Source: a virus (Duplodnaviria; Caudoviricetes). Taken from it: DNA of 64,000 nt. A program made the position numbers and the translations under genes. The stretch is taken from IMG/VR virus record IMGVR_UViG_3300049144_000095, positions 96,001-160,000 of that record, one strand, 5' to 3'. Numbering within the stretch: the first letter of the stretch is position 1; each line of letters opens with the position of its first letter. Of the stretch, positions 1 through 64,000 are shown one piece after another. The notes beneath the pieces were generated by a model. The model saw nothing but the letters and a program-made list of their open reading frames with translations, ran no database searches and had not been told where the DNA came from.

Positions 1-950
1 TGCGCGTCCGCGTACCTGCGCATGCACACCCCTGGCTTGCCACATGTCCGACTTGCCTCTCTTGTTCTCTTCTTTCCTTCCATCCCTCCCCTTTCTCTCA
101 CATCCCCACATGCCCACATGATTCGGGCATATGGGACAGACTCCCGTGCTGGCCAGTGGAGCGCACACACGCGCGTAGGGAGCCTGTTTCCCCAGGTCAG
201 ACCTAGTGTCAGGACAAATGGGACACCCCTCCTGACCTGCGATGTTTGCAGTTGGCCTATTGCTGACAGAACGTCTCGTAAGCAATCGCGCCGACACAGT
301 GAACCGAGCAACAAAAGCCCAGCTCAGAGGCATGATCAGCGTTGATCCCGACATATGGGACAGGCTTGTGACCTGCGGTTATGTCGAGCCGAGTGCAGGT
401 TTCGAGCGAGAGAAATACCGTCGCCTCTCGTCTCATCTAGAGGCATAAGGCTTGGTTCCACTCTTGTGTTCTCTTGTCTGTATGTGTCTACACAGACACA
501 CCAAACTGGACACATGGGACAGAACTTCTTTCCGTGCTGGTCAAGTGCCTTTTTCTGCACTTCTTTGCGACCCCCTTTGACTCCCCCGAAACCCTCCCCG
601 ACCCTGTCCGTTTCGCCCTGACATGCGGGACTTTCTCCTGTGACCTGGGTCACACATTCGAGTGGAAAGCAGTTTCCACTAGCGTTTGCATACCCCCCAG
701 CTTTCGCAAATCGCTGCCCTTGTATCGCCATGTATGTCCGTTTCCCTCATGGGGCTCTGATCCCTGAGACCCCTTCTGACCTGCACAAATAACTTTCTCG
801 CTAGCATCGTCGCAGGTCATACAGCATGGCCTAGGCCGTTATCTGTTCGTTACCAACTTCCCTTTTGTTGCTGGTCAGAGCGCTATCCAAGTCGCGACCC
901 GGCATGTCCTGACTTTTGGGAGCCTGGAGCGGACAGAGCCATGACCTGCG
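1..950. other. AT-richer, pyrimidine-rich non-coding left-end region (possible genome terminus/terminal repeat)
   Basis: Visibly lower GC than the rest; no credible genes; 4x ATGGGACA (131, 218, 355, 514) and 7x TGACCTG/CAGGTCA (193, 233, 369, 641, 777, 813, 942). Confidence 0.45.
827..838. promoter_or_regulatory. Palindromic operator-like site 1 (TGGCCTAGGCCG)
   Basis: Matches YGRCCTAGGYCR seen 10 times, always intergenic. Confidence 0.7.
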
Positions 951-1317
951 GTTTCTTAATCGTTGCTCTCGCCTTCGATAACGCAATGAATCCCATCATG
1001 CCAATCTTGTGTTGTCCCGCCGGGCACATGGCCAACGGGACGCAACGCACCACGAGGCAAGCCGCACACGCAAACCCCTTCGGGGGGGCCGCGACGTTGC
1101 AGCTTGGGCGAGTGGTCCGGAGAGCGGGAACGCCGGTAGTCGTAACGCCGGTAACCCGATCGATGGGGTTCCTTGAGATGTTCGGAGCCGAACGCGAGAC
1201 GCCCGGGTCGTACCGGGTAGCGCGGGAGGCGCAAGCGGCGAGATGCGGGCCGGAAATCGCATCGCTCGACTCTGGGGGAGGGTGTTTCCCTCCGTCAGTT
1301 CGGGACCGGCGCACGCG

Positions 1318-1530
1318 GAGTACGCAGCCACTTGCCGGAACGCCTTACAGCCGCAACCTGCGCGGCGGGGGAATCCGGGAATGTTGTGGGAAACACGTGT
1401 CAGGGAGTTAGTCCGGCCCGACGAGATGCGGCGCACGTGAGTACGCGTCACTTGCCAGGAAGTGCAACCCCAATCCACGGGGGGAAGTCTGGGAATACAT
1501 GCGGGAAAGCGTGTCAAGTCAGTTAGTCCG
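1318..1530 (+). repeat. Degenerate tandem repeat, 2 units about 120 bp apart
   Basis: Shared blocks GAGTACGC..CACTTGCC, GGGGAA..C.GGGAAT, GGGAAA..CGTGTCA, AGTTAGTCCG at about 1318-1415 and 1439-1530. Confidence 0.6.
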
Positions 1531-1952
1531 CGAACGGTGCCCGTTGCACCCTGGATTCGAGTCAAAACGCACTGCGCGAGTACGGCGCAGATGATTGCAC
1601 GTTCTTCGGTTAGGAAACCCGGGGCGATACGTGCACAACGGTACGGCCGGATACGGGGAGACTCGGAAACTCCCCCCGGCGGCGCACGGGGGCCGCGTAG
1701 CGGCTCCCGTGACACACGCATTACCCGGCGGGACGGATGCTGACGCATCACGCACGGACTGACGTCCTGATCTACGGGACGCGTGACGACGTAACGCGCG
1801 GTCCGTCCCGCCACATCGCTCACGTTTGGTGAGTACGAGCGGACAACTTGCGTCCGATAGGCACCGGTCAAGAGCCGGGCAACCTATTACGGGTGAGCTG
1901 TGTCCGTTCCTCCCACTGCGCGTTGGTGGTGAATCCGGAAAGGGGATGCGGG

Positions 1953-2129
1953 ATGACGGTTTATCTCGCGAACGGCGGAACGCTTACGGTCCTGGCAAAT
2001 GGGACCGTGGAACTCCGCCGGAACGGACAGACAATGCGGGTGAGCGGGCGCGGCAGTCACCGCGCAACGGCGGATTGGGTCCGCTCCCTGGCGTTCGGCC
2101 GTGACGTTCGGTACGTCACGGCAGGCTGA
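1953..2129 (+). CDS. hypothetical protein (58 aa)
   Basis: ATG after CCGGAAAGGGG start-associated motif. Confidence 0.7.
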   Translation: MTVYLANGGTLTVLANGTVELRRNGQTMRVSGRGSHRATADWVRSLAFGRDVRYVTAG

Positions 2130-2178
2130 CAGTCGCTCCGTAAAGGCGGAGCGCGGGCATTCGGAAAGGGCAGGAACC

Positions 2179-3939
2179 ATGGGACGAACCTTTGTTGCAC
2201 TGAACAGCGACGGACAGCCGCGTATGTACGGGTACGCCCGGGGCGCGGGTCACGTCGTCCTGATCCCGGTGGACGCGATGAACGATCCTTTGGCGACGGG
2301 CGGCGTGCTGGAAACGCCGTGCGGCGGTAAGGGAGTGGACTCCGAACGGCTCACGGAGAAGTTCACCGGTGACAAGATGTGCACGCGTTGCGTTGCGTGG
2401 CTCGACTCCGACGGGGGCCGCAACGACGTCGAAGCGGCGCGGGAAGCGAAGTGGGACCGTGAGAACACGGGTCCGTCCCTCGCGGAGATCATGGGCGACC
2501 ACATCCTGATCACGCTTGACGGGGCGCGGGAGGTGAAGGGGCCGGACGCGCGGGAGGAGTCTGCCCCGGAGCCGGTCCGGGAGATCACCCGCGAGGAAGT
2601 GCGGGACCTTATCGGGCGCAGCAAGCGGGGCGCGGCCGTGCGGAAGCGCGAGGCGGCCGTAGAGCGGGAGCGGGAGCGGTTGGCCGCGCAGCGGAAGGCG
2701 CGGGAAGCGCGGGATGCTGCTGCGGAAGCGCGGGAGGAGTCTGCCCAGGAGTCGGAGCCGGTACAGGGTGAGCTGTGGGGCAAGACTCATGCGGAGATGC
2801 GGGCGGCGGTCGCAACCTTCTACGCGTCCGGTAAGCCTGTCCCGGCGGAAGTTGCCGCTCTGCCTGATCCGGCCGTGGTGCAGGTTCAGTGGTCCGGGAC
2901 GAACGGCGCGGGGGACACCGACTGGCGCGGATGCGAGGGTGCCGGTCCGGTGGCGGTCGTCAACGCGGAGCGGACGCACGGGAAGTGCCCGGCATGCAAC
3001 GCGTACATCGAATTGACGGACACCGAGGGGGAAGAGGACTTCCGCATCGGGTCGCACTACGAATACGGGGTCGCGGCCCCCGCCAACCCCCACATGTCGT
3101 CACAGTCGTTGGACGCCGTGGAACACGGGACGGTGCCCGGGTCCCCCGTGATCGCGAACAAGCGGCGCAAGGTCGAAGCACTGTGCAAGCGTTCTGACAA
3201 GGTGGCGCGCGGCGTCACCCAGGGCGGAGCGAAGCAGTGCCCGGAGTGCGCGCGGTCGGTGGAACTGTACAGGCGGGAGCGCACCGTCAAGGGCAAAGCG
3301 AAGGTGCAGTGGGTCTACCCGGAACACGTCGACTCGCGGGACACGTTCGGTCGGTCGGGAGCGGACGGCAAGGGTGAGCGCAAGGTCACGCCGCGCGGGA
3401 GTGGCGCGGACGCCGGTAAGGGCGCGCGGGATCACGGGAGTGTGAACGGCTCCGCGAACACGGGGGCCCACAACCTCCCGCCCGTCCAGCCCAAGAGCGG
3501 ATGGCTGGCCGTGGCCGGTACGTCGGTCCTCTCTGCCACGGTGCGTCCGGGTGTGGATCCGGTGGTGCAGGGCGAGTGGTGCCCGCTGTGCAAGGGTCCG
3601 AAGAACATCGTGCACCGTGGCAAGTCGCGCGGGTGGCGCCGTGACCACTCGAAGAAGATGGCGGCCTGGCACAAGGAGCAGGACGCAAAGCGCGCGGTCA
3701 AGCGGGAGCGGGACACGCAGCAGGGTAAGCGACTCCCCCAGGGTGCGCGTAAGGCCGCGCGGCAGGCTGCGAGCGTCGGGAGTTTCGCCGAAGGGACCGT
3801 GGCCGGTGTGGTGATGCGCGGGACGCGTCCGGAGGACACCCCCGCCGGGACGCCGGTCGGCAAGCGCACGCGACAGGTCAGCAAGCGCACCCCCGCCCCG
3901 GGTGAGGCGGAAGCGGTCAAGGGCGGCAAACGCAAGTAG
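2179..3939 (+). CDS. large basic protein with multiple CxxC zinc-ribbon-like motifs (586 aa)
   Basis: ATG after TCGGAAAGGG; CTRC, CPAC, CPEC, CPLC; charged coiled-coil segment; Arg/Lys-rich tail. Confidence 0.85.
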   Translation: MGRTFVALNSDGQPRMYGYARGAGHVVLIPVDAMNDPLATGGVLETPCGGKGVDSERLTEKFTGDKMCTRCVAWLDSDGGRNDVEAAREAKWDRENTGPSLAEIMGDHILITLDGAREVKGPDAREESAPEPVREITREEVRDLIGRSKRGAAVRKREAAVERERERLAAQRKAREARDAAAEAREESAQESEPVQGELWGKTHAEMRAAVATFYASGKPVPAEVAALPDPAVVQVQWSGTNGAGDTDWRGCEGAGPVAVVNAERTHGKCPACNAYIELTDTEGEEDFRIGSHYEYGVAAPANPHMSSQSLDAVEHGTVPGSPVIANKRRKVEALCKRSDKVARGVTQGGAKQCPECARSVELYRRERTVKGKAKVQWVYPEHVDSRDTFGRSGADGKGERKVTPRGSGADAGKGARDHGSVNGSANTGAHNLPPVQPKSGWLAVAGTSVLSATVRPGVDPVVQGEWCPLCKGPKNIVHRGKSRGWRRDHSKKMAAWHKEQDAKRAVKRERDTQQGKRLPQGARKAARQAASVGSFAEGTVAGVVMRGTRPEDTPAGTPVGKRTRQVSKRTPAPGEAEAVKGGKRK

Positions 3940-4003
3940 CAGGCACGTTCACGCTCGGGGGCCCGGGACGGTCCGGGCCCCCTCCGGAGAGGACTCAGAA
4001 AAG

Positions 4004-4189
4004 ATGAGCTGGATTCAGAACCTGCCCGCGTACGCCATCCGTCGGGGCCTCGCGAACGGGGACTTCAGGCCCGAGCAGATCGCCGAGGCGGAGCGGCGCT
4101 TGACGGAACTCACGGTCGACCGGCCGCGCATGGTGATCGGTCTGGGGGTCCGGGACGACCGGCCACGCGGCGTCGTCGCCGTGGGCTGA
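4004..4189 (+). CDS. hypothetical protein
   Basis: GGAGAGGA upstream; co-oriented ORF. Confidence 0.7.
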   Translation: MSWIQNLPAYAIRRGLANGDFRPEQIAEAERRLTELTVDRPRMVIGLGVRDDRPRGVVAVG

Positions 4190-4275
4190 CACGGCACAGC
4201 TCCGACCGCAGACAGGTGACGTGCGGGGGTCCGGGGACCGTTTCGGACCCCCGCCCCGGAAAGGGAGAGATACGC

Positions 4276-4731
4276 ATGGACGGTAAGGGTGAGACGCGGG
4301 TGCGGCGACGGTGGGCAGTGATGCCCCGGGACGGGAGCAGGCGGGTCGGCAGGGTGGAACGGTCGGTGTACCTGATCTGCGCGGTCGCGGTCGCGGGTGC
4401 GGCACTGCGGGTCGCGGCGCTGCTCTCCGGGACGGGAGCGGACACCGCCGGGGACACCACGGAGCGGGACCGGCAGATGATCATGACCGGTGGCTACCTG
4501 TCGTGGCAGGTGACGGACGGGTGTGCGCAGGGTCCGGTGGAGTGCAGCCGGGTACTGCGGGAGGCCAACGTCGGGGGTCGCGCGTACGGGGTGCGCGTGA
4601 TGAGCGACGGATCGCTGATCGGGCGGGACGACGATCCCGGTGCGGTCACGGTATCGGTGTCGGAGCTGCCCGCCGGTGACTGCTGGTGGGAGGTCAAGGC
4701 GGACGGTTCTACGGAACCGCTCTGCAAGTGA
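4276..4731 (+). CDS. membrane-anchored hypothetical protein
   Basis: CCGGAAAGGGAG upstream; hydrophobic segment VYLICAVAVAGAALRVAALL; 4 downstream Cys. Confidence 0.75.
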   Translation: MDGKGETRVRRRWAVMPRDGSRRVGRVERSVYLICAVAVAGAALRVAALLSGTGADTAGDTTERDRQMIMTGGYLSWQVTDGCAQGPVECSRVLREANVGGRAYGVRVMSDGSLIGRDDDPGAVTVSVSELPAGDCWWEVKADGSTEPLCK

Positions 4732-4828
4732 CGTGACGGAGATGCGCGCCGGGGTCGCCGGGCCGTGACGGTCCGGGGTCCCTGGGGTGCCGCTCGGAAG
4801 CGGTATTCATCGGAGAGGGGTAAGAGAC

Positions 4829-5245
4829 ATGGGCAACTACACGAACCGCGTTTCCCTGCTGCTGGCCGGGATCATCGCGTTGCTGATGGCTCCGTCGGGC
4901 GCGGCGGACGCGGCACCGATGGGCGGGACCCGCGTCGCGGCGGTGCGGTCCGTCTGTGAGACGGGGTACCGGGGGATGCCGGAGTACGACCGCTACTGCC
5001 TGGTCAACGGCACGGCGCGGGACGGGATGCGCCTGTGGTTCGCGGAGATCGACGGCAAGCGCTACAGCGTGCGGGAGCGGCGCGCGATGTGCCGGGACGC
5101 GCGGGCGACCGGCAGCATCCGGCGGGGTGCCATGGACCTGATGAACGACGTCGCCTACGACCGCTACCGCAACTACCGGGATGTCCTGCGGGTGACGGGC
5201 GCGGTCGCGGTGCTGGACTGCCGGGCGCTGGGCATCAAGGGCTGA
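4829..5245 (+). CDS. putative secreted protein
   Basis: Signal-peptide-like N-terminus (LLLAGIIALLMAPSGAADA-A); 4 Cys. Confidence 0.75.
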   Translation: MGNYTNRVSLLLAGIIALLMAPSGAADAAPMGGTRVAAVRSVCETGYRGMPEYDRYCLVNGTARDGMRLWFAEIDGKRYSVRERRAMCRDARATGSIRRGAMDLMNDVAYDRYRNYRDVLRVTGAVAVLDCRALGIKG

Positions 5246-5262
5246 CGGTCGGGATCGGCTGA

Positions 5263-5299
5263 CGGGAGCGCCCCGGGGGACAACTCCGGGGCGCTGACG
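5263..5299 (+). repeat. intergenic stem-loop family member (CTGACG foot)
   Basis: CGGG-AGCGCCCCGG/CCGGGGCGCT-GACG. Confidence 0.7.
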
Positions 5300-5384
5300 C
5301 CAACTTGTCGCGACGGACGTAAAGGCGTCCGGGACTTAATCCGGACCCGGCGGTTGCCGGGTCCGGCGGAAAGGAAAGTCACGC

Positions 5385-5645
5385 ATGGGAATCACCACGG
5401 TTGTCACCGATGGCGGAATGGTCTTCCTGGACGACGCGCCGTTGCCGGTGCGGTCGGAAGACGTCGAGCCGCGCGACTCGGCCACGGTGCCTTCGGCACT
5501 GCGGGACCACGCGCACACCGTTCTGCCGAACGAGCCGGGTGACTGGTGGACGGTCGGGGAGTTCCGGGACAGGGACGGGGAGTTCACCACGGCCGTTGCC
5601 CGGCGGATTCCGGACGGGGTCGTGCGGTACGGGACGTCCGACTAG
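5385..5645 (+). CDS. hypothetical protein
   Basis: GCGGAAAGGAAAG upstream. Confidence 0.75.
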   Translation: MGITTVVTDGGMVFLDDAPLPVRSEDVEPRDSATVPSALRDHAHTVLPNEPGDWWTVGEFRDRDGEFTTAVARRIPDGVVRYGTSD

Positions 5646-5697
5646 GCGCATTCGCGCGGGTCGGCGACAGGTTGTCGGAAACGGAGAGGAAACGGTC

Positions 5698-6036
5698 ATG
5701 GGTGTTTCGCTGAGCAAGCCGGGCGACGCGTTGGGCACGTGGAGCGAAGGGGTCGGGGTGAAGGGTGAGCCGGTGCGGGTCATGGCCGGACTGCCGGTCC
5801 GCAAGATCAGGGGGCCGGTGATCCGGGTGTCCGGAATGCGCTATGCGGGACGGAACATCGTGTCCGTCGCGGTGGAACCGGTGCTGGGTGACCGCATCGG
5901 ACAGTCCACGCTGATCGCGGCGGACGGGGTGGAGCACAGTTACGGAGACGTCGGGCCGCTGCTCCGTCTGCGGTTCTGGTGGCTGCGCCACACGATTGAC
6001 GCCGGAACCTACGCGGGCATCGGCCGGATGCGCTAA
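5698..6036 (+). CDS. hypothetical protein
   Basis: ACGGAGAGGAA upstream. Confidence 0.75.
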   Translation: MGVSLSKPGDALGTWSEGVGVKGEPVRVMAGLPVRKIRGPVIRVSGMRYAGRNIVSVAVEPVLGDRIGQSTLIAADGVEHSYGDVGPLLRLRFWWLRHTIDAGTYAGIGRMR

Positions 6037-6044
6037 CCTGTTCG

Positions 6045-6056
6045 TGGCCTAGGCCG
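6045..6056. promoter_or_regulatory. Palindromic operator-like site 2 (TGGCCTAGGCCG)
   Basis: Intergenic; 22 bp before the next start. Confidence 0.75.
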
Positions 6057-6078
6057 ACGGAAGGGAGAGGGGAACGGA

Positions 6079-6408
6079 ATGACGCAGAACATGTTGGGTG
6101 AAGCGGAGCGATTCTGGGACCAGGACGCGCGGGAGTTCGTCTCCGGGCACATCGTGGTGCGGGTCTCGTTCGCGATGGATCTGTCGAGGCAGTGCGCGGC
6201 CCGGGGCGTGATGCTCACGGACGACGGAACCGTGTACACGTGGACGATCCGGCGTCCCGGCCACGAGGACATGAACGGCTGCCGGAGGATCGCGACGCGG
6301 GTACGCGGGACGCTCCGGGACAACGCGTTCGGCCTGCTGGAGTTCGAGCGGAAGTACGTCGAGCCCGGCCTGTACGTGCGGTACGGCGCGGCGATCAGGG
6401 CGCTGTAG
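6079..6408 (+). CDS. hypothetical protein
   Basis: ACGGAAGGGAGAGG upstream. Confidence 0.8.
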   Translation: MTQNMLGEAERFWDQDAREFVSGHIVVRVSFAMDLSRQCAARGVMLTDDGTVYTWTIRRPGHEDMNGCRRIATRVRGTLRDNAFGLLEFERKYVEPGLYVRYGAAIRAL

Positions 6409-6495
6409 GCACCGGGGAGTCGCGCTAGGGCGGCCGGGAGTCATTCCGGCCGCCCGGGGGTGTCGCCCGGCACTGAGGTACGGAAAGGGGAAGGC

Positions 6496-6966
6496 ATGTA
6501 CGAGGTTGTCCGACCGGAACGCAAGATCGGGACGTCGGACGGGTGGCGGACCGAGCCGGAACAGCGGCGCACGTTCCACACGGCGGCCGGTCTGTTCCGG
6601 TGGGCGCTGCGGGAGCGGGTGTTCAGTCACCGCACCGGCGGGGTGCCGTACCCGACCCGGTTCGATGACGTCCACCTGGGCGACCGGAACGGTGACGAGG
6701 GGTACGACTACCACCTGATCGACACGTTCACCCCGTGGGAGATCACGGGTGAGCATCTGGCCGCGATGCGCCGGGTGCAGCGCCGGTACGCGGAGATCGT
6801 TCACTACCTGCGGGAGGTCGAGCCGGGGTGGGAGCCGGACACGTCCGTGAGCCCGACCGGCAAGATCAGTTACGCGGACAACTCCGTGGTCCTGTACGAG
6901 ATCAGCAAGTACGGCGGGAAGCGGAGCCGGACGCTGGTCGCCCCGCACGGTGACGCCTGCTTCTGA
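6496..6966 (+). CDS. hypothetical protein
   Basis: ACGGAAAGGGGAAGG upstream. Confidence 0.8.
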   Translation: MYEVVRPERKIGTSDGWRTEPEQRRTFHTAAGLFRWALRERVFSHRTGGVPYPTRFDDVHLGDRNGDEGYDYHLIDTFTPWEITGEHLAAMRRVQRRYAEIVHYLREVEPGWEPDTSVSPTGKISYADNSVVLYEISKYGGKRSRTLVAPHGDACF

Positions 6967-6984
6967 CGGACCGGGACCGGCGGA

Positions 6985-7031
6985 CGGGAGCGCCCCCGGG
7001 CGGGGCGTTCCAGCCTGCCTATCGCGGCAGG
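6985..7031 (+). repeat. intergenic double stem-loop family member
   Basis: CGGGAGCGCCCC/GGGGCGTTCCAG then CCTGCC/GGCAGG. Confidence 0.75.
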
Positions 7032-7050
7032 TCGGAGAGGGGAACGGAAC

Positions 7051-7653
7051 GTGACGAACCGGACGGTTCGGTACGCGAAGGTGCGCACGGCGGGTGACTC
7101 GGACCGGAATGACGGGATCGGTGTTCAGTACGGAACGAACATCCCGCACCGGTCGATTCGAGATCTTCCGGTGGAGACATTCGCTTCAGTCATGCTGCGG
7201 GACAGGACGACGCGCGGCGCTTGCGCCAGGAAGGCAAGGGCGGAAAGGGGAGGAAAGGTGGGACAGATGCTTCAGGTTGTGGAACTGCGGGACGTACCGG
7301 CGCCGGGTGCGCCGCATCCGGAAAGCGGGTTCGAAGGATGGGTGCCGCTGGCGGACGCGATGGCGGCCGGGATCGACCTGTCGTACGTGACGGACGGGAT
7401 CGGCCCCCGGGTGCGCGGCATGGTCTACCGGGGCGGGTACCTGCGGAACGTCAGCACGGTGCACAACGTGTTCGTGTGCGTGGCTCCGGCGGACAGGGAC
7501 CCGGAGACGGGACGGCCCCGCCCCCGCCGTGCGGTGTGGTGGGATGTGGCGGAAGAGTCGGCCGACGACGACGGGCGGGTCCGGCGCCATATGACGTCAT
7601 GGCAGTACGACAGGGACAACAGGCCGTTGTTCATGGCGCTGAACGTCGGGTGA
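7051..7653 (+). CDS. hypothetical protein; apparent in-frame fusion of a paralog of 7743-7940 to a second gene (internal start 7258/7267)
   Basis: N-terminal about 58 aa resembles 7743-7940; internal CGGAAAGGGGAGG motif at 7241. Confidence 0.75.
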   Translation: MTNRTVRYAKVRTAGDSDRNDGIGVQYGTNIPHRSIRDLPVETFASVMLRDRTTRGACARKARAERGGKVGQMLQVVELRDVPAPGAPHPESGFEGWVPLADAMAAGIDLSYVTDGIGPRVRGMVYRGGYLRNVSTVHNVFVCVAPADRDPETGRPRPRRAVWWDVAEESADDDGRVRRHMTSWQYDRDNRPLFMALNVG

Positions 7654-7672
7654 CAGAACCGGAGTCGGCGGA

Positions 7673-7720
7673 CGGGAGCGCCCGGGATTCCGGGCGTTTC
7701 CACCTGCCTGCTGTGGCAGC
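7673..7720 (+). repeat. intergenic double stem-loop family member
   Basis: CGGGAGCGCCCGG/CCGGGCGTTTCCA then CTGCC/GGCAG. Confidence 0.75.
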
Positions 7721-7742
7721 GACCTTCGGGAAGAGAGAAGAA

Positions 7743-7940
7743 ATGGCGAACCAGACGATCAAGCACGCGAAGGTGCGCGCGAAGGTGGACCCGGACCGCG
7801 AGGACGGGGTGAAGGGGCACGCGGGAGTCGGTGTCTACTTCGGGTCGAACGTCGCCCGCCGGGAGATGGAGGGGTTGCCGCTGGCCAAGTTCACGGCGCT
7901 TCTGCCCCGGGTGAAGACGACGCATGGGGTCTGTCACTGA
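7743..7940 (+). CDS. hypothetical protein (paralog of the N-terminus of 7051-7653)
   Basis: GGAAGAGAGAAG upstream; MANQTIKHAKVR...TTHGVCH. Confidence 0.8.
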   Translation: MANQTIKHAKVRAKVDPDREDGVKGHAGVGVYFGSNVARREMEGLPLAKFTALLPRVKTTHGVCH

Positions 7941-7965
7941 CGGAAGACAGGGAGAGGGGACGACG

Positions 7966-8205
7966 TTGGCAACCTGCTTGCCCCTGTATGCGCTGTACCT
8001 GTGCAGCGGATGGCTGATTCTGGATCGCGGGATCAAGTACCCGCCCGCCGCGCTGCGCAGAGAGGTTGCACTGAACGGCGTAGGGAGTTCACTGGGAGAC
8101 CGGTGGTTCAACGCCAGTCTGGCCGTTGCCTACCTGCTCGTCCTGCATGTGTGGCCGGTCGCCGTGTACCGGAAGCTGCGTCATGGACGCGTCGTAGGCA
8201 AGTGA
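7966..8205 (+). CDS. small membrane protein
   Basis: TTG after GGGAGAGGGG; two hydrophobic segments. Confidence 0.65.
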   Translation: MATCLPLYALYLCSGWLILDRGIKYPPAALRREVALNGVGSSLGDRWFNASLAVAYLLVLHVWPVAVYRKLRHGRVVGK

Positions 8206-8222
8206 CAGTCGGGATCGGCGGA

Positions 8223-8270
8223 CGGGAGCGCCCGGGACTCCGGGCGTTCCAGCCTGTCAGTCGTGACAGG
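8223..8270 (+). repeat. intergenic double stem-loop family member
   Basis: CGGGAGCGCCCGG/CCGGGCGTTCCAG then CCTGTCA/TGACAGG. Confidence 0.75.
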
Positions 8271-8286
8271 AGGAAAGGGGAAGAGC

Positions 8287-8853
8287 ATGCGCACGCAGAC
8301 CACTCCGGTGCGGATGGAAACCAAGTACGGGGCGCTGTACATCGCCATCGAACCCGCCGACGAGTACAGCTACCGCGACACGGAGCGCGGGAACGTCATC
8401 GAGCTGCGGCCCCAGTTGCGGGTGTGCACCGCCCCGGAGTTCGAGGCGGACGCGGTGGCGGAGCACTGGACCATTCGGGGCCGGGCCTACACCATCCACG
8501 ACTTCATGATCTTCGACGCGCGGCGGGACGGGCGGTGGCACCGGCTCCGGTCGCCGTACATGGGAGGGTTCCGCAACGACCGCCGGGGTCCGGTGGAGTT
8601 CAGGACGGCGACGTTCGACCTGATGCGGGACACCGTGGTCACGGCGCTGGACGAGTTCGCGGCGCGTCACCCGGGATGGGAGGACGTCAGCCGCTACCTG
8701 CTGCACTCGAACAAGGCGACCGGCGCGGAGCTGGCGGCGATGGAGGCCCGTAGGGAGGCGGAGAGGTACGACGCGGAGGCGGCGGAGTTCCGGACGCGGG
8801 CGGAGCCCTTCGCGGCGGCCCTGTCGAAGAGCGGGATCAGCCTGACCGGCTGA
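8287..8853 (+). CDS. hypothetical protein with C-terminal coiled coil
   Basis: GGAAAGGGGAAG upstream. Confidence 0.85.
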   Translation: MRTQTTPVRMETKYGALYIAIEPADEYSYRDTERGNVIELRPQLRVCTAPEFEADAVAEHWTIRGRAYTIHDFMIFDARRDGRWHRLRSPYMGGFRNDRRGPVEFRTATFDLMRDTVVTALDEFAARHPGWEDVSRYLLHSNKATGAELAAMEARREAERYDAEAAEFRTRAEPFAAALSKSGISLTG

Positions 8854-8892
8854 CCGGACCCGGCGCGAACGGAAGCAAGGGAGGTGCGGGAC

Positions 8893-9084
8893 ATGGACGG
8901 AATGCGGCTCGAAGACGCTCCGCAATGGGTTCAGGATCTCGTGGTGGACAAGGCTCTCGGCTTCCTGGAGACGACCGAACAGGGCGAGCCGGTCCGGGTG
9001 GAAAGCGTAACGGACAGGATCGCAAAGATCCGGGTCGGAGAGTTCGTGTACACGGCCTTCCGCGCGGAGTGGTGGATCAGCTAG
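8893..9084 (+). CDS. hypothetical protein
   Basis: GGAGG 8 nt upstream. Confidence 0.7.
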   Translation: MDGMRLEDAPQWVQDLVVDKALGFLETTEQGEPVRVESVTDRIAKIRVGEFVYTAFRAEWWIS

Positions 9085-9106
9085 GTACGGAAAGGGTGAG
9101 GAAACG

Positions 9107-9601
9107 ATGGACCTGATGCAGATGGCGGGTCACCTGTCACTGGAGTTCGGGGTCACGATGGAGGGGCCGTTCGGCGGTCCGCACATGCGAACCGTGCGGC
9201 TGTGGCTGCCGAACCGGCGCGGGGTGTCCCTGCTGGTCCGCGCGGGACACCACGACCCCGGAACGGCGGAGTTGCTGGTATTCCGGGAGAAGCTGCCGGA
9301 CCCGGACGTGATCTACCAAGGGATGACGCCGTGGCGGGAGGACTACTCGACGGTCGTCACGATCGACAGCCTGACGGTGGACATGGACAAGGCGCGTGCG
9401 GCGCTGCGGATCCTGCGGGAGCTGCCGGAGATCGACGTGCGGGACATGCGGGACACGCGGGAGCTGCGTTCGGCGGGGTTCGTCCACTACGGACACAGCA
9501 CCACGGCGTGCGGGAACCTGTGGCCGAACGACACCGTGACGGAGCACATCAAGGGCATCCGGTGCCTGCCGTGCATGGTGGAAGTGCACCGGCCGGTCTG
9601 A
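9107..9601 (+). CDS. hypothetical protein with C-terminal H/CG..CxxC zinc module (paralog of 9953-10480)
   Basis: ACGGAAAGGG upstream; VHYG..ACG..IRCLPC. Confidence 0.8.
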   Translation: MDLMQMAGHLSLEFGVTMEGPFGGPHMRTVRLWLPNRRGVSLLVRAGHHDPGTAELLVFREKLPDPDVIYQGMTPWREDYSTVVTIDSLTVDMDKARAALRILRELPEIDVRDMRDTRELRSAGFVHYGHSTTACGNLWPNDTVTEHIKGIRCLPCMVEVHRPV

Positions 9602-9632
9602 TCCGGGCGAACGGAAGGGAGGGAGAGGGAAC

Positions 9633-9851
9633 GTGGCGGCATGGGACAAGATCACCCTGGAGGGTGAACACGGCCAGTACCAGACCAGGGTGGCGGAGCT
9701 GGACCTGATGATCATGCGCTACCTGCCCGCATCCGTGGAGGACTTGCGGGACCTGATCCGAGAGCGCCAGGGGGACCCCGACTACAACGTGTCCACAGTC
9801 ACGGAAGGTCTCATGATCCTGGCCGAACTGGACGGATACGCCATCAACTAG
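9633..9851 (+). CDS. hypothetical protein
   Basis: ACGGAAGGGAGGGAGAGG upstream. Confidence 0.75.
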   Translation: MAAWDKITLEGEHGQYQTRVAELDLMIMRYLPASVEDLRDLIRERQGDPDYNVSTVTEGLMILAELDGYAIN

Positions 9852-9869
9852 AACGGTCTGGGCGGTGAT

Positions 9870-9908
9870 CTTCGGGGGCGTTCCGCTCTGCGGGACGTGC
9901 CCCGTGGG
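9870..9908 (+). repeat. intergenic stem-loop family member (CCGTGGG foot)
   Basis: CTTCGGGGGCG...TGCCCCGTGGG. Confidence 0.55.
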
Positions 9909-9952
9909 TTCCCGGTCGGGGACACGGGTGATGAAAGGGAGTGAAGTAGAGG

Positions 9953-10480
9953 GTGCGGACCTACGGATACAGGGTCGGCGTTACGTCTCTGGACATGGAT
10001 CCCGAGACCAGCCTGGTCAAGCGTCTGGAGTTCAAGGCGCCGGACCGACATGCGGCTGAGCGCATGATCGACGTGTGGGCGGCGGTGGAACGCAAGACGA
10101 TCACGTCCCGGGTGCTGCTCGCTGACGGGGTCACGTTCCTGGAGGCCGGGAAGTTGCGGATCACCGGTCTCGCCATGGAACTTTCGAACATGTTCAAGGC
10201 GTCCGTCACCGGACCGTTCGAGTTCGGGTACGGCAGTGCGCCGGGCTGGGCGGTCCGCGTGATCATGCGGAACGGGTACGGCGTGAGCATCGCGACGGGC
10301 GGCCCGCACAAGAACGACCCGCCGCCGGTGATCGAGTTCACCACCTGCCACGACGACGGGACGTACGTGCGGTGGGACGTCTGCCCGGACGTGCTGATGG
10401 GCGGGCAGCGCGGGACCGAGGACGGCAGTACGGACCTGGACGAGATCGTCGCGGTCATGCGCAAGCTGCCGCAACCCTGA
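9953..10480 (+). CDS. hypothetical protein (C-terminal half paralogous to 9107-9601)
   Basis: GPF..VR..NGYGVS motif. Confidence 0.8.
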   Translation: MRTYGYRVGVTSLDMDPETSLVKRLEFKAPDRHAAERMIDVWAAVERKTITSRVLLADGVTFLEAGKLRITGLAMELSNMFKASVTGPFEFGYGSAPGWAVRVIMRNGYGVSIATGGPHKNDPPPVIEFTTCHDDGTYVRWDVCPDVLMGGQRGTEDGSTDLDEIVAVMRKLPQP

Positions 10481-10510
10481 CGGTAACGAACGGGTTACAC
10501 TCTGCGGGAA

Positions 10511-10522
10511 CGGCCTAGGTCA
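10511..10522. promoter_or_regulatory. Palindromic operator-like site 3 (CGGCCTAGGTCA)
   Basis: Intergenic; matches consensus. Confidence 0.7.
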
Positions 10523-10580
10523 TTGTCATTTCACCGCTAGAGTCTGCACTGGGATCGCGGAAAGACGGAAAGGGAAGAAC

Positions 10581-10940
10581 GTGAAACTGAACCTGCGGCA
10601 TTCGGACAACGCGGGTACGGAACTGTGGCGTCAGTACCAGGACGTCCTGAGGGCGGCGAGCGCGGCCGACCAGCCGGGAACGCTTCCGACGGGCGCGAGC
10701 AAGGTCACCGCTACCCCGGCGGGCGGGGAGCTGAGCCAGCTTCCGCCCGAATGGCAGAAGGAAGCCGCGCACGCCTCGCACGTCATCTACCACTACGGAA
10801 CACCGATCGCCTGGATCGACGTCCGGGACAACGTGTGGGTCGTGCCGCCGGAGAAGTACAGCCCGGGAACCACCGGCGCCCAGAACCGCATCCGCGACCG
10901 GCTCGGGAACACGCCGTACCGCACGGCGCCGGTGGGCTGA
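10581..10940 (+). CDS. conserved phage-type hypothetical protein
   Basis: Y.YGTPIAW...W.VP..KYS.GTT..Q motif recalled from actinophage small proteins. Confidence 0.8.
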   Translation: MKLNLRHSDNAGTELWRQYQDVLRAASAADQPGTLPTGASKVTATPAGGELSQLPPEWQKEAAHASHVIYHYGTPIAWIDVRDNVWVVPPEKYSPGTTGAQNRIRDRLGNTPYRTAPVG

Positions 10941-10955
10941 CCGGTCGGTGACGTT

Positions 10956-10989
10956 CGGGAGCGCCCCGTGGAAGCGGGGCGTTCCAGTG
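10956..10989 (+). repeat. intergenic stem-loop family member
   Basis: CGGGAGCGCCCCG/CGGGGCGTTCCAGTG. Confidence 0.75.
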
Positions 10990-11017
10990 CATTACCGGAC
11001 GGAATGGGAGAAGAGAA

Positions 11018-11323
11018 ATGATGGACGGCATCCCGATGGTGCAGCTCAAGGACGGCGCCTCGGTTCCGAAGGTGACCGTGACGACGGCACTCATGAACCT
11101 TCAGCACCTCCGCAACACCAACCCGGTCGCCCTGTTCGAGCTGGTGGAGATCGCCCGGAACCCCGGTCACGTGCCGTTCCCCGGGACGAAGGACGCACTC
11201 CAGAAGATGAGCATGCTTGACGGGTTGGGGAAGATCCACGACGACACCCGGAAGGTCATCGTCAACGCCATCCCGGGGGACCTCATGGAGCTGCGGATCG
11301 TCGACCCGATGACCGGCGAGTAG
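11018..11323 (+). CDS. hypothetical protein
   Basis: GGGAGAAGAGAA upstream. Confidence 0.8.
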   Translation: MMDGIPMVQLKDGASVPKVTVTTALMNLQHLRNTNPVALFELVEIARNPGHVPFPGTKDALQKMSMLDGLGKIHDDTRKVIVNAIPGDLMELRIVDPMTGE

Positions 11324-11332
11324 GGGACGGAC

Positions 11333-11521
11333 ATGACGGACGCGGAGTACGTGGGGCGGGAGTTCCGTAAGGCGCTCAAGGACCGTGACGGTGGGCCGGT
11401 CGAGACGGTCCGCGTCAAGGCGGAGGGGCCGACGGGGAGTTCCCGCTGGGTCACCGTGAGCGTGGGGACGTGGGAGCGGATGATCGCCGCCGGGGTGGCG
11501 GCGATCGGGAAGAGTGAGTGA
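11333..11521 (+). CDS. hypothetical protein
   Basis: Co-oriented; coupled to the next ORF. Confidence 0.7.
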   Translation: MTDAEYVGREFRKALKDRDGGPVETVRVKAEGPTGSSRWVTVSVGTWERMIAAGVAAIGKSE

Positions 11522-11958
11522 TGGGGCACCGGGTCACACAGCGGCACGTCGAAGAGGTCAACCGGGGCGACCTGATCCAGGTTGCGGGCGGGTACGTCAT
11601 CGCGGACACCCTGAGTGCGCGCTCCGCGTCCTCGGCGGACCTCACACCCGTGCCGTTCTGGTATGACACGGACGGCGAGAGGCACTACCCGAACCCGACG
11701 GACAACACGCTGACGGTGGTGGACGACCCACCCTTCCAGACGCACGCGCACGGCCGGAGCGCCGGGAAGGACGCCGCCGGGCATGCGCTGGACAAGGCGG
11801 ATGCGGCGCTGTGCCCGGACGGGCGACGGTCCGGGACGCTGGACAAGTTGGAGTCCGGCACGGCCCTTGCGGCTGTCACGTGCAAGCCGTGCCGCCGGAT
11901 CATCGGGCTCGTCGGCCAGGCGCGCGGGGAGCGCAAGCGCGAGAGCAACGGGATCTGA
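11518..11958 (+). CDS. hypothetical protein with C-terminal zinc module
   Basis: H..ALC..VTCKPC; start overlaps upstream stop. Confidence 0.75.
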   Translation: MMGHRVTQRHVEEVNRGDLIQVAGGYVIADTLSARSASSADLTPVPFWYDTDGERHYPNPTDNTLTVVDDPPFQTHAHGRSAGKDAAGHALDKADAALCPDGRRSGTLDKLESGTALAAVTCKPCRRIIGLVGQARGERKRESNGI

Positions 11959-11960
11959 TC

Positions 11961-12140
11961 ATGGCGGAGACCTGGGACGGCCGGAACACCATGGTCTGCA
12001 CGTACGGGGGCGGCATTTCCGTGCTGACCACGGGCGGCGGGAAGCCTAGCGAAAGCGTCCAGTACACAGCGGAGGAGGCCCTGAAGCTGGCTGAGGAGAT
12101 CGCCGACGTAGCGCGTCGACAGCTCAGCGATCAGGGCTGA
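11961..12140 (+). CDS. hypothetical protein
   Basis: Co-oriented; GC3-rich. Confidence 0.7.
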   Translation: MAETWDGRNTMVCTYGGGISVLTTGGGKPSESVQYTAEEALKLAEEIADVARRQLSDQG

Positions 12141-12154
12141 CGGAAGGGGGAGGC

Positions 12155-12358
12155 ATGGACGGACTGACGGCGGAGGAAGTTGCCCGGGAGATCCGGGCGG
12201 AGGTGGAGATCGCGGACGAGGCGGACGACTTGGCCGCGCACCGCGCCCTGCGGATGCTCTCGAACAGGTTCAGCCGCTTGTTCATGGAGCGGAACCCCGG
12301 GTTCAGCGTCCCTGTGTTCGAGCGGGAGTGCGGACTGGTCGAGGACCGGGATTCATGA
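12155..12358 (+). CDS. hypothetical protein
   Basis: ACGGAAGGGGGAGG upstream. Confidence 0.75.
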   Translation: MDGLTAEEVAREIRAEVEIADEADDLAAHRALRMLSNRFSRLFMERNPGFSVPVFERECGLVEDRDS

Positions 12359-12654
12359 CGGTCCGGCTGGTCGCCGTGGATCCCTGGGACTGCGGCTGCA
12401 ACGAGTGCTGTACGGGCGAGTACGTTGCGCTCCGTTTCGCGACGGACGAGAACGTCGCGGACATGCTGGCCGGAAGGCTGGCGAACCACCTGAACAACGG
12501 GACGGAACTGGACGTCACGACCACGTACCGGGTCGATTCGACCGGCAGGCGCACGGAGTTGGCGGCGGAGCGGGTCACGGTCATCTACACGCACTACGAC
12601 GGGCAGAGCAAGACGTGGGAGCCGGACCCGTACCGTGCGGGCCTGATCAAGTAA
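12355..12654 (+). CDS. hypothetical protein
   Basis: ATGA overlap; CGCNEC motif. Confidence 0.75.
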   Translation: MTVRLVAVDPWDCGCNECCTGEYVALRFATDENVADMLAGRLANHLNNGTELDVTTTYRVDSTGRRTELAAERVTVIYTHYDGQSKTWEPDPYRAGLIK

Positions 12655-12676
12655 GACGGAAAGGGAGGAAACAGAA

Positions 12677-13159
12677 ATGGCGCAGTTCACGGAGACGCCG
12701 GGCCGCGAACGCAACCCCCTCGGCGGGCGGGAGGCCGACGGCTTCGATCAGTGGTTGCGGGAGGCCACGCAGCTCATGGGGGAGTCGGAGGACAGCCTCC
12801 GAGAGGAACTGCCCCTGGGTAACCCCATGCGCTACGTGGCCGTCGAGGCCTCCGCTCACTACGGGCGGATGCTGGGTGCCTGGAAGGAAGTCAGCAAGGG
12901 TCACGGGGGCGACGGGGCGCGGGACCGGTTCGAGGTCAACCTGATCTCGGCGGTGATGAGCGCCCACGGTGCGGCGGAGTACGCCCGGAGCCGGAGGTAC
13001 GGTCCGGACGACACCACGGCGGGCGGGCGGCCGATGGCGGACGTCGGGGCGGAGTACCTGCGGGCGTGCACGATCCTCGCGAAGTACGTGGGCGTCAACG
13101 AGCTGGACGTGCACGCCTGCGGCGGGGACCAGGCCAAGCTGTCCGCCCTGCGGGCCTGA
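12677..13159 (+). CDS. hypothetical protein
   Basis: ACGGAAAGGGAGG upstream. Confidence 0.8.
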   Translation: MAQFTETPGRERNPLGGREADGFDQWLREATQLMGESEDSLREELPLGNPMRYVAVEASAHYGRMLGAWKEVSKGHGGDGARDRFEVNLISAVMSAHGAAEYARSRRYGPDDTTAGGRPMADVGAEYLRACTILAKYVGVNELDVHACGGDQAKLSALRA

Positions 13160-13175
13160 CGGAAGGGGCGGAACG

Positions 13176-13412
13176 GTGGGCGTCGAATACACCGACCCGG
13201 GCAAGGTGTCGGAGGTCAGCGTCACACAAGTGCCGGTCAGTGGACAGACGGCGACCAGGTACGGGGCGAAGATCCCGACCTGTCACATGATCAAATACGA
13301 CGGTGCGTGGCGGAGGGTCTATGTCATGAACTACTCAACCCCGTACGTCAGGGTCACGGGACGCGATGTGGTGCTGGACTCGGAGACTCAGCACCGGCTG
13401 AACGTGATCTGA
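13176..13412 (+). CDS. conserved phage-type hypothetical protein
   Basis: YG.KIPT..M..Y.G.WRRVY motif recalled from small phage proteins. Confidence 0.75.
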   Translation: MGVEYTDPGKVSEVSVTQVPVSGQTATRYGAKIPTCHMIKYDGAWRRVYVMNYSTPYVRVTGRDVVLDSETQHRLNVI

Positions 13413-13424
13413 CGGAGCGGCGAT

Positions 13425-13477
13425 CTTCGGGGCGGCACGGGGGGTGACTCCGTGTGGCTCCGTGGGTCGGACGATCC
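13425..13477 (+). repeat. intergenic stem-loop family member (CCGTGGG foot)
   Basis: CTTCGGGG...CTCCGTGGGTCGGACGATCC; near copy at 14616. Confidence 0.65.
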
Positions 13478-13497
13478 GGACGGAAAGGAGTGGGGGC

Positions 13498-13689
13498 ATG
13501 GCTGACGGCACGGACAAAATCAAGATCGAGACGGCGGAGGACGGAACGCTCACGCTCTCGGGGTTGACCCCGAATCAGGGGTGGCTGATCTACAGCGGAC
13601 TCTGGCAGATGCTGACGGAGCAGGACGACGAGGAAGCTGGGCAGCTCGGCGAAGCCATCTCGGCCCAGCTCGGAGTCAACGGCCACTGA
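13498..13689 (+). CDS. hypothetical protein
   Basis: ACGGAAAGGAG upstream. Confidence 0.75.
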   Translation: MADGTDKIKIETAEDGTLTLSGLTPNQGWLIYSGLWQMLTEQDDEEAGQLGEAISAQLGVNGH

Positions 13690-13712
13690 GGCCGACGGAA
13701 AGGAGTGGGAAC

Positions 13713-14114
13713 GTGGCCTACGTGATTGAAGTCAACAAGCGGGACGTCTCGCGGTACGCGGAGGAGTGTGAGTTCAAGAACGACGACGACCACGAGTGCG
13801 ACGACCAGTGCCGCTACCTGGACGGGGACGTGCGGGAGATTCGCGACTACGGCAAGGCGGAGTACGAGTACGACCCGGACGACGCGGAGCTGTACGGGAC
13901 GCCGGTCCAGTGGGCGTCGGAGTACCTGGGAGGCCACAACTTCCCGGCTCTGAACAAGCCGCAGATCCACGACGGCAAGGTCAGCGAGCACGAGTGGCTG
14001 TCGGCCAGCGACCCGCACCCGTATCAGGAACACGAGACGGAGTACAGCATCTACCTGCGGGGGGACTGGACGCCGGAAGAGCGGGCGCAGGTCTTCGAAG
14101 CGGTCGGGCACTGA
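13713..14114 (+). CDS. highly acidic hypothetical protein
   Basis: 33 D/E of 133 aa (hand count); ACGGAAAGGAG upstream. Confidence 0.8.
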   Translation: MAYVIEVNKRDVSRYAEECEFKNDDDHECDDQCRYLDGDVREIRDYGKAEYEYDPDDAELYGTPVQWASEYLGGHNFPALNKPQIHDGKVSEHEWLSASDPHPYQEHETEYSIYLRGDWTPEERAQVFEAVGH

Positions 14115-14125
14115 GGGGGTTACGG

Positions 14126-14602
14126 GTGAAGCACACGTACCTGTACCCCCTGAAGGACGGGGAGCTGCCGCTCTGGCGGATGGCTCGCACGGGGGCGGCC
14201 GACCTGTTCGATTCCCCCCAGGAGGAACCGCCGAGCGTCATGTGGGAGCACTACATGCGGCTCAGCGACGCTCTGGGGGCCGCCCGGGACGAACTGCACA
14301 AGCGGCTGGAGTCCCGGGACCGCATCTGCATCGGGCGGCACTACATGATCCCCGGTTCACTGTGCGAGGTGGCACAGAGTCACGAGAGAGACGCGGATCA
14401 GGTGGTCCGCTACGTCACCCGGGAACTGTGGGACGCACCGCTGTTCTACGGGATCACGTGGGCCAACGTGGTCGGCACGCTCCAGAGGGCGGCGGGGCAG
14501 GACGGCCGTGACGAGTGGGCGGAGATCCAGGGGTTCTGCGCAGTCAACAGGATGTCGAAGGACAACGGGAAGGGCATTCGCGTGGTCCCGGTGTGGATGT
14601 GA
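14126..14602 (+). CDS. hypothetical protein
   Basis: GAGGGG upstream. Confidence 0.75.
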   Translation: MKHTYLYPLKDGELPLWRMARTGAADLFDSPQEEPPSVMWEHYMRLSDALGAARDELHKRLESRDRICIGRHYMIPGSLCEVAQSHERDADQVVRYVTRELWDAPLFYGITWANVVGTLQRAAGQDGRDEWAEIQGFCAVNRMSKDNGKGIRVVPVWM

Positions 14603-14615
14603 AGGGACCGACGTA

Positions 14616-14667
14616 CTTCGGGGGTGCGCGGGAGTGATCCCGCGTGCCTCCGTGGGCCGGACGATCC
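14616..14667 (+). repeat. intergenic stem-loop family member (CCGTGGG foot)
   Basis: CTTCGGGGGTGCGCGGGA/TCCCGCGTGCCTCCGTGGGCCGGACGATCC. Confidence 0.65.
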
Positions 14668-14685
14668 AAGCGGAAGGGAGAGAAC

Positions 14686-14922
14686 GTGGGTGAGGCCCGG
14701 CTGGACGAGGTCAACAGGAAGATCGCGGAACTGGAAGCGCGGAGAGCCGAACTCCTGGATCCGAAGCGACAGGAGATCCGGGAAGCGTACGGAGAGTTGG
14801 AGCGGGTCCTGAACCGGCTCGATGAGCTGGGTGAGAACGTGTCGAACGGCGACGGATATGCCGTCCATGTCGTCGGATCTCGGTTCCGCTACACGCACGG
14901 CGACGACCTTCAGGAGAGGTGA
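14686..14922 (+). CDS. coiled-coil hypothetical protein
   Basis: GCGGAAGGGAGAG upstream. Confidence 0.75.
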   Translation: MGEARLDEVNRKIAELEARRAELLDPKRQEIREAYGELERVLNRLDELGENVSNGDGYAVHVVGSRFRYTHGDDLQER

Positions 14923-14928
14923 AGAGAC

Positions 14929-15354
14929 ATGCTGGACAGTTGGGTGATCACGGACGCCGACGAGACCTGGGACTTCCGGGTCGAGGTCAAGCGGGACGAC
15001 CAAGCGGGACGGCCGGAGGGGAACGCCGACGTCTACGACGCCGAGATCATGGAGAAGGAGAGTCCCGAGGCGGTGCAGTGGGCCCGGGACGCCGTGAAGG
15101 CGTGGGAGCGCGACGACTGGTGCTTCGCCGTGATCTTCGTGACGCCGGTCCTCAAGGGAGCGGACGTCACCTTCGGTGAGGCCACGGACGTGCTCGGCGG
15201 GTGTGACTGGGGGTGGCTGCCCGGCGGGGAGGACGGGAAGGGCACGAACACCAGCGACCGCGACTATGCCCGGGAGGCCTGGATCAACGACATGATCGGC
15301 GAGGCCAAGAGCAAGGCGGGCGAACTACTGAAGAAGATCAAGGGTTCGGACTGA
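14929..15354 (+). CDS. acidic hypothetical protein (paralog of 32482-32883)
   Basis: 32 D/E of 141 aa (hand count); W.F..+.VTPV motif. Confidence 0.8.
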   Translation: MLDSWVITDADETWDFRVEVKRDDQAGRPEGNADVYDAEIMEKESPEAVQWARDAVKAWERDDWCFAVIFVTPVLKGADVTFGEATDVLGGCDWGWLPGGEDGKGTNTSDRDYAREAWINDMIGEAKSKAGELLKKIKGSD

Positions 15355-15364
15355 AGGGCGCCTC

Positions 15365-15673
15365 GTGGAGATCGCAGTAAGCGGCCAGACGATCACGTGC
15401 GTGACCCGAGGGGAGTTCACGGGCAGGCGGCCTGAGTTCGACGTCGCCTTCGGCACCTCCGGAGCGTATGTCGCGGTGGAGTACGAGTGCCGGTTCACCT
15501 ACGACAACGGACAGTGGGACACGCGCGCTGTCACGGTCGTGGGTGCTGCCAAGAAGGGCGATGGGAGCGTCGGCCGCCGCACGCGCAGCGTGCACTTCAT
15601 CGTGAGTGCCGAGGGCACCCCGGACTGGGTGCCGTCCCTCATCGAGCGCGTTCGCGCGACCATCACGTTCTGA
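15365..15673 (+). CDS. hypothetical protein (paralog of 46474-46809)
   Basis: W..V.VVG..K.G.G..R...V.F..G.PDW. Confidence 0.75.
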   Translation: MEIAVSGQTITCVTRGEFTGRRPEFDVAFGTSGAYVAVEYECRFTYDNGQWDTRAVTVVGAAKKGDGSVGRRTRSVHFIVSAEGTPDWVPSLIERVRATITF

Positions 15674-15700
15674 CGTACGGACGGAAGGGAGAAGGAATGG

Positions 15701-15991
15701 ATGAGCGGCAAGGTGCTGGGCGACTACGCCATCCTCAAGGACTCGGTGCATGACGCGCTCAACTACGAGTCGGAGGACCAGCGGTACATGATCCTCTCGA
15801 CGGGTGTGCACGGCGACGGTCCGGAGTACGGGCACGGAGTCTCGTTCGCCACGACGCTCGGCAGGGCGCACGGTGACGCCGACTGGGCGGGAACCTACGG
15901 GAAGCACTCGATCGTCGTGGACCTGGAGAACATGGTGTTCACGCCATGGGACAAGCTGCCGGTCGTGTACGACAGCACGAACGAGGGCTGA
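15701..15991 (+). CDS. hypothetical protein
   Basis: ACGGAAGGGAGAAGG upstream. Confidence 0.8.
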   Translation: MSGKVLGDYAILKDSVHDALNYESEDQRYMILSTGVHGDGPEYGHGVSFATTLGRAHGDADWAGTYGKHSIVVDLENMVFTPWDKLPVVYDSTNEG

Positions 15992-16007
15992 CCGAAGCGT
16001 GCCGGTT

Positions 16008-16040
16008 CGGGAGGGTGCGGCGCAGCCGTGCCTTCCAGTG
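16008..16040 (+). repeat. intergenic stem-loop family member
   Basis: CGGGAGGGTGCGG/CCGTGCCTTCCAGTG. Confidence 0.7.
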
Positions 16041-16076
16041 CCAGTACGAAACGGACGGAAAGGACAAGAAACGATC

Positions 16077-16574
16077 ATGACCAAGAGCCTGGACGAACTG
16101 CTGCACGGACCGAGCGCGCTGCCGGTGCTGGTGCGGGCCGACGGGACTTACGAGACGGCCGCGTACCCGCCCGTCACGATGGCGGAGTATGCCCCGGAGT
16201 CGATCATGATCGACTGGTCGGGCGACTGGGACATGCCCGACGTACTGGAAGGACACGAGCGTGACGCCATCGCTCGTATCGAGAACGGGTGGCGGGTGCT
16301 GACCGGGTGGGCCGGACCGGGAACTCTGTTCATCTTCGACGCCGGTCAGCGGCACTTCGGGCGCGACCTGGAGGAACACATCCTGGAGACGCCGGGCCTA
16401 TGGGCGATCGTCTCGGTGGAAATACAGCCGCCGCACTGTGACGTCGGGGACGACGGGATGCCGTGTGCCGATTTCGCGGAGCACGAGCGCTGCGAACACG
16501 TCGACTGCCTGGCAGAGTCGCAGGCGGCCGGATGGGCGCTGATCCACAAGGAAATCCCGGAGGGCGGGAAGTGA
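16077..16574 (+). CDS. conserved phage-type hypothetical protein
   Basis: GW.VL.GW.G...F...G.DLEEHILETPG.W motif; Cys/His tail. Confidence 0.8.
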   Translation: MTKSLDELLHGPSALPVLVRADGTYETAAYPPVTMAEYAPESIMIDWSGDWDMPDVLEGHERDAIARIENGWRVLTGWAGPGTLFIFDAGQRHFGRDLEEHILETPGLWAIVSVEIQPPHCDVGDDGMPCADFAEHERCEHVDCLAESQAAGWALIHKEIPEGGK

Positions 16575-16792
16575 GCGGATCGGCGGAGCTGAACTGGGTG
16601 ACCTGGAACGGCCACCCGGCAAGCGGTACCAGGTACCAGGAAGCCACGGACGGCGACGGTAAGACGTGGGCACGGGTGCGGGTGGGTGAGGAAGTCGTGT
16701 TCGGTCCGACAGTCGACACCGACAAGGCGTATGCGGAGTACAACCGCAGGTACGTCGACTACACGAGCAAGATCGAGAAGGAGAACGCGTGA
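16571..16792 (+). CDS. hypothetical protein
   Basis: GTGA overlap. Confidence 0.7.
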   Translation: MSGSAELNWVTWNGHPASGTRYQEATDGDGKTWARVRVGEEVVFGPTVDTDKAYAEYNRRYVDYTSKIEKENA

Positions 16793-17223
16793 CGCACTAC
16801 AGCATCGGCGAGGAACGCGACGGATCGTTCGAGGGCTGGCGGGAGTGGCCGTTCCTGATCGACGGCGACGAGCGCGGCAAGGTCGAGTACACCGGCAAGG
16901 GATACCGGGCGGACGTCACGTACACCGGCGTCGAGCGGCTGTCCCTGCGCCTGGCCGTGGCCGACGGGGAGCGGCAGGCGGAGGCGAAGCGTGGCCAGTT
17001 CTCCGGGACCGGGGTGAACGTCGAGGTCAGGGCGCTCGCCGCCACGGACACGAAGCCGTCCCGGCTGGCGGTCATCGCCGGGGACGGCACCCGCACGGAA
17101 GTGCCGTGGGATCACAGCTACGAGGGGATCCGGCTCGCCGAGACGGCGGTCCGGCGGATGATGCCAGACGCGGAGCCGGTGTACATCAAGGGCACCAAAG
17201 ACGGCTGGCTGTTCCGGATCTGA
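16789..17223 (+). CDS. hypothetical protein
   Basis: GTGA overlap; GAAGGAG upstream. Confidence 0.8.
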   Translation: MTHYSIGEERDGSFEGWREWPFLIDGDERGKVEYTGKGYRADVTYTGVERLSLRLAVADGERQAEAKRGQFSGTGVNVEVRALAATDTKPSRLAVIAGDGTRTEVPWDHSYEGIRLAETAVRRMMPDAEPVYIKGTKDGWLFRI

Positions 17224-17237
17224 GGAAAGGGAAGATC

Positions 17238-17624
17238 GTGACTGACACCTGGCGGGTCGAAGACATCCCGGCCTATCAGTTCGACGGCAGCGGACGGCGC
17301 CCGATGACGGACGAGGACGCGGCAATGTCCGCCCCGTCCGTTCTGATCAGGGACGTCACGCTGGAGGAGGCGCAGCGCAAGCTGTTCGGACACCTGACCG
17401 CCAACCGTGAGTACGCCAAGCGGCGCAACGGGGACCGCGCCTACACCGAGGCAATCGAGGCTCTGGGGCGCGGTGTCCGCATGGTCCAGGTCGGCGGGCG
17501 GGGTTTCCGCATCAGGGACGTCGCCGCCTGTGAAGGAGAGCACGGCCTGTACAAGAACTGCGCGGTCTGCACCCCCGAGAACCACCCGAAGTTCGATCCC
17601 ATCGTCCTGCGTCCGTACCGCTGA
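17238..17624 (+). CDS. hypothetical protein with C-terminal C.H..CxxC
   Basis: GGAAAGGGAAG upstream. Confidence 0.8.
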   Translation: MTDTWRVEDIPAYQFDGSGRRPMTDEDAAMSAPSVLIRDVTLEEAQRKLFGHLTANREYAKRRNGDRAYTEAIEALGRGVRMVQVGGRGFRIRDVAACEGEHGLYKNCAVCTPENHPKFDPIVLRPYR

Positions 17625-17635
17625 GCGGGGATGTT

Positions 17636-17681
17636 CGGGAAGATTCGGAGTCTTCCACTCCGGATTCCGAATCTTCCAGTG
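17636..17681 (+). repeat. intergenic stem-loop family member
   Basis: 12-bp stem GGAAGATTCGGA/TCCGAATCTTCC then AGTG. Confidence 0.75.
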
Positions 17682-17735
17682 CATCTCTGACCGGTGACGA
17701 ACAACCCGAATCGGAACGAAATAGGAGAAGGAGAC

Positions 17736-18248
17736 ATGGAAGGCGCACCGCTCTGCCCCCTGTGCAGGATCCGGCCGTGCGAGTACGACAGCGAACCGCC
17801 GGGACCGGGCGGCCACTTCAGTACATGCACCACGTGCTTGCTGCTCTACGGATATCGGGAGCACAACCACACCTACTACCCCAGCCCGGCGCAGGTGGCG
17901 GCCGGTACGTACAAGGCGGGTCACTCGTGGCGCACCTCGGTCTCGGTCCATCCGCTCTGGGAGAACGGGAAGCTCGTCGGTTTCCGCTGTTCCGAGTTCA
18001 GCGAGTGCGGATGGGAGCGCCGGTTCACACCCGAGGAACTGGAGCCGTGCTGTGTGCACAGCACGGCCGTGTACCCGATCGTGAAGATCAAGGGGTTGTG
18101 CTTCACGAGCCGGAAGCACCGGGCGGAACGCGGAGAGTGCGACGAGCGCGGTTACATCACGGACTACGGACGGGAGCAGGAACGGCTGCGCTCGGACGCC
18201 GCGAACTGGGACCCGGGCCGGTGCATCGAGAGGGTGAGGCAAGGGTGA
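17736..18248 (+). CDS. Cys-rich multi-zinc-finger-like protein
   Basis: CPLC, CTTC, C..C, CC; AGGAGAAGGAG upstream. Confidence 0.75.
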   Translation: MEGAPLCPLCRIRPCEYDSEPPGPGGHFSTCTTCLLLYGYREHNHTYYPSPAQVAAGTYKAGHSWRTSVSVHPLWENGKLVGFRCSEFSECGWERRFTPEELEPCCVHSTAVYPIVKIKGLCFTSRKHRAERGECDERGYITDYGREQERLRSDAANWDPGRCIERVRQG

Positions 18249-18430
18249 GCGAGCCGTATCGGAAGGGCTACAAGATCACCCCGAACGGCGGAGCGGAGAT
18301 CTTCACACCCTGCCCGACGGTCGCCTGGGAGTGGAAGGCCTCGCCGTCCGCGAAGGTGGTGGAGGTCGCCATGGACGGGCCGGAGCACGATCCGGACGAG
18401 TGCAAGACCTGTGTGCAGTACATGAGCTGA
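18245..18430 (+). CDS. hypothetical protein (H..D.CxxC)
   Basis: GTGA overlap. Confidence 0.7.
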   Translation: MSEPYRKGYKITPNGGAEIFTPCPTVAWEWKASPSAKVVEVAMDGPEHDPDECKTCVQYMS

Positions 18431-18443
18431 CGGCGGGAGCATT

Positions 18444-18480
18444 CGGGAGGGTTCCGGGCTGAATTCGGAACCTTCCAGTG
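18444..18480 (+). repeat. intergenic stem-loop family member
   Basis: CGGGAGGGTTCCG/CGGAACCTTCCAGTG. Confidence 0.75.
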
Positions 18481-18530
18481 TGTTCCTGATCCACATGAAC
18501 ACCTTGAATCTTGACGGAAGGGAGTAAAAG

Positions 18531-18914
18531 ATGACGAACGGGACGGCGGCGATCACGTTCACGAAGGCCACGGTGAGGGAGGTCGCCGGGCGGGCGAAGG
18601 TGTTCACCGAGGGCGAGTTCGCACTGGAGACGACCGGGAGCGACCTGGGCAACGGGGTCCGGTACTTCGACGCACACACGCAGACCGTGTGGTTCGGGTC
18701 GAAGGGCGCGCGGCAGGCCTGCGCCTACTACATCGGCGGGATGCTCGGCACGGCGCAGTACGGCGACCGGCTGATCTCGGACGAGGACATGACCTACCTG
18801 AAGCGCGTGCAGGCCGCCTACATGAACGGCTCGCAGGCACGCAGGCGCGACATGGAGAACTGGGAAGAGCAGGGACGGGAGCGCGCCCGGCTGGGATTCG
18901 AAACCGCCAAGTGA
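18531..18914 (+). CDS. hypothetical protein
   Basis: ACGGAAGGGAG upstream. Confidence 0.8.
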   Translation: MTNGTAAITFTKATVREVAGRAKVFTEGEFALETTGSDLGNGVRYFDAHTQTVWFGSKGARQACAYYIGGMLGTAQYGDRLISDEDMTYLKRVQAAYMNGSQARRRDMENWEEQGRERARLGFETAK

Positions 18915-19165
18915 ACCGGTTCCAGCTCACGGTCACACCGCCCGGCGGGAATCCGATCCGCAAGGCCCCCACTCTGACGCAGGAGGTCTCGGCGTATCAG
19001 GCGATGGTGATTCTGATGAACGCCGATCCGGCCGTGGCGGTGGCGGAGCCGGTCGACTACCCCACGGCCCGGGAGTTCGGCCGGGGACTGAGCAGGGCGC
19101 CGAGCCGGTACGAGGTGAGAGACCGGCAGACCGGCATCACCTTCATGATCGAACGCACGAACTGA
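18911..19165 (+). CDS. hypothetical protein
   Basis: GTGA overlap. Confidence 0.7.
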   Translation: MNRFQLTVTPPGGNPIRKAPTLTQEVSAYQAMVILMNADPAVAVAEPVDYPTAREFGRGLSRAPSRYEVRDRQTGITFMIERTN

Positions 19166-19185
19166 CGGAACGGAGAAGAGGCGTA

Positions 19186-19854
19186 ATGCAGGGCACCGTC
19201 ACGCTCAAGAACGGCAAGGAAGTCGGCACTGGCACCTGGTTCGAGGGGAGAATGGGCTGGCACAACACCTACCGGATCATCGAGACCGCCGAGACGCACG
19301 GCTTCACGATGGACGCCGACGACCGGAAGGCGCTGGACTGGTACAAGGAGACGTCCGGCGGCTGCGGGAACGGAACCGACGACGAAGAGGACATGGCGGA
19401 GGCGATCGTCGGGCAGGGCGGCCTGTCGGACAGGGCCAGCGACTACATGGAGGAGCTGCTGCCCGACGGGTGGACGCTGCTCTGGGATGCCGGGGAGCTG
19501 TCCCTGGTGCAGAGCTACGTGGCGTGCAGCTTCCACGGCAACGGATGCGACGTCGACTTCGACCCCCGCACCGGCCGCGAGATCGTCAACCTGTGCTACG
19601 ACGACCGGCCGGACTACAAGATCAAGGTGAGCCTGCTGCGCAGCGACGGCCACTGGGTCGCGTACGGCATCGCCCTGCGGGACGAGGACGAGGACATGAC
19701 GCCGCTGGCCAGCACCGACACCACGTTCGAGGCTCCCGGGTTGGACAACCTGAAGGTCGAGGGCGACCACTGGCACCCGAGCACGATCCCTTCGCGGCAC
19801 GTGCGGGAGGCCGCCGAGAAACTGGTCGCCGAGTACGAGCGCATCAAGCGCTGA
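19186..19854 (+). CDS. acidic hypothetical protein (222 aa)
   Basis: ACGGAGAAGAGG upstream; D.A.DY...LP.GW...WDAGEL motif. Confidence 0.85.
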   Translation: MQGTVTLKNGKEVGTGTWFEGRMGWHNTYRIIETAETHGFTMDADDRKALDWYKETSGGCGNGTDDEEDMAEAIVGQGGLSDRASDYMEELLPDGWTLLWDAGELSLVQSYVACSFHGNGCDVDFDPRTGREIVNLCYDDRPDYKIKVSLLRSDGHWVAYGIALRDEDEDMTPLASTDTTFEAPGLDNLKVEGDHWHPSTIPSRHVREAAEKLVAEYERIKR

Positions 19855-19924
19855 AGGAGCACACCGGCGGCATGTGCACGGCGGAAGCCGGGCGAAAACG
19901 AGTATCAACGGAGGGGATGAACGG

Positions 19925-20287
19925 ATGTCCGAACAGAACACGATGAAGGTGCTGCGTGCGGTGCGCTTCGAGCTGGACCCGGAGGTGGGCGGCCCCGCAG
20001 TCGAAGGAGCACCGGAGATCTTCTACAGCCGACTGGACGTCATGGAGATCGAACTGCCCGAGGGGGGCACGGACGTGCTGGCCTCGGCGACGGACTCACA
20101 GGGGTCGGTCCACTGGGGGCGCTCCCTGGCCGACTTCGACGCGACGGTGGCGCTCAACGAGCGCAAGGAACGCGCCCTTGGGGCGATCCTGAGCGGCCCG
20201 GACGTGATCGTGCCGGTGGGGAGTCCGGCCATGGTGCCGGGGCCCGACCTGGCCAAGGTGGAACCGGTGCGCAAGCTCAAGAACTGA
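19925..20287 (+). CDS. hypothetical protein
   Basis: GGAGGGG upstream. Confidence 0.75.
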   Translation: MSEQNTMKVLRAVRFELDPEVGGPAVEGAPEIFYSRLDVMEIELPEGGTDVLASATDSQGSVHWGRSLADFDATVALNERKERALGAILSGPDVIVPVGSPAMVPGPDLAKVEPVRKLKN

Positions 20288-20299
20288 CCGCCCCTGCGG

Positions 20300-20335
20300 T
20301 TCGGGCGTGCACGGATCTCGCCGTGCACGCCCGTG
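20300..20335 (+). repeat. intergenic stem-loop family member
   Basis: TTCGGGCGTGCACGG/CCGTGCACGCCCGTG. Confidence 0.65.
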
Positions 20336-20361
20336 TTGTACAGACGAAAGGGAGAGCGAAG

Positions 20362-20721
20362 GTGGACCTCAAGTACAGCCGTGAGGAGTGGCTGAGCGCC
20401 GTTGAGGCGGCTGAGCTGTACGAGTGGGACGAGATCGACGCCGGGGAGAAGCACGGTCCGTTGGCGGAGTGGCTGTGCCGGGACGTGTACACGCACGAGA
20501 AGGTCGACCACGATGTGGATGTGATCACGGCGGCGATCAACGCGCTCAGGGTGCAGGGTGAGGAGGACTTCAGTCCCGAGCGGCTGGTCACCGTGCTCTG
20601 GTCGCACATCGGCGAGGTCTGGGTGGACGACAAGGTCGAGCCGCGCGAGGGCGAGGTCCAGGTCGAACCGGAAGGGACCGCTTCGCTGGCTGCCCATCGT
20701 TTCGACACGGCCAAGTGGTGA
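20362..20721 (+). CDS. acidic hypothetical protein
   Basis: GAAAGGGAGAG upstream. Confidence 0.8.
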   Translation: MDLKYSREEWLSAVEAAELYEWDEIDAGEKHGPLAEWLCRDVYTHEKVDHDVDVITAAINALRVQGEEDFSPERLVTVLWSHIGEVWVDDKVEPREGEVQVEPEGTASLAAHRFDTAKW

Positions 20722-20731
20722 CGGAGGGGTC

Positions 20732-20917
20732 ATGACGAGCATCGCACGCATGATCGAAGTGCTTCAGAACGTACCGGAGGGGATGCAGGGCAAGACGCTC
20801 GTCCTGTTCGGCCCGCAGGGTCAGCGGTGGACGGTGCGGGAGGACGTCACTCAGCTCAACGTGCAGGGGGACGAGATCCACGTGTTCGTCGAACCGCAGG
20901 AGCGGCCCTCCGTGTGA
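20732..20917 (+). CDS. hypothetical protein
   Basis: GGAGGGG upstream. Confidence 0.7.
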   Translation: MTSIARMIEVLQNVPEGMQGKTLVLFGPQGQRWTVREDVTQLNVQGDEIHVFVEPQERPSV

Positions 20918-20919
20918 TT

Positions 20920-20951
20920 CGGGAGCGCCCGGAGGGGGCCGGGCGCTGACG
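20920..20951 (+). repeat. intergenic stem-loop family member (CTGACG foot)
   Basis: CGGGAGCGCCCGG/CCGGGCGCTGACG. Confidence 0.7.
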
Positions 20952-20984
20952 TGTCCCACGGAGGCAACGGAAGGGGAAGCGCAA

Positions 20985-21224
20985 GTGATGGACTACGACG
21001 ACATGAGGGACTGGCAGTACCGGGAGGAGAATCCCGGCTACGAACGGTCGATCGGCCTGACGGCCAGTGACCTGGCGGACTGTGACCCGGAGATGGCCGT
21101 TGAGGTCGCCGGGATCTACGCCCGGGACAACCGTAAGCGCCAGGAGAACAACCTGCGTGCGGACAACGCGCGGCTGCGGGCGCTGCTGAAGGAGCACGGG
21201 ATCGACCCGGACGAACAGGACTGA
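20985..21224 (+). CDS. hypothetical protein
   Basis: ACGGAAGGGGAAG upstream. Confidence 0.75.
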   Translation: MMDYDDMRDWQYREENPGYERSIGLTASDLADCDPEMAVEVAGIYARDNRKRQENNLRADNARLRALLKEHGIDPDEQD

Positions 21225-21237
21225 TCACCACGCGTCA

Positions 21238-21270
21238 CGGGAGCGTCCGGACTCGCGCCGGGCGCTGACG
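21238..21270 (+). repeat. intergenic stem-loop family member (CTGACG foot)
   Basis: CGGGAGCGTCCGG/CCGGGCGCTGACG. Confidence 0.7.
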
Positions 21271-21312
21271 CGTCTCGTGGTGAGACGTAATCGAACGGAC
21301 TGGAGAAGAGAC

Positions 21313-21867
21313 ATGCTCAAGAGACTGAAGCGTGCGCTGGGCGCGGAGGTGGCCGACGGTGAGCCGGGAACCGGCGTGGTCGGCCGGGTGGGCACCTCCC
21401 CTGCGGGCAACTCGATCCTGGAGATCGGCACGCTCAACGAGGACAAGTCCTGGACCAAGCTGCGGGACGGCGGTCACATCGTTCTGAACCCGGACGAGCG
21501 GGAGGTGCTGATCGGGTCGTTGGAATCCCACCGGCCCTACCGCGTGCTCGAACTCGGCGACGTCGTCACCGTGAAGGGCGAGGAGTACGAGGTGCTGGCC
21601 GTGCACTACCTCAACGCCACGGCCGACGGCGAACACCTGCGCGGCGCCATCCTGACGTACAGCGCCAACAAGCAGCAGTGGGCGGTGTTCACGGCGAACC
21701 CGCAGGGCGAGGCGAACTACGGCACCTACACCCCCCACTCGCAGGACGCGCTGAACGCGTACGCCACGCGCATCGTGGAGCACACGTACACGCACTTCAA
21801 CGCCACGCCTCCGGCGCTCACGTTCGCTCACGTCGCCGACCGGGACAAGCTGAGGTCCGGGACGTGA
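21313..21867 (+). CDS. hypothetical protein
   Basis: GGAGAAGAG upstream. Confidence 0.85.
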   Translation: MLKRLKRALGAEVADGEPGTGVVGRVGTSPAGNSILEIGTLNEDKSWTKLRDGGHIVLNPDEREVLIGSLESHRPYRVLELGDVVTVKGEEYEVLAVHYLNATADGEHLRGAILTYSANKQQWAVFTANPQGEANYGTYTPHSQDALNAYATRIVEHTYTHFNATPPALTFAHVADRDKLRSGT

Positions 21868-22475
21868 ACCTGAACCTGACGGGCCTCCGGGTCGTCGCCG
21901 ACGTGAAGGGTCAGACGGTCTACGGGGTGGCCAGGGTGCGCTACCTGGACGGCCACCGGAACGCCGGTACCTACGAACTGGAGCGCAACGGTCAGCCGCC
22001 AGTCCTGGTGCCGTGGGAGGACTGCTCACCGGGCCCCAACTGGGTGGACACCCCAGAGGAGCACCGGTTCGCCGGAACAGAGTTCTACCGACCCGCCTTT
22101 CTGGACGAGACGCGCCGGGCCTACCTGACGGCGGGGTGCGGGGTGATTGTTCCGGGTGACATGGACCAGCTCCGCAACCTGATCGCCAAGGTCGAACCGG
22201 GCGACAGCGTGAACTGGTACAACTACGGCGCGAACGAGTTCCGGGGTGATCTCACGGTCGACTCGAAGGACGAGCGAGAGGTAGCACTCTCGGGATCGGC
22301 GAACGCACCGAAGTCGTATCGGTGGCCGGACGCCGAGGAGTTCGGTCCACAGTACGCGCACGAGTTCGAGGTCGCCGGTACCGCCCTGCACATCGTGAGG
22401 GTGCCTCCGGCCCGGACGGGCAAGCACCCCTCCCGTTCCCTGTCGCTCACGTTCCGGCGCCCGAGGGTGCTCTGA
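21864..22475 (+). CDS. hypothetical protein
   Basis: GTGA overlap; GC3-rich. Confidence 0.8.
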   Translation: MNLNLTGLRVVADVKGQTVYGVARVRYLDGHRNAGTYELERNGQPPVLVPWEDCSPGPNWVDTPEEHRFAGTEFYRPAFLDETRRAYLTAGCGVIVPGDMDQLRNLIAKVEPGDSVNWYNYGANEFRGDLTVDSKDEREVALSGSANAPKSYRWPDAEEFGPQYAHEFEVAGTALHIVRVPPARTGKHPSRSLSLTFRRPRVL

Positions 22476-22489
22476 AGAAAGGGGAGATC

Positions 22490-22741
22490 ATGGAATCCAG
22501 GGAGATCGACCTGCCGGAGGGATACCTCACGGTGAAGGTGCCGGGCGGGATCGTGGTGATCTCGGCGGGGCTGATCGACACGCGCACCAAGGACCCGGTG
22601 GTCGTCGTGAACGTCGACTCCAAGCACGAGTCCTCGCCGGACAGTGACGACCGGCTGTGGACCGTGGACGAGTTCCGTCCGTACGGCAAGCCGGGTGAGG
22701 TCAAGATGCGCGGCGTGAAGTGGAAGAAGGGGGGCGCATGA
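22490..22741 (+). CDS. hypothetical protein
   Basis: GAAAGGGGAG upstream. Confidence 0.75.
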   Translation: MESREIDLPEGYLTVKVPGGIVVISAGLIDTRTKDPVVVVNVDSKHESSPDSDDRLWTVDEFRPYGKPGEVKMRGVKWKKGGA

Positions 22742-22983
22742 GCTACGAGGCCTACGAGTTCAACCCGGGGCCGGGCGGGGTCGAAGTGGTGAAGGTGCCA
22801 CAGATGGACGTCCCTCGGCGCCTGCTGAAGGACGTGCGCAAGGGCCGGGTCGTCATCAGTGGCCAGGTGGAGCACCAGGACTCCGGGGAGACGGCGGTCT
22901 CGATCGTCTGGGGCCCTCACCGCAGGACGGACGGCAGTCGTCCGGTGCTCGCCTGGTACGAGTGCCTGGGACGCGATAGCTGA
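22738..22983 (+). CDS. hypothetical protein
   Basis: ATGA overlap. Confidence 0.75.
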   Translation: MSYEAYEFNPGPGGVEVVKVPQMDVPRRLLKDVRKGRVVISGQVEHQDSGETAVSIVWGPHRRTDGSRPVLAWYECLGRDS

Positions 22984-23035
22984 ACGCCTGGACGGTAATT
23001 CAGGCAAGAGTCACGAACGGGCTACTGAGTTCTGC

Positions 23036-23052
23036 TATCGTGGCCTAGGCCG
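23036..23052 (+). promoter_or_regulatory. -10-like TATCGT fused to palindrome site 4 (TGGCCTAGGCCG, 23041-23052)
   Basis: Intergenic; TAnnnT shares its last T with the palindrome. Confidence 0.75.
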
Positions 23053-23059
23053 ACGGGTT

Positions 23060-23097
23060 CGGGAGTGGCCGGTCCTTCACGGGACCGGCCACTGACG
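23060..23097 (+). repeat. intergenic stem-loop family member (CTGACG foot)
   Basis: CGGG-AGTGGCCGGTCC/GGACCGGCCACT-GACG. Confidence 0.75.
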
Positions 23098-23122
23098 TAC
23101 TTGCCGGACACGGAAGGGAGAA

Positions 23123-23293
23123 ATGATGGGTGACGACTTCAACTACGGGGCCGCGCTGATCGGGGACCTGGGGAGTCTCGATAACGGCGGCAAGATCAAG
23201 CTGACGACGGAGACCGGCGAGACCAAGTGGAAGGATCTGTCGCCGGACAAGCTGCGGCGCATCGCTGCGATCGTCGCCGAGCCGGAGGACTGA
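23123..23293 (+). CDS. hypothetical protein (56 aa; not in ORF track)
   Basis: ACGGAAGGGAG upstream; MMGDDFNYG...AEPED. Confidence 0.7.
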   Translation: MMGDDFNYGAALIGDLGSLDNGGKIKLTTETGETKWKDLSPDKLRRIAAIVAEPED

Positions 23294-23326
23294 CCGCATC
23301 CGCCGGTCAGAACGGAAGGGAGAAGG

Positions 23327-23698
23327 GTGAGCGAGCGCAGTCAGGACATGTGGCGGGTGATCATCAACGCCAGTGACGAGAACGGGAAGAAGATCTACGA
23401 CCTGCGAGCGGAGGGCGTGCTTGTTCTCCCCCGGCCGATGACCGCCCTGCATGCCGCCGACTACGCACTGCGGGTGGCGGTACGACAGGAGCCAGTACCG
23501 GCGGAGTTCGAGGTGGCGATCTGGGGCTGGGACGACCTCGCCTCGGACATCACGCGCCTGAGCGGCGCGGTCGCCAGGTACGACGACGAACGCGGTGTTT
23601 ACCTGCGGCATGCGCCCTGGCTCATCGGCGTTCAGGACCGGGAAATCGGTGAGCCCGAGGGCGCAGCCTTCTTTCCGTTGGATCAGGGGAACGCATGA
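23327..23698 (+). CDS. hypothetical protein
   Basis: ACGGAAGGGAGAAGG upstream. Confidence 0.8.
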   Translation: MSERSQDMWRVIINASDENGKKIYDLRAEGVLVLPRPMTALHAADYALRVAVRQEPVPAEFEVAIWGWDDLASDITRLSGAVARYDDERGVYLRHAPWLIGVQDREIGEPEGAAFFPLDQGNA

Positions 23699-24075
23699 GC
23701 GGGACCATGGCGCCTGAGACGGCACGGGAGGCCTGGCTGCGGGGGCATGAGGATGCTCTCCGGTACATCTCGTACGGCGATCCGTCCTCCTGGCGTGCCA
23801 TCACGGGCTCGGACCCTACAGATGAGGGCTACGCCGAGCGGATCTTCGATCGTCTCGCACGGGACTGGAAGGCGGGCTGGAATCACGGAGCCGCCCTGAT
23901 CGCGGACGGAAGCGTGCCCTGCGGCTGCGAGCACGTGAGCCACATGGAGGAGGGCACCGGCCACCTCTACATGGGTGTGCGGGCCGGACAGCAGAAGGCA
24001 CAGCACGTCGGCCGGGTGTGCGACGCCTGTGCCGCCACCCACATGAAGCCCTACCTGGTGAAACCGGAGGACTGA
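23695..24075 (+). CDS. hypothetical protein with C-terminal C.C.H..CxxC
   Basis: ATGA overlap. Confidence 0.75.
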   Translation: MSGTMAPETAREAWLRGHEDALRYISYGDPSSWRAITGSDPTDEGYAERIFDRLARDWKAGWNHGAALIADGSVPCGCEHVSHMEEGTGHLYMGVRAGQQKAQHVGRVCDACAATHMKPYLVKPED

Positions 24076-24078
24076 GCG

Positions 24079-24435
24079 ATGGCCAACGAGATCATCCGGC
24101 GTCTGCGGGACGGAGGAGTGCTCGGAGAGACGGTGGAGTCCTGGCACTGCGAGTCCGAGGGTCCGGGAGAGCCGGGCGGCCGGACCTACCACGTGCTGTA
24201 CGCACCGAACGGCCGGATCCGAGTCGATGTGAGCGGCTGCTGGTCGAGCACGTATCACACGGTGTTGATCGAGCCGGAAGAGGTACGCCCCGCCGAAGAG
24301 TGGCGGGAGCACCTGCTGGCCACCGGCCAGACGCCGGGGAGGCGGGCGTACTGCCAGCACTGCGGCCTGGAGAAGCCGGACGGGCTGATGGGTTCATGTC
24401 CCGAGGGGTGCCGGGACCACCAGCCGGAGTGGTGA
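24079..24435 (+). CDS. hypothetical protein with C-terminal zinc motif
   Basis: CQHC..CPEGC. Confidence 0.75.
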   Translation: MANEIIRRLRDGGVLGETVESWHCESEGPGEPGGRTYHVLYAPNGRIRVDVSGCWSSTYHTVLIEPEEVRPAEEWREHLLATGQTPGRRAYCQHCGLEKPDGLMGSCPEGCRDHQPEW

Positions 24436-24452
24436 CGGAAAGGAGAGAACGG

Positions 24453-24845
24453 ATGAGCTTCGGGCAGATCGAGGTCTACAGTCACGGTTCGACGCACACG
24501 CTCTACGAGTTCTGCGGGTTCGACGCCTGCCGGGATGTGATCCTGAGCAGGGGTTTCGAGATCCAGAGTGACGTGTTCGAGCGGGACGAGTTCTGGCTGG
24601 ACGAGGGCGAGGTCAAGATCACCGTCGTCGGCCGCCTGGACGAGTCGGACAGGTGCGTCTGGTGCTTCGGCTGCGGGGACTTCCTGCGCCACGCCAACGC
24701 CTCCCTGGAACCCGACGGATCGTACGCCGGGTGTGAGTGCGCCGAGCGCGGCCACGACCCGACCAAGGACCGGGAGCCGATGCGCCCGCTGGTCGTGGAG
24801 ACCGGCAAGCTGGAACTTCGCCCCTTCGAGGGAATGCACTTTTAG
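24453..24845 (+). CDS. Cys-containing hypothetical protein
   Basis: ACGGAAAGGAGAG upstream; CVWCFGC. Confidence 0.8.
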   Translation: MSFGQIEVYSHGSTHTLYEFCGFDACRDVILSRGFEIQSDVFERDEFWLDEGEVKITVVGRLDESDRCVWCFGCGDFLRHANASLEPDGSYAGCECAERGHDPTKDREPMRPLVVETGKLELRPFEGMHF

Positions 24846-24941
24846 GCGATTGAGCGGGAGGCGCCCCAGGATCACCGACCTGCGCCGGGGGTCCGGGAGT
24901 GTCGCCGGTCAAGGCGGCGGGACGGAAAGGAGGCAAGGGAC

Positions 24942-25175
24942 ATGTCGGACGTGAAGTACCCGGGGTGCATGGTCGAGCTGTTGGACGAGATCGACGGCAA
25001 CGCGGTCATCATCTTCCGGAAGGTTCGCAAGGAGCTGATCAAGTACCTGACGGAAGAGCAGGGGTGGAGTCGCGAGGAGGCCGTGAAGGAGGGTGACGCC
25101 TTCCAGGCCGAAGCCATCTCCGGTGACTACGAGGACATGCTCGCCACGTGCCGCCGCTGGGTGGACGTCATCTGA
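24942..25175 (+). CDS. conserved phage/plasmid-type hypothetical protein
   Basis: DGNA.....V...L....EA.SGDY..+L....WV motif. Confidence 0.8.
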   Translation: MSDVKYPGCMVELLDEIDGNAVIIFRKVRKELIKYLTEEQGWSREEAVKEGDAFQAEAISGDYEDMLATCRRWVDVI

Positions 25176-25187
25176 GAGGGCACGACC

Positions 25188-25499
25188 GTGAACGATGAGC
25201 AGGCACCGGAGGGCTGGACCGTTGGGCTGGAGGGCAAGGAGCCCACGGTGGCACTCTCTGATCAGACCCCCTACAAGGCAGTCTGGATCGACGTGGAGGG
25301 TCCTTCGGATGCCCTCTCCCCCACCGAAAGGCTGGCGCTGACGAGTCAGCTCGCCGAAAGGGCGGCCCGGGAGTGGGCGCAGGAGGAAGGACTCGGCACC
25401 CCGTACCTCACGGGAGCCAGCCTGGATTCCTGGGTCGCCGACAAGCGGTTCAAGCGCACGCACGCCTACCAGGCTCCGGTGGAACACGGCGGAGGCTGA
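25188..25499 (+). CDS. hypothetical protein
   Basis: GAGAGGG upstream. Confidence 0.7.
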   Translation: MNDEQAPEGWTVGLEGKEPTVALSDQTPYKAVWIDVEGPSDALSPTERLALTSQLAERAAREWAQEEGLGTPYLTGASLDSWVADKRFKRTHAYQAPVEHGGG

Positions 25500-25545
25500 C
25501 CAGGCCAAAGGATGAAAGTACGCAACCGGAAAGGAGAGGGAAACG

Positions 25546-25869
25546 ATGGAAGAGCCGAACGAGGGCTACAACTGGGCCACCAAGGCGGTGTCGGACTGGG
25601 TCATGAGTGACCCGGTTGTCCGGGATGCGGCGGCGGACGTGATCCGCGTGCACGCCGGACCCCGGGCCGGGTTCTGGCTGGCCGAACTCCTCTGGCGGGC
25701 GCTGTACGGGCCAGGACTGCCGTTCGTGAACAGGTCCAACCTGGCTCGCCATCTTCGTGGCGAACTGGGGGCCGTATCGGAACCGAACTTCGTGCACGTC
25801 GACTTCGAGGCGATCCGGCTCCGGCTGGCCCAGTACGAGGCGGAGGGTGGCAATCGTGCCGGAGCGTGA
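25546..25869 (+). CDS. hypothetical protein
   Basis: CCGGAAAGGAGAGGG upstream. Confidence 0.75.
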   Translation: MEEPNEGYNWATKAVSDWVMSDPVVRDAAADVIRVHAGPRAGFWLAELLWRALYGPGLPFVNRSNLARHLRGELGAVSEPNFVHVDFEAIRLRLAQYEAEGGNRAGA

Positions 25870-26212
25870 GGTCTGGGTGGACTTCGACGGCAATCCGCTG
25901 AAGTTCCAGTACGGCGACTACGTCCGCATCGACATCTCATCGAACCCGGCACGAGCACACGGCGTCCCCTTCCTGGAAGGCTACGTCCGGGGCTACAGCC
26001 TGTCACAGGTGAGTGACAGAACATGCAGCGCCGCCTATGAACTGTTCCAGCTCGGCAACCCCCCGCTGCGGTACGTGCTGGAGGGGGTCCTCGTTCGCGC
26101 CGAGGAACGACTCCCCCACTCGTGCCCATCGGGCCGGGAGTGCCCGCTGTGCGGGAACGGCGCCCCCGCGCGGGGGCTGTCGATCTTCGACGGACCCAAG
26201 ATCAAGGACTGA
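25856..26212 (+). CDS. hypothetical protein
   Basis: GGAGGG upstream; C-terminal C..C..C. Confidence 0.7.
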   Translation: MPEREVWVDFDGNPLKFQYGDYVRIDISSNPARAHGVPFLEGYVRGYSLSQVSDRTCSAAYELFQLGNPPLRYVLEGVLVRAEERLPHSCPSGRECPLCGNGAPARGLSIFDGPKIKD

Positions 26213-26227
26213 CGGAAGGAGAAGGGC

Positions 26228-26491
26228 ATGCCCGGACCGGACAAGACGATCAAGGTCGGACCGAACGACCGGCTGGTGCGAGTGCTGCTGCCGAACGGAG
26301 AAGGCGCCGTGGACATCGTGCTGGGGTTGACGAAGGACGACGGCCAGGAGTGCATTCGCGTGGACGTGGCATCCGACAGCGAACGCTACGGTCCCGACAG
26401 GCACGGCCGGACCTGGGCCGTCGAGAACGGCAACCCGGGACCCGGGGTCGTGTTCCTCATCGCCCAGAAGCGAGCGGGCGAAGGTGAGTAG
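26228..26491 (+). CDS. hypothetical protein
   Basis: ACGGAAGGAGAAGGG upstream. Confidence 0.8.
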   Translation: MPGPDKTIKVGPNDRLVRVLLPNGEGAVDIVLGLTKDDGQECIRVDVASDSERYGPDRHGRTWAVENGNPGPGVVFLIAQKRAGEGE

Positions 26492-26984
26492 GCCGCCATT
26501 CGGCCACGACGCCGACCTGGACGACCCGCTGACGAAGCTCCGCATCGCCGTCACGCGCTCGCACCCGATGTCGTCCTACCTGGTGGCGTTCGACCGGGAG
26601 AGCGAGGCCCGGCCCACCGAGAGGGAGGCCAAGATGCTCGCCTCCTACCTGGCTGAGTACAAGCACCACTACTACAAAGGCGGCCCGTTCGAGCGGCAGA
26701 TGACCAAACGCCCCCTGGATGTGGACAACAACGCCAACGGTGTCATCTTCCGGAAGTGGGCCGAGGATGACTGGGGGCTCCGCCGTCAGTCGCAGGACAG
26801 GGGGCCACTGTACGTCCCCATGTCACCGTCGGCACGGAAGGCGTACCCCCGCGAGAACCCCCTCGGTCCGCTGACCCTTCAGCAGCTCATGGACTGGGAT
26901 CACGCCAAGGGGGTCGGGGACGAGCCGCTACCGCGCTGGGTGGCATGGAAGGCGGCGCACCCCGAGGTGTTCGGGGAGCAGTGA
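26484..26984 (+). CDS. hypothetical protein
   Basis: Overlaps upstream stop; GC3-rich. Confidence 0.8.
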   Translation: MSRPPFGHDADLDDPLTKLRIAVTRSHPMSSYLVAFDRESEARPTEREAKMLASYLAEYKHHYYKGGPFERQMTKRPLDVDNNANGVIFRKWAEDDWGLRRQSQDRGPLYVPMSPSARKAYPRENPLGPLTLQQLMDWDHAKGVGDEPLPRWVAWKAAHPEVFGEQ

Positions 26985-27071
26985 CAGGGGGGGGCGCCCT
27001 AGGGTGTCCGGCTCCGGCCGGGCACCCGGGAGTGCCGCTCACAGGGAGCGACACGGAAGGGAGAAGAGACG

Positions 27072-27161
27072 GTGAAGGTCGAGGGGTGGCTGGCGGCCGA
27101 CCCGGAGGACGACGACCTGGGCAAGCAGGCCGACGAGATCCGCCGCAAGCACGGCATCTGA
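27072..27161 (+). CDS. micro-protein (29 aa; MKVEGWLAADPEDDDLGKQADEIRRKHGI)
   Basis: ACGGAAGGGAGAAGAG directly upstream. Confidence 0.55.
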   Translation: MKVEGWLAADPEDDDLGKQADEIRRKHGI

Positions 27162-27222
27162 CAAGCTGCACCGGGGCGGCCGGTACCCTCCGGCCGCCCC
27201 CCACCGGAGGGGAAGGAACGGG

Positions 27223-27699
27223 ATGCTCAAGAAGCGGTTCATCGTCGTCTCACGCAGTGCTGGAAGCGTGGATTCGATCCAGGCTCTTCGGGGCCGGTTC
27301 ACGGGGGATCTGGCGAGTGTCGACGTGGCGTTCGACGAGATCGCCGGAGCTGCGGAGGCGATCGAACACGATCTCAAGGGGCGAGGGGTGAAGCCGAGGA
27401 CGGCTACCCGCCTCGCCTGGGACATGTCTCGCACGCAGGTCGGGTTCATCCATCACGTTCCCGAAGCCGCTGACATGTACTACCGCATTCTAATCGCCCA
27501 CTTCACGTCGAACAAGAGACCGATCACCCCGGGGCTGAGCGTGCGGGACTACGACCAGCGGAAGGGCGTGGTCACGGCAGCTCAGTTCATGGCCGACTCC
27601 CCCATGGCCCCCGGAGGGGTCTACCACGACGGCTGGTACTACGTGGAGGCCAACCGGGAGGCCAAGAGGTACCAGGGCTCGAAGCTGGTGGCGCTGTGA
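27223..27699 (+). CDS. hypothetical protein
   Basis: GGAGGGGAAGG upstream. Confidence 0.75.
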   Translation: MLKKRFIVVSRSAGSVDSIQALRGRFTGDLASVDVAFDEIAGAAEAIEHDLKGRGVKPRTATRLAWDMSRTQVGFIHHVPEAADMYYRILIAHFTSNKRPITPGLSVRDYDQRKGVVTAAQFMADSPMAPGGVYHDGWYYVEANREAKRYQGSKLVAL

Positions 27700-28046
27700 T
27701 CACGCGAGAGCAGGCGGAACAGGCTCTGGCCTGCATCCGGCGACAGTTCCGGGTGGAGGTCGGCATCTACGGTTCCGAGCCGAAGCTGATCGAGAACTGG
27801 AAGCCCTTCGTGTGGGAGGGCCGGGAAGTGCACACCGAGCCGGTCCCTTTCGCCATCCTGTGGGAGGAGGGGCCAGATCACTGGGCGGAGCGGGCAAGAA
27901 CGGGCGGCGTGGACGAAGAGCTGACCCTGGAAGCCAGGGACTTCGACAAGAACTACGTCGTCGAGACTCCGGCGGCAACAGGCTGGCCGGAGGGCGTGGG
28001 GCAGTCGGCCTACTTTTCATGGGTGCTCACCCTCTACTCGGAGTGA
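27696..28046 (+). CDS. hypothetical protein
   Basis: GTGA overlap. Confidence 0.75.
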   Translation: MITREQAEQALACIRRQFRVEVGIYGSEPKLIENWKPFVWEGREVHTEPVPFAILWEEGPDHWAERARTGGVDEELTLEARDFDKNYVVETPAATGWPEGVGQSAYFSWVLTLYSE

Positions 28047-28065
28047 AGGACGGAGAGGCGGAATC

Positions 28066-28356
28066 ATGGGCGAGGTGAACACCAGCTACATCTACGCGTC
28101 CGTCGTGACGGATGGCGAATTCATCGACTCGCAGGAGTGGGACGGGATTCTCGACACGTATAAGGTCGAGTTCTACCTGACGGGCCCTCTCAACGTGAAC
28201 ACGCAGAACGATCTGCGTTATGGGTACGCCCTGTCGGGAGATGAGGCGTCCACTCTTCGGGATGGATTTCCTTCTGTTGACGATGCGGAAAAGCACGCCC
28301 GCCTGGTCATGCGTGCACACGACGCGAAGGCCTCACACATGGAGGCCCCCTTCTAG
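28066..28356 (+). CDS. acidic hypothetical protein
   Basis: ACGGAGAGG upstream. Confidence 0.75.
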   Translation: MGEVNTSYIYASVVTDGEFIDSQEWDGILDTYKVEFYLTGPLNVNTQNDLRYGYALSGDEASTLRDGFPSVDDAEKHARLVMRAHDAKASHMEAPF

Positions 28357-28400
28357 GGCTGAGATCGCCCTCGCCGGAACGGAACGGAGAAGAAAAGGTC

Positions 28401-28940
28401 ATGGAGAAGGCTGCTCACTGGGTACTGGACGGGCCGATCGAGTACGACGCCGGGGATCTCGGCGGTGACATCCAGCTCGGCCCGGCAGTCTCGGCCCGCT
28501 TCCGGAGCGACGACTGCCCGGAGGCGCGGTTCGAGGTCATCGCATACGTCACGGCGAAGACGTACTCGGAACTGGGCGAGTCGGAGCCGGACTGCCCGCA
28601 CGAGATGACCGTCCTGGAGCGCAGTGCCGACGGCGGTGTCCGGCGGGCGAAGATGCCGGAGGAGCACTCGGCGTGCTCCTGGAAGCCAGGAACGGTGGAT
28701 GTGCAGGCGCAGTACGTATATCGGATGAACGGCCGCGTGGACGAGTACGGCAACTACGAATCCGACGGCACCGACGAGATCACCTACGAGTGGGTCGGGA
28801 ACAACATGGGCTACCCCGGCGACACGCTCTCCTGGCAGCTTCACGTCGCCAAGCAAGACGCCCGACGGTACGTGGAGCGCTACGTGACCCGGGTGAACGA
28901 TTTCCTGGTGTGGGACGGCCGTACACGGCCGAACGGCTGA
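28401..28940 (+). CDS. hypothetical protein (tandem paralog of 28961-29389)
   Basis: Shared C-terminus A..DA..+V.R+..WDG. Confidence 0.8.
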   Translation: MEKAAHWVLDGPIEYDAGDLGGDIQLGPAVSARFRSDDCPEARFEVIAYVTAKTYSELGESEPDCPHEMTVLERSADGGVRRAKMPEEHSACSWKPGTVDVQAQYVYRMNGRVDEYGNYESDGTDEITYEWVGNNMGYPGDTLSWQLHVAKQDARRYVERYVTRVNDFLVWDGRTRPNG

Positions 28941-28960
28941 AAGACGGAAAGGGGAACGAG

Positions 28961-29389
28961 ATGGGCTGGGTACTGCACGAGGAGCCCTGGACGGACGACG
29001 GCGAGTACTCCCCGCTTCAGGTCGGGAAGGCCGCGCACATTCGCTTCAGGCACACGGACAAGCCCGGACGGCTGCTGACCATGAGTGCCTACCCGATGGC
29101 GCCGGAGGTCGAAGTCGTGACTCATAAGGACACGGTCGAGACGTTCCACGGCTACAAGGCCGACATGGACAAGCTCGCGGTCGAAGTACACACCGAGTTC
29201 ATGATCTGCGACGACATCCGCGACCCCGGGGGCACCGAGAACTGGTGCGACTACCGGTGCAAGCGCCTCAACACCGCCTACAGCGGCATCGATGGCGAGA
29301 AGGTTCGGGCGGCCGAGGCGGACGCTCTGAAATTCGTCCGCCGCTTCAACGGCGAGCGGGACATCGACTGGGACGGCGAGCGGTTCTGA
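28961..29389 (+). CDS. hypothetical protein (tandem paralog of 28401-28940)
   Basis: ACGGAAAGGGG upstream. Confidence 0.8.
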   Translation: MGWVLHEEPWTDDGEYSPLQVGKAAHIRFRHTDKPGRLLTMSAYPMAPEVEVVTHKDTVETFHGYKADMDKLAVEVHTEFMICDDIRDPGGTENWCDYRCKRLNTAYSGIDGEKVRAAEADALKFVRRFNGERDIDWDGERF

Positions 29390-29400
29390 GCCGGTGCGTT

Positions 29401-29434
29401 CGGGAGGACAGGACGCGCGTCCTGTCCTCCAGTG
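29401..29434 (+). repeat. intergenic stem-loop family member
   Basis: Perfect 12-bp stem GGAGGACAGGAC/GTCCTGTCCTCC then AGTG. Confidence 0.75.
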
Positions 29435-29461
29435 CACATCGGATCGGAGAAGGGACAAAGG

Positions 29462-29887
29462 ATGACCACCGAGAACACGCTGACCAGCATGATCACCGGT
29501 AACTGGGAGCTGTTCGCCTTCCTGTGGCCGATCGCCCTCGGCGAGCCGGTCGGCCCCGACGGAGACGTCTTCGGATACGGGGATGACCAGCTCGCCGAGT
29601 GGGTGATTCAGATGCTCAACGGCGAGACGCAGAACTGGCCTTCCCTACTGAGCCGCCTCACCTCCACCGACGCCGAGCTGTGGAAGAAGGGGCGTACCCT
29701 CATCGTCGCCCAGGTCGAGAATCTGGACGACGAGGGGTGGGCGCGAGTCCGTGAGGGGTTGATGACGGCTCACCCGGACCGCGAGATCCCTTGCCCGTAC
29801 TGTGCGACTCGGGTGCTGGCCACCGAGGACGCGTTCCACAAGCACTACCAGCAGGACAAGTGCTGGGAGGACGACGACGAGAACTGA
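29462..29887 (+). CDS. hypothetical protein with C-terminal C2H-type zinc motif
   Basis: CPYC...FHKH. Confidence 0.8.
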   Translation: MTTENTLTSMITGNWELFAFLWPIALGEPVGPDGDVFGYGDDQLAEWVIQMLNGETQNWPSLLSRLTSTDAELWKKGRTLIVAQVENLDDEGWARVREGLMTAHPDREIPCPYCATRVLATEDAFHKHYQQDKCWEDDDEN

Positions 29888-29907
29888 TCCGGCAGAAGGA
29901 GTGGAAC

Positions 29908-30090
29908 GTGAGCGGTATCGAGCAGCAGGTCAGTGCCGTCCTGGGTGATCATGCCAGCGACTACGACATACCGGGCATCGTGGAGGAGATTCACAGGTTG
30001 TACGGCCCGGTCGTCAGCATCAACGAAATCCACGGTCCTGCCTGGCTCGGAATCCTGGATCGCAACGAAGCGAAACTGATGAGGGCGTGA
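29908..30090 (+). CDS. hypothetical protein
   Basis: AGAAGGAG upstream. Confidence 0.7.
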   Translation: MSGIEQQVSAVLGDHASDYDIPGIVEEIHRLYGPVVSINEIHGPAWLGILDRNEAKLMRA

Positions 30091-30133
30091 ACGCGACCGA
30101 AGGAAAGCTCATCGAGCGGCTGAAGGGAACAGA

Positions 30134-30289
30134 GTGATCAAAGGCAAGATCGAGTTCACCGGAGAGACTATCGAGGACGTCCGGGCGGCGATCGAGGAGG
30201 CGCTGAACCGGATCAACCTCGGCAACATCACCGGCTTCGATCGCAACGAGTCCGGCAGCTTCAGCTTCGACGTCAACCACGACGCCTGA
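30134..30289 (+). CDS. small acidic hypothetical protein (51 aa; not in ORF track)
   Basis: MIKGKIEFTGETIEDVRAAIEEALNRINLGNITGFDRNESGSFSFDVNHDA; GAAGGGA upstream. Confidence 0.7.
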   Translation: MIKGKIEFTGETIEDVRAAIEEALNRINLGNITGFDRNESGSFSFDVNHDA

Positions 30290-30313
30290 ACTGGCCAGCG
30301 GAAAGGGGAGAAA

Positions 30314-30598
30314 ATGGAACTGACGGCTCCGCAGGGTGAGCACGAAATCACCCTTTACCAGCAAATGGACGGTGGCTGGACCGAGTTCGCCACCGGTCGC
30401 GGCAACGTCTCCGCAGGGGCGACGCGAAGCGATGTGGTGCAGGGCCTCACGGAGTTCGTCCAGGAGGTGCTGCGGAACAGCAGCACGCCTCGGGAGGAGC
30501 GTCCACTGCTGCATCAGGTGCTCGCTTCCGCCACGGTCCCTCCGTTCGGCATGATCGCCGTCAACGGCTTCGGTACCGAGATGGTTGTCGAAGCCTGA
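30314..30598 (+). CDS. hypothetical protein
   Basis: GCGGAAAGGGGAG upstream. Confidence 0.8.
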   Translation: MELTAPQGEHEITLYQQMDGGWTEFATGRGNVSAGATRSDVVQGLTEFVQEVLRNSSTPREERPLLHQVLASATVPPFGMIAVNGFGTEMVVEA

Positions 30599-30618
30599 AG
30601 CGGCCAGCGGCAGTTCGA

Positions 30619-30647
30619 TGGACGAGAGTGGCCTAGGTCAGTAGGAT
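30619..30647 (+). promoter_or_regulatory. sigma70-type promoter (TGGACG-17 bp-TAGGAT) with palindrome site 5 (30629-30640) in the spacer
   Basis: Exact 17-nt spacer; resembles the HrdB consensus TTGACN-TAGRRT. Confidence 0.7.
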
Positions 30648-30687
30648 GCGAAGGCCCCGGATCAATCAGGGCTCGGGAGGGAGAAGT

Positions 30688-31026
30688 ATGCAGAACGACA
30701 GGCCCGCCGACTTCTACGACGTCTGCGCCAGGCAGGAGGGTGTGCGCAGTCAGGTGTTCCGGTTCGAGGGGACGGAGCAAGGCTTCCTTCGGGCCAAGAA
30801 GTATGCACGGGACTACAACAAGTCCCTGCGGGACGCCATGGGCCTCACAGAGGTCGACCTGGAGACCGAGATCAGCAGCCTGGATTTCAATCGGCCCGAC
30901 CAGTACGAGAAGGCCCTGACGATCGAGTCCTACCGAGACCACTCGGCCTCGGTCCGCCCCGCCTACGAGATCCCCGTCATCAAGGACGGCGATCCGCTGC
31001 CGACCGACTACCCGCACGACTTCTGA
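30688..31026 (+). CDS. hypothetical protein
   Basis: GGGAGGGAGAAG upstream. Confidence 0.8.
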   Translation: MQNDRPADFYDVCARQEGVRSQVFRFEGTEQGFLRAKKYARDYNKSLRDAMGLTEVDLETEISSLDFNRPDQYEKALTIESYRDHSASVRPAYEIPVIKDGDPLPTDYPHDF

Positions 31027-31043
31027 CCCCGGAGGGACAAGAC

Positions 31044-31355
31044 ATGCAGGAAGCCGATCACTACCTCATCCACGTCCGCCACGAGGACGCTCAAGGCAAG
31101 GCCGAGTGGCGCGTGACCATGCCGCACAACGAGGTCGGCGCTGCGGTGCGGGAAGCTCTCCAGTTCCAGAGCAAGGGGCTCGTCACCTTCATCACCGGAC
31201 GGAATGACGCGGCGGAGATCCTATTCGTCATGCCGGTTGCGGCGTACCCGATCGCCGGTGTCGTCAACTTCGACACCGGCATCTTCGGCTGCCCGGACGA
31301 GCGCACCCGGGATGCGGTGATCGCATTCGCCGACAAGGTGGGCTGGACCGCCTGA
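31044..31355 (+). CDS. hypothetical protein
   Basis: GGAGGG upstream. Confidence 0.75.
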   Translation: MQEADHYLIHVRHEDAQGKAEWRVTMPHNEVGAAVREALQFQSKGLVTFITGRNDAAEILFVMPVAAYPIAGVVNFDTGIFGCPDERTRDAVIAFADKVGWTA

Positions 31356-31624
31356 TGGTCACGGCGAACGTGGACATGCAGGAGCCGACCAGCGGCATCA
31401 TCCTGGTCACCGGCAATCACGGCTACCCGGAATGCCCGCAGGCCCTTCTCGGCAAGGACGGCGAGGAGTGGTACGTCGAGGACTCCTACGGCGACCTCGA
31501 CAGGGACGGCAAAACCGCCCGGAAGGACTTCTTCGAGAAGGCCAGGACCCGGAAGGGGGCAATCCGGAAGTGGCTTGCCCACCTGGGGCTGGAGGCCGAG
31601 ATCAAGACGGAGCGCGAGTACTGA
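31355..31624 (+). CDS. hypothetical protein
   Basis: TGATG overlap. Confidence 0.75.
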   Translation: MVTANVDMQEPTSGIILVTGNHGYPECPQALLGKDGEEWYVEDSYGDLDRDGKTARKDFFEKARTRKGAIRKWLAHLGLEAEIKTEREY

Positions 31625-31674
31625 ATCGCGCGATCACGCAAGTGATGGCATTCGAGACGGAAAGAGAGAAGAGC

Positions 31675-32142
31675 GTGCACCTCAGCAAGAAGCTGGCATC
31701 CGACATCCTCACTGGCCTGATGAACGGCACGTACGAGGCGGAGGCGGACGAACCCGCCCTGGGCGGCGAGGACTTCCAGGACTGGATCAACGAAATCGCC
31801 GACCTCAAGGACGAACACGGTCCGGACATGGTCGTGGCGCTGGCCGAGTTCGCCGAGAGCTGGCTGCACACCGTCATCCGGTCCCACGAGGTCGACGACT
31901 TCGCCGAGCAGCACTTCAAGGGATCCGGCCACTCCAAGGGCGAGGTGCTGAAGAACTACGCCAGGCAGGACGACTTCGGCCTGGGCAAGCTCTGGGCCAT
32001 GCTCGACGAGTCCGACGGCATGGACTGCTTCAACTGGGACGACTACGCCGACAGCAACTCCGGGCTGGTCAACGGCCTGGCCTTCATCGGGCAGCCCGCA
32101 ACCGGCAACGCCGACACGATGTACCTCTTCGTGGAGGACTGA
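31675..32142 (+). CDS. ArdA-like acidic antirestriction (DNA-mimic) protein, putative
   Basis: 32 D/E vs 9 K/R in 155 aa; F.EQHF.G..HS..E...Y...CFNWDDYADS resembles the ArdA C-terminal pattern. Confidence 0.55.
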   Translation: MHLSKKLASDILTGLMNGTYEAEADEPALGGEDFQDWINEIADLKDEHGPDMVVALAEFAESWLHTVIRSHEVDDFAEQHFKGSGHSKGEVLKNYARQDDFGLGKLWAMLDESDGMDCFNWDDYADSNSGLVNGLAFIGQPATGNADTMYLFVED

Positions 32143-32177
32143 TCCTGGCCGCTGCGGGCTGGAGAAACGGAAGCGAC

Positions 32178-32381
32178 ATGAACAAGATCGAGCTTCGCAC
32201 CGCCGTACGAGACTTGCTCCTGGGCAAGTACGGGCCGGAGGAGATCGAGGAGGTCGAATTCGTCGGCCCCGACCCGGGGGAGCCGGGCGTCACCCTGGAG
32301 GTCGTGACGGACGACCCCTACAACCTCACGGACGCGACGGCCACACGCCGCTACCGCGTCACCTTCGAGGAGATCGACTGA
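32178..32381 (+). CDS. hypothetical protein
   Basis: ACGGAAG upstream. Confidence 0.7.
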   Translation: MNKIELRTAVRDLLLGKYGPEEIEEVEFVGPDPGEPGVTLEVVTDDPYNLTDATATRRYRVTFEEID

Positions 32382-32481
32382 CGCGGCCCTCTGGCGGCTG
32401 GGCCCCCCGGGTCCGGCCGCCGGGGAGCTGACTACCAGGTGGGTGAGACCTGATGTCAGTGGGATCGGAAAGGATGAAGAT

Positions 32482-32883
32482 ATGCAGATGATCGACTGGT
32501 GGACGGTTCGGGGTGAAATCTGGGGGGTCGAAAACCTCGATTTCAAGGTCGAGCTGCACCCCGTGGACGACTACATGCTGGTGGATCTCGACGGATACAC
32601 GGCCGTCGAGCAGATGGCCCTGAGCGAGGGGCACTGGCGCTTCGTGAAGGTCGTCGTCACGCCCGTCGGGAAGGATCTCATCGACCACATCTATGCACGG
32701 CAGAGCCGGGACGGTGTCGCGTGGGGGGACCTGCCCGATGGGCGGGTGGACCGGGACGACGTCCTCGACATCGCCAAGGAGCTGGCGGTGCAGGCGGTCA
32801 TCGAGCTGGACAGAGGCGGCTTCACCCTGGAGGTTGCCGAAGGGAGCGACTTCGCTCCTGAGAAGCTGACGGCACCGTTCTGA
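32482..32883 (+). CDS. acidic hypothetical protein (paralog of 14929-15354)
   Basis: TCGGAAAGGA upstream; W.FV.V.VTPV..WG.LP. Confidence 0.8.
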   Translation: MQMIDWWTVRGEIWGVENLDFKVELHPVDDYMLVDLDGYTAVEQMALSEGHWRFVKVVVTPVGKDLIDHIYARQSRDGVAWGDLPDGRVDRDDVLDIAKELAVQAVIELDRGGFTLEVAEGSDFAPEKLTAPF

Positions 32884-32932
32884 CGGGAGTCTGCGGTGCC
32901 TCGCTCGCCGGGGCGCCGTGGAGTCCTGCCAG
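32884..32932 (+). repeat. intergenic stem-loop family member (variant)
   Basis: CGGGAG-14-bp GU-rich stem-CCTGCCAG. Confidence 0.5.
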
Positions 32933-32953
32933 CCGGAAGGAAAGGAGAAGGGC

Positions 32954-33157
32954 GTGTTCACACTTCACCTGCACTACCCGCAGACCCCTGTCGCCAAGGG
33001 GGATGTGGTGACCGTTCGGTCGACCTACGTGCCGCCCATCGGCATGGAGATCTACAGTCCCCACTCGGCGGCGTACCGGGTGACCAACGTGCTCGCCGGG
33101 ATCACGGACGGGGTCCTCGACGAGGACTTCAACGTGCTCCTCGAAGCCACCGACTGA
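32954..33157 (+). CDS. hypothetical protein
   Basis: GGAAAGGAGAAGG upstream. Confidence 0.7.
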   Translation: MFTLHLHYPQTPVAKGDVVTVRSTYVPPIGMEIYSPHSAAYRVTNVLAGITDGVLDEDFNVLLEATD

Positions 33158-33171
33158 AAGAGGGGAGAAGG

Positions 33172-33462
33172 GTGAACGTCAGGGAACTGCCCCGCAAGGT
33201 CGACGGTCTCCCCGTCGTCAAGGCCACCTACCTGGGATGGCTCAACAACTACAGCGCCGAACCCGGCTACTTCTGTGCGGTCATCACCTACGGCGAGGCG
33301 CACACCGGGAAGGGTAACGGGTTCCACTTCTTCATCCTGCGGGCGCTCGGGCTGGACAAGCCGTGGCTCCGCATCGAGAGCGCCTGGGGCCTCGGGAACG
33401 GTGATGCCAACGCCAGGCTGACGGAAGCCGAGAAGCTGGCCGAGTGGCCGAGGGGGGACTGA
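33172..33462 (+). CDS. hypothetical protein
   Basis: GAAAGAGGGGAGAAG upstream. Confidence 0.75.
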   Translation: MNVRELPRKVDGLPVVKATYLGWLNNYSAEPGYFCAVITYGEAHTGKGNGFHFFILRALGLDKPWLRIESAWGLGNGDANARLTEAEKLAEWPRGD

Positions 33463-33800
33463 TGGACGTCGGGATCGATGGACCCAGCTCCCTCTCCGGT
33501 TTCACGATCCGGGAACTGCTGAGGGAGGCGGCCGGACTCGCCGTCGAAGAGGACGCGCCGGACGTCCGAAGGTCGGCTTGCGAGATGAGGGATCTGTTCG
33601 CCGGACAGGGCACGCCCCGCCTCTCCCTCGCTCAGGTTGAGGCGTACACCGAGGTCATCGAACTGGCCGTGGAGTATGAGAGCGGCGTGACACCATACCC
33701 ACCGGACGAGTTCGCCACGGAAGACGACCGCCGCTCCTACGCGGTGACGCAGCACGGCGAGGAGCTGGTGCACGCCGTGCGCTGGCTCGGTGGAAACTGA
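33462..33800 (+). CDS. acidic hypothetical protein
   Basis: TGATG overlap. Confidence 0.75.
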   Translation: MDVGIDGPSSLSGFTIRELLREAAGLAVEEDAPDVRRSACEMRDLFAGQGTPRLSLAQVEAYTEVIELAVEYESGVTPYPPDEFATEDDRRSYAVTQHGEELVHAVRWLGGN

Positions 33801-33820
33801 CTACGGATAAGGGGAAGAAC

Positions 33821-34159
33821 ATGAACGACGCGACCGGATTGAAAACGATCTCCTGCGAGAGCGGGCTGCACTTCATGGAGTCCAGCCGGGAGCCGATCTT
33901 CCACACTGTGGGTCATGACGGGTCTCACGGTCTGGCCACTCTGGATGTCATCAAGCTCTGGACCCGCCAGGTCATCACCAACGGCTACGACTTCGACGTC
34001 TACTACGCCGAACTGTACGCCGGGATGCCGAACGAACCGAAGCTGCTTCGCTGCAACCTCGGGTTCGCCGGAACCGACAAGAAGCCGAAGCTGATCGTCA
34101 CCATCGACAAGGACCAGGACGGCTGGCTCGCCGGGGTCCTCTGGACCAGCGACCTCTGA
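33821..34159 (+). CDS. hypothetical protein
   Basis: AAGGGGAAG upstream. Confidence 0.8.
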   Translation: MNDATGLKTISCESGLHFMESSREPIFHTVGHDGSHGLATLDVIKLWTRQVITNGYDFDVYYAELYAGMPNEPKLLRCNLGFAGTDKKPKLIVTIDKDQDGWLAGVLWTSDL

Positions 34160-34173
34160 ACGGAAGGACAGAC

Positions 34174-34401
34174 ATGGCAAAGACGCCCGGCGACAAGTGG
34201 CCGACGCTGTGCCAAGGCAAGATGCATCCGTGGGGTGAGAGACCGCCCGCCGCTCTGGCCACGTATGACCTGAAGTGGACGGTCATCGACTCGGATGGCG
34301 AGCCGGGCGGACAGGAGACCGCCGTGCGTCGCCTCTGCCCCGAGTGCAAAGCCCGGCATGAGGCGCATGGGGTACAGGTGACGCCTCACCGATTCGACTA
34401 G
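34174..34401 (+). CDS. hypothetical protein with C..H / CxxC
   Basis: ACGGAAGGA upstream. Confidence 0.75.
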   Translation: MAKTPGDKWPTLCQGKMHPWGERPPAALATYDLKWTVIDSDGEPGGQETAVRRLCPECKARHEAHGVQVTPHRFD

Positions 34402-34411
34402 GCCGGTCGGC

Positions 34412-34450
34412 TTCCGGGGGGCACGGGTCGCGCGCCCGTGCCTCTCGGTG
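34412..34450 (+). repeat. intergenic stem-loop family member (variant)
   Basis: TTCCGGGGGGCACGGG/CCCGTGCCTCTCGGTG. Confidence 0.5.
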
Positions 34451-34490
34451 GACCACCGGATTAGCACGTTACGGACAAGGAGAAGACGAC

Positions 34491-34805
34491 ATGTCGGGTA
34501 TTCCCATGATCCACAGGGACGGTACGAAGATTCTGCATCCGACCCTCTGGGTCGACCCGGACGAGGTGCCGGTCCTCTTCCTGGCGGTGAAGGACGGTGC
34601 GGTTGCGCTGGCTCACCCGGACTACATCGATGAGACGCTGCACTCGGTGATGCAGGGCGACCTGGCCCTGCGGGACGCCTGGGATCACTTGCTGGTGAAG
34701 ACCTCGGCGATGCCGTACCCGCAGCCGTGTGAGGTCATGGCGGACACGCTCGACACGGTCGCCGTCTGGGTCAACGGCGAGATGGTTTACCGGGCATCCG
34801 TCTGA
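34491..34805 (+). CDS. hypothetical protein
   Basis: AAGGAGAAG upstream. Confidence 0.8.
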   Translation: MSGIPMIHRDGTKILHPTLWVDPDEVPVLFLAVKDGAVALAHPDYIDETLHSVMQGDLALRDAWDHLLVKTSAMPYPQPCEVMADTLDTVAVWVNGEMVYRASV

Positions 34806-34847
34806 ACTGGGGCGCCGGATCAAGCACTGCACCAAGGAGGAGGGACG

Positions 34848-35285
34848 ATGCGCACACTTCCCGCTGAAACAGATCGCTACGCCTACGACATCGACGGAAT
34901 CCGGCTCGGTGAGCGTGGCATGGATGGGCCCACGCTCCGGACCATCCTCCTCGCCGCCACGGAGATCGGGAACGACGAGGGAGTTCACGACGACGAGGCA
35001 CGGGCGCAGGAGTTCGCCGAGACCTGCGAGACGTTCCACCGTCACCTTCAGCGCTACCGTCACCTGAAGGTGACGGTCCACGAAGCCCGGCTGCTCTTCG
35101 ATGCCTGCATGTCGGCCTGGAGCTACGCCGACCAGAACAACTACGGCGCCGAGTCCGAGGAGAACGAGGAGTTCCGCCTCTTCGCGCAGCACGGCGAGTT
35201 CATGCTGCGCGCACTGACCCGGCCGTGGGCGATGCTCGCCTACAAGGACGACGGGTCGCACGGCTTCTGGAAGGTGACGAACTAG
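34848..35285 (+). CDS. hypothetical protein
   Basis: AAGGAGGAGG upstream. Confidence 0.8.
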   Translation: MRTLPAETDRYAYDIDGIRLGERGMDGPTLRTILLAATEIGNDEGVHDDEARAQEFAETCETFHRHLQRYRHLKVTVHEARLLFDACMSAWSYADQNNYGAESEENEEFRLFAQHGEFMLRALTRPWAMLAYKDDGSHGFWKVTN

Positions 35286-35300
35286 CCGCCATTTCCACGG

Positions 35301-35336
35301 GAAGGGGCCTGCCTCATGGCGGGCCCCTTCTTTGTT
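35301..35336 (+). terminator. intrinsic terminator-like hairpin
   Basis: 13-bp stem GAAGGGGCCTGCC/GGCGGGCCCCTTC, loop TCAT, tail TTTGTT. Confidence 0.7.
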
Positions 35337-35339
35337 CTG

Positions 35340-35356
35340 TACGATGGCCTAGGTCA
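35340..35356 (+). promoter_or_regulatory. -10-like TACGAT fused to palindrome site 6 (TGGCCTAGGTCA)
   Basis: Immediately after the terminator; 16 bp before ATG 35373. Confidence 0.75.
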
Positions 35357-35372
35357 CTCGGGAGGGGTGGGT

Positions 35373-35834
35373 ATGCAGCCTCATGAATTCGCTAGTGCGC
35401 TCAGGGAGTTGACGATACCGGGCGCCTCGGTGCGACCGGCCGACGGGAAGTCCGGCTCGGGCCTTGAGTACGGCATTCTCGTCACCGGGCAGCACGGCGG
35501 CCGGATGGCCTGGCAGGTGGCGCTCCAGCGGGACGGCGTACAGCCGGGGAGCGGGTCTCCGGTCTTTCCGGCCGCCGTCCCGGCCGAGCCGGACAAGCTG
35601 GTGACTGCGGACGTCGAGGCTTCCATCGCGGCGTGGATAGGAGGCTCAGAGCTGGCCGCTCACGTCACTGACCTGGTGCGGTATAGCGCTACCGGCTCTG
35701 TCGGTGGCAGGCGGTACGGTCTGAAGCTCACGCTGGACGAAGGCGGCCGGGTGTTCATCCAGCCGCTGTGGACATTGGAGCCGGGCGAGGATCCGAACTC
35801 GGACAACAAGGGCCAGATCCGCGACGTGGTCTGA
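35373..35834 (+). CDS. hypothetical protein with internal duplication
   Basis: YGILVTGQHGGRMAWQ / YGLKLTLDEGGRVFIQ; GGAGGGG upstream. Confidence 0.75.
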   Translation: MQPHEFASALRELTIPGASVRPADGKSGSGLEYGILVTGQHGGRMAWQVALQRDGVQPGSGSPVFPAAVPAEPDKLVTADVEASIAAWIGGSELAAHVTDLVRYSATGSVGGRRYGLKLTLDEGGRVFIQPLWTLEPGEDPNSDNKGQIRDVV

Positions 35835-35853
35835 ACGGAAAGGGGAAGGGTGA

Positions 35854-36234
35854 ATGGCTGGCATCAAGGTGCGCAAGGGTGCGGAAGAGTTGGAGAACGG
35901 AAGTATCCGGCAGGTGGCCTGGCTGAACCTCACGATCTCGATTCAGCCCGAGGCGCACGACCTGGTCGACGGCCTCGGGAGCAAGTACTACCGTCACCGG
36001 GCCACCGCCGACGATGAGCAGCCGGGCGACCGACCGGCGGAACTGCCGACCGAGTTGACTCAGCGGCAGATCGCCGACATCTACCGGGAAGAACTCCTGC
36101 ACTGGGGCACCGCCAATCTGGCGACCTGGGGCGACTACCCCAGCCTCAGCTTCGACGAGCAAGAGGCCGCCCGAGGATGGCTGACCGAGCTGGTCGTCGC
36201 CGCCTTCCCGGAGATGAAGGAGTACGTCCGGTGA
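35854..36234 (+). CDS. hypothetical protein (paralog of 53620-53925)
   Basis: ACGGAAAGGGGAAGG upstream; W..EL+...FPE. Confidence 0.8.
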   Translation: MAGIKVRKGAEELENGSIRQVAWLNLTISIQPEAHDLVDGLGSKYYRHRATADDEQPGDRPAELPTELTQRQIADIYREELLHWGTANLATWGDYPSLSFDEQEAARGWLTELVVAAFPEMKEYVR

Positions 36235-36479
36235 GTTACAGACTGGATGTGACCCGGCCGGACGGCTCCGTGTTCACCTACGACGACCCCAACGGCCCCT
36301 TCGTCAGCCCTACTCACGCCGCACTGATGATCGGACGGGTGTACCGGGAGGAGGGATGCGGTAACCGCATCTCCTTCGCTGAACTGAAGCGGGTGATGAG
36401 CGAGGTGGCCAGCGCTTCCCCGGGAACGCCGATGAAGCATCACGCACTGAGCTACACCTTCACGGTCCAGCCGGTCTGA
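36231..36479 (+). CDS. hypothetical protein
   Basis: GTGA overlap. Confidence 0.7.
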   Translation: MSYRLDVTRPDGSVFTYDDPNGPFVSPTHAALMIGRVYREEGCGNRISFAELKRVMSEVASASPGTPMKHHALSYTFTVQPV

Positions 36480-36501
36480 CCAGAGGAAAGAGAGAAGAAC
36501 G

Positions 36502-36882
36502 ATGCTCAACGAGGCAGCCAAGGCGTCGCTCGTGCGTCGCTACGCCAAGTCCGCACACAAGGAGTACATCGCACGACTGGACACCATGCGGGAGATCCTG
36601 GCCGACAGGCCGATGAACCTGGACGGGGATCACTTCACGAACTTCTACACCGCCCGAGCCCTGTATGCCCTCTACTCGGAAGCGCTCGCCCTGAACGCGG
36701 TCGGCGGCAGCGACTACAGCGACGACAAGGTGCTCGACCGCATCCGGGACGCCCGCACCTCTCAGCTCCGGTGGCTGCTCACCAACAAGCTGGTCAACGG
36801 CGGCATGTACGGCCTGACCCAGCAGATCCTGGAGAACGCGGCGCGCAAGTTCATCTCCGACATGACCGTCATCGAGGAGTGA
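36502..36882 (+). CDS. hypothetical protein
   Basis: GAGGAAAGAGAGAAG upstream. Confidence 0.8.
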   Translation: MLNEAAKASLVRRYAKSAHKEYIARLDTMREILADRPMNLDGDHFTNFYTARALYALYSEALALNAVGGSDYSDDKVLDRIRDARTSQLRWLLTNKLVNGGMYGLTQQILENAARKFISDMTVIEE

Positions 36883-36887
36883 TCACG

Positions 36888-37040
36888 GTGCAAACGGGCT
36901 GGTACCGCCGGTACCGGCAGGAGTACGCGCGGCAGCGGGCGGAGGGTGCAACCCACGAGAACGCCCGCAAGGCGGCCATCCGCATGCTGCGCGCCGAGAA
37001 CACACGCCAGGACGCTCCGTCCGGCGAAACGGAAGGGTGA
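36888..37040 (+). CDS. small basic hypothetical protein
   Basis: GAGGAG upstream. Confidence 0.55.
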   Translation: MQTGWYRRYRQEYARQRAEGATHENARKAAIRMLRAENTRQDAPSGETEG

Positions 37041-37050
37041 GGAGCCACAG

Positions 37051-37257
37051 ATGGACAGCGTACGGCCGGACGCCAGCACGGACGAGATCCTGGAGAACAT
37101 CCGGGAGGTCCAGATCCTCATGACGCGGAACCGGGACGTGGACACGGCGGCCGATCTCGGCGCCACGCTCGCCGACCTGGTGGCGGAACTCGACAAGCGC
37201 TTGGCGAGCGGTGAAGTCCTGCCGCAGGCGTGGCGCGGCAGCATCAGGGAGAACTGA
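37051..37257 (+). CDS. hypothetical protein
   Basis: GAGGAG upstream. Confidence 0.7.
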   Translation: MDSVRPDASTDEILENIREVQILMTRNRDVDTAADLGATLADLVAELDKRLASGEVLPQAWRGSIREN

Positions 37258-37258
37258 G

Positions 37259-37486
37259 ATGGGGATGCACAGCAAGTGCGGGGCGGCCCTTGAGATTGAG
37301 GGCCAGCCCACGCTGATCTGCTGGCGTAGCCCGGGGCACACCAGCTCCAACGTCGACTACCGCCGCAGGCACTACGACCCCGACAAGGACAGGTCGTGGG
37401 ACAGCGAGAACGTCTACGACGAGGACGGGGAGGTCATCCTCGCGGGCCGTCCGAGGATCTTGGAGACAGAAGGCCGGAGCGCCTGA
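37259..37486 (+). CDS. hypothetical protein (H..C..C...H..H)
   Basis: GGGAGAA upstream. Confidence 0.7.
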   Translation: MGMHSKCGAALEIEGQPTLICWRSPGHTSSNVDYRRRHYDPDKDRSWDSENVYDEDGEVILAGRPRILETEGRSA

Positions 37487-37566
37487 TGGTGCCCCGCGAG
37501 CGGCCGGACGCCCGGTCGCTCGCGGAGTGCTCTCAGTCCGGGAGCCATTCGGAGAGGAGGAAGGGG

Positions 37567-37869
37567 ATGACCGGTCCCGTCGATCGTTTGGAACGGCACC
37601 TCCAGGAAACCCTGGAGGCGATCAGAGGTCTCAAGGATGGCCGCAATGCCGTCAACTTCCCTGCGCTGCACCTGCTGTTCACAGCCAAGTCCGAAAACCA
37701 GCGCCTCTATGTGACGGCGCTTGACTCCACGGGATTCTTCTTCCGGGGTCTCGTCATGGATGTCGATGCTGGCCGGGAGCGATTCTCGGTCCTCGCCGAC
37801 GACGGCGAAGTGGTCTCCGGAATGGACGCCGGGCAAATACTTGCCGTGCGAATCCAAGACAAAATCTGA
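37567..37869 (+). CDS. hypothetical protein
   Basis: GGAGAGGAGGAAGGGG upstream. Confidence 0.7.
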   Translation: MTGPVDRLERHLQETLEAIRGLKDGRNAVNFPALHLLFTAKSENQRLYVTALDSTGFFFRGLVMDVDAGRERFSVLADDGEVVSGMDAGQILAVRIQDKI

Positions 37870-37891
37870 AGAGTCGAGCGATCATGTATGG

Positions 37892-38140
37892 ATGGGCATA
37901 GTCAATCCGGGTGAACCGCCGCAGCGGAACCTCCGGAGTATCGCGGAGGAGTTCGACTCGCTATGGGCGGAGTCCAGGCAGCACGCCGCGAACCGTCCTG
38001 GGGTCTCGCTGGAGGAGCTGAAGAAGCAGTCCTCGAAATTGCGCCGCACGGCACGGCTGAGCATCAAGCCGGAGCGCTTCGGCGGGATCCGCAAGGGCGA
38101 GCACTGCTCCTGGCCCGAGAGTTCGAAGAGAGCTGGCTGA
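37892..38140 (+). CDS. hypothetical protein
   Basis: Fills the gap on +; weak SD. Confidence 0.45.
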   Translation: MGIVNPGEPPQRNLRSIAEEFDSLWAESRQHAANRPGVSLEELKKQSSKLRRTARLSIKPERFGGIRKGEHCSWPESSKRAG

Positions 38141-38265
38141 GATCCTGGAGAAACGCCAGGACCGTCGGCACGTTGTCTGGGAGAATCGCAGCACGGTGGG
38201 GTGATGACCGTCGCAGCGCAAAAGACCGCGCGGAGCGGTGATTTCGGAAAGAAGGAGAAGAAACG

Positions 38266-38763
38266 ATGGCTGGACGTGCCTTCAAGCGACCCGCTGGTGT
38301 CCGATGGAACTCGGCGTGGCCGTACGACAAGCAGCCCGAGATGAAGCCCAGCGAGGGTGATTGGGAGATGGCCATCTCGATCAGCCCCACCATGAGCGGC
38401 CTGGTGGTCTTCTACCCCGCCACGGAGGGCGCCCCCTGGGTGGCGGACAACGGCTACAAGCAGGTCTCGCTCAAGCCCTTCTACCGTGTCGGCGGCAAGG
38501 GCGACGCCGAGCGCTTCTGTGTGATGTTCTGCTCCCGGGGCCACGGTAAGCACTGGGCTCTGGAGCAGCACCAGGACGGCATCCTGTGGGGTTTCAACTG
38601 GTCGTCGCTGACGATGAGTACCGTGCGCCTGGCCTCCCAGGTGGCCGACCACTTCTTCCACGGCCGGACGAACGAGGCGTGGGCGGTCGGCCGCGCCTTC
38701 GAGGAGCTACTGCGGGCCGCCGAGAACGCCGAATACGAGAAGAAACACGGAGTCAAGGCATGA
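38266..38763 (+). CDS. hypothetical protein
   Basis: CGGAAAGAAGGAGAAG upstream. Confidence 0.85.
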   Translation: MAGRAFKRPAGVRWNSAWPYDKQPEMKPSEGDWEMAISISPTMSGLVVFYPATEGAPWVADNGYKQVSLKPFYRVGGKGDAERFCVMFCSRGHGKHWALEQHQDGILWGFNWSSLTMSTVRLASQVADHFFHGRTNEAWAVGRAFEELLRAAENAEYEKKHGVKA

Positions 38764-39098
38764 CGCGCATCGACATCAACGTGGCCCCGGGACCGGTTGA
38801 CCCGGTTGCGACCATCGGCTACCTGGAGGCATGGGCTGACGACCCGGAGACCTTCGACGGCTACCTGGAGCACCCCGATCTTCCTGCCGACAAGCTGGTG
38901 ATCAACGGAGCCTCCGAGGCGTGGGCCCGCTACCGGGTACTGCGCGCCTACCTGGACGCCTGCCTCAAGGAGATCGACGGGACGGGCGGGCAGGTCGGAG
39001 GCGCCCAGAAGTTCACCATCCTGGAGAACAGCAAGCTCCTCGCCGCTGTCGCCGAGGAGATGGAAGCGGTGCTGTTCCAGCACGTACAAGCTGACTGA
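38760..39098 (+). CDS. hypothetical protein
   Basis: ATGA overlap. Confidence 0.8.
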   Translation: MTRIDINVAPGPVDPVATIGYLEAWADDPETFDGYLEHPDLPADKLVINGASEAWARYRVLRAYLDACLKEIDGTGGQVGGAQKFTILENSKLLAAVAEEMEAVLFQHVQAD

Positions 39099-39186
39099 TC
39101 ACGGTACGGTCCGGTCGCGCATGGGGGTTTCCGTGCGCGTGCCGAATTGCCACCGTGGCAATCAACTCCGGAAGGGAGAAGAAGAA

Positions 39187-39639
39187 ATGGCTCAGAGCGA
39201 GGTGTTCCGCACCTACGAGGGGCTGTTCCGCGTCCTCGTGGAGCAGGTGATCGACGGCGAGAAGGTCGACTGGTACCTCGTCAGCCGCAAGGAGATCGCC
39301 ACGCCGGACAGGCTCGTGGCGCACATGGCGGCCGTGCGGGAGTTCCTGAGCGGGGCCGCCGTCGACTGGACCGGTGAGACCACCGAGTCCGGCTACGTGT
39401 TCGCCATGAAGGGGGCTGAGCGGCGTCTGCTCTGGGCCCGCTACGGCGACGAGTGGATCGCCCAGGACAGGGAGAGCCGCTGGATGATCGTGGAGCACCC
39501 CGACGGCAAGAACCAGGGCGGCCGTCTCTTCACGTTGTCCTCGCGCCCTCTCGACGGCGGGGCGTACACGGAGATCGCCCCGGACCTCGGAAGCCTGGAG
39601 GCCGCCAAGAAGACCGCCGAGAAGAAGGCGAGCTGGTGA
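39187..39639 (+). CDS. hypothetical protein
   Basis: CCGGAAGGGAGAAGAAG upstream. Confidence 0.8.
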   Translation: MAQSEVFRTYEGLFRVLVEQVIDGEKVDWYLVSRKEIATPDRLVAHMAAVREFLSGAAVDWTGETTESGYVFAMKGAERRLLWARYGDEWIAQDRESRWMIVEHPDGKNQGGRLFTLSSRPLDGGAYTEIAPDLGSLEAAKKTAEKKASW

Positions 39640-39932
39640 CCCCCGAGAATGCGGTCGACAAGGCGCCGGTCCGCTACGTCTGGACGGAGCGGGACATCGA
39701 AGCCCAACCCGTCATGGGAACGCTTGCCGAGTACGCGCGAAGCCGGGAGATGGCCCACCTCTCGGGCGCCTACGTCGTATCGGAGAGCGTCTGGACCTGC
39801 GACGAACAGGGTCAGCTCGTGGAGCACCCGGTGAAGGTCGAGCGGGGTCAGATGACTGACAACTACCGGATCCCGATGGAGTACCAGGCGAACGACGAGA
39901 CGGTCATCTACTTCGCCGACGGAGCGGCCTGA
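39636..39932 (+). CDS. hypothetical protein
   Basis: GTGA overlap. Confidence 0.75.
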   Translation: MTPENAVDKAPVRYVWTERDIEAQPVMGTLAEYARSREMAHLSGAYVVSESVWTCDEQGQLVEHPVKVERGQMTDNYRIPMEYQANDETVIYFADGAA

Positions 39933-39950
39933 TGGAAAGGGGAGGGTGAG

Positions 39951-40655
39951 ATGACGGAGCACAAGCTGCCCGACTGGGTGCGGGAAGGGCTCAGCGGCCT
40001 CTCGGTCGAGCGGGAATTGCCGAAGTGGCCCGTCCTTCAGGTGGTCGGCCAGGACGTGAGGCCCGAGCTGGGCCGGGAGATCTGTCTGCGTACCACGCGG
40101 CCGGGCACGGCGTTCTCGGGCGGCACCGATGAGTGGACCGCCACTCTTGCCGCCGCCTACGGAGTGACGCTGGACGAGCACGGCTGGATGTCCTACGAGG
40201 AAGAAGAGCGCGTACGTGAAGAGCTGGGGATCCTGGAGCTGAGGTATCTGGGGAACGACAGGATCAGGGCCAGCCGGTTCGACCTGCCGTCCGGGTGGTG
40301 CGACTGGAACGGCGCGATCGGCACCGACGGAACCCATCTGGGCGACAAGTGGCCCACCCTGGAGGGCCTGAACCGGGAGCTGGAGCTGATCGCGCAGACC
40401 TGGCCGGGACTGGCCATGACGGTCCAGCTCTCGAACTACCGGGACCCCGAACGGATGCACGAGTACTGGCCGTTCCTCACCTGGATCATCGCGGACGGGC
40501 AGGTCGAGCTGTGCCGGGAGCCCGGCTTCCTGCTCCGTCCGGTGCGGCTGCCGGTGGCTAAGTCTTCGGAACAGCTCACGAAGGAGGCCGGGCGCGGCGT
40601 CGGTATCAAGACGCTGCGCCTCGCCGTCAACGAGGTGAAGGAGAAGGACGGGTGA
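39951..40655 (+). CDS. hypothetical protein (234 aa)
   Basis: GGAAAGGGGAGG upstream. Confidence 0.85.
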   Translation: MTEHKLPDWVREGLSGLSVERELPKWPVLQVVGQDVRPELGREICLRTTRPGTAFSGGTDEWTATLAAAYGVTLDEHGWMSYEEEERVREELGILELRYLGNDRIRASRFDLPSGWCDWNGAIGTDGTHLGDKWPTLEGLNRELELIAQTWPGLAMTVQLSNYRDPERMHEYWPFLTWIIADGQVELCREPGFLLRPVRLPVAKSSEQLTKEAGRGVGIKTLRLAVNEVKEKDG

Positions 40656-41086
40656 GCGAGAAGCTGGACATGAGCGACTGGGGAGAGGTCACGATCCGCA
40701 CACCGGGGGCGTTCGCCGACGTGACGGACGTGCACCGCGTGATCAGCGAGCTGTTCCCCCACGAGAGTGTCCACAAGTACCAGCAGCGGTCCACCGAGGC
40801 GGGCATGCGCGAAGCCGTCGCCGACTTCCGTCGGGTCGCCGATCGGCGGCTGGCAGGCAAGGGTGAGGCCGGAAAGCTGGCCCGGGATCTGATCGAGGAG
40901 ATCCTGGGTCACTTCGACCCGGACCATGAGGACTGGGGCGGCTTCTTCCCCAGCACGCTGGTCTGCCCGCTGCACGACCAGCCCGAGTCGTCCCGGGCCA
41001 ACGCCTACGGGAGAATGCTCCCGCTGTTCAGCAAGTGCCCGGGGGTCCCTCGGTGCCGGGCGCACGAGGGGGTGCGGGTCGAGTGA
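40652..41086 (+). CDS. hypothetical protein (tandem paralog of 41083-41481)
   Basis: DW.EVT+R.P; GG.+PS.+.C..H..CPG.P.C. Confidence 0.8.
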   Translation: MSEKLDMSDWGEVTIRTPGAFADVTDVHRVISELFPHESVHKYQQRSTEAGMREAVADFRRVADRRLAGKGEAGKLARDLIEEILGHFDPDHEDWGGFFPSTLVCPLHDQPESSRANAYGRMLPLFSKCPGVPRCRAHEGVRVE

Positions 41087-41481
41087 GTCAGGACTGGACC
41101 GAGGTCACCGTCCGGATGCCGAAGCGTTTCACGGCCACCCCGCAGGAGATCCTGGAGTTCCTGCGGGAGTACTTCGCAGAGGACCAAGTTCTGGGCTTCC
41201 TGTGGTCGGTCGGAGATGCGGCGGTACATCAGGCGGCGGAGGAGCTGCGGGGACGTTCGTCGGACATCTCTTTCCAGGGGTACATCGACCACGATCCGGA
41301 GTACGAAGCTCGATCCGAGGAGTGGTCCGAGGCCGCCGACGAGATCGACCCTGCCGAGGGTGGCGGTCACTACCCGTCGAGGATGCTCTGTTTCAGGCAC
41401 GGCGAAATCGGCCCGGTGAAGGCTCTGCCGTGCCCCGGCACCCCGGAGTGCGGACCGGCGAAATGGAAGGAGGGGACGTGA
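41083..41481 (+). CDS. hypothetical protein (tandem paralog of 40652-41086)
   Basis: GTGA overlap; same motifs. Confidence 0.8.
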   Translation: MSQDWTEVTVRMPKRFTATPQEILEFLREYFAEDQVLGFLWSVGDAAVHQAAEELRGRSSDISFQGYIDHDPEYEARSEEWSEAADEIDPAEGGGHYPSRMLCFRHGEIGPVKALPCPGTPECGPAKWKEGT

Positions 41482-41738
41482 TCGGCGACAGCGTCGAACG
41501 CAGTGAGACCTACGCCTGGGCCCGGCGTCACGGCCTGCACGACCCGTACGACTTCGCGATCACCTACGAAGACACATGGGGCGCCAAGGAGGAGCTTGCC
41601 GAGTGCGCCCGCCGGTGGGAACGCAAGCACCTCATGGACCGCAAGCAGCGCATCGAGGAGGAGATGAAGGAGCTGCGCCGGAAGGCCGAGACCATCGAGA
41701 ACGGCCTGGAGCGCATCGAGACCTACGTGTACGACTAG
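41478..41738 (+). CDS. coiled-coil hypothetical protein
   Basis: GGAAGGAGGGG upstream. Confidence 0.75.
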   Translation: MIGDSVERSETYAWARRHGLHDPYDFAITYEDTWGAKEELAECARRWERKHLMDRKQRIEEEMKELRRKAETIENGLERIETYVYD

Positions 41739-41787
41739 CAGGCATCGGCGGTCCGCCGGTGAGCAGACGGAGAGGAGGAGTCGCGAC

Positions 41788-42039
41788 GTGAGCGTGAAGG
41801 GTCACAAGCCCACCGAGATGGGCCCCGAGATGCGGTGCATCTGGGATCACGAACCCTGGCCGTGCGGGACGGTGAAGCTGATCGCGGAGATCCGGCGGGG
41901 TATCGCCGCTGAGGTGCGGCCGACAACACCCGAGCCCAGAGGCTCCTGGCCTGGTGCTGAGATTCAGTACGAACGGTGGCAGACCCGCATGGACGTGGCC
42001 GAGGAGATCGAGGACGGGATCCCGGAGGGTCTGCGGTGA
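41788..42039 (+). CDS. hypothetical protein (C..D...WPC motif)
   Basis: GGAGAGGAGGAG upstream. Confidence 0.75.
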   Translation: MSVKGHKPTEMGPEMRCIWDHEPWPCGTVKLIAEIRRGIAAEVRPTTPEPRGSWPGAEIQYERWQTRMDVAEEIEDGIPEGLR

Positions 42040-42434
42040 GCAAGTACACGGACGAACTTGAGACAGCCTTCGGCATCTTCAATGTCTCCCGGCTTGCACG
42101 CCGCTACCGGTGCCCGGTGATCACGTTCGAGACCCAGCATGCTCACGCGCTGGGCTGGAGTGACCACCGGGCGGCGGTCAGCTACCCCAGGGACGGCGAA
42201 CGGCAGATCAGGACGCTCCGCATCCGGCAGGGCATCAGAGGTCTGGCGGAGAGCCGGGCCGCGCACCTGGAGGCCGCCATCAAGGTGGCCGCCGAGGAAG
42301 GGCTGGGCGTGGAGGAGTGGGTTCCCTCGGGGTTCCCGAACGCCTGGATCCCGGCGGACGTGAAGGCCCGGATCAAGGCCGAGCTGAAGGGGTGGCGCCA
42401 GCAACGGCCCAAGACGGAGAGCGAGAAGAACTGA
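42036..42434 (+). CDS. hypothetical protein
   Basis: GTGA overlap. Confidence 0.75.
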   Translation: MSKYTDELETAFGIFNVSRLARRYRCPVITFETQHAHALGWSDHRAAVSYPRDGERQIRTLRIRQGIRGLAESRAAHLEAAIKVAAEEGLGVEEWVPSGFPNAWIPADVKARIKAELKGWRQQRPKTESEKN

Positions 42435-42814
42435 TGTTCAAGGACTGTACGGCGGCCGAACTGGCTGACCTGCTGGAGACGGCGGCGAAGGAGCCGAAGT
42501 ACACGGGCGGCTTGTCCATGCTGGACGAGGCGACGATGGCCTTCGGTCGCTTCTCCCCCGAGATCGCCTCAGCTCATCAGCGGTTCGCCGAGGCGCGTCT
42601 CAACCACCTGCACCGTCATCGCGCGCCCGACCCCGAGGTGCTGGAGGAGAAGGTCGTGGGCGCCGCCAGGGGGTTGGCGGTCCTGCTGCGTCCCCTTGGG
42701 GATGTGCGCGTGGCGCGCTGCAAGCGGCAGGCCGGGTGGGGCACCTGCGGCCTGCCGCTCGACGACGACGGCACGTGCCGGTCTTCCCTGGGGCATGCGG
42801 ACGAAGGGGCCTGA
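42434..42814 (+). CDS. hypothetical protein with C-terminal C..C..C..H
   Basis: TGATG overlap. Confidence 0.75.
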   Translation: MFKDCTAAELADLLETAAKEPKYTGGLSMLDEATMAFGRFSPEIASAHQRFAEARLNHLHRHRAPDPEVLEEKVVGAARGLAVLLRPLGDVRVARCKRQAGWGTCGLPLDDDGTCRSSLGHADEGA

Positions 42815-42816
42815 GG

Positions 42817-43128
42817 ATGGAACGGCCCGGCATGGCCACGGTGGAGCGGTGGCTGAGGCACACCTCCCTCCAGTCACAGGGTGAGACGGTCTATCAGATC
42901 GCCAGCGAGCTGCGCGGGGAAGTCAACGGGCTGTGGGCGGCCATGAACGGCGCCGTCACGGCCCGGCCCGGCAAGAAGGAGCAGGCCCGCCGGGAGGCGG
43001 TCATCCTCGGCATGAAGCGGGCCCTGATGGTGGCTCTCGGAATGCCTCCGGGGCCCGTGGACGTCGTGGACACGTTCCTGGAGGAGTTCAAACAGGAACG
43101 CCTGGAGGCTCGTCGCAAGAACCTCTGA
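42817..43128 (+). CDS. hypothetical protein
   Basis: Co-oriented; 2 nt after upstream stop. Confidence 0.7.
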   Translation: MERPGMATVERWLRHTSLQSQGETVYQIASELRGEVNGLWAAMNGAVTARPGKKEQARREAVILGMKRALMVALGMPPGPVDVVDTFLEEFKQERLEARRKNL

Positions 43129-43163
43129 GCAAGCGAACACACCGGAAAGAGAGAAGGAAACGC

Positions 43164-43238
43164 ATGGACCGCGCCATCGACGCCATCGTCACGGCCATCA
43201 TCCTCATCCTCACGAAGCGGGAAGAGCGACGCCGATAG
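43164..43238 (+). CDS. micro-peptide (24 aa; MDRAIDAIVTAIILILTKREERRR)
   Basis: CCGGAAAGAGAGAAGG upstream; hydrophobic core and basic tail. Confidence 0.5.
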   Translation: MDRAIDAIVTAIILILTKREERRR

Positions 43239-43254
43239 GCATCACTCCGCCCCC

Positions 43255-43316
43255 GAGGCCGAAACCCCCGACAGGGGGTCGCGGAATGGGTGTCCCGCCT
43301 GACGATGGCCGTCAGC
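43255..43316 (+). ncRNA. type II hammerhead ribozyme HH1; predicted cleavage after C43280 (GUC)
   Basis: GGCC-GAAA-stem III CCCCC/GGGGG-TC-stem I GCGG/CCGC-CTGACGA-T-GGCC; all core nucleotides present, extra U between A9 and G10.1. Confidence 0.85.
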
Positions 43317-43338
43317 AAGCAACCGGCAAGGAGAAGAA

Positions 43339-43653
43339 GTGCAGCAGATCACTTTCGGCACGAGTCACCGCCTGAGCGTCTACGCCCTGGGGGACACCAC
43401 CCGTATGAACGTCGAGCGTGCGCTGCGCGTACGCGGTCACGCCAACGTGTCCGTCACGGACGTCGCGGACGACGCCGCCTGGGAGGGGGAGAGCCGCCTG
43501 CGTCTCGTGAGCGGCGCCTACAACGGAGTCGATCCGCACACCGCTCTGTACCTGGTGGCCGACGATCAGACGGAGGCGGCAGTCGCGGAGGCCCTGCATC
43601 TGCTGAAGCCGGACGCCGTCCTCAACAGCCAGTGGATCACTCGGCCCGAGTAG
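43339..43653 (+). CDS. hypothetical protein
   Basis: AAGGAGAGAAG upstream; starts 59 nt after the HH1 cut site. Confidence 0.8.
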   Translation: MQQITFGTSHRLSVYALGDTTRMNVERALRVRGHANVSVTDVADDAAWEGESRLRLVSGAYNGVDPHTALYLVADDQTEAAVAEALHLLKPDAVLNSQWITRPE

Positions 43654-43759
43654 GCCACTCTCTCGGGAGGGTGCGATCCAGGTGGCGACGACGGCAGTTC
43701 GATTCGCCTCTCGCGACTGATTCCCCCTTGACGGGATGCGATCAATACATCACTCCTTG

Positions 43760-43776
43760 TACGATGGCCTAGGCCA
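43760..43776 (+). promoter_or_regulatory. -10-like TACGAT fused to perfect palindrome site 7 (TGGCCTAGGCCA)
   Basis: Intergenic. Confidence 0.75.
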
Positions 43777-43803
43777 CACGGTCATCGGAGAGGAGAGAGA
43801 AAC

Positions 43804-43926
43804 GTGATCGCCGATTTACTGCGCCCGCACGGCTGCTACATCGCCGACATCGAGCAGGGCGGGCAGAGGATGACCATCGTTCACCGCTGCGGAAGCAGCG
43901 ACTGCCCGACCAATCAGGGCGGATGA
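43804..43926 (+). CDS. micro-protein (40 aa; H.C..HRC..C)
   Basis: GGAGAGGAGAGAG upstream; not in ORF track. Confidence 0.55.
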   Translation: MIADLLRPHGCYIADIEQGGQRMTIVHRCGSSDCPTNQGG

Positions 43927-43930
43927 ACAC

Positions 43931-43961
43931 GAGGGGCCCTGGTTGCAACCCAGGGCCCCTC
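43931..43961. terminator. perfect 12-bp hairpin (terminator-like)
   Basis: GAGGGGCCCTGG/CCAGGGCCCCTC; no U-tail. Confidence 0.55.
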
Positions 43962-43966
43962 ACCCG

Positions 43967-43983
43967 TATCGTGACCTAGGCCA
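43967..43983 (+). promoter_or_regulatory. -10-like TATCGT fused to palindrome site 8 (TGACCTAGGCCA)
   Basis: Follows the hairpin; precedes TCGGAAAGGGGAGG and start 44001. Confidence 0.75.
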
Positions 43984-44000
43984 CTCGGAAAGGGGAGGCA

Positions 44001-44405
44001 ATGAGCTTGAGCATGAGCCCAGCCAGAACGCTGAGCATGGACGTACTGGCCAGCAACGGAGAGGCGCTGCGGATCACCGTGCACCGCACCGGCGCAGGCC
44101 ACGTCGAACTGAACAACCTGCTGGAAGTTGCCGAGGTGCTGCGTGACGGAGGCCTCGCCCCCGTGGGCGCGTACAGCGTGCGCGGCTTCCTGTCGCTGGC
44201 CGACGACGACAGCGTGACCATCCTGGACGCCGAGAGTGGTCTGGCCATCCCGAGGCAGTGGACGATCGCGGTCGGCGACTGGCTCCAGATGCTCGCCGAG
44301 GATCTGACGGACGGTCCAGACGGGGCCCCCTCGGTTCAAGTCCACAACGAGGCCTACGGCAACGACCCGGCGATGTGGGCCAGCGGGAAGCTGTCGTCGC
44401 AATAA
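44001..44405 (+). CDS. hypothetical protein
   Basis: TCGGAAAGGGGAGG upstream. Confidence 0.8.
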   Translation: MSLSMSPARTLSMDVLASNGEALRITVHRTGAGHVELNNLLEVAEVLRDGGLAPVGAYSVRGFLSLADDDSVTILDAESGLAIPRQWTIAVGDWLQMLAEDLTDGPDGAPSVQVHNEAYGNDPAMWASGKLSSQ

Positions 44406-44485
44406 GGACGGGGCGACCACCGGATGCCGACCTCATTGTCACTGGGGCGTGGCAGCATCAGCGACTGAACAGAAAGGAGGGGAGG

Positions 44486-44815
44486 GTGACCGTGGTAACG
44501 CCGGACGATTACCTGGGGCCGAGGATCGAGGGCGTGGTCCAATTCCAGGACGGCAAGAGCTACATGGTGAGCGCCAGGCCCCGGAAGGATGTCGGCTTCA
44601 CCGACGGATCGATGATCGGCTTCCGGCCGGTCGGGAAGCGCGGCAGTTCGTGCCTCCAGGTTGGCCTGCTGCGCTGGCTCGTGAGAAACGTGGACGAGCC
44701 GGGCGGGTCACTTGAAGGTCTCGGCCTGCTTTCTACGCTGACCAAGGCCGACGCTGGGACGCTTCTGGCATGGCTGGACGCGCAGGACGGAACGAATGGG
44801 GAGGGTGGTTCATGA
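44486..44815 (+). CDS. hypothetical protein
   Basis: AGAAAGGAGGGG upstream. Confidence 0.75.
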   Translation: MTVVTPDDYLGPRIEGVVQFQDGKSYMVSARPRKDVGFTDGSMIGFRPVGKRGSSCLQVGLLRWLVRNVDEPGGSLEGLGLLSTLTKADAGTLLAWLDAQDGTNGEGGS

Positions 44816-45021
44816 GGTACTTCGAGGTGCACTACGAGGCCCCGGGGGGCGCTCAGTACTACCGGCAGGGCGGTCAGGAGAACCTGGGGTCCACCCTCGG
44901 ATACCAGCGCGCCGAGTCCCTGTACGAGGACGACAGGGGCGTGACCATCACCTTCGATCAGGGCGCTACCATCCAGATCCCCCGCCACCGCCTGATCATG
45001 GTCGTGAAGGGGTCGGCGTGA
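44812..45021 (+). CDS. hypothetical protein
   Basis: ATGA overlap. Confidence 0.75.
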   Translation: MRYFEVHYEAPGGAQYYRQGGQENLGSTLGYQRAESLYEDDRGVTITFDQGATIQIPRHRLIMVVKGSA

Positions 45022-45464
45022 CCTTCCATCATGCGACCGGCAACCTCCTCGACTCCCACTGCACCGGCCTGGTGAACCCCGTGAACTGTGTGGGGGTCGC
45101 CGGGGCCGGACTGGCGAGGCAGTTCAGGGATCGCTGGCCGGTGCAGGTGGCCGAGTACACGAAGTTCTGCCGGGACGGGAAGATGCGGCCGGGCGTCATT
45201 CACGAGGCGCTGCTGCCGACCGGCCAGACCATCCTCAGCGTGCCGACGAAGCGGCACTTCCGGGACCAGTCCCGGCTGGACGATGTCCGGCTCGGGGTGC
45301 GGGCGCTCGCCGAGTGGCTGCGGCGGAGCCCGGTCACGATCGCCATCCCGCCCCTGGGGTGCGGGCTGGGCGGACTACCGAAGGCGGAAGTCCTGGCACT
45401 GATCGAAGAGGAGCTGGGCGAAGCCGAAGTGGACATCTGGTTGTACGACTTCAACGCCATGTGA
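45018..45464 (+). CDS. stand-alone macrodomain protein, DarG-like ADP-ribosylhydrolase (148 aa)
   Basis: GNLL..LVNPVNCVGVAGAGLARQF..PTKRHFR..S.L..+A+PPLGCGLGGL; the PTK lysine (catalytic in DarG) is retained. Confidence 0.9.
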   Translation: MTFHHATGNLLDSHCTGLVNPVNCVGVAGAGLARQFRDRWPVQVAEYTKFCRDGKMRPGVIHEALLPTGQTILSVPTKRHFRDQSRLDDVRLGVRALAEWLRRSPVTIAIPPLGCGLGGLPKAEVLALIEEELGEAEVDIWLYDFNAM

Positions 45465-45481
45465 TCGAAAGGAGGAGGACT

Positions 45482-45808
45482 GTGAGCGAACCCATCAGCG
45501 CCCGGGACCGGCTTCACATCAAGCGCTGCCAAGGCAAGTGCTACATCGATTCGGACCAACCGGACGCAGACTGCCGGAACCTGGACTGGTACCTCGATCG
45601 AATCGAGGAGCAGGCCCTGTACCTGGCGGCAGGGCAGGTGCTCAAACTCCGCCAGAAGGTGGCACGTGAACACGGGGCCGAAGCCGCTCACGGGCTGGTG
45701 CTGGCTGTCAATGCGGTCAGTCCGTACACCCGTCGCACGGACGGCCATCTGATCCGCAAGTCGGACGAGCTGCTGGTCCCCCGGTTCCCCGGGGACGGGG
45801 TGGACTAG
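45482..45808 (+). CDS. hypothetical protein
   Basis: GAAAGGAGGAGG upstream. Confidence 0.8.
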   Translation: MSEPISARDRLHIKRCQGKCYIDSDQPDADCRNLDWYLDRIEEQALYLAAGQVLKLRQKVAREHGAEAAHGLVLAVNAVSPYTRRTDGHLIRKSDELLVPRFPGDGVD

Positions 45809-46092
45809 TGGACGGACAGCGTGCCTACATCACCTTCGACTCGGACAGTACGCTGCGGGTGACCGTCCACGAGGGCTGCGCTCTCTACATGGACGGGACC
45901 CCCGTCCCAGGTATGTCCTGGTCGTTTCCGCTGGCCAGCGACGAGTGCGACCACCTCTTCGGCGCACAGCCCGACCAGCCATTCGCGGACGCGGACCGCC
46001 TCCTGGCCGACCACGGGTGGAACCGTGACGGCACCTGGGTCATGGGGGGCAGCACCTCGGGAACCTATGCACGGGTCACTCGTGCACACTGA
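45808..46092 (+). CDS. hypothetical protein
   Basis: TAGTG overlap. Confidence 0.75.
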   Translation: MDGQRAYITFDSDSTLRVTVHEGCALYMDGTPVPGMSWSFPLASDECDHLFGAQPDQPFADADRLLADHGWNRDGTWVMGGSTSGTYARVTRAH

Positions 46093-46121
46093 CACACAAG
46101 CCACTCGGAAAGGGTGAAGAG

Positions 46122-46448
46122 ATGCAGTTGATGAAGAGCAAGCCGACTTTGAAGGATGTGGACGGCCGGGTGCCCGGCCGGGTCCAGCTCGTCTCCATCA
46201 GACTGGACGAGGACGACCCGAAGCAGATGTGCACGTTCTTCGAGGAGGAGTCCGGCAAGAGGGACCCCTACCTGCGGGCCGAAGGGCTCATGCGGAGCCT
46301 GGAGGACGACTGGCCGGAGCACGAGTGGGCCATGATCGGCAACTGGCGGGCCCGCTACCTCCTCTGGGCCTGGAACATGGAGAACATGGGGCTCGACTTC
46401 GGAGAGGATGCCCTGTCGCCGCAGGCATACCTCGACACCTTCGAGTAA
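46122..46448 (+). CDS. acidic hypothetical protein
   Basis: TCGGAAAGGGTGAAG upstream. Confidence 0.8.
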   Translation: MQLMKSKPTLKDVDGRVPGRVQLVSIRLDEDDPKQMCTFFEEESGKRDPYLRAEGLMRSLEDDWPEHEWAMIGNWRARYLLWAWNMENMGLDFGEDALSPQAYLDTFE

Positions 46449-46473
46449 CCCGACCTCGAAAACGGAGAAAACC

Positions 46474-46809
46474 ATGAAGCCAGCCCCTCTGGACTACGAC
46501 ACGGACGCCGACAACTTCCTCAAGGCAGTGTTCACGGTGCCGCCCTGGGAGGCGGATGTGACCAACCCCAGTGTGCCCGGCGGGCCTACGGTGCGGCCGG
46601 AGCATGTCGTGATCCTCTTCCGGCTGGGCAAGGACCGCCGCTGGTACCCCGACATCATCAACGTGGTGGGGCCCAAGATCACCGGCCCCGGCAAGCGGAC
46701 CAAGCGGCACTACGAGGTGCCCTTCACGAACGTCGCCGAAGGTGACTCGGGTGCGCCGGACTACGCGGTCGCCGAGGCTGAGGCCCTGGCTGCGAAGCTC
46801 AACGCCTGA
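46474..46809 (+). CDS. hypothetical protein (paralog of 15365-15673)
   Basis: ACGGAGAAAA upstream. Confidence 0.8.
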   Translation: MKPAPLDYDTDADNFLKAVFTVPPWEADVTNPSVPGGPTVRPEHVVILFRLGKDRRWYPDIINVVGPKITGPGKRTKRHYEVPFTNVAEGDSGAPDYAVAEAEALAAKLNA

Positions 46810-46880
46810 GGTGCTTCAGTGTGGGCCCGGCTACGGCCGGGCTCTCGCTGTGGAATCTCACGGAAAGGGAGAATAAACGC

Positions 46881-47219
46881 ATGATCGTGGTTTCACCCGG
46901 CATAAAGTTGCGAATCAAAGACAGGTCCAGCTTCGCCACGCAGACTCTCGTCACCCTCTCGTCCCTCATGCTGAAGTACGACGAGGAGATCACGGACGCC
47001 GCGTACAGCGATCGTCTGGCGCATAACGGCCTGGCGGTGTGGCTCCGCGTGGAGCCGATGGTCCTCAGCTCACGGCGCCTGCCGCAGGCCGTGGAGGTTG
47101 AGATCGGCTACGGAGACGAGATCCTGATCGAGGTCGGCCGCAAGGAGGAGCGCGGCGCCTGGCTGGTGGCCCCACCTCTGGTCGGAGACGCCTGCCGTCT
47201 CGTACGCAGGGAGAGCTGA
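46881..47219 (+). CDS. hypothetical protein
   Basis: ACGGAAAGGGAG upstream. Confidence 0.75.
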   Translation: MIVVSPGIKLRIKDRSSFATQTLVTLSSLMLKYDEEITDAAYSDRLAHNGLAVWLRVEPMVLSSRRLPQAVEVEIGYGDEILIEVGRKEERGAWLVAPPLVGDACRLVRRES

Positions 47220-47221
47220 CG

Positions 47222-47470
47222 GTGGCCGCACTCGACGGTTTCCCGCTTCCCACCACGGCTCGGCACGACAAGGACGGCAACCACGTTCCGCCCTTCATTG
47301 CGGAGTGGCGGGCCGCCGCCGACCCGACGTCACCCGCATACGACCCGGACCGTGCGGCGTCCGGCCGGGAGGTGGAGCGGGATCAGCAGCAGAAGGCGCT
47401 GTTCCATGCCCACCTGGAAGAGCACCGGCGCCGGGGTGAACCGGATGTCACGATGGAAGACAAGTACTGA
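47222..47470 (+). CDS. hypothetical protein
   Basis: GGGAGAG upstream. Confidence 0.65.
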   Translation: MAALDGFPLPTTARHDKDGNHVPPFIAEWRAAADPTSPAYDPDRAASGREVERDQQQKALFHAHLEEHRRRGEPDVTMEDKY

Positions 47471-47487
47471 GGAAAGAGAGAAGAGAC

Positions 47488-47754
47488 ATGCACCGGAGCG
47501 AGATCAACGAGGACGTGAAGGTCGAGGACTGCGCGTTCGACCTGGATGGCGACTACGGCTACCGGCCGATCCTGCTCACCGCCATCGCGAGCGTGGACGG
47601 CAGCGACGTGGCTGTCCCGGTCGACCAGGACAGTCCGGAGGGGATGATCCTGGCCCTCACCGAGGAGCAGGGCATGCAGGCGCTGCTCCTGCTGGCCCGG
47701 CAGCTCGGCAAGGACAAGAGCCTGGAGGCCATCACGAAGGACGAGGAGGGGTGA
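47488..47754 (+). CDS. acidic hypothetical protein
   Basis: GGAAAGAGAGAAGAG upstream. Confidence 0.8.
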   Translation: MHRSEINEDVKVEDCAFDLDGDYGYRPILLTAIASVDGSDVAVPVDQDSPEGMILALTEEQGMQALLLLARQLGKDKSLEAITKDEEG

Positions 47755-48137
47755 AGGTGCTTCTCACATCCGCCAGCGAGATCCTTCAGAGTCCGACGAG
47801 GGTGGTTCCTGAGGTCGGCATGGCTGCTTCGGTCATCACGTTCACCGACCGGGAACCGGTCACGGTTGTCGAGGTCATCCCCTTCAAGTCCGGCCCCCTC
47901 AAGGGGCAGGCCCGGGAGGTCGTTGTCACGTATGACGACTGGAAGGTGGTGTCCGGCAGCGAGCACGACGGCTCGGCGGTCTACGAGTACACCTCGAATC
48001 CCGACGGCCATCAGCAGTCATTCGTCCTGAGTACGCGGGGGCGCCGGGTCGGGCACTGGCTCCAGAAGGGGACGGGCGGCATCGGATACTCCTTGGTGCT
48101 GGGCTACCGCGAGCGGTACCGGAATCCGCACTTCTGA
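47751..48137 (+). CDS. conserved phage-type hypothetical protein
   Basis: PEVGM.A....DR..VTV..YEY..NP.G..L.LGYRE.Y.NP.F motif. Confidence 0.8.
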   Translation: MKVLLTSASEILQSPTRVVPEVGMAASVITFTDREPVTVVEVIPFKSGPLKGQAREVVVTYDDWKVVSGSEHDGSAVYEYTSNPDGHQQSFVLSTRGRRVGHWLQKGTGGIGYSLVLGYRERYRNPHF

Positions 48138-48165
48138 ACCCTTTCCGGCTGAGGCGACGTCACGC

Positions 48166-48182
48166 TACAATGGCCTAGGCCG
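48166..48182 (+). promoter_or_regulatory. -10-like TACAAT fused to palindrome site 9 (TGGCCTAGGCCG)
   Basis: Intergenic. Confidence 0.75.
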
Positions 48183-48213
48183 AAAGTAGTGCACGCTGGA
48201 AAGGGGAAGGTGA

Positions 48214-48306
48214 ATGGCCGAACAGAAGACCGAGGCGGGTCTGCCCAGGCGGGAACCGGGTGCGACCAACCCCCCGGCACCGGGGCCTCGTCCGCCGCAG
48301 GAGTAG
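48214..48306 (+). CDS. Pro-rich micro-peptide (30 aa)
   Basis: GGAAAGGGGAAGG upstream; not in ORF track. Confidence 0.4.
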   Translation: MAEQKTEAGLPRREPGATNPPAPGPRPPQE

Positions 48307-48384
48307 TTCCGTACTGCTCTTGACCGTTCAACGAGAGGGCGTCGAAACTGGCGCCCTCTGTTCCATGTTCGGGAAAGGCTGGAA

Positions 48385-48690
48385 ATGACTCCCAGGGAAC
48401 TCTTTGCTGGCACAATTCCTGGCCCGTGCTGGGTGCATGGCAGCGACCTCGGGGTGGACGAGGACGGTGGCCTCTGGGTCCGGGCCACGGCGCACCTCAA
48501 GGAAGGCCTGGCATCCCGGGTGCACCCGCTCGGGGAGAGAATCACCATGAAAGACTTCCGGGAGTACTCCATACTCACTCCCGAGGGGCAGACCATCCTG
48601 GATCCTCGTCACCGAACTGAACCACTCTGGCGGCGAGTTCAGGAGTTGAGCGCCGAATCGATCGGCAGCGACTGGATCGCCGTCCACTGA
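48385..48690 (+). CDS. hypothetical protein (paralog of 57709-58014)
   Basis: WV..DLGVD.DG.LWVR..WI.V. Confidence 0.7.
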   Translation: MTPRELFAGTIPGPCWVHGSDLGVDEDGGLWVRATAHLKEGLASRVHPLGERITMKDFREYSILTPEGQTILDPRHRTEPLWRRVQELSAESIGSDWIAVH

Positions 48691-48716
48691 CGGCACACGG
48701 AAAGAGAGAAGAGACG

Positions 48717-49136
48717 ATGGAGCCGTTCGAGTACCGGAATCGGTTCGCCGACCGCTTCGCCGAGAGGGCCGCCGACAGCGACTACTCCCGCTACAGCCAG
48801 CTTCAGGACACCACTTCGGAGGACATCCGGGCGGCGGCCGAGGCCCTGTGGTGGAAGAAGTGGCGCAGCCCGGAGGACTACAGCGAGCAGGTCACGGAGG
48901 CGGACGTCATCGAGGCCCTGCTCGCCAAGGCCGAGTACTACAGCGACGACAACCACCTGGTCTCGGTCGTCTACGAGACCTACTGGGACATGACGGACAA
49001 GCTCGGCCTGCCGTCCGGCCTGCTCCAGCAGATGGAGAAGGCGTTGTCCCGGAAGTACCTCGACGAGAAGCGGGCCGAGGGCTTCGCGGTGGTCAACAAC
49101 GACCACGGCATCTGGCTGTACCGGTTCGAGGGCTGA
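48717..49136 (+). CDS. acidic hypothetical protein, weakly ArdA-like
   Basis: ACGGAAAGAGAGAAGAG upstream; EYYSDD..VYE.Y..LP..L..G..+YR layout. Confidence 0.75.
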   Translation: MEPFEYRNRFADRFAERAADSDYSRYSQLQDTTSEDIRAAAEALWWKKWRSPEDYSEQVTEADVIEALLAKAEYYSDDNHLVSVVYETYWDMTDKLGLPSGLLQQMEKALSRKYLDEKRAEGFAVVNNDHGIWLYRFEG

Positions 49137-49141
49137 CGACC

Positions 49142-49711
49142 ATGGAGATCATGGAGATCAACTGCGCCCGGAAGTGCAACGGATGCCAGCTCGGCAAGCA
49201 CGTCTGCGGTGGACGCGAGTGCGACGGCCAGGGCTGCTGCGCCTGCCAGGGTGAGACATCCCTCGCCATCCACAAGGATGCGGACGAAGGGGGCTGCCGC
49301 GACCCCCGCATGGAGAGCTGGAGCGGGTCGGCTCGCCTCGACTGGATCGCCGGTGGACGTCAGGTCGGGCAGGAGAGCCTGACCTTCACGGTCCACTGCA
49401 TGGAACAGCCACAGGAGCCGGGCCTGAAGCCCATCGACATGCGGCGCCTGGTGACCCTTCAGCTTGTGTGCGCGGAAGCACGGAAGCGTTACGGCGTGCC
49501 CCCTCGCTCGGTGCGTGTGGACGTGGAAATGGGGCTGGACGACTCCACCACCGAGCCGGTCCTGAGCCGCGCTCGCTGGCGGCTGGGTCAGGGCTTCTGC
49601 CACGGCATGGGAATCCTGGGCGTCGCCTCTCCCCCGCCGGGTGCCCGCCTGGCCGACATCCACGAGCAGCAGCACCCCTCGCCCGCGACTACCGAAGAGA
49701 GTTCGACATGA
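49142..49711 (+). CDS. Cys-rich hypothetical protein
   Basis: C..KC..C..H.C..C..CC.C N-terminus. Confidence 0.7.
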   Translation: MEIMEINCARKCNGCQLGKHVCGGRECDGQGCCACQGETSLAIHKDADEGGCRDPRMESWSGSARLDWIAGGRQVGQESLTFTVHCMEQPQEPGLKPIDMRRLVTLQLVCAEARKRYGVPPRSVRVDVEMGLDDSTTEPVLSRARWRLGQGFCHGMGILGVASPPPGARLADIHEQQHPSPATTEESST

Positions 49712-50730
49712 ACGCAACCAACGACATCACGCCCCTCGGCACTCCCGTCGCGAACACCGACACCCTGGAGGACTCCGCCCTCCTGGCCGCCCTGGACTCC
49801 CGTGACGGGACACTGGACACCCCGGACGGAACCCGCCTGGTCTCCCAGGGGCTCGCCACGACCGACGGTGACGGCAGCTACTTCCTCAGCGCGCTGGGCC
49901 GCGAGAGGGCCGAGGAGATGCGCGCCCGCGAGCGCGACCTGATCAGCGACGACATGCTGCGTGTGATCACGAAGCACGTACCTCGTGCTACCGCCCGGAG
50001 CGCCGGGTGGATCTCCGGGGTCACCTGGTACGAGGAGCGCCCCTACATCGACCTGGTCCGCCCGGCCGACCTGCCCGCCAAGGCGTTCCCGCAGCGCATG
50101 CGAGACCTCCTCGCCGCCGTCCACCACGACGCCCGTTCGGTGCTCGGACTGTTCTCCGAGGTCGACGGGAACCGGCTGCTGTTCGGTGCCCTGCGTCCGT
50201 CCCCCCGGGGGGTGACGCCCCGACTGGGGGAGCCCGACGATGAGCGGGACAAGCGCATCGCCGCCAGCGGCCACGCTGACGCCGTCTGGAGCGACCTGTG
50301 CGCCTCCGACGGACGTCCTTCGGTTCATGCTGCCTGGGCTCCGGGTGATGGCAAGGGTCAGGCGCCGATGGGGTATGCCTTCCACTACGCCAGTCGCACC
50401 GCCCTCCTGACCCTGGAGGACGGTGACCAGTACACCGTCAGCTTCGGCGTCAGCGGCCAGCCCGATGCGGGCCGGACCTGGACCGGACATCGCGCGGACG
50501 TGGCGGTCAAGGCGATGGCCCGGGATCTGTACGGCACGCTGTGCGCCCACGAGTACGGCACCGGACGCGACTCGTGCCCCGGCTGCGACTACACGGGAGA
50601 GGAGTTCGAGTCCGCCCACAAGGGTGAGCTGACGGTCATGCCGGGCAGTCTGCCCAAGCTCACCCGCGTGGTCTTCGACGACTCCCTCGCCCCTCTCAAC
50701 GTCATCCACAAGGTGCACCCCGAGGGCTGA
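49708..50730 (+). CDS. multi-domain hypothetical protein (340 aa): N-terminal wHTH-like segment, C-terminal C.H..CxxC
   Basis: L.SQGL..YFLSALG; LCAHEY..CPGCD; ATGA overlap. Confidence 0.8.
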   Translation: MNATNDITPLGTPVANTDTLEDSALLAALDSRDGTLDTPDGTRLVSQGLATTDGDGSYFLSALGRERAEEMRARERDLISDDMLRVITKHVPRATARSAGWISGVTWYEERPYIDLVRPADLPAKAFPQRMRDLLAAVHHDARSVLGLFSEVDGNRLLFGALRPSPRGVTPRLGEPDDERDKRIAASGHADAVWSDLCASDGRPSVHAAWAPGDGKGQAPMGYAFHYASRTALLTLEDGDQYTVSFGVSGQPDAGRTWTGHRADVAVKAMARDLYGTLCAHEYGTGRDSCPGCDYTGEEFESAHKGELTVMPGSLPKLTRVVFDDSLAPLNVIHKVHPEG

Positions 50731-50774
50731 GAGCGGCCCGGTGCGCCGCTGTTCATCCGCGCACTCGGCTCACT

Positions 50775-50812
50775 CAAGGGCGGCCCTTTCCGGGGTCGCC
50801 CTTGTTTCATTT
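50775..50812 (+). terminator. intrinsic terminator-like hairpin
   Basis: 12-bp stem CAAGGGCGGCCC/GGGTCGCCCTTG plus TTTCATTT. Confidence 0.7.
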
Positions 50813-50818
50813 CCGGAG

Positions 50819-50830
50819 TGACCTAGGCCG
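50819..50830. promoter_or_regulatory. Palindromic operator-like site 10 (TGACCTAGGCCG)
   Basis: Right after the terminator; intergenic. Confidence 0.75.
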
Positions 50831-50866
50831 ATGGCTGGTAGACTCCGCACAACGGAAGGAGAGGAA

Positions 50867-51355
50867 ATGCACGAGGAGTTGATCAGGTTCCCGGGAGTCG
50901 GCGGGACCTGGTCGGACGCGGGAGAGGGCCGCATGTACGTGTACGCCGTCGTCCCTCGGCCCGTCGACTACCCGGACAACTGCATCGTCGAGAACATGAT
51001 CGTCCTCACGGAGCCCGACGCCCCGGTGAGCGACATCCGCCCCCTGTGGGGGGATCCAGCCTCGGCCGCCGAGGAAAAGGCGGCCCGGCGAGACGCGGCC
51101 CGCCTGATGGACCGTGAGGGCTTCGCCGTGAAGGCGGCCTCGGTCCGTTCCTTGGTATCCCTCGACAGCTTCTCCGTGGACATGCTGGCCGCTGTCTTCA
51201 TGGGGTCAACCCACCACAGCCTCCAGGTTTCTGGGGGTGGCACCTTCTGGGAGGCTGCCCGGGAAGATCTCACCGTCGCTGGCACCCAGCTTCTGGACCG
51301 GCTTCACAGCGCCTTCGGCGTCGAGCCGGTCCTGCTGACCTTCCTGGACACCTGA
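50867..51355 (+). CDS. hypothetical protein
   Basis: ACGGAAGGAGAGG upstream. Confidence 0.8.
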   Translation: MHEELIRFPGVGGTWSDAGEGRMYVYAVVPRPVDYPDNCIVENMIVLTEPDAPVSDIRPLWGDPASAAEEKAARRDAARLMDREGFAVKAASVRSLVSLDSFSVDMLAAVFMGSTHHSLQVSGGGTFWEAAREDLTVAGTQLLDRLHSAFGVEPVLLTFLDT

Positions 51356-51401
51356 CAACCCGTCGGAGGCGACAGCCCGACATCGGAAAGAGAGAAGAAG
51401 C

Positions 51402-51905
51402 ATGGAACTCATCCAGTCGCATCACGCGCCTGGGCCGGGCCCGATCCACATCGAGGCGCCGGAGCTTCCGGTCGAGATCACCGTCCGCTCGGACGTCGAG
51501 TACCGGCAGGTTCACGTCATGGTCGACCGGGGACTGGGTGCACACGCCAGGTCCGGAGGCGCCGGAGGCCGGGAGCTGCACGTCGTCGTCGGCCGTCCCG
51601 GCATGGTGGCCTGGATCGCCAGTCTCTTCGGGCGGCAGAGTTCCGCCACCTCCGGGGGTTCCGTCAAGGCCGGGCGAAAGTCTGTCGTTGCGGGCGGGAG
51701 CATCGACTCCAATGCCATCGGCAAGGGCGCCAGGGTCACCATCGACGGACAGCCGGTGCAGCGCAAGGGACCTGGGGTCCACCTGACCGTGCCCCCGGGA
51801 TGCACCTTCGATGTCCGCGCGCACGACGGCATCAGGGTGCACTACAACATGACCGAGATGACCATCGAGACGGCAGTCGAGATCGGCATTCTGGAGCGTG
51901 CCTGA
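51402..51905 (+). CDS. Gly-rich beta-structured hypothetical protein
   Basis: TCGGAAAGAGAGAAGAAG upstream. Confidence 0.8.
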   Translation: MELIQSHHAPGPGPIHIEAPELPVEITVRSDVEYRQVHVMVDRGLGAHARSGGAGGRELHVVVGRPGMVAWIASLFGRQSSATSGGSVKAGRKSVVAGGSIDSNAIGKGARVTIDGQPVQRKGPGVHLTVPPGCTFDVRAHDGIRVHYNMTEMTIETAVEIGILERA

Positions 51906-52108
51906 TGTCCGTGGTCGTGGAGGACGGTTACCTCGTGGAACGCTTCTCCGGCGGCCGGTTGCGGAAAGCGCAGATCGTTGCCGAGCGGCCCGAAGGTGCC
52001 TCACACAGCCTGTCCGTCACCACCGAGGACGGACAGAAGTACAGAACCGGATGGTTCTACGCTCCAGGCATCCGCCAGGGTCGCGCTGTTGCGTGGCCCG
52101 CAACCTGA
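51905..52108 (+). CDS. hypothetical protein
   Basis: TGATG overlap. Confidence 0.7.
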   Translation: MSVVVEDGYLVERFSGGRLRKAQIVAERPEGASHSLSVTTEDGQKYRTGWFYAPGIRQGRAVAWPAT

Positions 52109-52138
52109 GCAGCTAGACGGAAAGGGGAGGAATCAAGG

Positions 52139-52537
52139 GTGAACGCATCGCTTACGCCGTTCACGGAGGAGGAGCTGGAGGCCGCCATCGACAGCGTGTC
52201 GATGGGGTACTACCGGCGGGCTTCCGAGCACGACAAGGCCAAGATCCGCTCTTGGCTGCCGGGCCTCCAGGCCATGTCGGACAAGGACTTCGTCGTCGAG
52301 GCCGCGTCGAGGATTCTCGACTCGGCCATCATGAACGGCTATCGGGGCAACGCTTCGGGGATCCACGCCATGGCGGACATCTGCCAGGACGAGGCTGCCC
52401 GGCGCCATCAGGCGGCGGGCCATGCCGCCGACTGCCGGGGCTCCGACTTGTACAGCAGGGCGTACAACCTGGCGCGCACGAACCAGGGCCACAAGGCTAC
52501 GTTCCTGGCCCCTTGCACCTGCGGCTTCGAGAAGTAG
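52139..52537 (+). CDS. hypothetical protein (H..C..H..CxC)
   Basis: ACGGAAAGGGGAGG upstream. Confidence 0.8.
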   Translation: MNASLTPFTEEELEAAIDSVSMGYYRRASEHDKAKIRSWLPGLQAMSDKDFVVEAASRILDSAIMNGYRGNASGIHAMADICQDEAARRHQAAGHAADCRGSDLYSRAYNLARTNQGHKATFLAPCTCGFEK

Positions 52538-52556
52538 TGAGAGCGGGGAGGACGAG

Positions 52557-52844
52557 ATGTTCCAGTACGACATGGTCACCGGGGCCATCGAACTCGGTCG
52601 CGACAGTCAGGCGGTGCAGAACTACAAGGCCGGAACGGGCGCCCTCATCTACGCCTTGAAGGCGGGCGGATGGTCGGACGAGCAGATCGAGAACGGCCTG
52701 CGCACCCACTTCGAGAGCGTGGCCGCCGTTCTGGTGGAGCATCTGCGTTCCCATGCAAGCCAGCAGAACTACAGTGACGCCTTCCGAGCCGTCGCCAGCG
52801 CGCTCATCGACAGGATCGACCCCGCCGAGATCAACGGCAACTGA
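52557..52844 (+). CDS. hypothetical protein
   Basis: GGGGAGG upstream. Confidence 0.8.
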   Translation: MFQYDMVTGAIELGRDSQAVQNYKAGTGALIYALKAGGWSDEQIENGLRTHFESVAAVLVEHLRSHASQQNYSDAFRAVASALIDRIDPAEINGN

Positions 52845-52860
52845 CGAAAGGAGAAGAAGG

Positions 52861-53394
52861 GTGAACGCGAAGAAGTGGCCCTCTCTGGGTGACGTGATTT
52901 TGGTGCAGGACGTGCCGACCACCGACGCCCAGCGGGAGCTGTGGAAGAACCGGCAGCCGCCAACCAGGAAGGGTGAGGTGGTTGAGGTCCCGAACGAGGA
53001 CGGCAGCGGGTTCCTGGTGATCGATGTCGGCGGCGAGTACGGCGGCGTCAACTACGCGGCGCGTGATTTCTCGACGCGGTACGTCTGGAAGCCCACCGGC
53101 GAGAAGGTCGACAGGGAGCAGCAGCGCAGCGAAGCGAGCGCACTGGTGCAGTCGATCCGGCGGCAGGCTGACGGGGCGGTCGAGTACCAGCCGACCATGA
53201 ACATCTACGACGAAGCCGAAGACGGCCCCGCCATGCTCTTGTGCCTGCCCGTCGCGATCGTCGAAACCCTCGTCGACGTGGCGTACCGGCACATCACCCC
53301 GAGCATGGGGCTCGACGGGGCGTTCGTTGACGAGCTGCGCTACCAGCTCGCCGACTACCGGGCTTCTCTCAAGTCCCGGGGGCAGGGAGCATGA
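52861..53394 (+). CDS. hypothetical protein
   Basis: GAAAGGAGAAGAAGG upstream. Confidence 0.8.
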   Translation: MNAKKWPSLGDVILVQDVPTTDAQRELWKNRQPPTRKGEVVEVPNEDGSGFLVIDVGGEYGGVNYAARDFSTRYVWKPTGEKVDREQQRSEASALVQSIRRQADGAVEYQPTMNIYDEAEDGPAMLLCLPVAIVETLVDVAYRHITPSMGLDGAFVDELRYQLADYRASLKSRGQGA

Positions 53395-53618
53395 TCTCGA
53401 TCGAAGACCTGAGTCTCACGTCCATCGACGGTATACGCCACACGACGACCAGCGAGAGCATCGTCGCCGCCGTCGTCTTCGCTGCGAAGCTCGGCCATTC
53501 GACACGGACGGCGTACCGGTTCGTCACCGCGCTCGTCATGGTGAACGCCCTGGACGACATCTCCCAGTGGGAAGACGTCCTTCGCCAGGTCGTGACCCTG
53601 GAAGGGGAGGGCGCCTGA
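53391..53618 (+). CDS. hypothetical protein
   Basis: ATGA overlap. Confidence 0.7.
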   Translation: MISIEDLSLTSIDGIRHTTTSESIVAAVVFAAKLGHSTRTAYRFVTALVMVNALDDISQWEDVLRQVVTLEGEGA

Positions 53619-53619
53619 G

Positions 53620-53925
53620 GTGAGGATCACCGGCGTCAGCCAGGACGGACGGAAATGGATCAACCGGCGCATCACCTTCCGGCTGTGCGGAGGTGACTTC
53701 GCGAACGTCCTCTGCCTCGTCTACCGGGAGCACGACCTGGAGGAAGACGGTCCCCTCCCGGACCTCAGCAAGGCCAAGATCCTCGAACTCGTGGACGACG
53801 TCCTGCTGGAGCGAGCAGACAAGCGGAACTGGTGGAGCGACGACGTGGACGACGACGACTTTCGTGACGCCCTGTGGGAGTGGGCGGACGAACTGATCCG
53901 CCGCAGATTCCCCGAGTTCTACTGA
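53620..53925 (+). CDS. acidic hypothetical protein (paralog of 35854-36234)
   Basis: GGAAGGGGAGG upstream. Confidence 0.8.
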   Translation: MRITGVSQDGRKWINRRITFRLCGGDFANVLCLVYREHDLEEDGPLPDLSKAKILELVDDVLLERADKRNWWSDDVDDDDFRDALWEWADELIRRRFPEFY

Positions 53926-53939
53926 CTGGAGAACGCACA

Positions 53940-54167
53940 ATGACCGACCTCGCCGCCGAACGCGACAACCTGCTCGTCCAGGCCCGCGCCAAGACGCCTG
54001 GCATCCGCATCACCGCCGAAGCGCCTGCCGACGATGCTGACGCTCTGCGCGCAGAGATCACCGCGCTGCGGGAGTTCATCAACCGCCCCACGCCCGGACT
54101 GCACACCGACACGTACGACGAGGCCACCGACCCCGACGGCCCGAGCGACGACCCCACGAACGTCTGA
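53940..54167 (+). CDS. hypothetical protein (C-rich block)
   Basis: GGAGAA upstream. Confidence 0.75.
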   Translation: MTDLAAERDNLLVQARAKTPGIRITAEAPADDADALRAEITALREFINRPTPGLHTDTYDEATDPDGPSDDPTNV

Positions 54168-54197
54168 CTCGCCCACCAACCCCAGGAGCAACCCGCC

Positions 54198-54608
54198 ATG
54201 ACCACCTGGTACGCCTGCCAGCATCACGGCAACGATATTCACACCACCGAAGGTGACGCCATCCATCGCACGTGCGCCCATGACGGCACCGTGCACTACG
54301 CCTGTGCCCCCCGTCGCGCACCGCACGGCACACCCCGACCTGCCGACTGGCCGACCTCTCTCGACTGGATCACGGAGGGGTCCACCGCATCCGTCGGCGA
54401 CGACTTCGACTTCGAGGCTGTCGCCCGCGCTGCGTACGCCGAAGCCGTGACCGCCGGGGATACCCGCGCCGCGCATGCGCTCGCCGCATGCTTGCCTCGC
54501 TCACTCACTCCTGAGGAGCAGCGTCGGGCCGTCGAAGCCGCCTGGTCCGGCGTGATCCGCAACAGCAGCTTCGGCAAGCTTCCGCCCGGCGTCACCCGCA
54601 TCCGCTGA
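54198..54608 (+). CDS. hypothetical protein (C-rich block; C.HH..H.C.H..H.C)
   Basis: AGGAGCAACCCGCC upstream. Confidence 0.8.
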   Translation: MTTWYACQHHGNDIHTTEGDAIHRTCAHDGTVHYACAPRRAPHGTPRPADWPTSLDWITEGSTASVGDDFDFEAVARAAYAEAVTAGDTRAAHALAACLPRSLTPEEQRRAVEAAWSGVIRNSSFGKLPPGVTRIR

Positions 54609-54641
54609 CCAGCCCGCCACGCGTCTTAGGAGCAACCCGCC

Positions 54642-55058
54642 ATGGCCACGCCGACCACCACCGCTCAGGATGCCGCTCGCGAGCGCCTGCGCACCACCGT
54701 CGCCGCGATCCTCGCCGATGTGTACGACCGCACCACCGACCCCGACGCCGCCGAGCAGGCCGTCATGGACGCCGCGCAGCAGTGGGGCACCGAGGGGTAC
54801 GTCATCAACGCCACGCCCGCCGAGCCCTGCCCCGGCAACGGCTACGGCAACGGCGGCACCGTCAGCCGCTGGTACGCCCCGAACGGCTGGCAGGACACCC
54901 CGCCCATCGACGCCAACGCCGACGCCGACCCCGGCTCGTACACCGTCGGCGAGCGCGTCACCTGCCCCCGCTGCTCCGCCTCCGTGGCCGTCGAGCGCGT
55001 CAAGACCACCAAGCGCGAGACCGGCACACAGTACGTCGCCTGGCTCGCCCGCCACTGA
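54642..55058 (+). CDS. hypothetical protein with zinc ribbon (C-rich block)
   Basis: AGGAGCAACCCGCC upstream; CPRC..H. Confidence 0.8.
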   Translation: MATPTTTAQDAARERLRTTVAAILADVYDRTTDPDAAEQAVMDAAQQWGTEGYVINATPAEPCPGNGYGNGGTVSRWYAPNGWQDTPPIDANADADPGSYTVGERVTCPRCSASVAVERVKTTKRETGTQYVAWLARH

Positions 55059-55079
55059 CCACTAGGAGCACCCCCCACG

Positions 55080-55343
55080 ATGGCTTACATCGAAATCGAC
55101 GAGATCGATGGCCTTTTCGACGTCGAGGAGACCTTTCATCACGGCAAGCCGATGACCGTGCTCAGCATTCTTGGCATGCCCGTGCTGTACGGGCCGCCCG
55201 GCAGGCTGGACCGGCAGTACGGGGATGAGGTGCTGGAGGAGCTGAAGCCGCACATCGCCAAGGCGCTGGCGAGGCTCCTGCTCGCCGACGGCAACCTCCC
55301 GGGCTGGCAGGCCGAGCCGGTCGACGTCGAACCTCCACACTGA
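55080..55343 (+). CDS. hypothetical protein (tandem paralog of 55480-55752)
   Basis: AGGAGCACCCC upstream; MA.IEI.EI.GLF.V. Confidence 0.8.
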   Translation: MAYIEIDEIDGLFDVEETFHHGKPMTVLSILGMPVLYGPPGRLDRQYGDEVLEELKPHIAKALARLLLADGNLPGWQAEPVDVEPPH

Positions 55344-55479
55344 CGAGACGGTTCGTGCCAAGCCCGGACATCAACCCAACATCGGAGCGTCGCATCTCTT
55401 GCCTTACCGATATGCATCCGTCACTCCGCACGCCATTCGGACCGTCTCGCCCAGCACTGACCGTAGGGAGAAGAAGCAA

Positions 55480-55752
55480 ATGGCGAAGATCGAGATCAAC
55501 GAGATCGAGGGCCTGTTCACCGTGGATGTAGCCAGGGACACCGGCGGCAACTACGTCGGCGTACTGAAGATCCTCGGTCACACAGTGCTGTACGCCCCGG
55601 AAGAGGTCGTGCTGCACCCCGGCACTGCCCACTGGAACGACGTCACCAGTGGGGTCCTGGCTCGCTTTCTGGCGACACAGTTGATGGACAGCGGCGCCAT
55701 GGAGGGATGGGACTTCACGTCGCCCACCGGGCGAGAGGTGAGCGGGGACTAA
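55480..55752 (+). CDS. hypothetical protein (tandem paralog of 55080-55343)
   Basis: AGGGAGAAGAAG upstream. Confidence 0.8.
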   Translation: MAKIEINEIEGLFTVDVARDTGGNYVGVLKILGHTVLYAPEEVVLHPGTAHWNDVTSGVLARFLATQLMDSGAMEGWDFTSPTGREVSGD

Positions 55753-55872
55753 CGGCCCATCGATTGGGATGGCTCCACGCCCGACCTGAATGTCCGCCAG
55801 AATGACCCCGGCGTTCCGATCCGGTACCGGAGCGCCGCATCCTTCACTCAACTCCCAAGGAGGGTCCCTGTC

Positions 55873-56220
55873 GTGGGACTGAACTCTCGCGTTGCCCAGA
55901 TCGTCTGGGGCCTGGTTCCGCTCGTTCTCGCCGGTTCCATTCTGGAGCTGCCGTTCATCTGGCGGGCGCTCAAGACCAAGAAACGTAGCGACATCCGGCT
56001 GGCGGTCATCTTCGGTGTGGTGCAGCTCGGCGTCTGGCTGCTCTACGTCATCTTCACGCAGGACTCCAGCACCCTGCGCGAGGACGTCCCGGCCGCCCTC
56101 ATCTGGATCAGCGCCTTCGCCGCCGCCGTCGCCGCCGCGTACGTGTACCGGCCGCTGAACAAGGAGGAGCGCATGGACCAGGCGGCCCAGGACCGGCGCC
56201 CCGGCTCGTCGTATCTGTAG
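55873..56220 (+). CDS. membrane protein, 3 predicted TM segments
   Basis: AAGGAGG upstream; three hydrophobic stretches. Confidence 0.8.
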   Translation: MGLNSRVAQIVWGLVPLVLAGSILELPFIWRALKTKKRSDIRLAVIFGVVQLGVWLLYVIFTQDSSTLREDVPAALIWISAFAAAVAAAYVYRPLNKEERMDQAAQDRRPGSSYL

Positions 56221-56343
56221 GACCCCCGGCCAGCCAGCAGGCAGCGACGTTACACATGAGCAGCAACCACGGCAGGCCGGGTGAGGCCCTGAAGGGCACG
56301 ACCGCAGGCCACTGAACAGAATCAATCGGAAAGGAAACGCAGC

Positions 56344-56652
56344 ATGGGCAGCAACGACAGCTCCCTCGATGAGCGCTACCCCGAGCACGCCAAACAGCGC
56401 AAGGTCATCTCCCAGATGGACGCAGTCCAGTCCTTCCTCGACGCCATGCAGGAGCGGGGTCTCGAACTCGGGGAGACGGTGGTCACGCGGGTCGCCGTGT
56501 TCGAGGGCACCGAGGAGTGCACCGCCGTGCAGTCGGTCAGGGGGGAGAGGCTGACACGGCTGGTCAACGAGCACTTCGGCATCGACCGCTCCAAGATCCT
56601 GGCCGAGAAGGAGCAGATGATCGCCGACATGGCGGCAGGAAGTCTCCGATGA
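56344..56652 (+). CDS. conserved phage-type hypothetical protein
   Basis: YPEH.K..FL..G..L..FGID..+..EK motif; TCGGAAAGG upstream. Confidence 0.8.
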   Translation: MGSNDSSLDERYPEHAKQRKVISQMDAVQSFLDAMQERGLELGETVVTRVAVFEGTEECTAVQSVRGERLTRLVNEHFGIDRSKILAEKEQMIADMAAGSLR

Positions 56653-56978
56653 AGCCGAGTGAACGCCTTCTGAAGATGATCCGCCAACAGCTCCCCGAGC
56701 TGGACATCCCCGAAGGCGCCCGGCTGGAGCGAGCTGCTGGGTCCTACGCCGGATGGAACCGCACATCGCTCGGAGCCTGGGTGTGGACGGCGGTAGACGC
56801 GAACGGCGTACCCCTGCACCGGAACTCCGAGGGACAGCCCCTGGCCATAGGTTCCCAGTGGACCATGACCGAGCTGGTGCGCGCAGGTTCCCTCGCGGCC
56901 AACCCATCGGGAGCGAACCCCGGAGACATCCACATCGAGCCGACAGACGAGAAGCAGCGAGAGGGGGTGGCACAGTGA
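56649..56978 (+). CDS. conserved phage-type hypothetical protein
   Basis: GAW.W..IGSQW.+.EL motif; ATGA overlap. Confidence 0.8.
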   Translation: MKPSERLLKMIRQQLPELDIPEGARLERAAGSYAGWNRTSLGAWVWTAVDANGVPLHRNSEGQPLAIGSQWTMTELVRAGSLAANPSGANPGDIHIEPTDEKQREGVAQ

Positions 56979-57259
56979 ACGGCTACACCGAGCTGGTTGT
57001 CGATGTGTCCGGCCTGTACGACGGCTACACGGCGCCCGAAGTGATCTGCCAGCGAGCGCGGGATCACTGGCTGAACGAGTTCGCGGCGGCCGAACTCAAG
57101 CTCCCGTTCGGAGAGGGCAAGCAGCAACGGCTGGACGACGGCATGTACCTCATCTACTGGTTCGTCGGCACCGACGAGTACTGGTACTACGTCACGCTCA
57201 ACATGAATCAGTACAAGGTCACGACCGAACGGAAGGGCAAGGCGCAGAAGCGCGCCTGA
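56975..57259 (+). CDS. hypothetical protein
   Basis: GTGA overlap. Confidence 0.75.
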   Translation: MNGYTELVVDVSGLYDGYTAPEVICQRARDHWLNEFAAAELKLPFGEGKQQRLDDGMYLIYWFVGTDEYWYYVTLNMNQYKVTTERKGKAQKRA

Positions 57260-57280
57260 CGGAACGGAAAGGGGAAGAAC

Positions 57281-57652
57281 ATGACCGATCAGCCATGGGT
57301 GCAGGTGTTCCCCGGCCCCGGCCTGGATCCGGGATTCCGCTGGGACATCAACGGCCGGGCCCAGTTCCGGCACAAGGGCTACTCAGTGGATGTCCTCATC
57401 CGGCAGGCCACCACCGACGATGCCGCGTATTACGTACGCGAGGAGCCCAGCATCAACGACGTGGTGATCGTCGGCACGGTCAGCCTGGACCACGTGGAGC
57501 TGTCGAACGCCGAGCACCGCGCTGACATCACGGAACCCTTTCAGATGAGCCAAGCCCTCGCCTACGTGCTCGACGCGGCCGTGGAGGACGCTCGTCGGAT
57601 GGTGGGCCGCCTGGTAGAGCGGGTGGCGGAGATCGACGCGAAGCAGAACTGA
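57281..57652 (+). CDS. hypothetical protein
   Basis: ACGGAAAGGGGAAG upstream. Confidence 0.8.
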   Translation: MTDQPWVQVFPGPGLDPGFRWDINGRAQFRHKGYSVDVLIRQATTDDAAYYVREEPSINDVVIVGTVSLDHVELSNAEHRADITEPFQMSQALAYVLDAAVEDARRMVGRLVERVAEIDAKQN

Positions 57653-57672
57653 CCCCAGGCCGAAACCGGGCA
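57649..57672 (+). repeat. truncated hammerhead 5' half; 24-nt direct repeat of 58011-58034 with 1 mismatch
   Basis: CTGACCCCAGGCCGAAACCGGGCA vs CTGACCGCAGGCCGAAACCGGGCA. Confidence 0.75.
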
Positions 57673-57708
57673 GCCAATTCAGTCTTTAGAAGGGAGGGAG
57701 TGGGACCA

Positions 57709-58014
57709 ATGGTGAGCATCAACGATCTGGATGGACCGGTGCGAACGGTCGCCGACGTCGTGCGCCAGAGGAAGATCGGCGCTCACTTCGTCGCGCACCG
57801 AGACATCGGCCTGGATCCTCAGGGCAACTTCTGGCTCCGACGCGAAGGCAAGGTGGATCTGCTTCCGGGACTGAGGAAGAAGATCGCTATTGCATGCGTC
57901 CGGGATTCGGGTCTGCGCCTGAGTTCCAGTCAGACGATCGCGACCGACAAGGTGCAACGTCTCGCCGACCCCGTGGACGACACCACTTGGATCAAGGTTC
58001 AAGGGACCTTCTGA
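57709..58014 (+). CDS. hypothetical protein (paralog of 48385-48690) flanked by hammerhead-derived direct repeats
   Basis: AGGGAGGGAG upstream. Confidence 0.75.
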   Translation: MVSINDLDGPVRTVADVVRQRKIGAHFVAHRDIGLDPQGNFWLRREGKVDLLPGLRKKIAIACVRDSGLRLSSSQTIATDKVQRLADPVDDTTWIKVQGTF

Positions 58015-58081
58015 CCGCAGGCCGAAACCGGGCATCCAGCCCGGTCGCGCAGTGAGGCTGCGCCTGACGATGGCCGTCAGC
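58011..58081 (+). ncRNA. type II hammerhead ribozyme HH2; predicted cleavage after C58046 (GUC)
   Basis: Stem II CTGAC/GTCAG + bulge CGCA + GGCC/GGCC; GAAA; stem III ACCGGGC/GCCCGGT; stem I GCGCAG/CTGCGC; core CTGACGA plus extra U. Confidence 0.9.
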
Positions 58082-58105
58082 GGAGGAACCGGAAAGGGGA
58101 AGAGC

Positions 58106-58429
58106 GTGGGAGACCAGAAGGACGTCTACCTGATCGGCGAGCAGTACTCGAACAAGGCCACAGGTCGAAAGGGCGTCGCCGTGATCCGCCCGGCAGTGCT
58201 CGAAGGGCTGTTGTCGGAGGAGCCGAAGGTCATCACGACATCCCCCTGTTGCCCCGACAAGGTCCGGCACCTGTCCTACGCCGACATCACGTCGAGCCTG
58301 GCTGCCAAGCAGGGCGGCTGGGCCATGCAGTGCAAGGAGTGCAAGTGGCACTACAAGGTCGTCGCTGAGCAGACCGGAGCCACCCGGCTCGGCCTGTACG
58401 GCGTGCGCTGGATCTCGCAGGGGTTCTGA
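58106..58429 (+). CDS. zinc-binding hypothetical protein
   Basis: CCGGAAAGGGGAAG upstream; PCC..CKEC; starts 60 nt after the HH2 cut site. Confidence 0.8.
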   Translation: MGDQKDVYLIGEQYSNKATGRKGVAVIRPAVLEGLLSEEPKVITTSPCCPDKVRHLSYADITSSLAAKQGGWAMQCKECKWHYKVVAEQTGATRLGLYGVRWISQGF

Positions 58430-58447
58430 GGAAGGGGAGACAGAGGC

Positions 58448-58801
58448 ATGGGAAGCAACCTGAGCGGCGTACAGGCTGGGACCGAGCTGCTGCTGGCAAG
58501 GAAGGGCTTCGGCAGGCGCAACCTGGACCAGGAGCCCAGGAAGGTGCAGGTGCACAAGGTCGGCACCAAGCTGGTGTACATCCAGGATGGCACCACCGCC
58601 ACCGCGTACCGGATCGAGAACGGCCGGTCCAACTCTCAGTACAACGACTACGAACTGTGGCGGCCGGAGGAGTGGGCTGCGGAGGGCAGGCGTGCCGAGC
58701 TGGAGAAGGCCCTGAACGCTCACGGTGTCGAGGTCTGGCGCAAGCAGCAGCCGATCCGCGTCCTGGAGAAGCTGCTCGCCGTCCTCGACGGAGAGCTGTA
58801 G
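58448..58801 (+). CDS. hypothetical protein (SH3-like beta barrel, V.KVG.KL)
   Basis: GGAAGGGGAG upstream. Confidence 0.8.
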   Translation: MGSNLSGVQAGTELLLARKGFGRRNLDQEPRKVQVHKVGTKLVYIQDGTTATAYRIENGRSNSQYNDYELWRPEEWAAEGRRAELEKALNAHGVEVWRKQQPIRVLEKLLAVLDGEL

Positions 58802-58920
58802 CCGAACACCCCCTGACCTGGCCTTCCAGCATGGAATTCCACCCTGGAAGACACGAGGAAGCGTCAAGAAGAGAAGTGGAAGCGCCCCGGAAGGGGGCTG
58901 GAACCGAAAAGGAAGAAGAC

Positions 58921-59334
58921 ATGGAACGGCCTGAGCCGAGGCAAGGGGACATCGTGATCGTCAACGGCCGTCGGAGCCGGATCGATGGTTTCGATAAGAA
59001 CGGAGGCGCCCGGCTCCGCAACAGCAAGTGGGTGTGCATGTCGGAGTTCATCAAGAACGCCGAGGGCGCTTGGGTGCGCGAGGCGGAGGCGATGTCCGGG
59101 GTGCCCGAGTTGGAGCGGCCCGCCAAGGGGGACGCTGCGCAGGCGTTGTCAGCAGCGGCCGAACACTTGCGACAGAGCCCTCTGCGCTACGTGACCGACG
59201 AACGGTACGCACTTCTCCTTGCTGACTCGATGCAGGCGCTCGGGAGGATCGGTTCCTACGGCGCCGAGTTCCTGGACCGGGTGGGCGGCGCCGAGATGGT
59301 GCGGCTGGCGCGTTTCATCAATGCCAACGCCTGA
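58921..59334 (+). CDS. hypothetical protein
   Basis: AAAGGAAGAAG upstream. Confidence 0.75.
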   Translation: MERPEPRQGDIVIVNGRRSRIDGFDKNGGARLRNSKWVCMSEFIKNAEGAWVREAEAMSGVPELERPAKGDAAQALSAAAEHLRQSPLRYVTDERYALLLADSMQALGRIGSYGAEFLDRVGGAEMVRLARFINANA

Positions 59335-59665
59335 CCTCGATCAGGAAGAGGGGGTCATGCCCCTCGGGCCAGACCTCCTTGCGAGGCAGGCAACTCGACT
59401 TCTCCATCCCTGTTGTTACGACCGGGGATGGGGGGAGTCCAGGGGCGCTTCTCGTGATCCGAGCATCGGAAGCGCCCCTGGACAGCGCAAGAGTCGGCGA
59501 GGGTGAGAGTATGCGAGTCACCAGGGTGGACGCAGACTTCACTGGCAACTCGCACAGCGTAACGACGTAAGCACCGTCGTCTATGCCGCCTCTACGCCGT
59601 TGTTGACGGACAAGACGGCGGTCATGTTTGATGTGGCGAACCTGCATGGGAAGGAGAGACGCGAC

Positions 59666-60760
59666 ATGGCGAACGATGAAGCCAGGAGCGCGATCGAAAA
59701 GCTGCTGGGGTTTGAGTTCGTGTCAGACCCCCGCAAGTCCAAGGTCTCGATCCCCAAGGCCCCGAAGGGGCATCCGGCGGACAGGCCCTACCCCTTTCCG
59801 GCCCGAGAGTTCACGCCGGAGATGGCCAAGGACATCCTGAAGTACCGGGTCATCCGCATGGAGGTGATGCCGAAGGCCCTCAGGCATGCCGAGATGACCG
59901 GCAACCGGCGCTTCCTGATGGCGGCACTGAAGGGATCGCGGCACGACAAGGGCTGGATCCGCCGGTTCCAGGACAACGAAATGCACCCCGGCACCACGGA
60001 CCCCGTCTGCTTCACGCGTGACGGTTTCGTCCTGGATGGCCAGCACCGCTTCGCCGCTTGCGTGCTTTCCGGCGTCCCCTTCGAGGTCCCGGTCATGGTG
60101 AACACACCCTGGGACACTTTCGCAGTGAAGGACACGGGGCGCGGCCGGACGGCCGGACAGCTCCTCGGTGAGGTCCCCTACGCGGACTACTGCGCTGCGG
60201 CGGCCAAGGTCATCCTGCCGGTGATCTTCGGGACCGAGCGGGAGCAATGGCACCTCTCGGACGCCACGAACCGGGAGATCTACGACCTGGTGCACGGCTG
60301 GCCCTACTTCCACGAGAGCGGCCCGACCGGGCAAGGCGGCTGGATGAAGGAGGTCGTCGGTGCGGCAGCCAGCCGGATCCCGCTGACCGCGCTGGCCGCT
60401 TCCACGATGATGGCGCTCGCGGCCGGGGCCGACCCGTTCCACGTGCAGAGTTTCCTGGACGGCTTGAAGCCGGGCTATTCCCAGGGCTTCCCCGACATCA
60501 GCGAGAAGGGCAAGGACCCGCGTTTCCTGCTGCGCCGCAAGTACCTCCGAGCGTCAGCCATCGGAAAGTCCATCACCGACGTGGAGCGTCGCCAGCAGGT
60601 GGGTCACGTCCGCCGGGCCATGTCCATCTGGCTGGACTACCAGGGCGGGTTCGGCATCACCGAGCTGAAGAACCTGCCCAGCGTTCCCGAACACGGCAAG
60701 CTACCCGAAGTCTGGCGGGCCGACAACGTCCGTGAGTTCCACCGAGAGAAGGTTTCCTGA
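59666..60760 (+). CDS. DGQHR-motif / ParB-Srx-like domain protein (364 aa)
   Basis: FTPEMA..+L..NRR..CFTRDG.VLDGQHRF.ACV.SG; GGAAGGAGAG upstream. Confidence 0.75.
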   Translation: MANDEARSAIEKLLGFEFVSDPRKSKVSIPKAPKGHPADRPYPFPAREFTPEMAKDILKYRVIRMEVMPKALRHAEMTGNRRFLMAALKGSRHDKGWIRRFQDNEMHPGTTDPVCFTRDGFVLDGQHRFAACVLSGVPFEVPVMVNTPWDTFAVKDTGRGRTAGQLLGEVPYADYCAAAAKVILPVIFGTEREQWHLSDATNREIYDLVHGWPYFHESGPTGQGGWMKEVVGAAASRIPLTALAASTMMALAAGADPFHVQSFLDGLKPGYSQGFPDISEKGKDPRFLLRRKYLRASAIGKSITDVERRQQVGHVRRAMSIWLDYQGGFGITELKNLPSVPEHGKLPEVWRADNVREFHREKVS

Positions 60761-61188
60761 TGGGCAAGACGGTTCCCGGCAAGGTCGAGTGGCTGCGGCC
60801 GGAGTTCCGGGGGCGCGAGGAGGAGCTGGAGACACGCGCCGACTTCGAGAGCCGGACCGGCACCACGGCCCAGTCTCTGTCCTCCCACTTCACGCGGTAC
60901 GCCAACCGCGTGCCCAGGGTCGCTGCCCGTTTCGGCAAGCAGAAGTGGTTCGTGGCTTCCGAGCTGGACGACTTCCTGACCTGGATCAGGGAGAATTCGG
61001 GCACCCGCTCAGAGACCGAGATCAAGGAGGCCGAGATTGCGCGCCTCGATATCACGCTGGAGGAAACAGAGGGGCGGATCGCCCGGCACAAGGCGGCCCT
61101 GACCAAGGCCGAGCGGGACAAGGCGCGGTTCCTCAAGCAGCGCAACCGTGCGCTGGATGATCTGAAGTTCCTGAAGCAGGGGAGCTAG
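60760..61188 (+). CDS. putative HTH (AlpA/Xis-like) protein with C-terminal coiled coil
   Basis: TGATG coupling; T.ADF..RTG..P..R.GKQKWF..ELD.FL; heptad tail. Confidence 0.65.
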   Translation: MGKTVPGKVEWLRPEFRGREEELETRADFESRTGTTAQSLSSHFTRYANRVPRVAARFGKQKWFVASELDDFLTWIRENSGTRSETEIKEAEIARLDITLEETEGRIARHKAALTKAERDKARFLKQRNRALDDLKFLKQGS

Positions 61189-61232
61189 CGCACTCCCTAC
61201 CACTTTTCAGTCGCTGCACAAGCGCGGAAACG

Positions 61233-61254
61233 GGCCCCTTCGGGGGCCTTTTTT
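61233..61254 (+). terminator. Rho-independent terminator
   Basis: GGCCCC-TTCG-GGGGCC-TTTTTT. Confidence 0.9.
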
Positions 61255-61286
61255 CGTGTTACCTTGAGAGGCAAGGAAAGGGGAAG

Positions 61287-61490
61287 ATGGTGGAGTTCGC
61301 GGTCAGAGTTCTGGACTACGGACGGCACGGGGTCATCGCCAAGGAGCCCCGCACCCGGTGTACCGGAGAGGGTGCGACTGCCGAAGAGGCACTGGATGAC
61401 CTCAGGCGACAGCTCTGGACCTTCATCGAGCACGACTTCGTACCCCCTGCCGAGGGGCCTGTCGAGAGCATCGTGAACATCACCGTCTGA
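61287..61490 (+). CDS. HicB-like antitoxin N-terminal-domain protein, orphan (67 aa)
   Basis: V.V..G.+A..P..C.G.G.T.EEAL..L..L..F+E..P pattern; no hicA seen nearby. Confidence 0.55.
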   Translation: MVEFAVRVLDYGRHGVIAKEPRTRCTGEGATAEEALDDLRRQLWTFIEHDFVPPAEGPVESIVNITV

Positions 61491-61515
61491 TGAATCGGAA
61501 AGGGGAACTTCAAAG

Positions 61516-61803
61516 GTGTTCACTCTGGTTCGCCACAATCTCTGGACGGCCCGGGACCTGCCGCTGTTCGAACACGGCCTGGAGCCCATGTTCATCGGAC
61601 CCTGGACCGCCGAAGCAGTACGCCGTCTGGGTGGGGTCCTGTTCTACTCGCTCGACACGGCCTGGGATGCGGCCGAGGGCTTCATGTACCCGGACGGTGA
61701 CACGCGGCGGCCCCCCAGCCCGGCGGGACGGTTCCGGGAACTTCCGTTCCTGAGGTTGCCGCTGTTCGTCCCCGAGTTTTCGGGTGACCTGCTGGCGGCC
61801 TAG
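61516..61803 (+). CDS. hypothetical protein
   Basis: TCGGAAAGGGG upstream. Confidence 0.7.
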   Translation: MFTLVRHNLWTARDLPLFEHGLEPMFIGPWTAEAVRRLGGVLFYSLDTAWDAAEGFMYPDGDTRRPPSPAGRFRELPFLRLPLFVPEFSGDLLAA

Positions 61804-61871
61804 GGTGGATGGGCAGGCCGCATCACGCGGTAGCATCCTGCTTCATTTTCACCTTCGAGGGAGTTGACCAA

Positions 61872-62360
61872 ATGGCCCGTGTGCGCGGCGTCTACCTGAG
61901 GAAACCACCGAAAGGTCCGTCGGCCTACACGTCGAAGGAGGCGGCACTGATCGCCAACCCGAAGATGTTGGTCGCCGACGCAGCGTTCCCGAAGGATCGG
62001 ATGGAATCGGTCAAGAACGCGGCATTCCGGGTCAACTCAGGCGGACGGGGTGAATGGTCCAGCTCCGAGTTCTACGGCATCTGGGAGTACGCCAAGGACA
62101 TCGTTCTGCGGATCAAGCCGGATGACGGAGAGGGCTCCGTCGAAGTCGTCGGCTTCGAGGCGGACGGCACCGTCATCGGCGAGGAGGGTGACCCTGTCGG
62201 CAGCCTTGAAGACCTCCTCCGCGAGGACGGTATCGAGATGGGCGGGTGGGTACTGCTCATCGGGGTCCACCCGGCCCCCGAGGGGTGGGCGGAGGTCGTC
62301 AATGCGCCTGGAAGCAGAAGGCGCAAGCGCCGACGGAGTACAGATCAAGAGGACGACTGA
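61872..62360 (+). CDS. hypothetical protein
   Basis: GAGGGAG upstream; basic N-terminus, acidic C-terminus. Confidence 0.8.
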   Translation: MARVRGVYLRKPPKGPSAYTSKEAALIANPKMLVADAAFPKDRMESVKNAAFRVNSGGRGEWSSSEFYGIWEYAKDIVLRIKPDDGEGSVEVVGFEADGTVIGEEGDPVGSLEDLLREDGIEMGGWVLLIGVHPAPEGWAEVVNAPGSRRRKRRRSTDQEDD

Positions 62361-62429
62361 CGGGGAGCCGGGGCCGCAGGGGTGGCCCCGGCTTCAAGGT
62401 CGCAACGACCCAGGCCGAAGGAGGGGCGC

Positions 62430-62591
62430 ATGGAAACCCGAGTCGTGATCCGGGACACCGCCACCGAGGAGAACTTCGAGCTGACCGGCAACCTGCCGCC
62501 GAGGAAGGTTGAGAAGTTGCGCAGAGTCGCGGAGAAGGTCGCTCAGGACACCGGGTGGGCCGTGACCATAGCCGCCGAAAAGGCGCGGTGA
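62430..62591 (+). CDS. hypothetical protein
   Basis: GAAGGAGGGG upstream. Confidence 0.7.
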   Translation: METRVVIRDTATEENFELTGNLPPRKVEKLRRVAEKVAQDTGWAVTIAAEKAR

Positions 62592-62758
62592 GCACCATCA
62601 ATCCCTACGCCATCGGATGGCCGGAGTTCTGGCTGCGCTTTGCGGTCCTCTTCTTCACCGTTGCGGCGGTCCTGCTGGTGATCTCCGTGGTGCTGCGGAT
62701 CTTCGCCGACCTCTGGGGAGCGGTGTCGTGGGTGGCGCGCAAGGGGTGGAGGCGGTGA
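62588..62758 (+). CDS. small membrane protein
   Basis: GTGA overlap; long hydrophobic helix. Confidence 0.7.
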   Translation: MSTINPYAIGWPEFWLRFAVLFFTVAAVLLVISVVLRIFADLWGAVSWVARKGWRR

Positions 62759-62925
62759 CTTGCACCAGAACCTGACGAAGCCGCCCTCGACTTGGTTGAC
62801 ACCGAGAAGCCGCCAGGGAGCCCTCCAGGGGGCCTGTCACACCGGTCGCCCCATCGTGATGCCGCTCCAGGCTGTTCGTCCCTCCTGTGCCCACACGGAG
62901 CCCCCGTGGGGGAGACCTCGACAGA

Positions 62926-63231
62926 TCACCTCGCGACCTTGAGGCCCGGCAGCCAGAACCGCACGTCCCCGTCGCTGCGACTCTCCATCTGCACCGTGTC
63001 ACACAGGCCGTCCAGGTCGAAGTGGATGTCGACCGCGCGTCGCCCGTACTCCTCCGTCAGTGCGACGAGGAAAAGGGAGTACTGCCGGATCGTCGCATCG
63101 AGCACCATGCACACCCGGCCGGTGTCGGGGTGATGCCCCTGGGTCAGAGCTTCCCGGGGCAGACTGGCACGCTCCAGCGCCCACTGAATACGGACCTTCG
63201 GTATGACCTGCCCCTGGTCGCCTGCCGTCAC
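62926..63231 (-). CDS. hypothetical protein; only well-supported minus-strand gene
   Basis: GTG with GAGGAGGGG SD on the minus strand; no competing good + ORF. Confidence 0.7.
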   Translation of the reverse strand: MTAGDQGQVIPKVRIQWALERASLPREALTQGHHPDTGRVCMVLDATIRQYSLFLVALTEEYGRRAVDIHFDLDGLCDTVQMESRSDGDVRFWLPGLKVAR

Positions 63232-63315
63232 GTTTCCCCTCCTCGGCCTGCCTCTTTTCCGGGGACTATCCTAGTGATGTTCCATAGGACAATCTTCTTT
63301 CGGCGGGGGATCACT

Positions 63316-63462
63316 GTGTTCAGGCCGTCGCACCTGCGTGCGCTCGCCTACCTGCTCATATCTGCCTGCATGTCGCTCACCCTCTGGGTGTACATCCAGG
63401 GCGCCATCATGCTGTACCAGTGGTATCAGATTCTCCAGTGGTGTTCGGAGGTAGTCGAATGA
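63316..63462 (+). CDS. small membrane peptide (48 aa)
   Basis: Hydrophobic; GGCGGGGG upstream. Confidence 0.5.
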   Translation: MFRPSHLRALAYLLISACMSLTLWVYIQGAIMLYQWYQILQWCSEVVE

Positions 63463-63650
63463 GTGAGCAGCCCTTCCGGTCCGGCGGCATGGTGGGCGTG
63501 CCGACCAACGGTCCGGTGCTGGTGAGGTTCAGCAAGGAAGAGCCCATCTGCAAAAGCCCAGCCCATGCGCGTGAGTGGCTTGCGACGCAGGGAGTGACCG
63601 AAGACTGGATGCGCGAGCACGGCATCACCCAGGGGGGTGGAGGGGAGTGA
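63459..63650 (+). CDS. hypothetical protein
   Basis: GGAGG upstream; ATGA overlap. Confidence 0.7.
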   Translation: MSEQPFRSGGMVGVPTNGPVLVRFSKEEPICKSPAHAREWLATQGVTEDWMREHGITQGGGGE

Positions 63651-63796
63651 CGGTGCAACAGGCAGCGACCAGCTTGCAGCAGGCTACGGACGCGAGGGCA
63701 GTCCCTGTGCGGCGCAACTGGTGGCCGACTCACGTTCAGCCGCCCCGCACGACGTTCATCTCGGAGCGGCACAGAACCCTGATGTGGAAGCTCTGA
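63647..63796 (+). CDS. hypothetical protein
   Basis: GTGA overlap; GGAGGGG upstream. Confidence 0.55.
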   Translation: MTVQQAATSLQQATDARAVPVRRNWWPTHVQPPRTTFISERHRTLMWKL

Positions 63797-63852
63797 GGGC
63801 GGCGTTTTCCCGTAGAATTCTTCCAGGAAAAGAGAGAAGAAGGGTGACGGGA

Positions 63853-64000
63853 ATGACGACAGAAGAGCAGTACCCTCAGCCCCACGAGGGGGTTCGCGGA
63901 CTGGATCTTGCCCCGGGGCACCCACTGAGTCTCGATGAGGCATCCGTGGACCGGCGCCTGGAGATGCTTGAGCGGGTTCGCCAGCGGTGGAACGACATCC
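63853..64000 (+). CDS. hypothetical protein, partial (runs off the window)
   Basis: GAGAGAAGAAGGG upstream; open to 64000. Confidence 0.65.
   Translation, partial: MTTEEQYPQPHEGVRGLDLAPGHPLSLDEASVDRRLEMLERVRQRWNDI

Follow-up and report, generated by a model that had tools for sequence, protein, structure and literature searches.

The window analysed here is a stretch of 64,000 nucleotides that corresponds to bases 96001-160000 of a 251,159-bp IMG/VR virus record (hereafter G000), which is judged complete. At the DNA level, it shows a likeness of about 71% to the Streptomyces jumbo phages exemplified by Satis, Kela and Frankenweenie. The locus under study consists of three genes, A, B and C, with the 5' fragment of a type II hammerhead ribozyme between A and B and an intact hammerhead, HH2, between B and C (Table 1). 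In a motif scan of the whole 251-kb genome, HH1 and HH2 were the only intact hammerheads found. Gene A has no match in Pfam or PHROG. The leaders for translation initiation of A (57258-57292) and C (58083-58117) are 74% alike over 35 nt, with the pattern GGAAC.GGAAAGGGGAAGA..TG, a motif that recurs ahead of many genes in G000. Gene D (58448-58801), two genes 3' of HH2, carries a Phage ProQ C-terminal-like domain (PF24203, E 4.7e-16; phrog_3032), an RNA-chaperone-like fold neighbouring a ribozyme.

Table 1. Ribozyme copies, their parts and the associated genes in the window
Feature	Position	Strand	Remarks
HH1, intact hammerhead	43257-43317	+	Rfam 24.2 bits; orthologs in Frankenweenie and Kela
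Gene P	48385-48690	+	101 aa; distant relative of B
Gene A	57281-57652	+	123 aa; from the ORF list; TGA stop within the CTGAC that opens the remnant
Type II hammerhead 5' fragment (remnant), predicted dead	57649-57676	+	repeat of 58011-58038; opens with CTGAC
Remnant, stem II 5' strand	57658-57661	+	GGCC
Remnant, GAAA	57662-57665	+
Remnant, stem III 5' strand	57666-57671	+
Remnant, loop	57672-57676	+	AGCCA
Unique spacer	57677-57708	+	contains the gene B ribosome-binding site GGGAGGGA at 57692-57699
Gene B	57709-58014	+	101 aa; TGA stop within the CTGAC of HH2
HH2, intact type II hammerhead	58011-58082	+	span includes CTGAC; ribozyme proper 58020-58082
HH2, stem II	58020-58023 with 58072-58075	+	GGCC
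HH2, GAAA	58024-58027	+
HH2, stem III	58027-58033 with 58039-58045	+	7 bp
HH2, predicted cut	after C58046	+	GUC site
HH2, stem I	58047-58052 with 58058-58063	+	6 bp
HH2, core	58064-58070	+	CTGACGA; followed by one extra U
HH2, tail	58076-58080	+	GTCAG
Gene C	58106-58429	+	107 aa; Cys-rich C-terminus; 61% ortholog in G001

The preliminary description of this DNA had reported that the first 24 nt of HH2 are repeated behind gene A with one mismatch. Indeed, 57649-57672 and 58011-58034 agree at 23 of 24 positions, for which 100 shuffles gave 0 matches, and a repeat search extended the repeat to 28 nt (26/28 identical, spacing 362). Both copies open, as had been claimed, with a CTGAC that holds the TGA of the preceding gene (57650-57652 for A, 58012-58014 for B). 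The stretch is present in five soil metagenome runs; contigs from four other soil metagenome runs equal the window across both junctions with zero differences, and a single 2109-nt contig covers 57065-59173. No RNA run carrying the stretch is listed. The identical contigs in other soil metagenome runs rule out an assembly artefact. That the repeat is such an artefact or a chance similarity has nothing but its shortness in its favour and carries next to no probability, given the shuffles, the contigs from four further runs that span the junctions, and the base-for-base coincidence of the repeat with a defined part of the ribozyme, itself conserved in relatives.

The left copy retains the stem II 5' strand, the GAAA, the stem III 5' strand and the loop, and breaks off in the loop of stem III. 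In the 32 nt behind it (57677-57708), nothing significantly resembles the 3' part or tail of a hammerhead: shuffles equalled the scores in 983 and 1903 of 2000 trials. The copy therefore lacks stem I, the 3' strands of stems II and III, the GUC site and CUGACGA, in agreement with the loss of stems and core described before. The remnant has neither a complete core nor the three helices of a hammerhead and, since cleavage site, stem I, catalytic core and closing strand are all lacking, is predicted to be a dead fragment and not a ribozyme. It has no structure of its own, its local fold being unstable (z +1.27). A motif scan of the whole G000 genome found no orphan hammerhead 3' half, and across IMG/VR the exact 19-mer of the remnant occurs only in three intact ribozymes, with no other half copy.

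Several candidate extensions and further copies were rejected. An extension of the remnant up to GUC (57677-57684, ATTCAGTC compared with GCCCGGTC, 4/8) and a reading of TCAGT (57679-57683) as the relic of a GTCAG tail both failed in the shuffle test of 57677-57708. Look-alikes of the half copy in G000 at 217922 and 222216, both on the minus strand, lie in non-ribozyme contexts and are probably chance; the former, outside the window at 217904-217930 (minus strand), is a 19-nt look-alike of the hammerhead front, GGCCGAAACCGG-CAGCCAG, beside a hairpin.

Gene B is a plausible gene with a good ribosome-binding site and a GC3 of 0.745 versus a GC2 of 0.43. Its GC3 lies below that of its neighbours; gene P is equally low in GC3, and the composition of B is therefore no proof of foreign origin. 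The ribosome-binding site was discarded as a foreign signature as well, since both types of this motif occur commonly across the genome. At 56900-58600, nothing resembling a promoter or a terminator was found, and we rejected B as an independent transcription unit for this reason. Protein searches covering 5.8 billion and 1.84 billion proteins returned B itself only (word index) or B and three long repeat proteins (Big_9/cadherin, NHL) that we judged spurious (exhaustive phmmer). There was likewise no match in an IMG/VR pattern scan, in GenBank phages by tblastn, in Pfam or in PHROGs, and no usable one in the ESM Atlas, where the model reached a pLDDT of 0.40.

Gene P had been put forward as a paralog of B from which B might have been duplicated. 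The two are related, but only distantly (25% identity over 89 aa, pairwise E 2e-5), with the motifs D-[IL]-G-[VL]-D..G..W-[VL]-R and W-[IV]-x-V in common. P itself is conserved in relatives, with a 61% ortholog in G001, a 59% homolog (P0006) and a partial match to gene 260 of Kela. A duplication is unlikely in view of the 25% between B and P versus the 61% between P and its G001 ortholog; with an identity of just 25%, B is not a recent duplicate of P. B appears to be a lineage-specific orphan and a distant member of the P family.

HH2 and its phage subclass

The catalytic core of a hammerhead consists of C3-U4-G5-A6-N7-G8-A9, G12-A13-A14, an A15.1-U16.1 pair and H17 (not G) at the cut site. 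HH2 possesses all of these elements, namely the CTGACGA, the GAAA, the pair A58027-T58045 and C58046. Among 42 distinct phage copies, the core is invariant and stems I and III covary, with many compensatory pair types. Within a set of 13 phage copies of the same length that align without gaps, the three helices of the type II fold are paired in 221 of 221 cells and 10 of the 17 pairs are changed on both sides; sliding the partners by 1-3 columns leaves 29-51% paired. Stem II is invariant in this set and hence weakly tested; outside it, we found one compensatory case, GACC/GGUC in Kela (L018).

Perreault et al. (2011, PMC3088659) described the type II hammerheads (RF02276), with which the copies here share the open stem II, the capped stems I and III, the intergenic position and the core composed of CUGANGA, GAAA, A-U and GUC. 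Against the Rfam model Hammerhead_II (RF02276), HH2 scores 30.4 bits (E 0.037), which is sub-threshold at a gathering score of 37, and neither HH2 nor HH1 (24.2 bits) gives any Rfam hit at the gathering threshold. This subclass also differs from the type II hammerheads described in having an invariant 3' end, CUGACGA-U-GGCC-GUCAG. Its relatives score 18-32 bits in Rfam, again below the cut-off of 37. A 17-mer across core and tail occurs in 64 IMG/VR stretches, about 50 of them with full hammerheads from very different phages, among which is Burkholderia phage BcepGomr. Despite these sub-threshold scores, the conservation and covariation argue that the HH2 family is a genuine hammerhead family and HH2 a further member of a known ribozyme class. 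Thus, a widespread subclass of phage hammerheads escapes default Rfam annotation at the curated cut-off.

A pseudoknot between loop I and the 3' tail is typical of type II hammerheads (Perreault 2011, PMC3088659). The tail GUCAG is invariant here, so covariation with loop I cannot show, and the tail can pair elsewhere instead, either with the core's own CUGAC or with the upstream CUGAC that holds the stop of the preceding gene. The former pairing would mask the active site (58064-58080, and likewise 43299-43315 in HH1), the latter (58011-58015) would lengthen stem II. Masked and active folds are nearly equal in predicted energy (-39.7 versus -39.6 kcal/mol), and termination of a ribosome at the upstream CUGAC might in principle tip the balance between them.

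The corresponding site in relatives

The nearest relative found, G001, is an IMG/VR phage of 259,646 bp that is collinear with the window from 48.3 to 61.8 kb at 45-75% amino-acid identity; with about 70% nucleotide identity, it is the only close relative of G000. A single-protein search of IMG/VR gave no further relatives of gene A, and a metagenome scan gave two distant partial matches only, both without hammerheads.

If B had entered at the ribozyme, as the preliminary description proposed, relatives should carry an empty site in which gene A is followed directly by one intact hammerhead. G001 does: its ortholog of A (64% amino-acid identity) ends in the same CTGAC and continues directly into a single intact hammerhead, after which come gene X (44 aa, Cys-rich) and the C ortholog, and B is absent. 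BLAST aligned G001 156732-158078 with window 56374-57676, and G001 156671-156759 with window 58011-58099; the two matches overlap on G001, and therefore the first 28 nt of its sole ribozyme match both copies of the window. Compared with G001, the window thus contains a 362-nt insertion bounded by a 28-nt repeat. The G001 ribozyme is like the remnant in front (27/28) and like HH2 at the back (41/42). The remnant has zero changes of its own over 28 nt, and the flanking DNA is about 30% diverged from G001. Relatives that carry both repeats in the absence of B were also looked for, and there were none among the relatives.

These comparisons indicate that B was gained or lost by DNA recombination with breakpoints inside the ribozyme. 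From the original proposal of an entry by recombination or duplication at the ribozyme, the recombination stands, given the empty site in G001, and a recent duplication of P does not. This holds whichever course of events is preferred, because the favoured event and both of its main rivals all recombine at the ribozyme sequence.

Gene X, located between the hammerhead and C in G001 and missing from the window (L088, about 6470-6660 on the minus strand; L044, 427-560 of the reverse complement), has one copy of the leader motif TCGGAAAGGG on either side and so forms a second repeat-bounded indel beside the same ribozyme. Elsewhere in the collinear region, the adjacent ORFs 55080-55343 and 55399-55752 both match one G001 gene at 44-46% identity, which suggests a tandem duplication in G000; in Satis-type phages, too, homologs of them are located upstream of the ribozyme.

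Is the arrangement of genes around this ribozyme found beyond G001? In Satis-type phages, we found the order N gene, hammerhead, small gene Y and a 158-aa homolog of C; since the ribozyme stands in the same order in both clades, it serves as an orthologous landmark. The likeness of the window to the DNA of Satis, Kela and Frankenweenie type begins exactly at 58011, the start of HH2. Gene C matches only the C-terminal part of the 158-aa gene (L001 4511-4987), with the common ending GLYGVRW-x-S-x-GF. The Satis subclade and the metagenomic contig L025 carry an additional orphan gene of 72 aa, with no match elsewhere, between two intact hammerheads with differing stems. Compared with Kela, the added unit of gene and ribozyme has the conserved 5' ribozyme part as its boundary. 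The orphan is a second, independent insertion at the orthologous ribozyme. The broader statement that many different genes follow the orthologous ribozyme in Satis-type phages was dropped: most have one and the same family of small genes (VYDWA...TGFPxID), and only Satis differs.

Altogether, seven phage contigs, among them Satis and L025, carry pairs of intact hammerheads around single small ORFs. In two unrelated phage contigs (L066 6254-6558 and L068 8529-9211), the paired hammerheads are near-identical, including the leader and the next start codon, which suggests recent tandem duplication of ribozyme-plus-leader units.

Order of events at the ribozyme

We favour, at a probability of roughly 0.55, a single and fairly recent event in which the resident ribozyme broke within its stem III loop and was linked to a segment composed of a leader, B and a hammerhead front. 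The ancestor would have carried gene A, one type II hammerhead, perhaps a small gene, and gene C, an order that persists in G001. In the lineage of G000, one recombination at the DNA level would then have broken the resident ribozyme at 57676|57677 (the left breakpoint) and brought in a foreign segment, in which the leader of 32 nt was followed by gene B and by the initial 28 nt of a hammerhead native just after the stop of B. The right-hand exchange would have taken place within or just after the ribozyme sequence, so that HH2 is now completed by the 3' elements of the resident ribozyme, from the stem III 3' strand and the cut site through stem I and the core to the closing strand. The outcome would be a dead front fragment after A and a working ribozyme after B. 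The repeat, the parts missing from the left copy, the empty site, the lack of B in relatives and the covariation of the family are observed; the direction of the event, its donor, the exact crossover and the self-cleavage of HH2 are inferences.

Consistent with such a single event, the stem III strand of the remnant and stem I of HH2 both belong to the resident (G001) type, the 3' elements are present as one set only, no trace of a deleted 3' half is left in the 32 nt behind the remnant, and B is an orphan. The position of the stop of B in the right repeat fits a native junction of gene and ribozyme, although it could also be chance (1 frame in 3). Against a single event speaks that one of its joints must be illegitimate. 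An origin of the scar at the RNA level was rejected, since a cleavage-site joint would be expected after 57684 and the actual breakpoint is 57676|57677.

An unlikely but more gradual course would be that two complete hammerheads flanked B first, through a homologous exchange between ribozyme copies, and that the upstream copy then lost about 46 nt from the stem III 3' strand to the tail. Satis and L025 show the state with two intact copies arising at the orthologous site, the seven phage contigs with intact pairs around single small ORFs document the same arrangement, and the TCAGT behind the remnant is readable as a tail relic. However, the 32 nt in question are not significantly like any hammerhead 3' part or tail, and two events are needed instead of one. 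This course also predicts stems of foreign type, whereas both copies of the window have the resident type of stem III and the Satis and L025 pairs differ in their stems.

The direction of the change is a separate matter. The half copy, B and HH2 could be ancestral, with B lost in G001 by recombination between the 28-nt repeats and one whole ribozyme regenerated. A deletion between direct repeats would yield exactly the structure of G001, with its front like the remnant and its back like HH2, and gene X with its flanking leader motifs shows that repeat-bounded indels occur there. Yet an old dead fragment should have drifted by about 30% as the flanks have, B is without a homolog in any other relative, and no deletion allele appeared in the contigs of four metagenome runs, in which rare forms can hide. 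We regard a loss in G001 as improbable. More generally, neither an excised form nor a deletion joint was seen in these contigs, which drop rare variants. The unchanged remnant between flanks that are about 30% diverged suggests that the scar is young relative to the split of G000 and G001; whether B was gained here or lost in G001 is judged from this youth of the scar.

The lack of drift would also be expected if the remnant were retained for a function, for instance as a second possible 5' strand for the 3' half of HH2, with pairing across 362 nt, or as a regulator of A or B. Its GGCC and stem III strand are identical to those of HH2, and such long-range pairing is possible on paper. But it would cut at HH2's own site and thus add nothing, the remnant lacks a stable local fold, the half copy is conserved in no relative, and the genome has no orphan 3' half; a function of the remnant is very improbable.

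Under the favoured single event, HH2 most likely cuts a multi-gene transcript between B and C. On the B side, the RNA would have the stem III hairpin and a cyclic phosphate at its end; on the C side, it would carry a 5'-OH, with the stem I hairpin as its first element, about 60 nt ahead of the start codon of C. A and B would no longer be parted by a cut. The ribozyme would be no dedicated recombination site; it would have acted as a passive patch of shared sequence, and A and C have almost no other non-coding target between them.

Ribozyme sequences in gene exchange and comparison with known systems

Are hammerheads preferred sites of exchange? The preliminary description had suggested that ribozymes in general are recombination hotspots and cassette boundaries. 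We found no support for this, as most indels fall on ribozyme-free junctions. In the 13-kb syntenic block, the window and G001 differ by about 8-9 gains, losses or rearrangements, nearly all without a ribozyme; a ribozyme stands at one of about 27 junctions there, and no enrichment was found. The annotation tables of Satis, Kela and Frankenweenie list four other variable junctions, all ribozyme-free. As the spacer between A and C is almost entirely ribozyme, any viable insertion between these genes must fall in it. Breakpoints within the motif, as known for PeSL-like elements, were found both for the indel between window and G001 and for Satis and L025 compared with Kela. The ribozyme sequence can thus be the site of an exchange and supply its homology, while a preference over other sites is unsupported. 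It appears to be one short intergenic repeat among several whose use is incidental, and the half copy is an informative but ordinary recombination scar.

We speculate, with considerable doubt, that phage hammerheads might have a dual role: the RNA cuts transcripts, and in the DNA the invariant 5' and 3' segments act as portable homology patches for the exchange of gene-plus-ribozyme cassettes between co-infecting phages. If so, half copies such as 57649-57676 would be scars of imprecise exchanges, and it would be explained why hammerheads so often bracket orphan genes of changing identity. Functionally, they would be akin to the PeSLs of T4-type phages, which they would join as vehicles of phage gene shuffling if ribozymes were preferred exchange points.

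Perreault et al. (2011, PMC3088659) already reported that multiple copies of type II hammerheads flank individual prophage genes of non-constant identity, and read this flanking as transcript processing; DNA recombination at the ribozyme is undiscussed there, and we found no literature that proposes hammerheads as recombination sites. The origin of such gene brackets has been unaddressed since 2011, and the empty site, the half-copy scar and the Satis insertion together show them to be made by DNA recombination with breakpoints in the ribozyme sequence. Satis, L025 and five other contigs correspond exactly to the pairs described in 2011. The locus in the window departs from them in that one flanking copy is a dead 28-nt front fragment.

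T4-type phages possess promoter-stem-loop cassettes (PeSLs) that mediate the shuffling of modules (Arbiol et al. 2010, PMC2839356; Comeau et al. 2014, PMC4122927). Like these, the hammerheads are short conserved intergenic motifs among small orphan genes in hyperplastic regions, and gains and losses between close relatives break within the motif. Unlike the PeSLs, which are promoter-plus-terminator signals in dozens of copies, the hammerheads here number two intact copies plus a fragment, no match to a promoter or terminator lies near the ribozyme, and most indels of the region are away from ribozymes. Excised circles have been demonstrated for PeSLs, whereas the contigs of four runs here hold no excision joint. 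Finally, B resembles the phage 'morons' and other orphan-gene indels in being one small gene of unknown function that is absent from the slot of a relative. It differs from 'morons' in that no promoter or terminator of its own was found and in that its insertion is marked by the partial duplication of a structured RNA.

Follow-up and report, generated by a model that had tools for sequence, protein, structure and literature searches.

Type II hammerhead ribozymes are common in bacteria and prophages, where several copies often flank small genes; in the majority of them, a pseudoknot joins loop I to the 3' tail (Perreault 2011, PMC3088659). In Desulfovibrio vulgaris, three type II hammerheads located beside phage-like genes cleave in vivo, as determined by end mapping (Olzog 2021, PMC8782182). 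Hammerheads of types I and III depend on other peripheral features, among them a reverse Hoogsteen U-A contact between loops (PMC6155905). Reviews describe the role of phage and prophage hammerheads as unresolved (PMC6765202, PMC6155905). The leading idea, which is unproven and appears also in PMC3088659, is that they process polycistronic mRNA into units of differing stability (PMC6765202, PMC6155905).

The element considered here, HH2, is located in an IMG/VR virus record of 251,159 bp that is complete according to CheckV and has a GC content of ~66%; the sequencing runs with reads matching this phage record were all DNA metagenomes of soil, and none was an RNA run. The window, meaning the whole 64-kb stretch that was analyzed, covers bases 96001-160000 of the record. 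The segment 58020-58075 on the plus strand, with flanks at 58011-58080, is read with a probability of about 85% as a type II hammerhead that is predicted to cut itself and thereby separate the neighboring cistrons of the plus-strand transcript. It resembles the elements of Rfam family RF02276 and of the Perreault survey in its core, in its permutation (open at stem II and capped at stems I and III), in its short stem II and in its setting between co-directional small phage genes, where such elements often occur several per genome. It differs from them in its score below the Rfam cut-off, its extra U, the lack of a loop I/3'-tail pseudoknot, and a 3' tail that complements the core as well as, in HH2, an upstream CUGAC. 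With the three D. vulgaris loci (loc 1-3) it shares the type II topology and the proximity to phage-like genes, and the 39-nt 3' fragment reported there fits a 17-nt stem I; the host in that case is a bacterium, whereas HH2 sits in a large phage. HH2 is a further example of the phage and prophage type II hammerheads already described, and it adds no new ribozyme class. The features of the locus, and of two related copies in the window, are given below; R1 denotes a covariance model whose 23 input sequences are relatives from viral contigs other than the window and its close relatives.

57709-58014, plus strand: upstream ORF, 101 aa, closed by TGA at 58012-58014, inside the distal helix.
58011-58015, plus strand: upstream CUGAC, 5' strand of the distal extension of stem II, with the tail at 58076-58080 as its partner.
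58016-58019, plus strand: bulge CGCA, 4 nt, the last base of which, A58019, is ~99% conserved in the family.
58020-58023, plus strand: stem II 5' strand GGCC (11.4-11.1), from the sequence and the Rfam and R1 alignments.
58024-58026, plus strand: core G12 A13 A14, from the sequence and the same two alignments.
58027-58045, plus strand: stem III hairpin, A15.1 to U16.1, 7 bp with loop AUCCA, from sequence, fold and compensatory changes.
58046, plus strand: C17, with the predicted cut between 58046 and 58047, from its position in the Rfam and R1 alignments.
58047-58063, plus strand: stem I hairpin, 17 nt, 6 bp with loop UGAGG, from sequence, fold and compensatory changes.
58064-58070, plus strand: core C3 U4 G5 A6 C7 G8 A9, from the sequence and the Rfam and R1 alignments.
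58071, plus strand: extra U between A9 and G10.1, from the sequence.
58072-58075, plus strand: stem II 3' strand GGCC (10.1-10.4), from the sequence and the Rfam alignment.
58076-58080, plus strand: 3' tail GUCAG, complement of both the upstream CUGAC and the core CUGAC, from family comparison.
58064-58080, plus strand: alternative hairpin CUGACG-AUGGC-CGUCAG, 6 bp, from fold energy and N7/tail covariation.
58106-58429, plus strand: downstream ORF, 107 aa, with a GTG start and a purine-rich RBS at 58093-58102.
43257-43315, plus strand: HH1, a second type II hammerhead, which shares core, extra U and GUCAG tail with HH2 and has no upstream CUGAC.
57649-57679, plus strand: remnant of a hammerhead 5' part, its first 29-31 nt (CUGAC-CCCA-GGCC-GAAA-CCGGGC-AGCCA), broken in the stem III loop.

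The sequence-only reading had placed every hammerhead element, in type II order, at 58011-58081 on the plus strand, and this proved base-exact, each part being located in the sequence. The conserved core is complete (C3-A9, G12 A13 A14, A15.1-U16.1, and an H at position 17 that is C, not G), and three helices surround it, of which stems I and III have closing loops while stem II is open. In one scan, C occupied cleavage position 17 in 82 of 88 distinct relatives. The minimum-energy fold of the 71-nt HH2 RNA is the hammerhead secondary structure, at -35.5 kcal/mol with z = -2.7.

Covariance searches gave a graded picture of how far HH2 conforms to the described family. A check against the Rfam type II models, proposed in the sequence-only reading, bore the assignment out in that RF02276 (Hammerhead_II) was the sole family match and aligned over its full length, and fell short in that the score was 30.4 bits against a gathering score of 37, which is a curation threshold and not a biochemical feature. 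The corresponding E-value was 0.037 for the whole 64-kb window and 1.7e-4 locally. No family matched anywhere in the window at Rfam gathering thresholds; at permissive thresholds its two best matches were both Hammerhead_II, namely HH2 and 43257-43317, the latter at 24.2 bits. The score lies below threshold because the Rfam model counts the 'UG' following A9 as an insertion and expects a pseudoknot tail. A loose core pattern (CGAAAC..GTC..CTGANGA) occurred twice in the window, against 0.13 expected from shuffles, and a structure descriptor run over the entire 251-kb genome returned two sites only, HH2 and HH1. Under R1, HH2 scored 63.2 bits (E 1.8e-16) and HH1 55.9 bits (E 2.5e-14), and the next-best match in the window, a non-hammerhead, reached 12 bits. 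A chance match, or a decayed and inactive relic, would be compatible with the score below the Rfam gathering value and with the decay of stem I in the sister copy HH1, but is extremely improbable in view of the E-value from this independent family model, a core intact at all positions, perfect stems I and III of about 6-7 bp, and the conservation of the element in related phages. HH2 is thus a true hammerhead with the type II topology.

Relatives were collected by scanning IMG/VR viral contigs with exact patterns, which yielded several hundred loci, and a structure filter reduced these to 283 distinct elements of the same architecture. The patterns prescribed GGCC in stem II and, to some extent, the extra U, so the frequencies given for the family hold for that sub-family only. 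When 130 distinct relatives were aligned to R1, 99.5% of pair cells were paired and 14 of the 16 pairs showed compensatory changes on both sides, a level reached in none of 500 shuffles; slid alignment registers fell far below the pairing of the true register. An ungapped alignment of 18 sequences including HH2 had stems I and III 100% paired and all 12 variable pairs compensatory, and in 18 relatives of the same length six of the seven stem III pairs carried compensatory changes. Stem II varied little because the searches had fixed GGCC. The earlier description of HH2 as an intact type II hammerhead is thus upheld by complete catalytic nucleotides, the right topology and abundant compensatory changes in stems I and III among its relatives. 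In bacterial genome contigs, a 20-base gapped pattern returned mostly chance matches, and ~7 of the ~120 loci listed passed the structure filter; among the matches listed, those passing included Fretibacterium, Syntrophorhabdaceae, Gemmatimonadales (two), Bifidobacterium and Burkholderia. One 67.6-kb viral contig (L326; IMGVR_UViG_3300038412_000035) holds at least 12 hammerheads of the family within 5 kb (167-5166), an extreme case in which ribozymes flank every small gene.

Near-identical versions of HH2 are present on six contigs of 76-260 kb (L031, L051, L023, L040, L013 and L052). In all six the hammerhead is followed by a homolog of the downstream gene 58106-58429, with a protein identity of only 57-62%, so that the ribozyme is more conserved than its neighbors.

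The position of the element relative to genes is likewise constant. A long ORF ends no more than 45 nt upstream in 249 of the 283 members, and an RBS and start codon follow downstream in 229 of them, with a median distance from cut to start of 57 nt (IQR 52-65); the two window copies have distances of 59 nt (HH2) and 58 nt (HH1). Across loci L009-L478, an upstream UAG stop borrows the first G of stem II in 70 of the 283 members, and most of the rest have their stop no more than 9 nt from stem II, an arrangement in which a terminating ribosome would cover the 5' strand of that stem. The element therefore occupies a fixed intercistronic frame of stop, ribozyme, RBS and start. HH2 conforms to this frame as it had been read from the sequence: the TGA that ends ORF 57709-58014 lies inside distal stem II, and the first base of the GTG at 58106 is the 60th nucleotide past the cut. 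HH1 lies between a stop at 43236-38 and a GTG at 43339. Cutting of polycistronic mRNA, hypothesized for such elements, fits the fixed frame; the sequence-only reading, which had taken this orthodox view, is supported.

Annotation of the surrounding genes was sparse. Neither of the ORFs flanking HH2 matched a family in Pfam or PHROGs, nor did six further long ORFs of the window give a match, and megablast of both hammerhead loci against 50,697 deposited phages gave no match and hence no annotated relative. The second gene downstream of HH2 (58448-58801, plus strand, 117 aa) carries a Phage ProQ C-terminal-like domain (PF24203, E 4.7e-16; phrog_3032) and, going by the name of this domain, possibly encodes an RNA-binding protein near the ribozyme. 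A scan of 56800-58900 for promoters and terminators found neither to delimit the transcript, and the tail hairpin was rejected as a terminator since it has no U run. On the minus strand, 55162-56973 holds a 603-aa ORF without a Pfam match, located where the GC skew is negative; should this ORF be real, the plus-strand operon that includes HH2 begins after ~56974.

Comparison with related phages also indicated how the gene upstream of HH2 may have arrived. The remnant at 57649-57679 matches the hammerheads of L031, L051 and L023 up to the stem III loop and then diverges, and it directly follows the stop of ORF 57281-57652, the very position at which L031 has an intact hammerhead. At this place L031 has no gene 57709-58014; its hammerhead and its homolog of the downstream gene are separated instead by a small ORF rich in Cys. 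Because the remnant and HH2 bracket a gene that has no counterpart at this place in L031, the gene was presumably inserted and the 5' part of the ribozyme duplicated, which looks like recombination at the ribozyme and suggests that conserved hammerhead junctions double as recombination points. It could be supposed from this that the 55-70 nt element serves primarily at the DNA level, as an exchange or insertion point for small phage genes, with RNA cleavage secondary or lost. The bracketed gene, the different small ORF that follows the hammerhead in L031, and the variable gene content beside prophage hammerheads (PMC3088659) would all be accommodated. However, a DNA junction needs neither intact catalytic nucleotides nor compensatory changes that keep helices amid sequence drift, and it needs no fixed distance to the next start codon; as the main role it is quite improbable, and the two roles are not mutually exclusive.

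Two other sites in the window show, or may show, erosion of the same motif. HH1 and HH2 share GGCC-GAAA…GUC…CUGACGA-U-GGCC-GUCAGC and differ in stems I and III, each of which is internally complementary. The core of HH1 is intact. Compared with the corresponding elements of L032 and L022, HH1 has a 4-nt deletion in the 5' strand of stem I, leaving 4 bp, and has lost the upstream CUGAC, and it may be weaker. A weak R1 match at 48168-48226 on the plus strand (12.1 bits, E 0.19) consists of UAGGCCGAAA, a gap in place of stems and core, and AUGGCC. ORF 48385-48690 follows ~160 nt downstream and is distantly paralogous (25% identity, E 2e-5) to the gene beside HH2; the match may be another decayed hammerhead junction.

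The extra U of HH2 is not an idiosyncrasy. Between A9 and G10.1 the family has U in 149 members, no insertion in at least 125, A in five, G in four and C in none; the extra-U form is a common variant, about as frequent as the canonical core, and is under-called at the Rfam threshold. An extra nucleotide at this place had been claimed for CChMVd(+), and it is documented there: according to PMC3705267, which cites De la Pena & Flores 2001, an A-to-U change at the extra position raised trans-cleavage 3-4 fold. By that account the extra U is compatible with fast cleavage. The likeness consists of one extra nucleotide in the same place, whereas the CChMVd(+) hammerhead is of type III and serves a plant viroid in rolling-circle replication, and its setting and peripheral structure are unrelated to those of HH2.

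Stem I is 17 nt long in ~85% of the 283 members, and when it has this length its loop reads U-N-A-N-G with an invariant first U (241/241), while ~99% of members have an A immediately before the 5' strand of the 4-bp stem II. The sequence-only reading had proposed that loop I contacts the stem II bulge; a Watson-Crick contact of this kind was not borne out, showing no covariation in mutual-information tests across the family. A pseudoknot of the Perreault type between loop I and the 3' tail was rejected as well, since by mutual information loop I did not covary in Watson-Crick fashion with the flank on either side. Because both bases are invariant, it is proposed instead that the loop I U and the bulge A make a reverse-Hoogsteen U-A contact like that of type I and III hammerheads. 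By analogy, the invariant U opens loop I, and the A lies at the equivalent of the loop II end, 4 bp from the core; the equivalent of loop II in HH2 is, however, an open strand or a 4-nt bulge, and the contact is proposed from invariance.

A further finding of the family comparison concerned the 3' tail. A tail of the form xUCAG, comprising the five nucleotides after stem II, is present in 95 members, and in all 95 of them x is the complement of core position N7. The pairs are C-G in 71 cases, U-A in 22, and A-U and G-C in one each (Fisher 8e-22); the 95 members fall into 61 sequence clusters, and in four groups, each of near-identical elements, both bases switch together. A reading of CTGAC..GTCAG as a protein-binding DNA palindrome was judged unlikely, the innermost position varying through all four complementary pairs. 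An upstream strand complementary to the tail occurs in 35 of the 95 tail-bearing members, compared with 21 of the 188 others. Because so few tail-bearing relatives have the upstream complement, it is the core that is conserved as the tail's partner. The distal stem II helix CUGAC/GUCAG, described earlier as part of the ribozyme, does pair in the predicted fold of HH2; given its occurrence among the tail-bearing relatives, the ribozyme does not generally include it.

G8 and C10.4 extend the pairing of tail and core to the 6-bp hairpin CUGACG-AUGGC-CGUCAG, of -7.0 kcal/mol, which excludes the active fold because it buries C3-G8 and places the 3' strand of stem II in its loop. By nearest-neighbor energies, the active fold of HH2 has -35.5 kcal/mol with the distal helix and -31.3 kcal/mol with the 4-bp stem II only, and the alternative has -32.7 kcal/mol; the active fold is thus 2.8 kcal/mol more stable than the alternative when the distal helix forms and 1.4 kcal/mol less stable when it does not. 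HH1, which has no upstream strand, comes to -23.8 kcal/mol in the active and -25.2 kcal/mol in the alternative fold, and across the family the alternative is favored by a median of 1.7 kcal/mol, tertiary stabilization not counted. In a 116-nt context the nearest-neighbor model prefers the inactive hairpin, which appears in the centroid, so that cleavage of HH2 could be slow or conditional. On these modeled energies, the upstream CUGAC is best seen as a competitor for the tail that would tip HH2 toward the active fold. At odds a little short of even, it is proposed that about a third of the family, HH1 and HH2 included, possesses a second fold that is nearly iso-energetic with the first, maintained by covariation at N7, which is the sole core position free to vary, and incompatible with catalysis, and that in HH2 the upstream CUGAC competes for its tail. 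No description of such a core/tail hairpin was found in the literature searched.

The hairpin could act before or after cleavage. As a conditional switch, it would constitute an OFF state prior to cleavage, and the RNA would cut itself only when the tail is held elsewhere, whether by an upstream CUGAC as in HH2, a ribosome, a protein or a helicase; processing would then be tuned by translation of the upstream gene, which has its stop codon inside the CUGAC. The predicted advantage of the alternative fold, both in HH2 when the distal stem is absent and in the family at large, its presence in the centroid, and the enrichment of upstream complements among tail-bearing members speak for such a switch, as does the stop codon, which overlaps the competing strand in HH2 and abuts stem II in most relatives. 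However, the energy model leaves out the tertiary stabilization of the active fold, the 60 of 95 tail-bearing members that have no upstream competitor would be mostly OFF, no ligand or protein partner is known, and a role after cleavage accounts for the same covariation. A switch of this kind is on the whole unlikely.

The preferred reading is self-cleavage with a role for the hairpin in the product. On transcription, stems III and I would fold as hairpins and the GGCC strands would close stem II around CUGACGA and GAA, while pairing of the upstream CUGAC (58011-15) with the tail would bias the RNA toward the active fold before the cut. The RNA is predicted to cut itself soon after transcription, past C58046. 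The upstream product would have the stem III hairpin and a 2',3'-cyclic phosphate at its end; the downstream product would begin with a 5'-OH, after which come the hairpin of stem I, 17 nt capable of forming CUGACG/CGUCAG, the RBS and the start at 58106. After the cut, the freed tail could pair with the core and lock the product in a form that has no ligation-competent core. The downstream mRNA would thereby gain a fully structured 5' end devoid of any single-stranded stretch, and the neighboring cistrons would become separate units that are independently stable.

The family analysis yields three testable regularities: a fixed intercistronic frame, a common extra-U variant and a covarying core/tail hairpin. 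From the last, one expects either that cleavage is regulated or that the downstream mRNA has a 5' end that is structured and ligation-proof. If this hairpin functions as a switch or a product lock, it would represent natural conformational control built into a hammerhead and, if true, would provide a concrete, mutable handle on the purpose of phage hammerheads.
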